A stretch of 26,741 nucleotides of DNA from Candidatus Iainarchaeum sp. (GTDB taxonomy: Archaea > Iainarchaeota > Iainarchaeia > Iainarchaeales > GCA-2688035): positions 1 through 26,741 of the forward strand of contig JAQTNI010000016.1 of assembly GCA_028713935.1 (NCBI GenBank), in the 5' to 3' direction. Shown piece by piece: positions 1-26,741 of this stretch. The notes below the pieces were generated by a model. The model was given only the letters and a program-made list of their open reading frames with translations. It was not told where the DNA came from and made no database searches. How positions within the stretch are numbered: the first letter of the stretch is position 1; each line of letters starts with the position of its first letter. The position numbers and the translations under genes are program-made.

Positions 1-233
1 CCTGTTGTAGTCCTTAATCTGCTAATTGTATTTAATATTGGCCTTACCTCGCTGAACAGTTTCACCATATGCTCACTTTGCGCTTGGTTGCTGGCCATCA
101 GGCGTTCAAGCATTCTTGATTTCAGCTCTATGTGCATTTGGGCTGCATGCCTGCGCAAATATTTGAGCCTTTCAGCTTCTGATACTCGTTCAGGGCTTGA
201 ATGAGGTTCCCTTAATGGTTTTTTTGCAAGCAT
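1..233 (-). CDS. hypothetical protein, N-terminal part only (gene runs off the window start)
   Basis: Hand translation of the minus strand: ATG at 233-231, MLAKKPLREPHSSPERVSEAERLKYLRRHAAQMHIELKSRMLERLMASNQAQSEHMVKLFSEVRPILNTISRLRTTT..., open to position 1. Absent from the ORF track because no stop lies in the window. No family recognised. Confidence 0.35.
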   Translation of the reverse strand, partial: MLAKKPLREPHSSPERVSEAERLKYLRRHAAQMHIELKSRMLERLMASNQAQSEHMVKLFSEVRPILNTISRLRTTT

Positions 234-301
234 ACCTTGTCCCCAAATTCAAATAGATTGGGATTATCTTAATTTAAATTAATTGCCCCTTAATCTTTTT
301 T

Positions 302-1387
302 ATGAAAGCAGGCCAGGGAGAATGCGAATTTTTTTCTGTTAAAACAGAAAAAAAAAATGCAGAAAAATTGCACCAATGGCTTGTTGCAAGGCAATTGTTG
401 GAGCACAATTTTGAAACAATGCCTTCTGCAGACTTTATTTTTTTTCCAATAAAAAGAAAGCTCTCGGAAAAAGAGGCGAAAGACCTGAAAAAAATTGTGC
501 CTTCTTTTGCAATGAACAGGCTTCTTTTTTCTCCCGCAACAAAACAGCCAAAAAGCCTCAAAGAGGCACTGCGGGAAAAGCTTTCTCAGGAAGAATTTTC
601 AAAGCTGGTTTCAAGCTTTGACACTCTTGGAAACATTGCAATAATAGAAATCCCAGAAGAGCTTGAAAAAAAAGAAAAGCTCATTGCAAATGCTCTTTTG
701 CAGTCAAACAAGTCAATTAAAACAGTCTGCAAAAAGCTTGGCGCGCACCAGGGCAAATTCAGGGTAGAGCCAGTAAAAATAATTGCAGGGGAAAAAAACC
801 TTGTTGCAACTTACAGGGAAAGCGGCTGTGTTTTCAAAATTCCGGTTGGAAAAGCCTTTTTTTCCCCGCGCCTGGGAACAGAGCGCATGCGCATTGCACG
901 CCAAATAAAGCCAGGGGAAGTAATAGGCGCTTTTTTTGCAGGAGTAGGGCCTTTTCCAATTGTTTTTGCAAAAAATTCTCAGATGGAAGCGGCTTTTGCA
1001 ATTGAATTAAATCCTGTTGCAGTCAAATTTTTGGATGAAAACATTCTTCTCAACAAGGCGGAAAACAGGATTTTTCCAGTGCAGGGAGATGTAAAAAAAA
1101 TTGTTCCAAAAAAATTTAAGGATTTTTTCCACCGCATTGTAATGCCCCTGCCAAAAGGAGCTGAAAACTTTTTGGAAAGCGCAATGATTTCCGCGCATCC
1201 AAAAGGCTGCGTAATCCACTTTTACGCTTTTGTTCCGGCAGCAAACCCGTATGAAAAAATCTTTTCCCTTATTGAAAAAACAGCAAAAAAACTTTGCAAA
1301 AAAACAAGGATTTTGCACAAGCAAAAAGTGCGCGCATTCAGCAAGGAAACAATACAAATAGTAATTGACTTTGAAGCCAGGGATTAG
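302..1387 (+). CDS. trm5: tRNA (guanine37-N1)-methyltransferase, Trm5b/Taw22 (Met-10+) family
   Basis: 361 aa. Motifs AFFSPRLGTERMRIA and FFAGVGPFPIVFA match the Trm5 signatures (compare M. jannaschii Trm5b VYFSPRLGGERARI and DMFAGVGPFSI). The N-terminal D1-like region is present and the length is right. Confidence 0.85.
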   Translation: MKAGQGECEFFSVKTEKKNAEKLHQWLVARQLLEHNFETMPSADFIFFPIKRKLSEKEAKDLKKIVPSFAMNRLLFSPATKQPKSLKEALREKLSQEEFSKLVSSFDTLGNIAIIEIPEELEKKEKLIANALLQSNKSIKTVCKKLGAHQGKFRVEPVKIIAGEKNLVATYRESGCVFKIPVGKAFFSPRLGTERMRIARQIKPGEVIGAFFAGVGPFPIVFAKNSQMEAAFAIELNPVAVKFLDENILLNKAENRIFPVQGDVKKIVPKKFKDFFHRIVMPLPKGAENFLESAMISAHPKGCVIHFYAFVPAANPYEKIFSLIEKTAKKLCKKTRILHKQKVRAFSKETIQIVIDFEARD

Positions 1388-1403
1388 GCAATTGCCGAAT
1401 CCC
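1380..1403. repeat. 24-nt near-perfect palindrome spanning the trm5 stop codon
   Basis: GGGATTAGGCAATTGCCGAATCCC: 11 of 12 positions pair (one A/G mismatch). The TAG stop of trm5 is at 1385-1387, inside the left arm. Confidence 0.6.
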
Positions 1404-1414
1404 AGCGTGGAAAT

Positions 1415-1441
1415 AAAAAGGCTTGGCTATTCTGCCTTTTT
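1415..1441 (+). terminator. stem-loop ending in a T-run between trm5 and the PIN gene
   Basis: AAAAAGGC (1415-1422) pairs with GCCTTTTT (1434-1441) across an 11-nt loop. The 3' arm is a T-run ending 1 nt before the PIN ATG at 1443. A function as terminator or translational occluder is inferred. Confidence 0.35.
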
Positions 1442-1442
1442 C

Positions 1443-1877
1443 ATGCCAAAGCGCTTGTATCTTGATTCAAATGTCTTTATTTCTTTTGTAAGGGAAGAAA
1501 TTGATTCTGCTTTTAATTTGAGGTTTTTGGATAGCGAAAATTTTTTTGCGGTCTGTAAAAATAAAAAACACGTTTTGCTTATTTCAAACTGGTTTTTAAG
1601 TGAAGTTGGGAAAATCGCTTGTCTTGATAAAAAAGCAATCTCTGAAGAATTTGAAAGGCACGGGGTAAATGCAATTTTTATTCAAGAAAAAATTGATTTC
1701 AGCAGCGTTTCAAGAATAGCAAAGCAAACAGGCCTGCATTATGCAGATGCCTTGCATGTATCAATCGCTCTTGAGAATAAGGCCGATTTCATTGTTACTT
1801 GGAATATCAGGGACTTCGAAAAAGCCAGCGCTTTGATTAAAGCTGTTTCTCCAAATGAGATTCTAGATACTCTTTGA
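1443..1877 (+). CDS. PIN-domain protein (VapC-like putative ribonuclease toxin)
   Basis: Trimmed to the ATG at 1443 (MPKRLYLDSNVFISF...). The PIN acidic signature is in the expected order: D in LDSNVF, E in LSEVGK, D in YADALHVSIA, D in TWNIRDF. About 144 aa. Confidence 0.7.
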   Translation: MPKRLYLDSNVFISFVREEIDSAFNLRFLDSENFFAVCKNKKHVLLISNWFLSEVGKIACLDKKAISEEFERHGVNAIFIQEKIDFSSVSRIAKQTGLHYADALHVSIALENKADFIVTWNIRDFEKASALIKAVSPNEILDTL

Positions 1878-2127
1878 AAAGTGCTTCCCTTTCTTTTAAC
1901 GTAAGGTCCTTCCTGCATTTTGCTTTTGCCTGTAGTCTTTTCCGCATTTCCCTTACTGCCTTGAGGTCTTCTTCCAAATACAAAATTTTTTCCAGCTTTT
2001 CCCTTGCAGCATCCCTCAAAAACTCGCTTTTTGAATGGTACAAGCCAGTCTTTGCAATTGCAGAGTCAATTGCCTTTACAAAAGCCTCTTCAGCAGTAAA
2101 ACTCATAGTAGTAACCATAAACAACAA
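1837..2127 (-). CDS. ribbon-helix-helix (CopG/Arc/MetJ-like) DNA-binding protein, putative antitoxin
   Basis: MSFTAEEAFVKAIDSAIAKTGLYHSKSEFLRDAAREKL fits the RHH strand-helix-helix pattern and is followed by a long charged helix. The likely start is the ATG at 2106 or 2118; 2127 is a TTG. It is convergent with the PIN gene and overlaps it by 41 nt. Confidence 0.6.
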   Translation of the reverse strand: MLFMVTTMSFTAEEAFVKAIDSAIAKTGLYHSKSEFLRDAAREKLEKILYLEEDLKAVREMRKRLQAKAKCRKDLTLKEREALFKEYLESHLEKQL

Positions 2128-2226
2128 ATATGCGTGAAAAAATATTTAATAGTATGCTATTAAACCAGCAATATGCTTTTTCAACCAATTCTTTTTAATA
2201 TCTGCAAGGCAATAATATTGCTGTGA

Positions 2227-2829
2227 TTGTGTTTGCCTAATGTTCGAAAGCGTGCAGGAGATGCCGGCTATCGGGCGCGTTTGGCAAAGGACTTATGGCA
2301 TGGGCGCAGGATGGATAGGACTGGTTGGAGTCTTTCGCATAGTGCTTCTCTTGCAGGCAGTCTAGTTCAGTTTCCAATTCAAATAGTTCCAATAATGCAT
2401 TCTTATTTAGCCAGAACAAGGCACAAAACCAGGTTTTTGGATTTGGGTTGCACTGAAGGCAATGCCTTGTTGGATTTGCATGCCGAATTTGGTGATTCAA
2501 TTGAATTGCATGGTTTGTCTTTGCGGCATTTTCCAGGTTGGCCTGGCATAACAAAGAAAATCAAAGGTGCAATTCAATTCCATGTTGGCCATGCAGAAGC
2601 ATTGGATAGAAAGTTTCCAAAAAATTATTTTGACTTTATCCGCTCTAATTTGGGAATTGCACATGCCACAGATTTGGGAATTGCACTGGAGAAGGCCAGA
2701 AAAGTTCTCAGAAAAGGCGGCTTGCTAATGATTAGCTTGGGCATGCCAGCACCAAAATCTTTCCCAGGCTTTGAAATAGTCCGCAGAGCGGATGCATTTA
2801 CTACAAATGTAATACTAAGGAAAAAATAA
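2227..2829 (+). CDS. small class I SAM-dependent methyltransferase (substrate unknown)
   Basis: Motif I-like RFLDLGCTEGNALLDL and a post-motif FDFIRSNLGIAH...ARKVLRKGGLLMISL. The start is uncertain: TTG 2227, ATG 2311 or ATG 2395. ATG 2395 would leave only 12 aa before motif I. Confidence 0.55.
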   Translation: MCLPNVRKRAGDAGYRARLAKDLWHGRRMDRTGWSLSHSASLAGSLVQFPIQIVPIMHSYLARTRHKTRFLDLGCTEGNALLDLHAEFGDSIELHGLSLRHFPGWPGITKKIKGAIQFHVGHAEALDRKFPKNYFDFIRSNLGIAHATDLGIALEKARKVLRKGGLLMISLGMPAPKSFPGFEIVRRADAFTTNVILRKK

Positions 2830-2906
2830 TTCAAAATTCTGCCCGCGGTAGTGGGTTTTTTAATTCTTTCAACTTATTTGTTTTTATTGCTTTTCTGGTT
2901 TTTCTT

Positions 2907-3563
2907 ATGAATCTTGTTTTTATTGGCAAGCAGGGAGTTGGAAAAGGCACTTATGCGCAGCGCCTGGCGCTTGACTTTGAAATTCCGCAGATTTCAACCG
3001 GTGACCTTCTCCGCGAGGAAATCAAAAGCGGTTCAGAGCTTGGAAAAAAAGTCCAGGCAATAATGAACAGCGGAAGCCTTGTTCCCGACGAAATTGTCAT
3101 TGAAATTTTTGAGAAACGCATACAACAGGGAGGCACTGAAAAAGGCTTTATTCTTGACGGGTTTCCGAGAACAGAAAACCAGGCAGAAAGCCTTGATGCC
3201 CTGATGCAAAAACTTGGAAAAAAAATTGATTTGGCATTGAATTTCACTGCTCCCGACAAAGTGCTTCTTTCCCGCTTAACAGGGAGAAGGCAGTGCAGGC
3301 AATGCGGGGCGATTTATCATTTGAGAAACTTAAAGCCAAAAGTGGAAGGCGTTTGTGACAAATGCGGCGGCTCATTGTACCAGAGGGAAGATGACAAGGA
3401 AGAGGCAATAAGAAAAAGATGGGCTGCTTATGAAAAGCAAACAAAGCCAGTGCTTGCCTTTTATGGCAAACAAAAAAAAATCATTGAAGTCGATGCAAGC
3501 AAGGAAATAGGGGAAATTTATCCAAGCATAATAAAAACATTGGGGAACAAGAAGATTATTTGA
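2907..3563 (+). CDS. adk: adenylate kinase, long bacterial-type with Zn-binding lid
   Basis: P-loop GKQGVGKGTYAQ, ISTGDLLR, GFPRT, and a lid with CRQCGAIYH...CDKCGG (4-Cys). Confidence 0.9.
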   Translation: MNLVFIGKQGVGKGTYAQRLALDFEIPQISTGDLLREEIKSGSELGKKVQAIMNSGSLVPDEIVIEIFEKRIQQGGTEKGFILDGFPRTENQAESLDALMQKLGKKIDLALNFTAPDKVLLSRLTGRRQCRQCGAIYHLRNLKPKVEGVCDKCGGSLYQREDDKEEAIRKRWAAYEKQTKPVLAFYGKQKKIIEVDASKEIGEIYPSIIKTLGNKKII

Positions 3564-3573
3564 AGGGGATTTT

Positions 3574-4062
3574 ATGGAAACGCTTTATGAAGATTCTGAA
3601 ACAGGCTGCTGCCCGAAGTTTGATCCTGTTCCCTGGGATGAAAAAGAGGTTTCTTTTGAAGGCAAATTGTTTTTGAAAGACAGGGTAAAAACTTTCCTGC
3701 ATATTCCAATTAACTTTGGCGGAATAATGGTAAAAGACATGGGCTTAATTCAGAAAGCAGATGCGCTTGCAGAAAAGCCATTAATGCTTTATGATGGCGA
3801 TTCCTTGTTTGGCGCCGATATTTTTATTGCGGTAAGCAAAGAAATTCCTGGAAAAGAAACAGTGAAGGTTCAGGGAAAATTCCTTTCAAAGGTTTTTGAG
3901 GGAAATTTTAAGGACTCGGGAAAATGGGTAAAGGAAATGCAGGCATATGTGAAATCGAAAGGAATTCAGCCAGGAAAAATGTATTTTTTTTACACTACTT
4001 GCCCGAAATGCGCTGAATATTACGGAAAAAATTATGTTGTTATTTTTTCTAAGATTGACTAA
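3574..4062 (+). CDS. conserved uncharacterised Cys-motif protein (N-terminal CCPKFDP, C-terminal TCPKCAEYYGKNY)
   Basis: 162-aa ORF, 10 nt after adk and 12 nt before ahcY, with an AAGGGGAT SD-like motif upstream. The motif pattern resembles a family I recall being annotated only as hypothetical or hydrolase in methanogens and Firmicutes; this is unverified. Confidence 0.6.
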   Translation: METLYEDSETGCCPKFDPVPWDEKEVSFEGKLFLKDRVKTFLHIPINFGGIMVKDMGLIQKADALAEKPLMLYDGDSLFGADIFIAVSKEIPGKETVKVQGKFLSKVFEGNFKDSGKWVKEMQAYVKSKGIQPGKMYFFYTTCPKCAEYYGKNYVVIFSKID

Positions 4063-4074
4063 AGGGGTGCTTTA

Positions 4075-5328
4075 ATGGCTTTTGAAGTGAAAGATATAAA
4101 ATTGGCTGAACAGGGCCAGATGAACATTGAATACGCGGAAATGCAGATGCCTGCCTTGATGCAGATAAAAGAAAGATTTGCAAAGGAAAAACCATTAAAG
4201 GGAATTAAAGTCGGAATGGCTTTGCATATTACAAAAGAAACAGCAAACCTTGTTTTTACTCTGATTGCTGGCGGAGCAGAAGTTGCAATTACTGGCTGCA
4301 ATCCCTTAAGCACTCAGGACGATGTTGCCGCTGCTCTTGCAAAAAAAGGGGTAAATGTTTTCGGCTACAAAGGAGAATCACGCGAAGACTATTACAAATA
4401 CTTAAACAAAGTCCTTGATTTCAAGCCAAATGCAACAATTGATGACGGCTGCGATTTGATAAGCGAAATCCACAGCAAGCACAAAGAGTTGATTCCAAAC
4501 CTGATTATTGGAACAGAAGAAACAACAACAGGAGTTATAAGATTAAGGGCAATGGAAAAAGACTCTGCTTTAAAGTACCCTGTAATCGCAGTCAATGACA
4601 ACAAAACAAAGCACTTGTTTGACAATTTTTATGGAACAGGGCAAAGCAGCCTTGACGGAATTTTAAGATGCACAAACGTGCTTATTGCAGGCAAAACCTT
4701 TGTTGTAGCAGGCTATGGCGATTGTGGAAGAGGAGTTGCTTCAAAAGCAAGGGGCTTTGGCGCAAATGTAATTGTCACTGAAGTTGATTCAGTAAAGGCA
4801 TTGCAGGCACATGCAGATGGCTTCAGCGTAATGCCAATGATAGAAGCAGCGCCCCTTGGAGACATTTTCCTTACTGTCACCGGAGACAGGGATGTAATAA
4901 CAATGGAGCACATTGAAAAAATGAAAAACGGAGCAATCCTTGCAAATTCAGGGCATTTTGACATTGAAATTGCAGTTGCAGACCTGAACAAAAAAGCAAA
5001 ATCAAAAAGAAGAATAAGATGGCAATTGGATGAATACACTTTGAAAAATGGAAAAAAAGTTTTTTTATGCGGAGAAGGCAGGCTGGTTAACCTTGCAGCG
5101 GCAGAAGGCCATCCTTCAGAGGTAATGGATTTGAGTTTTTGCGGCCAGGCACTTGCGCTTGAATACGGCATAAAAAACAAGGGCAAATTAAAGCCGGCAG
5201 TCCATGTTCTCCCCGAAGAAATTGACCAGCACATTGCAGAACTAAAACTCAAGGCAATCGGCACAAAAATCGATTGCCTTACAGAAGAACAAAAAAAATA
5301 CCTTGCAAGCTGGAAAGAAGGCACCTGA
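4075..5328 (+). CDS. ahcY: S-adenosyl-L-homocysteine hydrolase (adenosylhomocysteinase)
   Basis: 417 aa. ALHITKETANL, TGCNPLSTQDDVAAAL, EETTTGV, the NAD-binding VAGYGDCGRGVA, GHFDIEI and LVNLAAAEGHP are all classic SAHH blocks. Confidence 0.95.
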   Translation: MAFEVKDIKLAEQGQMNIEYAEMQMPALMQIKERFAKEKPLKGIKVGMALHITKETANLVFTLIAGGAEVAITGCNPLSTQDDVAAALAKKGVNVFGYKGESREDYYKYLNKVLDFKPNATIDDGCDLISEIHSKHKELIPNLIIGTEETTTGVIRLRAMEKDSALKYPVIAVNDNKTKHLFDNFYGTGQSSLDGILRCTNVLIAGKTFVVAGYGDCGRGVASKARGFGANVIVTEVDSVKALQAHADGFSVMPMIEAAPLGDIFLTVTGDRDVITMEHIEKMKNGAILANSGHFDIEIAVADLNKKAKSKRRIRWQLDEYTLKNGKKVFLCGEGRLVNLAAAEGHPSEVMDLSFCGQALALEYGIKNKGKLKPAVHVLPEEIDQHIAELKLKAIGTKIDCLTEEQKKYLASWKEGT

Positions 5329-5390
5329 AAAAAGGCTTTTAATGCTTTCCACGGACTAATAATTTATTAAATCCGGATTTTAAAGAGGTT

Positions 5391-5804
5391 TTGTTTTTGA
5401 CTCAATGGCATATGGATTCAAAGAAAAAAATTACTGGCGGAAAAAATTCTGCCATCAGAAGAATGGACAAGCGCCTGGCCTGGAAAGGCGGGGATTTTTC
5501 CGCAACAGGCATTGCTGCTGATGAAAAAACAGAGAAACGCAAGACAGTCAAAGCGCTTGGCGGAAACACCAAGGTAAAAGCCCAAAAAATCAGGTTTATT
5601 GCAATTACAGGCACTGGAAATAAAACTTCAAAAGCAGAGGTTTTGTCTGTTATTGAAAACAAAGCCAACAGGCAGTATGCAAGGCAAAACACAATTACCA
5701 AAGGCGCTATAATAAAAATCAAGTTTGAAGGAAAAGAAGCCAAGGCAAAAGTAACCTCAAGGCCTGGCCAGTCAGGCACTGTCCAAGCTGTTTTAATCCA
5801 ATAA
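5391..5804 (+). CDS. rps8e: 30S ribosomal protein S8e
   Basis: QWH..KKKITGGK N-terminus, basic composition, and a C-terminal NTITKGAIIKI...KAKVTSRPGQSGTVQAVLI typical of S8e. Apparent TTG start. Confidence 0.8.
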   Translation: MFLTQWHMDSKKKITGGKNSAIRRMDKRLAWKGGDFSATGIAADEKTEKRKTVKALGGNTKVKAQKIRFIAITGTGNKTSKAEVLSVIENKANRQYARQNTITKGAIIKIKFEGKEAKAKVTSRPGQSGTVQAVLIQ

Positions 5805-5837
5805 ACGGGCTTTTGGGCCATAACCCCCTTGAAAGCA

Positions 5838-5877
5838 CATATTTAAATACCACTTGCACAGCAATATTTATATATAC
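5838..5877 (+). promoter_or_regulatory. two TATA-box-like elements upstream of tfb
   Basis: CATATTTAAATAC (5838-5850) and AATATTTATATATAC (5863-5877) lie in the 197-bp gap before tfb. A GGTGA SD-like motif sits 4 nt before the tfb ATG. Actual promoter use is not demonstrable from sequence. Confidence 0.3.
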
Positions 5878-6001
5878 ACTCTAATTCTTTTGTCCTTTTC
5901 AAGGCTATTAAGGCTTTGTTGATTGGGGTGTTGTGAGCGCTTTTTGAAACACGATTTTTATTGGAAAATTCTGAATGGATTATTTTGGAGTAGGTGATTG
6001 A

Positions 6002-6907
6002 ATGGTTGAAAAATGCCCTGAGTGCGGAAGCAAAAGAATCAGGACAGACCCTGAAAAAGGAGAAGTTGTCTGCCAGGATTGCGGTTTGGTTCTTTCAGAA
6101 GATATGATTGATTATGGAAAAGAATGGCGGAGTTTTGATTCTGACCAGTTTGAAAAGCGCGCTCGGACAGGCAGCCCAATGAAATATGTCAAATTGAACA
6201 AGGGCTTAGTCACAATGATTGACAGGAGAGGCACTGACTTAAGAGGGAATAAGCTTTCAAGCAAAAGCAGGGCACAAATGTACCGCCTTATAAAATGGCA
6301 TAAAAGGGCAAGCATAAGCAGCAGCATGCAGAGAAACCTTTCAATTGCCCTCACTGAATTGAGAAGGGTTGCTTCTTACCTTAACATTCCAGAATCCCTT
6401 ATTGAAGCGGCAGCTTTGCTTTACAGGAAAACAGTCAAAAAAGGCCTTATCAGGGGAAGGCTGATTGAAGCTGTTGTGGCAGCTGTTTTGTACACTGTTT
6501 GCAGGACATACCATGTTCCAAGAACACTTAATGAAATGGCAGAAGCAAGCGGCCTTACAAAAAAAGAAATCGGGAGAACATACAGGTTTCTTGTAAGGGA
6601 ATTAAAGCTTGATGTGCCATTAACAAACCCGATTCATTATATTCCAAGATTTGCTTCAGAACTGAACCTTAGCGGTGAAGTCCAGGAAGAAGGCAGAAAA
6701 ATCCTTGAAAGCGCAATGCAAAGAGGCCTTATTTCAGGAAGAGGCCCAACAGGAGTTGCAGCTGCAGCTGTCTATATTGCAGGCCTGTTAAAAGGCGAGC
6801 GCAGGACACAAAAAGAAGTTGCAAATGTTGCAGGGGTTACTGAAGTCACAATCAGGAACAGGTACAGGGAACTCAAAAAAAGGCTGGACATTGACGTTGC
6901 AGCCTAA
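6002..6907 (+). CDS. tfb: transcription initiation factor IIB (TFB)
   Basis: N-terminal Zn ribbon CPECGS...CQDCG, B-reader EWRSF, two cyclin-fold repeats, and the C-terminal HTH GVTEVTIRNRYREL. Confidence 0.95.
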   Translation: MVEKCPECGSKRIRTDPEKGEVVCQDCGLVLSEDMIDYGKEWRSFDSDQFEKRARTGSPMKYVKLNKGLVTMIDRRGTDLRGNKLSSKSRAQMYRLIKWHKRASISSSMQRNLSIALTELRRVASYLNIPESLIEAAALLYRKTVKKGLIRGRLIEAVVAAVLYTVCRTYHVPRTLNEMAEASGLTKKEIGRTYRFLVRELKLDVPLTNPIHYIPRFASELNLSGEVQEEGRKILESAMQRGLISGRGPTGVAAAAVYIAGLLKGERRTQKEVANVAGVTEVTIRNRYRELKKRLDIDVAA

Positions 6908-6976
6908 ATTTTCCCTTTTTCCTGCTTTTTTTGCTTTTTGCAAAGCTATTTATTTGTTTTGCATAGGCGTTTTTTT

Positions 6977-7288
6977 ATGGTTGAAGTGCAATTCAGGTTT
7001 GAGATTGACAAACTGTTAAAGAATGCCAAGAGAAACTGCTTGCTTTGTTATGGAAGGGCAAGGCTCAGGCCGACTGACAATGAAAGAAACCTTGCATTAA
7101 AATCAGCAGAATCCATGTATTCCATGTTTGGGGAACGCTATAATGAATTGAGAAGGCAGGATTATCCTGTTGAATCAATCCGTACTTCCCAGGAATACAA
7201 AAGGATTTGCCTTGATGCCCTTGATGCCTGCAAAACCTGTGACAAAAGCGTGGATTATATTAACAGGCACTTGTCACAAATAAGGTAA
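6977..7288 (+). CDS. hypothetical small protein with CxxC...CxxC pairs
   Basis: Trimmed to the ATG at 6977 (MVEVQFRF...). It contains CLLC and CKTC about 70 residues apart. No family recognised. Confidence 0.4.
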   Translation: MVEVQFRFEIDKLLKNAKRNCLLCYGRARLRPTDNERNLALKSAESMYSMFGERYNELRRQDYPVESIRTSQEYKRICLDALDACKTCDKSVDYINRHLSQIR

Positions 7289-7386
7289 ATGCAAAAACAG
7301 TTACTTGGCAATTAAAATTTGTCTGCATAGGCTAATTTTCTTGCTTTAAACAAACTTATTTTAATAACTTGAAGCTAATTTTTATT

Positions 7387-8058
7387 ATGAAAAAAGCCTT
7401 TAGAATAATTGATCCGAGTCAGCCATTGCTTGTTGGACTGGACCATGACAATCCTTCGCTTGGCAGGCTTGCAGAACAGATGATTGAGAAGTTTGGTAAG
7501 AAAGGCAAAACTCTTTTTATTGAAGGCCCTGCATCGAGCCAAGCTGATGCGCAAGCTGGTTTTTTGTCAAGAGAAGGGGTTCAGATAGCAAGACTTGATT
7601 CTTTTTTATCCGCTATTTCTAAGGCGCGCAAAATGGGAATGAAAGTAGTTTCATTGGATTCTGAGCGCATTGCCAGGCTAAGGTCAAAAGTTAAAATTTC
7701 ACTTTCTGGCAGGATTGATTTGACTGATGCGGGGCTTTCCCTTGATGAATTCAGGTATTTGATGCATAATGTGCGTGAGCGTTTATGGATCAGAACAATC
7801 AAAAAAAATGCTTCTGGTGGCGACATTGTTCTTGCACACCAGAATCATATTGCAGGGCTTGCAGGAACAATGCCTGGCTTTAGGAATGTTTTGCTTTTGT
7901 CAGAACCGTATAGTTCAACATCATTTCCCCCTCTTTCTAATCTTGAAATAGCAAGGTTGAGGGCACTGCGCTCTGAAAAAAGGGCTTCTACTGTGCGTGC
8001 AAAAAAAGACCGCAGTAAGTGTGGACCCGAAGTTTCTAAATTATTCAGAAGAAGATAA
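7387..8058 (+). CDS. hypothetical protein, possibly a divergent Tiki/TraB/ChaN-superfamily fold
   Basis: Trimmed to the ATG at 7387 (MKKAFRII...). LLVGLDHDNP...TLFIEGP resembles the N-terminal G-x-x-H then strand-E pattern. RERLWIRTIKKNASGGDIVLAHQNHIAGL resembles the C-terminal R..M...(strand)..G.GH..G pattern of TraB/ChaN-like proteins. Judged by eye only. Confidence 0.45.
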   Translation: MKKAFRIIDPSQPLLVGLDHDNPSLGRLAEQMIEKFGKKGKTLFIEGPASSQADAQAGFLSREGVQIARLDSFLSAISKARKMGMKVVSLDSERIARLRSKVKISLSGRIDLTDAGLSLDEFRYLMHNVRERLWIRTIKKNASGGDIVLAHQNHIAGLAGTMPGFRNVLLLSEPYSSTSFPPLSNLEIARLRALRSEKRASTVRAKKDRSKCGPEVSKLFRRR

Positions 8059-8355
8059 GCAATTATTTTCCTTTTTCTTTTTTGTTTCCGCTTTTGCTGT
8101 TTCTTTTATTTCTACTTTTGTGCTGATTGCCTGGCCAGGCAATCCGTTTGGGAATTTTGCCCTTACAGCGCCCTTGTTTCCGTGGGCTGAAAGGATTTTT
8201 CCGATTGATTCTGAATTTTTGCCTTTCCAAACAACTTTTTTTCCTGCAAGCGCAGAGGCTTTTGCCCTTGAATCAATTCCATTCACAATTATTATGAATT
8301 GTTTTGGATGCGCAGTATTGACTCCGCGCCTGTAGTTTTTCAGTATTCCTTCCAT
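8041..8355 (-). CDS. rpl35ae: 50S ribosomal protein L35Ae
   Basis: MEGILKNYRRG...KKVVWKGKNSESIGKILSAHGNKGAVRAKFPNGLPGQAISTKVEI matches L35Ae (compare Pyrococcus ...[22 protein letters not shown]). A roughly 20-aa Lys-rich C-terminal tail overlaps the end of the convergent gene by 18 nt. Confidence 0.85.
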   Translation of the reverse strand: MEGILKNYRRGVNTAHPKQFIIIVNGIDSRAKASALAGKKVVWKGKNSESIGKILSAHGNKGAVRAKFPNGLPGQAISTKVEIKETAKAETKKKKENNCLSSSE

Positions 8356-8535
8356 AACACCACAAACCAATTAAATCAAAAAAGAATTTGAATTTATTCG
8401 CCAAACAATAAACTATTCTTAATTCGGAAGCTTTAAAAACAAATGCAAAACAGTTTTTGGTTTTGCGCGGGTTCATGCGAATTGATGGAATTGTTTTTTT
8501 AACCTTACCAGGCATTTTATTATCTGGATTGGTTT

Positions 8536-9204
8536 ATGTTAATTGCTGGCATTGATGAGGCGGGAAGAGGCCCTGTTTTGGGGCCAATGGTGTTGGCTGT
8601 TGCAAGCATTGAAAAAAGCCAGGAAGAGCTGCTCATAGAAATTGGGGTTAAAGACTCAAAATTATTGACAAAAAACCAGAGAGAAGAGCAGCTTGGCCCG
8701 ATTAAAAAAGCCCTTTTGGAATTTGCCACAATAAAAATTTCTCCCCTGGAAATTGATTCTTTGCGCACCTGGAAAAGCCTGAACGAAATAGAGGCAATGC
8801 GCATTGGCGCGCTTCTGAATGGCCTCAAGGAAAAGCCGGAAATTGTTTTTATTGATTCTCCAGACATAAAACAGGAAAATTTTGGCAAGCGCATAAAAAA
8901 ATACATTAATTTTGAAACAATCCTGCGCACAGAGCACAAGGCAGACATTAATTATCCAATTGTTTCGGCTGCAAGCATTATTGCAAAAACAGAGCGCGAT
9001 TCTGCAATCGCAGAGCTTGCCGAAAAAGCCGGCTGCACAATCGGAAGCGGCTATCCGCATGACCCTGAAACAATATGCTTTTTGAACGATTGCATGAAAA
9101 AAAACAATCAGCTTCCCGATTTTGCCAGGAAAACCTGGCAAACTTCACAGGGAATGCTTGACAAAAAATTCCAAAAAAAGCTGGCAGGTTGGAAAAATGA
9201 CTGA
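8536..9204 (+). CDS. rnhB: ribonuclease HII
   Basis: MLIAGIDEAGRGPVLGPMVLA (DEAGRG catalytic motif), DSKLL, IDSPD, KAD..YPIVSAASIIAK and GSGYPHDP. Confidence 0.9.
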   Translation: MLIAGIDEAGRGPVLGPMVLAVASIEKSQEELLIEIGVKDSKLLTKNQREEQLGPIKKALLEFATIKISPLEIDSLRTWKSLNEIEAMRIGALLNGLKEKPEIVFIDSPDIKQENFGKRIKKYINFETILRTEHKADINYPIVSAASIIAKTERDSAIAELAEKAGCTIGSGYPHDPETICFLNDCMKKNNQLPDFARKTWQTSQGMLDKKFQKKLAGWKND

Positions 9205-9679
9205 AAAAAAGCCCTTGGACAAAAACGAGAAGCGCATAGCAGGCCTGTTTTTTGACCTGGAAAAAATGGAAAAAGTCCTTGACGAAGTAATGAAAAACCT
9301 TGAGCCGGAAGCAGGCAGCCAGGATGGCAATTACAAGCTTGATTTTTCAATGACAATCTCGCCTGAAGGAGAAATCGCTATTGCGGGAAACAAAAAGCAA
9401 AAACCATTGCTTTCCGATTTCAGGGCGCCATTGGTGGAAATTCTTGACAAGCCGAAAAACATTCTTGTAACAGCGGAAATGCCCGGAGTTGAAGAAAAAG
9501 AAATTCAAGTAAGCCTTTCTGAAAACAAGGCAATTGAAATAACCGCTTCCGGAGAAAAAAAATTTTACAAGCGCCTCGATTTTTCCTGCAATGTGAAAAG
9601 CAATTTTTCAAAAAAATTCAAAAACGGCATCCTTGAACTGAACCTTGAAAAAGAAAAAGCGAGCCAGGCAGAATCATAA
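9197..9679 (+). CDS. small heat-shock protein (Hsp20/alpha-crystallin domain)
   Basis: Start trimmed to the ATG at 9197, which overlaps the rnhB stop by 8 nt. ACD-like PLVEILDKPKNILVTAEMPGVEEKEIQVSL...NGILELNLEK. Confidence 0.75.
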   Translation: MTEKKPLDKNEKRIAGLFFDLEKMEKVLDEVMKNLEPEAGSQDGNYKLDFSMTISPEGEIAIAGNKKQKPLLSDFRAPLVEILDKPKNILVTAEMPGVEEKEIQVSLSENKAIEITASGEKKFYKRLDFSCNVKSNFSKKFKNGILELNLEKEKASQAES

Positions 9680-10282
9680 TGTCTTCTGCTCTTTTTTGAA
9701 ATCAGTCCCAAAATATTCCAAAAATTTTTTTGTTGTCCGCAGGACAAAGCTTCTGCCTTTTTGTTCGCGCGCAACAAAGCCTTCTTCAACTAACCTTGAA
9801 ATATGGTCATAGGCCTTGTTGTTCCTGTATTTTATAACCGCATTCTGCATTATCGGCTGCTTGAAGGCAATCAATGCAAGGGTTTTCATCATTCCCTGGT
9901 GAAACAATGATTTTGCTGCAAAGCCGGAAACAAGAGGCTCCAAATGCGCTTTTACCTGCATTTTGAAGGCATCATCCACCTGCAGAATTTCCAGGGCAGA
10001 ATCTTTTTCATTAAATTGTTTCAAAAAATCCAGTGCAAAATTCTTGACTTCAGTGTAATTTTCAGAGCCAACAATTGCCATTAGGTCTTCTATTGCCAGG
10101 GCATTCGGGCTCATGAAAAGAGCTGCTTCAAACAATTTGTGCCAGTTTTCCTTTGGCTGCGCAGGATTCTGTTTTGAGGCAAAAACAGAGTTATTTTCAA
10201 GTGCCTCAGAAACAGGTTCTTCGCCCTGCACTTCATTTTCTTCAAAAGAAACTTCCTGGTTTTTCTCAATGTCTTCTGCCAT
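9674..10282 (-). CDS. scpB: segregation and condensation protein B (ScpB)
   Basis: LFEAALFMSPNALAIEDL...; TLALIAFKQPIMQNAVIKYRNNKAYDHISRLVEEGFV...GRSFVLRTTKKFLEYFG parallels the ScpB wHTH repeats (B. subtilis LAIVSYKQPITRAEVEEIRG...GRAILYGTTETFLEQFG). Confidence 0.8.
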   Translation of the reverse strand: MAEDIEKNQEVSFEENEVQGEEPVSEALENNSVFASKQNPAQPKENWHKLFEAALFMSPNALAIEDLMAIVGSENYTEVKNFALDFLKQFNEKDSALEILQVDDAFKMQVKAHLEPLVSGFAAKSLFHQGMMKTLALIAFKQPIMQNAVIKYRNNKAYDHISRLVEEGFVAREQKGRSFVLRTTKKFLEYFGTDFKKEQKTL

Positions 10283-10514
10283 ACAATCAAGAATAAATTA
10301 AAAAACCCTTAAAAATGTTTTCAAGCAACCACTTTGTTATGCCTGGTCCAGAAAAACCATTGCGTAGATGGATGCCAAAATTTTCTTTGATTGCAAAGAA
10401 AAGGCTTCCGGCTGGCGCAAGTTTAAGCAGGCCGACAATTCCATTGGAAAATCAGAGGCTAAAGTTTTACAGTGCAAAAGGCAATAATTTTTTTGCAGTT
10501 GAAACACAGGCAAT

Positions 10515-10877
10515 TTGGAAGATAATGAAAGGGTATTGAATGTTTCAATTCAAAAATTGGACAATTCAACGCGCAGGTTTGAATCATTTGTATCTATAGG
10601 CGTTTTTGTGTTTCCCGGCAGGCTTTTTCTTGCTGGTGCAAAAGTCTGGCCCAAAGGCAGGCCAATGCCTGTTAAAGGCCAGAAAAGCGGTTTCAATGTT
10701 TTCAGGCTTTTTTTGAACGAGGCAATTGCAGTTGCAAGGAAAAAAGGCCTGAAAGAAATAGTGTTAAGGGTTGATGAAGACAGAATACAAAGGTATTATG
10801 AAGAATTAGGCTTCAAATTTGATGAAAAGGCATTTGGAAAGGGTAAAAGCAGGTTAGGGAGATTTTTTTTAAAATAA
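10515..10877 (+). CDS. possible small or degraded GNAT-like acetyltransferase
   Basis: The C-terminal part KGQKSGFNVFRLFLNEAIAVARKKGLKEIVLRVDEDRIQRYYEELGFKF resembles GNAT motif A plus the YEKLGF motif. The N-terminal half is poor, and neighbouring frames carry short ORFs (10315-10539, 10540-10599). Confidence 0.3.
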   Translation: MEDNERVLNVSIQKLDNSTRRFESFVSIGVFVFPGRLFLAGAKVWPKGRPMPVKGQKSGFNVFRLFLNEAIAVARKKGLKEIVLRVDEDRIQRYYEELGFKFDEKAFGKGKSRLGRFFLK

Positions 10878-10910
10878 AAAATAGAATTGGCAGCATAAAT
10901 CAAACCGCCT

Positions 10911-10961
10911 TTATTTTTTCTTTTTTGCTTTTTTTTCGCTTCCGCAGCAGCTGCAGCCCAT
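10911..10961 (-). CDS. candidate 16-codon mini-ORF MGCSCCGSEKKAKKKK
   Basis: Hand translation of the minus strand: TAAGGAGGGGAAAAA-ATG GGC TGC AGC TGC TGC GGA AGC GAA AAA AAA GCA AAA AAG AAA AAA TAA. The TAA that begins the SD context is the stop of the upstream gene (10974-10976). GGAGG lies 7 nt before the ATG. It could be coincidental, because the region is a T-run on the plus strand. Confidence 0.25.
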   Translation of the reverse strand: MGCSCCGSEKKAKKKK

Positions 10962-10973
10962 TTTTTCCCCTCC

Positions 10974-11354
10974 TTACTGGTATTGTTCTGGCTTCATGTC
11001 CAAAACAGCGCCTTTGGCGATTTCTTCAACTGCAATTCCCTGCAGGCTGAAACCGACATTCATTCCTTGTTTTGCCACGCCTTTAAGTTTTGATTCAATT
11101 TCCGGGACAAGTATTTTTTTTCCATTGATGCTAAAAGACATGTTGTCTTTTACAACTCCTGAAATGACCTGTGCAACTACATAAATGTCGTCCGTATTGT
11201 AAAAACTTGACACTTTAATGACCTGCAATTTGTTTTCCACATTCGGGTCAATTTTGATGCTGTCTTTTGGGTAAAAAACATGCATCATTGGCGGCACAGA
11301 AAAAGACTGTTTCCCAACTCCAAAGGTTAAACCTGCGAGACTCATGAATATCAC
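10974..11354 (-). CDS. stand-alone EF-Tu domain-2-like (translation-protein beta-barrel) protein
   Basis: YVVAQVISGVVKDNMSFSINGKKILVPEIESKLKGVAKQGMNVGFSLQGIAVEEIAKGAVLD follows the GTP_EFTU_D2 pattern (G.V.sG.lk.g......g....v..i......v..A..G..vg..l.g....i..G.vl). No GTPase domain is present. The start is 11354 or 11345. Confidence 0.5.
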   Translation of the reverse strand: MIFMSLAGLTFGVGKQSFSVPPMMHVFYPKDSIKIDPNVENKLQVIKVSSFYNTDDIYVVAQVISGVVKDNMSFSINGKKILVPEIESKLKGVAKQGMNVGFSLQGIAVEEIAKGAVLDMKPEQYQ

Positions 11355-11653
11355 TACTCCAAATTCTGTTTCAAATTCTGTTCAGAAAGGCAAATTTTAT
11401 GTTGAATTTAATTCAATATTATTAACGGCAACCAAGCATATATAAATTATTTATTCACAATAAAAACCAAAACCTTGTAAAAAGTAAGGATTCCGAATAA
11501 AACTGCTTTTTTTCACCCATCTTTCTGCAAATCCGGTTTTTATTTGCTAAAAATATCGCTTTTCTAATATTTAAACATTTTGCCTGCAAATTTTGCAGGC
11601 CTGCTTCACTGAGAAAAAGAATTTTGAATGCAACTCAATGCCATTTCTTTTTT

Positions 11654-11914
11654 CTATCTTCTTCTGTCTTTTTCTGGTTTGCGCCTGTTAGTGCCCGCAA
11701 AAGATTTTTCCCGGCCATTATACTCGAATGATGCGCCGGTTATTTTTTCCTCTCCTCTTCTTCTTTCTGTGGCTGAGCGCCTTTCTCCGATGCGGGCATC
11801 AGTGCCTCTTAATACTTGTGTGCCGCGCCCAGAAAAAAAGAACTCTTTCCTTTTATGGGGATTAGCAAAACTTTCCAGGCCTTTTCTTCTATCAGTTGGT
11901 CTTCTATGCACCAT
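11654..11914 (-). CDS. hypothetical Arg-rich, highly basic 86-aa protein
   Basis: MVHRRPTDRRKGLESFANPHKRKEFFFSGRG...RRKPEKDRRR. A GGTGGT SD-like motif lies 3 nt upstream of the ATG, 40 nt downstream of scpA on the same strand. Arg codons are mostly AGA/AGG. No family recognised and probably disordered. Confidence 0.4.
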   Translation of the reverse strand: MVHRRPTDRRKGLESFANPHKRKEFFFSGRGTQVLRGTDARIGERRSATERRRGEEKITGASFEYNGREKSFAGTNRRKPEKDRRR

Positions 11915-11954
11915 TTTACCACCAATTAGAATAATTCTCCCTGAGAATTTAAAC

Positions 11955-12701
11955 TTATTCTTTTTCAGGCAGTTTTACGCTTGCTGTCCCTTCGCTTTGC
12001 AGTGCAATGAATATTTCTCTCCAGAATTCTTCCTGCCAGATGTTTATTTTTCCCTTGTTTGTGAGAAAAAGCATTGGAATGAAAACATTCACCATTTCAA
12101 CTGGGTTTTTTCCGGTTATTAATTGTGAAAATCTTGTTATGCCCTGTGAATCTGCTTTTTTTTGGATTAACAAATAGGTTTCTTCTATTTTTTTTTCTAT
12201 GTTTGGCTGGTTCATGCTTAACTTGAATTCGGGAATTTCTTTTTCCCTTAAAATGTTTCCCCTCTGCTTTGTTTTTTCCAGTATTGCCTCTATGTTTGAA
12301 ACAAGCTCGTCCAGAGTAATTTTTCCTGTGCGGAGCTGCCTGCCATGCCTTAATTCGGGAATGTTTTGTTCAAAAAACTGGATTTCTTCTTTTGTCATTT
12401 CTTTTGTTGTTTCATCTTCGTCTTCAATTGAGCTTATGCTTATTGCCCTTGCCTTGAATTTTAAAAGGATTGTTGAGGCGAGAATTGCGTTTGCAGGGAG
12501 CTTTAAATCCGCTTTTTCAAGTGCCTGTATTTTTTGGAAATACTTGTTTGCCAGTTCAGTCAAGTCAATGTCCCAGGGATTCATTTTGTTGCTTTTTACA
12601 AGGTCAATGAGTATTGTTTTCCATGCTGGCTGGTCAACAAGGTCAACAAGGTTAATTGTGCTTTCCCCTGCTCCCTGTTCTGTTCCAAAAGGTGCCTGCA
12701 T
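11955..12701 (-). CDS. scpA: segregation and condensation protein A (ScpA, kleisin)
   Basis: Trimmed to the ATG at 12701. NPWDIDLTELANKYFQKIQALEKADLKLPANAILASTILLKFKA matches the ScpA N-terminal block (B. subtilis DIYDIPVAKITEQYLLYV...LDIASEYLVMAATLLSIKS). A C-terminal winged-helix-like end is present. Confidence 0.8.
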   Translation of the reverse strand: MQAPFGTEQGAGESTINLVDLVDQPAWKTILIDLVKSNKMNPWDIDLTELANKYFQKIQALEKADLKLPANAILASTILLKFKARAISISSIEDEDETTKEMTKEEIQFFEQNIPELRHGRQLRTGKITLDELVSNIEAILEKTKQRGNILREKEIPEFKLSMNQPNIEKKIEETYLLIQKKADSQGITRFSQLITGKNPVEMVNVFIPMLFLTNKGKINIWQEEFWREIFIALQSEGTASVKLPEKE

Positions 12702-12762
12702 GAAAAAATGAAAATGCAAAAGGTTAATAAACAAGAAAGTGGAATATTAATTTGGTTTTTGT

Positions 12763-13473
12763 ATGGAAAGAGTTGCAACCGGAATTCCGGGCCTTGACGA
12801 GCTTTTGAAGGGAGGAATTCCGCGGGGAAGTTCTGTTCTTGTTTCCGGAGGCCCAGGTGCAGGAAAAAGCATTTTTTCAATGCAGTACATTGTAGAGGGG
12901 GCAAGGCTTTACGATGAATGCGGCTTGTATGTGAGCATTGAAAGCAATCCCAAAAACATTATGTGGGACATGGCTTCTTTTAACTGGGATATCAAGAAAT
13001 TCCAGGATAAAAAAATGATTAATATTTACAGGATGAAAATGGGTTACAACAAGGACCCAAAAATGGTTGAGGACAAAATTGACGAGGAGCTTGAAACAAT
13101 CGGCTCAATGATGAAGGAAATGAATGCCAAGCGCCTTGTAATTGATTCCACCACTTCTCTTGGAATCTGGTTTGACAAGGCTATTTTGCGCGCAATGCTT
13201 TTCAAGTTTGTTGATTACCTGAAAGAACTGGATTGCACAACCATTCTTACAAGCGAAGCTCCCAACCTAAAGGAAAGGTTCAGCGCTTTTGGAGTAGAGG
13301 AATTCATAACTGACGGTGTAATTGCTTTGTTTTTCACTCCGCCTTACAGGAGCATTTTTGTGAGAAAAATGAGGGGAACAGCGCATGACAAAAACCTTCA
13401 CCCTTTTGAAATCACTGACAAGGGCATAATGGTGAAGCCAAAAGAAACAGTTTTGTGGGAAGCGACAAAATAA
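12763..13473 (+). CDS. single-domain KaiC-like / RecA-superfamily ATPase
   Basis: TGIPGLDELLKGGIPRGSSVLVSGGPGAGKSIFSMQYI (Walker A), KRLVIDS (Walker B), and VRKMRGTAHDKNLHPFEITDKGI, typical of archaeal KaiC/RadA-like paralogs. Confidence 0.8.
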   Translation: MERVATGIPGLDELLKGGIPRGSSVLVSGGPGAGKSIFSMQYIVEGARLYDECGLYVSIESNPKNIMWDMASFNWDIKKFQDKKMINIYRMKMGYNKDPKMVEDKIDEELETIGSMMKEMNAKRLVIDSTTSLGIWFDKAILRAMLFKFVDYLKELDCTTILTSEAPNLKERFSAFGVEEFITDGVIALFFTPPYRSIFVRKMRGTAHDKNLHPFEITDKGIMVKPKETVLWEATK

Positions 13474-13509
13474 GCCTTTTCTCTAAAGAGAAAAGCCTTG
13501 GGAAAAGAG
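13467..13509. repeat. ~43-nt palindrome-bearing element, copy A (inverted relative to copy B)
   Basis: AAAATAAGCCTTTTCTCTAAAGAGAAAAGCCTTGGGAAAAGAG. Its reverse complement matches 17553-17595 at 39 of 43 positions. The core hairpin is CTTTTCTCT-AA-AGAGAAAAG. It starts within the last codons of the KaiC-like gene. Confidence 0.85.
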
Positions 13510-13510
13510 C

Positions 13511-13529
13511 AGTTTTTCTTCGAAAAACT
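13511..13529. repeat. 8-bp hairpin adjacent to element copy A
   Basis: AGTTTTTC-TTC-GAAAAACT is a perfect inverted repeat. The T-run GATTTTTTTATG follows further downstream, before the next ORF. Confidence 0.7.
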
Positions 13530-13544
13530 ATTGTTGATTTTTTT

Positions 13545-13832
13545 ATGCCGGAACCGATTAGAAAAAGGCGTTTTGTGCAGGGCCAGGATAAACCATTTGA
13601 CCCAAATGTGCATCTTGATTTGCGGTTTGTTTCACGCAGAAAAAGGCAATTAGGCGAGCTTGTTGGCGGAGATCTTGTTCTTTCAAAGAGCGAAGTTGCC
13701 AGATTGAACAAGCCGAGGCCGTATGTTATTCCTTCTTTTAACAAGCCTGGCCATGTTGAATTTGTCAATCGCAGGCGCTATCCAATTCTTTCAAAAGGCA
13801 GAAGAAAAGAAGACAGGGAATTTTCTGATTGA
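13545..13832 (+). CDS. hypothetical basic protein
   Basis: Trimmed to the ATG at 13545 (MPEPIRKRRFVQGQDKPFDPNVHLDLRF...). 95 aa, no family recognised. Its stop lies 1 nt from the stop of the convergent abiEi-like gene. Confidence 0.4.
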   Translation: MPEPIRKRRFVQGQDKPFDPNVHLDLRFVSRRKRQLGELVGGDLVLSKSEVARLNKPRPYVIPSFNKPGHVEFVNRRRYPILSKGRRKEDREFSD

Positions 13833-13833
13833 T

Positions 13834-14430
13834 TTATTCTTCCTTGTATTCTGCCCCCAAAAATTTGTTTATTTTTTTGCGTGTTTTTTTTGAGGTTTTT
13901 TTGAGGTATCCTGAAAGCTTTTTTTTATTGGTTTTTTTCAGCATTTTTTTGCGTGTTTGCCTGTCCAGAGGCTCGTTGAAATAAAAAAAATCAATAAGGG
14001 TTTTTTCAGAATCGGAAATGGGAATCCAAAAATCGGAGTATTTTATCATTTCAATTCCAAAAAACATTTTGCGGCTGATTCTTCTGACCAATACATTTGT
14101 TCCGGCAACTTTTCTAAGTCCTGGCCTGATTTTTCTTGGCGTTATTAAAATTGGAATTGTTCCCTGGTTCCAGAAGCCGTGCAGGGATAATGCATCCTGC
14201 AGGCCAAAGTAGGATGGCTGGATTGCAAAAGCGATAACATTAGGGTCTGTGCCAAAAGAGTATGTTCCCTTTGCAATCCTGAAAATTTCCTTTCTTTTTA
14301 ACAGGTGGTTAAGCAGGACATTAACATATTTTGAAGAAATTTTTTTTTTGGAAAAAAAATTTTTAATGTCCCTGACTGAAAAAACAGGCTTTTTTGAAAA
14401 ATGCTGCCTTAGTTCTTTGGTGTATTTCAT
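13834..14430 (-). CDS. AbiEi-like (COG5340-type) wHTH antitoxin/transcriptional regulator
   Basis: N-terminal wHTH-like FSVRDIKNFFSKKKISSKYVNVLLNHLLKRKEIFRIAKGTYSF, then the PSYFGLQDALSLHGFWNQ... block typical of the AbiEi C-terminal domain, then a Lys-rich tail. ATGA overlap with the upstream gene. Confidence 0.7.
   Translation of the reverse strand: MKYTKELRQHFSKKPVFSVRDIKNFFSKKKISSKYVNVLLNHLLKRKEIFRIAKGTYSFGTDPNVIAFAIQPSYFGLQDALSLHGFWNQGTIPILITPRKIRPGLRKVAGTNVLVRRISRKMFFGIEMIKYSDFWIPISDSEKTLIDFFYFNEPLDRQTRKKMLKKTNKKKLSGYLKKTSKKTRKKINKFLGAEYKEE
13835..13853. repeat. 19-nt perfect direct repeat, copy 1 (3' end of the abiEi-like gene)
   Basis: TATTCTTCCTTGTATTCTG is identical to 15128-15146. 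On the minus strand it encodes ..EYKEE plus TA of the stop. Confidence 0.95.
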
Positions 14431-15074
14431 TGTGAAAGCCTCTGAAGAATTTTTTCAAGCATTGCTTTTGAAGGCGGGGCTATCCCCGAAAAAACAATTG
14501 TTTTCAGGTTTTTTTCGTCAACGGGCACTTTGTAATTTTTAAACAATTTTTCGAGTGCTTTCCGCGATTTTTCTATTTTTTCGGTTTTTGAAGATAAGAA
14601 CCATAGGTCATACAAATCCCTGATTAAGCGCCTGTTCAAAAAGGCATCTACTTTTTCAATAATGAAGCCTTCGATTGAGAGAGTGAAGATTTCTGTTGAA
14701 GAGCCGTCGCTTTTTTCAAAGCTTGCCTGGATTTTTTCCGGGCTTTTTCTTTTTGAAACCTCCAGAGAGACTTCTGTTTGGCTGTTTGAGATTTTTGAAA
14801 AAACAGTGTTTTCGCTTTCCTTGAATTTTTTTAGGATAAGGTTTCGTTTTTTTAATTCGGCTTCAAGTTTTGCCCTGAAGTTTTTTCCTGCAAGCGAGTA
14901 GCAGTCAATATCCTCTGAGAACCTGTTTCCCTGCAGGCAGCGCCAGATTGCTGTTCCGCCGTGCAAAACCGCATTAGGGTCTATGGAATAGAGTATGTCG
15001 ACTGTTTCGTCCTGAAGCTCTGCCAAGCGAACCTGTGACTGCCGCTTCAGCATGTTTTTTAACGGGATTCTCAT
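14427..15074 (-). CDS. AbiEii/AbiGii-family nucleotidyltransferase (type IV toxin-like, DUF1814-type)
   Basis: LHGGTAIWRCLQGNRFSEDIDCYS matches the family signature (LKGGTAL..y...RfSeDiDf). At 215 aa it is shorter than the family members I recall. Confidence 0.7.
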   Translation of the reverse strand: MRIPLKNMLKRQSQVRLAELQDETVDILYSIDPNAVLHGGTAIWRCLQGNRFSEDIDCYSLAGKNFRAKLEAELKKRNLILKKFKESENTVFSKISNSQTEVSLEVSKRKSPEKIQASFEKSDGSSTEIFTLSIEGFIIEKVDAFLNRRLIRDLYDLWFLSSKTEKIEKSRKALEKLFKNYKVPVDEKNLKTIVFSGIAPPSKAMLEKILQRLSQ

Positions 15075-15083
15075 AAATTATAT

Positions 15084-15123
15084 AATCAACCAAACCTATA
15101 TTAAATTATATGTTTGGTTAATT
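15084..15123 (-). promoter_or_regulatory. inverted repeat enclosing a TATA-like box between the hef stop and the abiEii start
   Basis: AATCAACCAAAC (15084-15095) and GTTTGGTTAATT (15112-15123) form 12-nt arms with 1 mismatch around the 16-nt spacer CTATATTAAATTATAT. The spacer centre is about 29 nt upstream of the abiEii ATG (15074). Roles as operator/promoter and/or hef terminator hairpin are inferred. Confidence 0.4.
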
Positions 15124-15126
15124 CAA

Positions 15127-17409
15127 CTATTCTTCCTTGTATTCTGACCAGAAGATTTTTTTTATTTGCCTTGCTTTTTTTGGCCCAAGGTTGTCCAGTT
15201 GTTGCAGGTCTTTTCCAAGCGCGTTTGAAATGTTCCTGATTGTTTTGAATTTTCTCAGCAGTGCAACTGCTGTTTCTGGGCCAATGTTTGGCAGTGATTC
15301 AATCACAAACCTTTGCCTTTCAGGTAAGGCCATTCCTTTTCTGCCTATGCGCAGCCTGATGCTTTTGTATTTGTTCAGTTGCTCTCTTTTTGCTGTAATG
15401 AAAAGGAATTCAGCTGTTTCATCGGCATTTTCAGTGAACAAAACAGGCGTCCTGTATGAAACAGCAATTGAAGTGAGCGCCCCAATAATTGCGTTCCTGT
15501 GGATATTGCGCAGTGTGAACAGGTCTTTGTAATTTCCTTCAACAATTATCATCGGGCTTTCGTAATTTGCTGTCATTGCGGGCAGTTGCGTGAAAAGCCT
15601 TCCGTCAATAATGCTTTGCAAAAAGTCTTTCACTGTTTTTCTTTCCACTATGCATCTGTCGCTTAAAACGTAATCTCCCACTTCAAGTTGTTTTTCCCTT
15701 ACAATGCAGCCTTTTTCAGAGAGTTTTTTTGCTATTTCAGAACTCTGTTCCCTTTGGTCAGCGTAAATTAACAATTGTTCTTTTTCACTGGTTTGTTTTT
15801 CTTCTTTGAAGCTGTCAAGAGTGGTTTGCTTGTCGCGCTTGTATTTGTCTTCCTGCATTCCTGCCTGCATTTTTTTCAAGGTGTTGTGAGCTTTTTTTTC
15901 TTTTGCATTGGCATTCCAGTAAAATGCTTCGTCCCTTGTCTTGTTTGCCATGAGCATTACTACTTTGCCGGGTGCAAGCCTTCCTGTTCTTCCTCTTCTC
16001 TGGATTGCCCGAATTTCAGAAGGGACTGGCTCGTAAAAAACAACCAAGTCAACGTTTGGCAAATCAAGGCCTTCTTCTGCAACAGAAGAACCCACGAGTG
16101 TGTTTAGTTCCCCTGTTTTCAGTTTTTGAATTGTTTCTCCTTGTTCTTTTTGTGTCATGCCTTTTTCGTTTTGCTTTGCTGCCTGGCCAATGAATTTTTC
16201 GGCTTTTATGCCCGGCACAGTGTTCAGGAATTCCGCAATGTTTTTTATTGAATCCCTGTAATGGTTGAAAACAAGTGCCTTGCCTTCCGGGTGCTCCAAG
16301 AATTGCCTCAAAAGAATTTCTTTTAATTTTCCTATTTTTGGATGGTTAAAATTTTTTTCTTTAAGGAAAGAGGCTGCTTTCATTGCCTCAAAAAATTGTT
16401 TTTTTGCAACCAATTGCTTCACTGCCCTGCTGGCATCTGCCTTGAAGGCGTCTGCCTTTATTCTTTCAAAATAATCGTGCAAAGCAAAAATTCCCTGTGT
16501 TTCAAGCAGTGTCTGGGCATGGCTGATTTTTAAGAGCTGCGCTGCTGCTGTTGCTCCTGCAAAAAGGCTTGGCTGTGTTTTTCCGTGCCTTGCAATTCTT
16601 TTTCTTATTTCAATCTGCAATTCCAAAATTCTTTTTTTGCTGTAAAAACCCGGATTTGTTGTTTTTGCAAGCCCTGTTTTTTTCAGCATTGCAATTGCGT
16701 CCCTGGCTGTCTGTTCCAGGAGAAGCTTGATTTCCAGCATTTCTTCAGGCAAATCAACTCTTTCCCATTCGATTTTTATTTCATGCGAAAATTGTTTTAT
16801 GTCTTCATCCTGCAAGGTCTTGATTTCAATGTTTTTAATTGAAAGGTTCCTGCATACTTCCTGAATTTTGTCTTCAGTGCTTCCAGGCGATGCTGTTAAT
16901 GCAAGTACAAGGCCTTGTTTTGCCTGCTTTGCATATTTTTCTGAAATGTAAACATAGCTGTATTCCTTTGATGCCCTGTGAGCTTCGTCAAAAATGCACA
17001 ATCCGACTTCTTGCAGGGAAATTTGCTGGTTGCGCAGGTCGTTTTCAATTGTCTGGGGCGTTGCAGAAATAATTGTTGCATTGTTCCATTCTTCAGCTCT
17101 TTTTTCAGGTATTATTGTGCCAGTGAAAAGCAAAATTTTTTCTTTTGGAATATTTAAAAATTTTTGAAGGCTTTTCTGGTGCTGTTCCGCAAGAGGCTTT
17201 GTAGGTGAGAGAAAAAGAATTTTTGATTCGGGGTTTTTTTGCAGGACATTTGCAGCAACAATTGCTGCAATAACTGTTTTTCCAAGTGCTGTTGGCGCAA
17301 CAATAAGGGAATTTCCCGCAGCCAACACCCTGTTTGCAAGTGTTTCCTGAAAAGCGCGCTTTTCAATTGTTTTTTCCCTAATCAATTCGTGTTCCAAAAA
17401 ATCAGGCAT
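15127..17409 (-). CDS. hef: Hef (helicase-associated endonuclease for fork-structured DNA; XPF/ERCC4 family with SF2 helicase)
   Basis: Walker A APTALGKT, DEAH box CIFDEAH, helicase motif VI QRRGRTGR, ERCC4 nuclease block ADQREQSS...GDYVLSD..IVERKTVKDF, and a C-terminal HhH2. Start trimmed to the ATG at 17409; the ORF extends to 17436. Confidence 0.9.
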   Translation of the reverse strand: MPDFLEHELIREKTIEKRAFQETLANRVLAAGNSLIVAPTALGKTVIAAIVAANVLQKNPESKILFLSPTKPLAEQHQKSLQKFLNIPKEKILLFTGTIIPEKRAEEWNNATIISATPQTIENDLRNQQISLQEVGLCIFDEAHRASKEYSYVYISEKYAKQAKQGLVLALTASPGSTEDKIQEVCRNLSIKNIEIKTLQDEDIKQFSHEIKIEWERVDLPEEMLEIKLLLEQTARDAIAMLKKTGLAKTTNPGFYSKKRILELQIEIRKRIARHGKTQPSLFAGATAAAQLLKISHAQTLLETQGIFALHDYFERIKADAFKADASRAVKQLVAKKQFFEAMKAASFLKEKNFNHPKIGKLKEILLRQFLEHPEGKALVFNHYRDSIKNIAEFLNTVPGIKAEKFIGQAAKQNEKGMTQKEQGETIQKLKTGELNTLVGSSVAEEGLDLPNVDLVVFYEPVPSEIRAIQRRGRTGRLAPGKVVMLMANKTRDEAFYWNANAKEKKAHNTLKKMQAGMQEDKYKRDKQTTLDSFKEEKQTSEKEQLLIYADQREQSSEIAKKLSEKGCIVREKQLEVGDYVLSDRCIVERKTVKDFLQSIIDGRLFTQLPAMTANYESPMIIVEGNYKDLFTLRNIHRNAIIGALTSIAVSYRTPVLFTENADETAEFLFITAKREQLNKYKSIRLRIGRKGMALPERQRFVIESLPNIGPETAVALLRKFKTIRNISNALGKDLQQLDNLGPKKARQIKKIFWSEYKEE
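15128..15146. repeat. 19-nt perfect direct repeat, copy 2 (3' end of hef)
   Basis: TATTCTTCCTTGTATTCTG is identical to 13835-13853. On the minus strand it encodes the hef C-terminus ..EYKEE plus TA of the stop. Confidence 0.95.
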
Positions 17410-17534
17410 TGCAACCAATACAATTTTGCAGGGCATTGCTTTTAATCATTTATACACTGGATTTCCACTGTTTTGTTTGCATGCAAATGTAAAAAAACCA
17501 TTTTTTATTGTATTCAAAAGTATATTGGTGAATT

Positions 17535-17551
17535 CTTTTGCTTAGCAAAAG
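17535..17551. repeat. 17-nt perfect palindrome adjacent to element copy B
   Basis: CTTTTGCT-T-AGCAAAAG. It occupies the same position relative to the 43-nt element as hairpin 13511-13529 does at copy A, but with a different sequence. Confidence 0.7.
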
Positions 17552-17552
17552 A

Positions 17553-17595
17553 CTCTTTTTCCAAGGTTTTTCTCTTTAGAGAAAAAGCTTTTTTT
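17553..17595. repeat. ~43-nt palindrome-bearing element, copy B
   Basis: CTCTTTTTCCAAGGTTTTTCTCTTTAGAGAAAAAGCTTTTTTT. The core hairpin is TTTTTCTCT-TT-AGAGAAAAA (17567-17586). It lies in the hef/histone divergent intergenic region. Confidence 0.85.
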
Positions 17596-17717
17596 CAAAC
17601 TTTTTTTTGAATCAAGCCCGTTTTCGGCTTTTTTTGCTTTAAAAAGCCCGCATATGTTTTTATTTTGGTTTGTTCTTTACTATAAACAGTTTTTTATTGT
17701 TTTTTGGAGGAATTTTT

Positions 17718-17924
17718 GTGTCTGAATTGCCTTTGGCTGCTGTTGACAGGATAATTCGAAAAGCCGGCGGCGGCAGGGTTTCAGAAGAAGCAGCTGCTGC
17801 CCTTGCAGATGTGCTTGAAGAGCACGGAATTAAAGTTGCACGCAAGGCAGCCGAATACTCAAAGCATGCCCACAGAAAAACAATCACTGCCGCGGATATC
17901 CAATTGGCCGTAAAAAGCCCATGA
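17718..17924 (+). CDS. archaeal histone (HMf family)
   Basis: GTG start at 17718 with GGAGG 7 nt upstream. ELPLAAVDRIIRKAGGGRVSEEAAAALADVLEEHGIKVARKAAEYSKHAHRKTITAADIQLAVK is a canonical histone fold of about 68 aa. Confidence 0.9.
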   Translation: MSELPLAAVDRIIRKAGGGRVSEEAAAALADVLEEHGIKVARKAAEYSKHAHRKTITAADIQLAVKSP

Positions 17925-17948
17925 TTTTCTTTTTTTTATTGTGATTGT

Positions 17949-18263
17949 ATGGATGAAGAGAAAGGGCTGATTGTTTGTTGCCCGCAATGCGGTTCTGCAA
18001 ATATTTCTCCAAGGGTTGGGTATGGAGGAATTTCTACAACTGTTGATTGCGGAGACTGTGCTTATTTTGGCTTGCCAGTTGAAATTACTCCTGTCGGAAG
18101 ACAGGCAATAATAAAGAGGTTTAATGCAACTGGCCCGAAACAAAAAGCCTGGCTTTTTACCGGCAAAAAAAGAATTGCTGCGCTGGCTTTGTTTATTGCA
18201 ATTGTCTTGCTGTTTGTTTATGCAGTGGTTTATTTCTGGCTCTCAAGCCCGGTAAAATTCTGA
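17949..18263 (+). CDS. hypothetical Zn-ribbon protein with C-terminal transmembrane helix
   Basis: CPQCGS...CGDC four-Cys ribbon, then the hydrophobic IAALALFIAIVLLFVYAVVYFWL. It follows the histone gene by 24 nt. Confidence 0.5.
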   Translation: MDEEKGLIVCCPQCGSANISPRVGYGGISTTVDCGDCAYFGLPVEITPVGRQAIIKRFNATGPKQKAWLFTGKKRIAALALFIAIVLLFVYAVVYFWLSSPVKF

Positions 18264-18820
18264 TTATTCTTTTGGCTTTTTTTCATTATTCTTTTTATTG
18301 CCTGGATTGTTTTTTCCAGTTTTTGTTTTTTTGTTGTGTGGGTGCTGTTTATTATTATGTCAAAATTTTTTTTGTCAAGATAATTTATTCCGTACAAATC
18401 GCGGTAACGCTTTTTTTCCGATGCAAGCCGTTTTTTCATGTTTTCAAATGTTTTTTTCATTGAAGTATTTTCCTGTTCGTCTTTCCTCATGTCTTTGTAA
18501 ACCCTGCGTGCTGCCTCGCTCATTGAAATTTCCAAAAAAATTTTTATTGAATTCGGAATAAAATGCCATGCAAGCCTTGAATCAATTATAAAATTGTCCT
18601 TTGTTTTCCCAAGTTTTTCTGTCCATAAGTCAACCTGCCTGTCAATGCTTTTGTCATGCTCAGCCATTCTTCCCAATTCCAGAAGGTTTACTCCGCGTTC
18701 CCCTGCAATTTCGCGCATAAAGCCCCCGGCCGAATAATGCTTCAATCCTAATTTTTCCGCAATTTCTTTTGCAAGAGTGCTTTTTCCGCTGCCTGGCATT
18801 CCTGAAATTGTAATAATCAT
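18230..18820 (-). CDS. cmk: archaeal-type cytidylate (CMP) kinase
   Basis: Trimmed to the ATG at 18820. MIITISGMPGSGKSTLAKEIAEKLGLKHYSAGGFMRE...IIDSRLAWHFIP fits archaeal Cmk/AAA-kinase architecture. Confidence 0.75.
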   Translation of the reverse strand: MIITISGMPGSGKSTLAKEIAEKLGLKHYSAGGFMREIAGERGVNLLELGRMAEHDKSIDRQVDLWTEKLGKTKDNFIIDSRLAWHFIPNSIKIFLEISMSEAARRVYKDMRKDEQENTSMKKTFENMKKRLASEKKRYRDLYGINYLDKKNFDIIINSTHTTKKQKLEKTIQAIKRIMKKSQKNNQNFTGLESQK

Positions 18821-18911
18821 TTGAACCGCTTCTTTCATCAAAACAAATTATTATTAATGTCTAAGAAAATAATATTAATCAAGTATTAATAGTTATTTTT
18901 TTGGTGTTTTT

Positions 18912-20192
18912 TTGAACAAATCCTATTCCGGCTATATTTGCCAGGATTACAAGCCGCGCCAGGATGACCTTGTTGCGGAATTTTTTTTGGAAAAAGGCAG
19001 GGGGGCATCTTTTGCAGAGGCCTGCCAGGCAATTGCTTCTGAATCCAGCATTGGCACATGGACAGAAATTTTAACAATGAAGCCGGAAATTGCAGAAAGG
19101 CTTTCCCCAAAAATTTTTTCCCTGAATTATTCTTCAGGCATAGTGAAAATTGCTTACCCAATTGCCCTGTTTGAAAAAGGCAATATTCCGCAGTTGCTTT
19201 CAAGCATTGCGGGAAATATTTTTGGAATGAAGGAAGTCAAAAATTTGCGCCTGGAAGACATTGATTTTCCCGCTGAATATGTCAGCAGTTTCAAAGGCCC
19301 GAAATTTGGCATTGAAGGAATAAGAAAAATTTTGCGCGTTCCCCACAGGCCTTTGCTTGGGACAATTATAAAGCCAAAGCTTGGCTTGTCACCGGAAGGC
19401 CATGCCCAGGTTGCTTTTGATGCCTGGATTGGCGGCTGTGATTTGGTAAAAGATGATGAAAATTTGACAAGCATGGCTTTTAATAATTTTGAAAAACGCG
19501 TAAAAGCAACGCTTGCAATGAGAAACAGTGCTGAAAAAATTACCGGTGAGAGAAAGGCTTACATGGCAAATATCACTGCGCCTTACAAAGAAATGCTGAA
19601 AAGGGCAAAATTTTTGAAAAAGCAGGGTTGTGAATATGCAATGGTTGACATTGTTTCTGTTGGCTGGAGCGCTTTGCAGGAACTGCGCAATGAAAACCTT
19701 GGATTGATTCTTCACGGGCACAGGGCTGGGCATGCAGCTTTCACAAGAAACCCGAAGCACGGGATAAGCATGCTTGCAATTGCAAAGCTCTGCAGGCTGG
19801 CAGGCCTTGACCAGTTGCATATTGGCGCTATTTTTGGAAAAATGGAAGGCAAAAGGTTTGAAGTGAAAAAAATTGGGGAAGAAATTGAGCACAAAATTGT
19901 TCACAAGGATTTTGGAGGCCATGTGCTTGCGGAAAATTGGCTGAATATCAAGCCAATGCTTGCTGTCTGTTCTGGTGGTTTGCATCCTGCAAAAGTCCCT
20001 CTTCTGCTTAAGGCGCTTGGAAATGACATTGTAATTCAGGCAGGGGGCGGAGTATCGGGTCATAAGGGGGGTGTCATTGCTGGTGCTAAGGCCATGAGGC
20101 AAGCGATTGATGCAGCTATGAATGAAATCCCACTTAAAGTGTATGCTAAAATGCACGACGAATTAAGAACCGCCTTGGAACAGTGGGGATAA
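18912..20192 (+). CDS. rbcL: ribulose-1,5-bisphosphate carboxylase/oxygenase large subunit, form III-like
   Basis: 426 aa. GTWTE, GNIFG, IKPKLGLS, DLVKDDENL, LHGHRAGHAAF, LHIG, GKMEG, SGGLHP and QAGGGVSGH: every catalytic or activation position I can place is conserved, so it is a bona fide carboxylase rather than a form IV RLP. No small subunit is present. Apparent TTG start. Confidence 0.9.
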   Translation: MNKSYSGYICQDYKPRQDDLVAEFFLEKGRGASFAEACQAIASESSIGTWTEILTMKPEIAERLSPKIFSLNYSSGIVKIAYPIALFEKGNIPQLLSSIAGNIFGMKEVKNLRLEDIDFPAEYVSSFKGPKFGIEGIRKILRVPHRPLLGTIIKPKLGLSPEGHAQVAFDAWIGGCDLVKDDENLTSMAFNNFEKRVKATLAMRNSAEKITGERKAYMANITAPYKEMLKRAKFLKKQGCEYAMVDIVSVGWSALQELRNENLGLILHGHRAGHAAFTRNPKHGISMLAIAKLCRLAGLDQLHIGAIFGKMEGKRFEVKKIGEEIEHKIVHKDFGGHVLAENWLNIKPMLAVCSGGLHPAKVPLLLKALGNDIVIQAGGGVSGHKGGVIAGAKAMRQAIDAAMNEIPLKVYAKMHDELRTALEQWG

Positions 20193-21344
20193 TTTGTAAA
20201 AGTAGGTTTGTTCTTTTTTTATTCGTTCGATTTTGTCTTCTTTTAATAAACCAGCTAAGTGCCTTCGGACACTTCTTGCCGGAATTTTGAGACATTGCGC
20301 CAATTCAAAGCTTGTTTTCGATTCGTTGAGGTTTGCTAAAATTTGTTTTCGTCTTGTTTTTGCAGTTTCTGTGGTATGTTTTCCACGAACAAATCGTTTT
20401 GAAGAGATTAAAAATTCGATTTTGTCTTCTTTGAATCCGAACGAAATAAGGGGGAATCGTTTTTGTAGTTTTTCCACATCTTTGTAGATGCCATCAATCG
20501 ATTTAATGTAAAAATAATAAACCTCACTATAGTTTTTTTTCTCTTTTGGTTGTGTACAGTTGTATTTTAACCCGACACACAAATCATGCAAGTCATTTGT
20601 CATTTTTTCATTTTTTAATAGAATTTGGACATACTCTGTGCCAACAGCACCCTCATCAAGAATTGCAGACACAAGAAAAGCAAGCCGGATACTTTTATTT
20701 GAATTTTTAATCTTTTTTGGAATTTTTGTTTCAAAAGAGTCAAAACTGTCAAATTTGCATACGTGCTTGCATATTTCGCCAACTATGCGAGGCAATTGCA
20801 CATTGTAGACATTTTTTTTGTCTTTACGCGTTGCTGCTGGGACTTCCCCAAAACAGTTTTTAACTTTCTTAATGAAGTCAGCCACTTGGACGGGATTCTT
20901 TTGGCTGTAAAAACTGCCTTTGCAATCTTTTGGCAAGCTTCCATCAAAGCAAAAATGGCCTGCCAAAGAAACAAGTTCTGGGCTAAATTCTACTGGCAAA
21001 ACAGGGCTGTAAATGTAAAGTCTTTTCGGGGTGTTTGTTTTTTTATAACAAATTATGTTTTGCTCCATTTCCCCAAAAGACAATTCTGCTATTTTTGTAA
21101 GTTCCATTAATGCCCATAATGGAATTTCAACATTGCTGTATTCAATCCAATCAAACCAGCGCGCATAACTAACTTTGATATTTTTTTGCAAAGCAAACCT
21201 TGATTTATTCAGTTTTTTGATTATTTTCGCTTTGTTTTTTGGAAGATTGTGCAAGATTTTTTGCTTTAACCCTTTTGAAATTTTTATTCGAATATCATAA
21301 ACTGCATTTGGGATCAACTCCCAAATATGGAAAAGTTTCTTCAT
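20163..21344 (-). CDS. free-standing double-motif LAGLIDADG homing-endonuclease-like protein with C-terminal wHTH
   Basis: LVSLAGHFCFDGSL and LAFLVSAILDEGAV are two LAGLIDADG-type motifs about 100 aa apart. The C-terminal FELAQCLKIPARSVRRHLAGLLKEDKIERIKK is HTH-like. The region looks lower in GC than its neighbours. The 3' end overlaps the rbcL 3' end by 30 nt. Confidence 0.65.
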   Translation of the reverse strand: MKKLFHIWELIPNAVYDIRIKISKGLKQKILHNLPKNKAKIIKKLNKSRFALQKNIKVSYARWFDWIEYSNVEIPLWALMELTKIAELSFGEMEQNIICYKKTNTPKRLYIYSPVLPVEFSPELVSLAGHFCFDGSLPKDCKGSFYSQKNPVQVADFIKKVKNCFGEVPAATRKDKKNVYNVQLPRIVGEICKHVCKFDSFDSFETKIPKKIKNSNKSIRLAFLVSAILDEGAVGTEYVQILLKNEKMTNDLHDLCVGLKYNCTQPKEKKNYSEVYYFYIKSIDGIYKDVEKLQKRFPLISFGFKEDKIEFLISSKRFVRGKHTTETAKTRRKQILANLNESKTSFELAQCLKIPARSVRRHLAGLLKEDKIERIKKEQTYFYKLSPLFQGGS

Positions 21345-21436
21345 AACAATAATGCAATTTTTCTATTTAATTCGATTTTGGTAGTGCATTTCCCCTATTG
21401 AAAAGAATTAAAAATGCCTTTATCCATTTTTTGTTT

Positions 21437-21748
21437 ATGCATCAAAAATCTTTCAATGAAAAAGTCTGGGATGTTTTGAGAATGGTTCCTTCTGGGAAAG
21501 TTTCCACTTACAAGGCAATTGCAATTGCTTTGGGCAAGCCGGATTCAGCGCGCGCTGTCGGCAATGCCTGCAATAAAAACCCTTTTTCGCCTGAAGTGCC
21601 GTGCCACCGCGTTGTGAAATCAAACGGCGAACTTGGCGGTTTTGCAAAAGGCACAAAGAAAAAAGCGCGCCTGCTGGAAAAAGAAGGAATTAAAATCAAA
21701 AACAGCAAGATCCTGAATTTTGACAAGGTTATTTTTAAATTCAAATAA
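21437..21748 (+). CDS. ogt: methylated-DNA--protein-cysteine methyltransferase, C-terminal-domain-only form
   Basis: Trimmed to the ATG at 21437. VPSGKVSTYKAIAIALGKPDSARAVGNACNKNPFSPEVPCHRVVKSNGELGGF contains the PCHRV active site and the HTH. About 103 aa, with no N-terminal domain. Confidence 0.8.
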   Translation: MHQKSFNEKVWDVLRMVPSGKVSTYKAIAIALGKPDSARAVGNACNKNPFSPEVPCHRVVKSNGELGGFAKGTKKKARLLEKEGIKIKNSKILNFDKVIFKFK

Positions 21749-21775
21749 TTCTTTTTTTTGTGGGTTGTAAGCCGT

Positions 21776-23506
21776 TTAATGTTGTTGCTGTTCTTCTTCC
21801 GCTTTTTCCTTTAGGACCCGCATGAATTCTTCGCGCAATGCCGGCTCTTGGATTTTTCCTGTTTCAAGGTAATTTTGTATTGCCTCAAGGCAGGTGTTGC
21901 CTCCTAGGACAACTGGCATTACTACAAAATCCGCCTTTGCATTGTACAATTCAAGGGCATCCTTGAAATAATGTGCCCTTGCAAAAACAGCAAGCCTGGG
22001 ATTCATTTTTTTTGCTTTTTTCACAAGCTTTATTGCCAGGTTTGCATCAGGCATTGTTATGACAAAGGCTTTTGCGTTTTCAAGGCAGATTTTTTCCCAG
22101 ATTTCATCGTTTGTTTTTGAGGCATAAACAGCGGAAATTTTTTTTGAATTCAGGGTTTCCAGCACTTCGGGATCGTGGTCAACAACAATTATTTTTGCGG
22201 AATCCCTTAGCGCATTTGCGATTCCGCTTCCGAAAACACCGCCGCCTGCAATTACAATGTGGTTTTTCAGTTCGCCAGCAGAAGGCAGTTCCGTGAATTT
22301 TTTTAGTTTTCTTTCGTAAAAAGGGTTTCTTTTTTCAATGTTCCTGAAGAGCTTCTGGAAAAACCCTGAAACTTTTTCAGAAGAATTTATAAGGTAAGGA
22401 GTGGCAATCATTGAAATTAAAATTACCCAGATTGCAGTGTTGTAAAGCGCTTCTGAAATCTGCCCTCCTGAAAAGCCCTGCCTTGCAAGTATGAATGAGA
22501 ATTCGCTTGCCTGTGCAAGTGACAATCCAACAAACCAGGCAATTTTTTTTCCAAAGCCGGAGTAAAGAGTTATGAAATAGAGAATTACTGGATTCAATAT
22601 GAAAACAATTGCAAGCATTATTGGAAAGAAAACAAGGGACTGCGGGCTGAAAAAAGAAAGGCTTAGCTGCAGGCCAAGTGAAACAAAAAAAACAGTTGCA
22701 AACAAATCCCTTATATGTTCAATTCTTGACAATGCTTCAGAACTGAAAGAGACTTTTGCAAGCGCCAATCCCCCTATGAAAGCGCCCACTGCAATTGAAA
22801 AGCCAAGTGAATTTGCAATGAACATGAAGAGAAAACAGCTTGAAATTGTTGCAAGGTAAAACAATTCCGAGCTTTTTGCTGAAAATTCCATTATTTTTGG
22901 AAAAATTTTTTTGCTGAAAACAAATGCAAGGGCAAACAAAGCAAAAATTCCGAACAAAAAAAATCCAAGCATGTTAAACCGCAGTATTGTTTCGGGATTT
23001 GCAAGCAATGGCAGCACAATAACAGCAACAATGTCCTGCACAAGCGCATACCCAATTACTAGCTTTGCTTCAAGGGAATTCAGCCTTCTTGCATCGGAAA
23101 GGATTTTCACTACTATTGCTGTGCTGCTGAAAGCCATTATGAAGCCAATGTAAACGCTTTCAATGAAGCCGGAGCCAAAAAACTGCATTATTATTGCGAC
23201 AACGCAGGCAGTTATCCCGATTTGCGCCAGCCCTCCTAAAATAATTGTCTTTTTGAATTTCCAGAGCTTTGAAAAATCAATCTGCATTCCAATTGCAAAA
23301 AGCAGGAAGGCAATTCCCAATTCTGAAAGAACCCCTATGTTTGCATAATCCCTTATCAGCTGGAAACCAATCGGGCCCAAGACTATTCCCGCGACAATAT
23401 AGCCGACTATTACTGGCTGCTTCAGGATTTTTGCCAGGAAAGCAAAAACAGTGCCTGCAAGAATAACAAAGCCAAGGTCAAACAAAAGCACAGGAGTTTC
23501 AATCAT
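21776..23506 (-). CDS. CPA2-family cation:proton antiporter with C-terminal RCK/TrkA-N domain (Kef-type)
   Basis: N-terminal LAKILKQPVIVGYIVAGIVLGPIG, multiple TM segments, and a Rossmann HIVIAGGGVFGSGIANAL. ATG at 23506; the ORF extends to a TTG at 23515. Confidence 0.85.
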   Translation of the reverse strand: MIETPVLLFDLGFVILAGTVFAFLAKILKQPVIVGYIVAGIVLGPIGFQLIRDYANIGVLSELGIAFLLFAIGMQIDFSKLWKFKKTIILGGLAQIGITACVVAIIMQFFGSGFIESVYIGFIMAFSSTAIVVKILSDARRLNSLEAKLVIGYALVQDIVAVIVLPLLANPETILRFNMLGFFLFGIFALFALAFVFSKKIFPKIMEFSAKSSELFYLATISSCFLFMFIANSLGFSIAVGAFIGGLALAKVSFSSEALSRIEHIRDLFATVFFVSLGLQLSLSFFSPQSLVFFPIMLAIVFILNPVILYFITLYSGFGKKIAWFVGLSLAQASEFSFILARQGFSGGQISEALYNTAIWVILISMIATPYLINSSEKVSGFFQKLFRNIEKRNPFYERKLKKFTELPSAGELKNHIVIAGGGVFGSGIANALRDSAKIIVVDHDPEVLETLNSKKISAVYASKTNDEIWEKICLENAKAFVITMPDANLAIKLVKKAKKMNPRLAVFARAHYFKDALELYNAKADFVVMPVVLGGNTCLEAIQNYLETGKIQEPALREEFMRVLKEKAEEEQQQH

Positions 23507-23540
23507 GCCAAACAAAAAAGTGTTTTCTTATATTTAATAT

Positions 23541-23870
23541 TTATTGAATTTTTTTTACTATTAAAAGAGGCCCAAAAACGAGAACCAGCCATATTGCAGT
23601 GAGAACAAAAATATTGCCAAGAGTAATGCTTGTTTGCCATAAAAATTCAAAAACAAGCATTATAACCAGGGTTAATGCGACAATATAGGGATAAGAAATT
23701 TTTCTTTTGAAAATAAAAAACCAAAAAATCAGGACAATTGCAAGGTATTGAACCAGAATCATTGGCATTAAGGCAACCCAGGCATTGATTTTTGCATGCC
23801 AGACAGTGACATACTCCGCAATCAGCCAGAATACAAATGCAATTATTATGTAAAGAAATCCCTTGTCCAT
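23541..23870 (-). CDS. hypothetical small integral membrane protein
   Basis: Trimmed to the ATG at 23870 (MDKGFLYIIIAFVFWLIAEY...). Three to four hydrophobic segments. The longer ORF to 24026 would overlap the upstream gene. Confidence 0.5.
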   Translation of the reverse strand: MDKGFLYIIIAFVFWLIAEYVTVWHAKINAWVALMPMILVQYLAIVLIFWFFIFKRKISYPYIVALTLVIMLVFEFLWQTSITLGNIFVLTAIWLVLVFGPLLIVKKIQ

Positions 23871-23908
23871 AAAACCAATTTCAGATTTTTTTTTACAAAT
23901 AAAAATTC

Positions 23909-24610
23909 TTAAAGCTTTTGCACCCAATAATCGCCGCGCCTTTTCTTGAAGCCAGTGCCTTGGCGGACTTTGGCATAAAAATTGCTTATTTGTTTCTGAA
24001 GCCCTTCTACTGTTTGATCCCCCCATAGCATAGGGTGTTTATACCAGTACAAAGTAGTTGGGTCACGGAATTGTGCCTTTGTATATCCCAATCTTCGCGC
24101 AGTTGCCAACACCTTCTTAATCAAATAATTGGGCCATGGCATTCCAATTCCGACTGCCCCTTCAAAGCGTTTTAAAGCACGAAGCCTTCCCATGTGCCCT
24201 TGGACAGTTTCAATGCAAATTGCATTTTCCTCAAAGGATAGTCTAACAGTTCCTATTTCTCCACGATTGCGCCCTGGCAAGGTAGACTCTACCTTAATTG
24301 TAACGGGACTTTCATGTTCATGGCATTCAAAAGCAAGTCTGACTATAAATTTTCCTTTTGGAGTTGAAATCTCAAATGGCTTAAAGCCGCCCAAAAAGGG
24401 CTTTCCGTATCTTTGAATTTTCTCAAATAGGATACTGTCTTCGGGTTCATGCCATCGATGCTCTTTTTGCAATTTCGATTTGGTCCGCAGGAAAAAGTCG
24501 TCTAGGCTCACATCATATCTTTTGGCGTTTATTTCGCGCCAGTGCTGTCGCTGAGCTTTCCGCCGCTGCTTTTGCTGCCGGTTTTGTTTAATCCGTGCAA
24601 TGATTTCCAT
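23909..24610 (-). CDS. hypothetical protein, tightly coupled downstream of cysS
   Basis: The ATG at 24610 is 6 nt after the cysS stop (24617-24619). 233 aa, with a basic N-terminal helix (KQNRQQKQRRKAQRQHWRE). The central/C-terminal part (ICIETVQGH...WPNYLIKKVLATARRLGYTKAQF) is vaguely GNAT-like by eye. Trp/Arg-rich, with many CGN Arg codons. Confidence 0.5.
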   Translation of the reverse strand: MEIIARIKQNRQQKQRRKAQRQHWREINAKRYDVSLDDFFLRTKSKLQKEHRWHEPEDSILFEKIQRYGKPFLGGFKPFEISTPKGKFIVRLAFECHEHESPVTIKVESTLPGRNRGEIGTVRLSFEENAICIETVQGHMGRLRALKRFEGAVGIGMPWPNYLIKKVLATARRLGYTKAQFRDPTTLYWYKHPMLWGDQTVEGLQKQISNFYAKVRQGTGFKKRRGDYWVQKL

Positions 24611-24616
24611 CAATTG

Positions 24617-25981
24617 TCACTGCTTTTTTATTTTGGTGCCTTCAGGAGTATCATCTATTGCATATCCCTTGTCAATTATTTTTTTTCTTATTTCATCTGC
24701 CAAGCCCCAGTTTTTTTCTGTTCTTGCTTTTTCCCTTTCTTCTGCAAGCTTTTTCACTTCTTCAGGCACAGAAATTTCTTCTTTCTTTAATAAATCCAAT
24801 CCAAAAATTCTGTCCATTTCTTTTATTGTGGCAATCTTTCCCTCTGCTTTTTCATCCCTCAAAAGCCCCCATAAAACAGAAAGCGCTTTCGGCATGTCAA
24901 GGTCATTGTTAATTGCGCTTTCAAATTTTTTTAAGTAAGCCTTGTTTGTTTTTCCATCATCATGCAACTCTGCAATAATGTTTTTCAGCCTTTTATATGA
25001 ATTCTGCGCTCCTTCCAGCCCTTCAAGACTGAATTCCAATGGGTTTCTGTAATGGCTTGTAAGGGCAAGATACCTGTAAGCGAGAGGCAAAAATCCCTGT
25101 TCCTGCAATTCAGCTATAGTGAAAAGGCCTCCAGTGGATTTTGAAATTTTTTCTCCCTTGAAAACAAGGAATGCCCCATGCAACCAGTAATTAACAAATT
25201 TTTTTCCAGTTGCTGCCTCGCTTTGCGCTATTTCGTTTGTATGATGCACTGGAATATGGTCTATCCCTCCAGTATGAATGTCAAAATGTTCTCCCAGATA
25301 TTTCATTGACATTGCGCTGCATTCAATGTGCCAGCCTGGAAACCCAATTCCCCCAAATGGAGAAGGCCATTCCTGCTGCCTTTTTCCGGGTTCTTCAGAA
25401 AATTTCCATAATGCAAAATCAGTAATGTTCTTTTTTTCTTTCAAGGAAATTCTTTTTCCCGCCTCAAGGCCTTCTTTTTTGAGCCTTGCAAATTTTGTGT
25501 AATCCCTGAATTTGGATGTGTCAAAATAAATTCCGTCAGAAGTTTTGTATGCAAAGCCTTTTTTTTCAAGAATTTTTACAAGCTCAATCTGTTCCTTTAT
25601 GTGTTCTGATGCCTTGCACCAGATGCCTGGCTCTGAAATATTCAGCTTTGCCAAATCTTCCCTAAAAATTCCCAGGTAATAATCCACTATTTGTTTTGCG
25701 GATTTGCCTTCTTTCAAAGCGGCTTTTTCAATTTTGTCTTCGCCTTCATCAGCATCGCTTGTAAGATGCCCAACATCGGTTACATTCATTACCTGTTTCA
25801 CTTTGAAACCATTGTATTCCAGTGTTCTCCTCAGGATATCGGAAAAAATATAAGTCCTAAGATTTCCAATGTGCTGGTACCAGTAAGCAGTTGGGCCGCA
25901 GGCATACATTCCCGCTTCGCCTTTTTTTATTGGCTTGAAGGCTTCTTTTTTCCTTGAAAGAGTATTGTAAATTTTCAGCAT
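24617..25981 (-). CDS. cysS: cysteinyl-tRNA synthetase
   Basis: [17 protein letters not shown] (compare E. coli MLKIFNTLTRQKEEFKP), a HIGH-type motif [18 protein letters not shown], and a KMSKS-type KISKSTG. Confidence 0.95.
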
Positions 25982-26040
25982 TTTAATCATTAGAAAAAGG
26001 CAAAAATACTGATATAAATATATTGTGGGAAACCTTTTTG

Positions 26041-26741
26041 ATGAATCAGGAAGCGGAAAAATTTTTGCTGGAACTTTCGGAAAAAGGGATTCTGCTTGGC
26101 CTTGAAAGAATCAATTCTTTTCTGGATTTTCTTGGGAACCCGCAGAATAATTTCAAATCAATTCATGTTGCAGGCACTAATGGCAAAGGCAGCACCTGCG
26201 CAATGATTGAACGCATCCTGCGCGAAGCAGGTTTCAAGACAGGGATTTACACAAAGCCGCATTTGGTTTCCTTGAATGAAAGGTTTCGGATAAACAGCAT
26301 TAAAATTCCTGAAAAAGAGCTTGAAGAAAGGATTTTGAATCTGAAAAAAATAATTTCAGAAAAAAATTTTCAATTGAGTTATTTTGAATTTTTGATAGCG
26401 CTTGCATTCCAGTATTTTTCCGACAAAAAAGTTGATTTTGCTGTTATTGAAACTGGCATGGGCGGAAGGCTGGATGCAACAAATGTTTTGCAGCCATTGG
26501 TTTCAATAATAACAAACATTGCGCTTGAGCATATGCAGTATCTTGGCAACAGCCTGGAAAAAATTGCCTTTGAAAAAGCAGGCATAATAAAGGAAAACGG
26601 AATTCTGCTCACAACAGAAAAAAACAATAAAATCCTCAAAATTTTTAAAAAATCCTGTAAAGAAAAAAATTCGCTGTTTATTGCAATTAAAAAGCCCTAT
26701 AAAAAAAGCAAAGTCGGCCTGCTTGGAGAGCACCAGTTCTG
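26041..26741 (+). CDS. folC: folylpolyglutamate synthase/dihydrofolate synthase (Mur-ligase family), N-terminal part; runs off the window end
   Basis: Hand translation from the ATG at 26041: MNQEAEKFLLELSEKGILLGLERINSFLDFLGNPQNNFKSIHVAGTNGKGSTCAMIERIL...FAVIETGMGGRLDATNV...ITNIALEHMQYLGNSLEKIAFEKAGIIK, classic FolC blocks. Not in the ORF track because no stop lies in the window. Confidence 0.85.
   Translation, partial: MNQEAEKFLLELSEKGILLGLERINSFLDFLGNPQNNFKSIHVAGTNGKGSTCAMIERILREAGFKTGIYTKPHLVSLNERFRINSIKIPEKELEERILNLKKIISEKNFQLSYFEFLIALAFQYFSDKKVDFAVIETGMGGRLDATNVLQPLVSIITNIALEHMQYLGNSLEKIAFEKAGIIKENGILLTTEKNNKILKIFKKSCKEKNSLFIAIKKPYKKSKVGLLGEHQF

Follow-up and report, generated by a model that had tools for sequence, protein, structure and literature searches.

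AbiE is a type IV toxin-antitoxin and abortive-infection system made of the regulator AbiEi (COG5340) and the nucleotidyltransferase (NTase) AbiEii (DUF1814/COG2253). AbiE systems are mobile and are found in archaea; in the canonical operon the regulator gene precedes the NTase gene, and AbiEii carries motifs I-II (hG[GS]x~15DhD with an Arg), III (KLxAaxxR-like) and IV (+DxxD) (Dy et al. 2014, PMC3985639). In this study we focus on an AbiE-like gene pair that adjoins the 3' end of hef in Candidatus Iainarchaeum sp., a DPANN archaeon, within a contig of 26,741 nucleotides (the whole stretch analysed, hereafter the window). The features concerned are listed below, starting from the hef side.

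15127-17409, minus strand: hef, encoding a Hef/FANCM-like helicase-nuclease of 760 aa; host gene whose 3' end is the insertion target
15128-15167, minus strand: proximal hef-tail copy, 40 nt, including the 19-mer (15128-15146); codes for the functional Hef C-terminus
15075-15126, minus strand: left end of the cassette, a palindrome and putative operator/promoter of the abiE operon, with an AT-rich TATA-like stretch between the arms
14427-15074, minus strand: abiEii, which opens the operon and encodes a DUF1814 nucleotidyltransferase toxin of 215 aa
13834-14430, minus strand: abiEi, winged helix-turn-helix (wHTH) antitoxin/regulator, 198 aa, with a 4-nt overlap with abiEii (ATGA)
13835-13874, minus strand: distal hef-tail copy; its last 19 nt (13835-13853) are those of hef, and the 21 nt upstream carry 6 substitutions
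13545-13832, plus strand: small orphan ORF (95 aa) that converges on hef and flanks the insertion site on its right

Architecture of the cassette and of the repeat

The longest hef ORF spans 15127-17436, with a probable start at 17409; the public annotation of Hef (P0121) has 760 aa, and Pfam identifies ERCC4 (5.9e-35), DEAD, Helicase_C and HhH domains. On the opposite side, the small ORF has only 4 homologs among 5.8 billion proteins.

AbiEii matches Pfam PF08843 (E=1.8e-20, 74.3 bits for a cutoff of 22.5) and the PADLOC AbiEii model (6.3e-22). The motifs read in its sequence, LHGG-x14-DID with RFSEDID, KVDAFLNR and RDLYD, correspond to motifs I-IV of PMC3985639, and of these GG, R, D.D and RDLYD do not vary among five copies of the cassette. 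AbiEi matches the PADLOC AbiEi model over residues 13-181 (5.6e-20), reaches 24.1 bits against Pfam AbiEi_4, marginally under the cutoff of 25, and has no NCBIfam match; its homologs bear the source name AbiEi-family antitoxins. The palindrome arms, AACCAAAC...GTTTGGTT (inverted repeat I19), lie at 15084-15100 and 15107-15123. The AACCAAAC-N17-GTTTGGTT palindrome is kept upstream of abiEii in five loci, and the same GGATTAACCAAAC-N17-GTTTGGTTG block stands 5' of abiEii in L003, L021, L023 and L024. By analogy with the work of Dy et al. 2014 (PMC3985639), AbiEi would bind this palindrome. By homology, the pair is expected to work as an AbiE toxin-antitoxin system of type IV, or as an abortive-infection module, presumably autoregulated through the palindrome.

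The window has exactly two copies of TATTCTTCCTTGTATTCTG on its plus strand (13835-13853 and 15128-15146), and no third copy was found there with up to 3 mismatches allowed. Only the 52-nt palindromic upstream region (15075-15126), abiEii and abiEi lie between the two copies, so that the 19-nt repeat does bracket the AbiE-like pair as the original prediction stated. On the minus strand, copy 2 (15128-15146) codes for the end of Hef (..FWSEYKEE, stop TAG) and the AbiEi-like protein takes its end (..LGAEYKEE, stop TAA) from copy 1 (13835-13853). The similarity is longer than the 19-mer: counted back from ...AATA, 34 of 40 positions match between 13835-13874 and 15128-15167. The 19-mer, first taken for an att-like core, is what has stayed identical in the present genome from a duplication that covered about 29-40 nt at the 3' end of hef.

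Which of the two proteins owned the tail may be read from their homologs. Hef C-termini are SEYKEE in the window, GEYKEE in L003, KEFKEE in L005 and QEFKEE in L009, and [SAK]E[YF]KEE ends many more distant Hefs as well; the window tail ..IFWSEYKEE thus belongs to a type common among Hef homologs. In contrast, AbiEi homolog tails diverge past KKTRKKIEK, and a hef-like tail is found in only 2 of 120 of them (P0001 and P0003). By sequence, Hef is the native owner of the E[YF]KEE tail, which is foreign to AbiEi, and the suspected hef origin of the tail stands.

The two junctions can be read in the sequence. At the left one, ...GAAGAATA is followed directly by GTTGAATTAACC; the hef reading frame is thus left whole, and its new stop consists of TA plus the G of the cassette, the first cassette base (15127) completing TAG. 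The right junction falls in the A-rich end of abiEi (KKI[E/K]K), so that AbiEi lacks its own short tail and runs in frame into the duplicated hef tail, which supplies its final codons (GAEYKEE and TAA). This stop is the original TAA of hef (13834-13836), at which the distal copy ends.

Occupied and empty hef loci in relatives

The architecture of the window is also found in L003, an independent assembly. In L027, AbiEi ends in IFWSEYKEE (KKIKKIFWSEYKEE), and the DNA of this distal copy is identical to the proximal copy at the hef end of the window over 40 consecutive nt (40/40). The window, L003 and L027 have all conserved 19-25 nt at the 3' end of the distal copy. Elsewhere this copy has changed: an insertion of about 100 nt (88 nt net) breaks it in L003, and that of L007 has drifted to AEFREK, with about 73% identity. 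In the window its decay is uneven, with no substitution in the 3' 19 nt and 6 in the adjoining 21 nt.

The empty site that the original prediction called for, in which hef with a single tail copy is followed by a homolog of ORF 13545-13832, was found in L026. This allele comprises the end of KaiC, the small ORF and hef with one tail copy, ...GAAGAATAA running directly into ATCAATCAG, and no cassette; both flanks are those of the occupied site, and the stop codon of the small ORF lies 1 nt from that of hef. Its hef is 97.7% identical to the hef of the occupied L003 locus, and the last 70 nt are identical. L026 and L027 are contigs of one MAG bin and were analysed as assembled; their KaiC ends are 97-100% identical, and their small ORFs differ by substitutions and indels, which argues that L026 is not an assembly collapse. 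Cassette-free relatives other than L026 exist too. The data bear out an insertion at the extreme end of hef with regeneration of the Hef C-terminus.

The AT-rich, low-complexity nature of the region and the K/E-rich ends of both proteins could have suggested that the 19-mer arose by chance, by convergence of two tails rich in lysine and glutamate, or by an assembly artefact, with no insertion at all. We give this reading a negligible probability: at least two matches to the 19-mer occurred in 0 of 100 dinucleotide-preserving shuffles, and the idea is further contradicted by the shared architecture of L003, the 40-nt identity with L027, the AbiEi homologs natively devoid of such a tail, and the cassette-free relatives including the empty site.

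Divergence is unequal along the locus. Between the window and L003, dS reaches 0.73 in hef, against 0.35 in each of abiEii and abiEi. Identity rises from about 83% to 90-92% about 600 nt ahead of the hef stop, stays near 90% across the cassette and is about 82% past the distal copy. Third-position identity follows the same course: hef codons 1-570 are at 61-68% and codons 635-760 at 78-82%, whereas the controls (L005, L009 and L006) are flat at 43-59%. The last 400-600 nt or so of hef and the cassette therefore show about half the divergence of the remaining hef. Homologous recombination has been reported for Diapherotrites populations (PMC5905446), and the low-divergence block, as read from these alignments, indicates spread by homologous recombination rather than by re-integration.

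Cassette copies in other contexts and mobility signals

The same cassette is present in other DPANN genomes (L021, L023 and L024), in unrelated neighbourhoods where hef is not a neighbour and no hef-like sequence was found at the cassette. In the three, the left boundary is constant, with the palindrome about 52 nt before the ATG, as is the right boundary, just past KKIEK inside the abiEi 3' end; the AbiEi tails beyond it are context-specific. No flanking repeats were detected, the longest common substrings being 9-11 nt against null maxima of 11-13. The gene order abiEii then abiEi is the same in all five loci, these three, L003 and the window. About 1.8 kb separate the cassette of L023 from a DDE transposase.

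Toxin-antitoxin pairs often outlast decayed mobile elements. The pair could thus descend from a larger plasmid or provirus, integrated through an att site in the hef tail and afterwards reduced by deletion to its addictive genes, an origin that the original prediction had considered and to which direct repeats resembling att sites at a gene 3' end would lend themselves. We consider it very improbable. Both junctions coincide, within a few nucleotides, with the cassette boundaries seen in the three unrelated contexts, and no extra sequence separates cassette and repeats: the left 52 nt are the conserved putative operator, and on the right the abiEi ORF enters the repeat. Two independent deletions would have had to end exactly at the cassette boundaries. 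Since it keeps identical boundaries in four unrelated contexts, the cassette is itself the inserted unit.

No integrase, transposase or tRNA gene was found in the 26.7-kb window, and no recombinase either within the cassette or elsewhere in the window, in line with the earlier statement that the cassette carries no integrase or transposase. Inverted-repeat searches gave no terminal inverted repeats pairing both cassette ends. These results bear on a further proposal, in which a non-autonomous transposon-like unit was mobilised in trans by a transposase or a casposase-like enzyme with widely staggered cuts and left the repeat as its target-site duplication. The geometry of an insert flanked by a direct duplication of target DNA fits this proposal, as do the defined cassette ends conserved across several contexts and the DDE transposase near the L023 copy. 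Nevertheless, the missing terminal repeats, the window devoid of a transposase, the other copies devoid of a target duplication and a right end placed inside the antitoxin reading frame make it decidedly improbable. Furthermore, the duplication of 29-40 nt is longer than those that known prokaryotic transposases usually make.

The cassette could also be a non-autonomous site-specific integrative element. The hef tails would then serve as attL and attR, while integration and excision would fall to a tyrosine or serine recombinase whose gene lies elsewhere in the genome or on a helper element. Flanking direct repeats that restore the 3' end of the target gene, a precise empty site beside a 97.7% identical hef, and the retention in three genomes of 19-25 nt at the 3' end of the distal copy all speak for it. 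So does the position of the exchange in L003 and L026: as proximal copies are of the GGC/AAA type and distal copies of the TCA/AAG type, the exchange point must fall in the last 8 nt beside the left cassette end. Against it stand the window without a recombinase, the restriction of the hef-like tail to this lineage among 120 AbiEi homologs, and the three cassettes with neither hef neighbour nor flanking repeats. Moreover, the distal 'att' is decaying or disrupted (34/40 in the window, the L003 insertion, about 73% in L007), divergence is lower in a single block spanning the cassette and the hef 3' end, as predicted by homologous recombination but not by re-integration, and no cassette copy was found on viral contigs. 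We therefore hold this reading to be unlikely. Its most specific form is quite doubtful: the cassette would be an integrase-less mini-element with the hef C-terminal coding sequence as attachment site. A recombinase of the host or of a helper would integrate it and excise it precisely, exchanging strands within the last ~8 nt (GAAGAATA) beside its left end, and the antitoxin-fused hef-tail mimic would be its attP. If true, DPANN archaea would have a toxin-antitoxin cassette that is site-specific and mobilised in trans. Of the site-specific integration into a gene 3' end first put forward, the insertion, the regenerated C-terminus and the empty site stand; the 19-mer is no defined att core, and recurrent site-specific integration is not supported, as related cassettes have neither hef-like sequence nor flanking repeats. 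A site-specific att mechanism is disfavoured.

Proposed history and comparison with known systems

The best reading, which we consider fairly probable, is a single illegitimate insertion with target duplication, followed by spread through recombination and possibly by precise loss. A promiscuous AbiE cassette of about 1.25 kb (operator/promoter, abiEii and abiEi) would have inserted once in an ancestral Iainarchaeal chromosome, exactly at the hef stop codon, duplicating the last ~29-40 nt of hef. This may have occurred through repair of a staggered break or through microhomology-guided template switching at an A-run common to the abiEi and hef ends, and no dedicated site-specific recombinase would have taken part. 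The cassette and the last ~400-600 nt of hef would then have been carried between related lineages by homologous recombination. Recombination between the two tail copies could remove the cassette precisely, which would explain an empty allele despite a 97.7% identical hef.

Several points count against this history. A target duplication of 29-40 nt is long for staggered-cut repair, and simple neutral decay leaves the uneven substitutions of the window distal copy without explanation. The empty L026 allele keeps the proximal-type variants (GGC, AAA), so a deletion between the repeats would need an exchange in the last 8 nt beside the cassette end, which is also the expected product of a site-specific recombinase. 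The proposed microhomology is a low-complexity A-run of ambiguous extent, since L007 keeps the native IEK codons whereas those of L027 and the window are hef-like (IKK or INK). The original insertion is seen only through its descendants.

Compared with described AbiE systems, the cassette has the two overlapping genes of a bicistronic operon, an AbiEii with PF08843 and PADLOC matches and motifs I-IV, an AbiEi with a PADLOC match and an N-terminal wHTH, and an inverted repeat in the putative promoter region. It differs in its reversed order, NTase first and regulator second in all five loci, in its short AbiEii (215 aa), in an AbiEi just below the AbiEi_4 cutoff and unmatched in NCBIfam, and in an antitoxin tail that comes from flanking host DNA.

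Integrative elements that enter gene 3' ends through tyrosine integrases, typically at tRNA genes, share with it the direct repeats (here 19 nt exact, 34/40), the regenerated 3' end and a precise single-copy empty site in a close relative (L026). Unlike them, the cassette is only 1.25 kb long and has no integrase, its distal copy lies inside the antitoxin ORF, and its repeat is neither conserved as a unit nor present at other locations; instead of an att reused or travelling with the element, the tail occurs only in the hef-linked lineage. Integron toxin-antitoxin cassettes are likewise small promoter-proximal units found in many contexts. Nevertheless, the inverted-repeat search gave no attC-like imperfect palindrome at the abiEi 3' end, no IntI or other integrase was found in the window, and the abiE cassette has its own putative promoter/operator and stands outside any array. 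Of the marks of transposons and MITEs, the inverted-repeat search gave no terminal inverted repeats pairing the two cassette ends, and a fixed-length duplication at every copy does not hold, the other copies having none.

Illegitimate or microhomology-mediated insertions resemble the locus in being one-off inserts with a flanking target duplication and an A-run common to donor and target at one junction, and in needing no dedicated enzyme or end motifs. The outcome here is unusually neat for such events, as both reading frames are kept, and the duplication length and microhomology are inferred from descendants. The cassette is a tidy insertion scar resolved to the base pair, probably no new kind of mobile element, and one that left hef intact and gave the antitoxin of a DPANN archaeon the last residues of hef itself.

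The repeat at the hef 3' end and the origin of the shared tail

The 19-mer (TATTCTTCCTTGTATTCTG) occurs exactly twice in the window, at 13835-13853 and 15128-15146, with no further copy there at three mismatches or fewer, and none of 100 dinucleotide-preserving shuffles contained two matches. It is coding DNA for the endings of two proteins, Hef (..IFWSEYKEE, stop TAG) and the AbiEi-like regulator (..FLGAEYKEE, stop TAA), and the likeness of the two tail copies extends past it, with 34 of 40 positions in agreement. The features concerned are the following:

15127-17409, minus strand: hef, encoding a 760-aa Hef helicase-nuclease (ERCC4, DEAD, Helicase_C and HhH domains)
15075-15126, minus strand: palindromic spacer of 52 nt
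14427-15074, minus strand: abiEii, encoding a 215-aa AbiEii nucleotidyltransferase (PF08843, 1.8e-20; PADLOC, 6.3e-22)
13834-14430, minus strand: abiEi, encoding a 198-aa AbiEi-like regulator (PADLOC, 5.6e-20; Pfam AbiEi_4 slightly below cutoff)

The abiEi and abiEii genes overlap by 4 nt, and nothing besides the spacer, abiEii and abiEi lies between the two 19-mer copies, which bears out the original prediction of an exact repeat bracketing only an abiE pair. No integrase, transposase or tRNA gene was found in the window, and the negative tRNA search means that the site is not a tRNA-type att. The remaining ORFs tested in the window are housekeeping genes (Trm5/TYW2, adenylate kinase, AdoHcyase, TFB, RNase HII, ScpA, ScpB, KaiC-like ATPase, histone, CMP kinase, RuBisCO, MGMT, CysRS and others). 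A PIN-domain protein, possibly a VapC-like toxin, is encoded at 1365-1877 (plus strand), where it adjoins and slightly overlaps the Trm5/TYW2 methyltransferase gene. Exact-protein look-ups gave no match for Hef and AbiEii, and matched AbiEi only in two ~1-kb contigs of the same organism, while NCBIfam gave no match for AbiEi, AbiEii or the small convergent ORF beside abiEi. A search of genome contigs with Hef recovered one relative. According to the public annotation of identical proteins, the window belongs to a MAG of Candidatus Iainarchaeum (Diapherotrites, DPANN).

An [SAK]E[YF]KEE ending is very common among Hef homologs, and the Hef proteins of the closest cassette-free relatives end in WKEFKEE (L005), WQEFKEE (L009) and WSQFKEEKD (L006). 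Among AbiEi homologs, a hef-like ending is found in only 2 of 120, namely the window protein (AEYKEE) and P0003 (AEFREK), and the others carry unrelated short tails directly past a conserved KKTRKKIEK; AbiEi homologs elsewhere thus do not end in EYKEE. Being common in Hef homologs and nearly absent from AbiEi homologs, the EYKEE-type tail is native to Hef and was copied onto the cassette end. Convergence, which the original prediction had named as an alternative, is ruled out by the same distribution.

Three Hef homologs of ~1290 aa (P0183, P0188 and P0227) contain intein/LAGLIDADG domains (PF14528, PF14890), which shows that in this archaeal group hef is host to further selfish elements.

Occupied and empty alleles

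In the occupied relative L003 (Iainarchaeum DeMMO3_25; Hef protein 89% identical to that of the window), the layout hef-abiEii-abiEi-small ORF is the same as in the window, as is the left junction, ...GAAGAATAG followed by TTGAATTAACC. In a second occupied contig, L027 (JAGVHO010000031; gene order ScpA, KaiC, small ORF, abiEi), AbiEi ends in KKIKKIFWSEYKEE, and the DNA at the abiEi end equals the window hef 3' end over 40 consecutive nt (AAATAAAAAAAATCTTCTGGTCAGAATACAAGGAAGAATA), the likeness stopping at position -41. For the small convergent ORF (13545-13832), a search of 5.8 billion proteins gave only three further homologs, two of them from one assembly, GCA_020056555.1. The empty site that the original prediction proposed to look for exists in L026 (JAGVHO010000006; order KaiC end, small ORF, hef). 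Here hef ends in ...TTCTGGGGCGAATACAAAGAAGAATAA and is followed directly by ATCAATCAGAAAATTCCC...; the site has one tail copy, no cassette, and the right flank of the window with its small ORF homolog. The L026 hef is 97.7% identical to that of the occupied L003 over 2160 nt, the last 70 nt being identical. Between L026 and L027, the KaiC end is 97-100% identical and the small ORF differs by substitutions and indels. An assembler jump across the repeat is ruled out as the source of L026, since its flank is unlike both L027 and L003 (substitutions, indels).

The small ORF (window 13545-13832, plus strand; L026 278-559; L027 2719-3045) encodes a basic orphan protein with no family match. All four alleles differ in a hypervariable 3' half, even between strains with 97-100% identical flanks, and in L027 this half contains a 39-nt internal duplication.

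Comparison of the tail copies, and of the occupied and empty alleles, suggests that the hef-tail duplication originally spanned about 29-40 nt. The distal copy, at the abiEi end, is intact in L027. In the window it carries 6 substitutions in its 5' 21 nt, the last 19 nt being unchanged and constituting the 19-mer; 0 changes in 19 nt versus 6 in 21 nt is uneven for neutral decay. In L007, another relative with the cassette, the distal copy has about 73% identity and the AbiEi tail reads AEFREK. In L003, a ~100-nt insertion stands in place of 12 nt (net gain 88 nt) and AbiEi ends in KKLFL; this extra sequence came in later and is a copy of a dispersed hairpin element. An early reading, in which a deletion in the window fused AbiEi to a remnant, was ruled out, since L007 and L027 place the fused state earlier.

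The dispersed element is intergenic, ~60-100 nt long, and composed of two hairpins (TTTTCTCTaaAGAGAAAA, CTTTTGCTaaGCAAAAG) followed by a TATA-like stretch. In the window it is present between KaiC and the small ORF at 13474-13540 (plus strand), and upstream of hef at ~17500-17595 (minus strand). In L003 a near-identical element (3745-3845) separates abiEi from the distal hef-tail copy and truncates AbiEi, and the region upstream of the L003 hef is without it. The element may be MITE-like, or a mobile terminator/promoter module.

Insertion of the cassette, with its probable spread and possible loss

Related abiEii-abiEi pairs (AbiEi about 70% identical) are found in unrelated places of other DPANN genomes: inside an ABC-transporter operon (L021), between AdoHcyase and PfkB (L023), and between a peptidase and a PPDK-like gene (L024). 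Their shared left start is a palindrome, T[TC]G[GA]ATTAACCAAAC-N17-GTTTGGTTG, about 52 nt before the abiEii ATG, and in the window this homology begins at the base directly past the hef stop codon. The shared right end lies just past the abiEi KKIEK codons, beyond which the AbiEi tail differs by genomic context and extends right up to the neighbouring gene. The same start and end of homology at the three loci indicate that the 1.25-kb cassette is itself the unit, and argue against the remnant of a larger element, one of the options in the original prediction. None of the three copies has a hef-like tail, or flanking direct repeats above the shuffled null. Furthermore, the cassette was not found on viral contigs, so that no vehicle was identified, and the single match of the 19-mer in viral contigs is unrelated and due to chance. 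The only mobility gene near any copy is a DDE_Tnp_1 transposase (L023 6409-7308), ~1.8 kb from the abiE copy.

At hef, the insertion point lies directly after ...AATA, with the hef tail duplicated: the Hef stop is rebuilt as TAG, and AbiEi runs in frame into the duplicate, stopping at the old TAA. The right junction would lie in an A-run common to both partners (native abiEi ...AAAAT[TC]GAAAA[AG]; hef ...CAAATAAAAAAAATC); the exact crossover point is blurred, since the native IEK codons are kept in L007 and read IKK in L027 and INK in the window. Such an A-run fits an illegitimate event, which could have been microhomology-guided template switching or staggered-break repair. Most likely, the cassette entered through a one-off illegitimate insertion, later spread by recombination, and was possibly lost likewise.

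The window and L003 differ by a dS of 0.73 in hef, and of 0.35 in abiEii and in abiEi alike. Along hef, nucleotide identity is about 83% in the first ~1600 nt and climbs to 90-92% in the last ~600 nt; within the cassette it is still near 90%, and directly past the distal copy it is ~82%. At third codon positions it is 61-68% for hef codons 1-570 and 78-82% for codons 635-760. Together, the cassette and the hef 3' end make up a single block with a more recent common ancestor, and lower divergence in such a block is the signature of lineages exchanging DNA by homologous recombination. Constraint is ruled out as an explanation of the low hef 3' divergence, the same hef blocks being flat against L005, L009 and L006 (43-59% third-position identity). 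In a Diapherotrites population, homologous recombination has been reported to be a main source of variation (PMC5905446). The empty L026 carries the hef part of the block (75-78% third-position identity), which favours a secondary, precise loss via recombination between the tail copies as more likely than an untouched ancestral site. Strains whose flanks are about 98% identical differ in whether they have the cassette, which appears to move along with neighbouring host DNA through homologous recombination.

A site-specific recombinase behind gain and loss of the cassette would also suit one detail of these alleles. The hef tail has GGC and AAA in L003 and L026 versus TCA and AAG in all distal copies and in the window hef, and gain or loss in L003/L026 needs strand exchange within the last 8 nt beside the cassette, which such an enzyme would achieve as well. 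We nevertheless consider this unlikely, as the hef-linked site shows no recombinase, no reuse and a decaying repeat. There is likewise only a small chance that the cassette is a truly site-specific, trans-mobilised mini-element; a circular form, if real, would have the junction abiEi end / hef tail / GTTGAATTAACC. The att-like reading originally proposed is thus partly supported: the insertion scar at the hef end is real, and the data give no evidence of recurrent site-specific integration.

Significance and comparison with known systems

Cassettes for toxin-antitoxin and abortive-infection systems are known to pass from genome to genome, and to our knowledge the junctions by which a bare two-gene cassette enters a chromosome have rarely been resolved. 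The feature studied here is real and well resolved: a mobile AbiE-type cassette left an insertion scar in which the antitoxin C-terminus is chimeric, and in this streamlined DPANN archaeon the locus shows the entry junctions to the single base. An essential-looking repair gene was preserved via duplication of its last codons, and AbiEi appears to tolerate host-derived replacement of its C-terminal tail. Moreover, an exact repeat around a cassette is not always an att core; in this case the repeat is what survives of a longer, decaying duplication.

The hef-KaiC gap resembles a landing pad for toxin-antitoxin modules. In L005 (8288-9254; also in L008 and L010; 75% identical Hef), a wHTH-MNT (Polbeta) plus HEPN-like pair is present instead of abiE; it lies on the opposite strand, with its start 8 nt past the hef stop. 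A MazE/PemK pair lies just past ScpA in L005 and L027.

The locus is like att-flanked integrative elements in geometry only: it lacks a recombinase, shows no second use of the site, and has a repeat in decay. Terminal inverted repeats of the transposon type are missing from the cassette, and the inverted-repeat search showed no attC-like site such as ends an integron cassette. No described toxin-antitoxin cassette that duplicates a host gene 3' end was found in the literature, which is not proof that none exists. With AbiE, the pair has in common the DUF1814 toxin signature with motifs I-IV, an AbiEi-type regulator and a bicistronic operon, and on sequence grounds it is assigned to AbiE; the palindrome in the predicted promoter region may be an operator for AbiEi. 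It differs in that the window pair is short, and in that the NTase gene comes first and the regulator second at 5 of 5 loci (window, L003, L021, L023 and L024), whereas the regulator precedes the NTase in canonical AbiE (Dy et al., PMC3985639). Every related DPANN copy has this reversed gene order, which sets the group apart as a variant in AbiE architecture.
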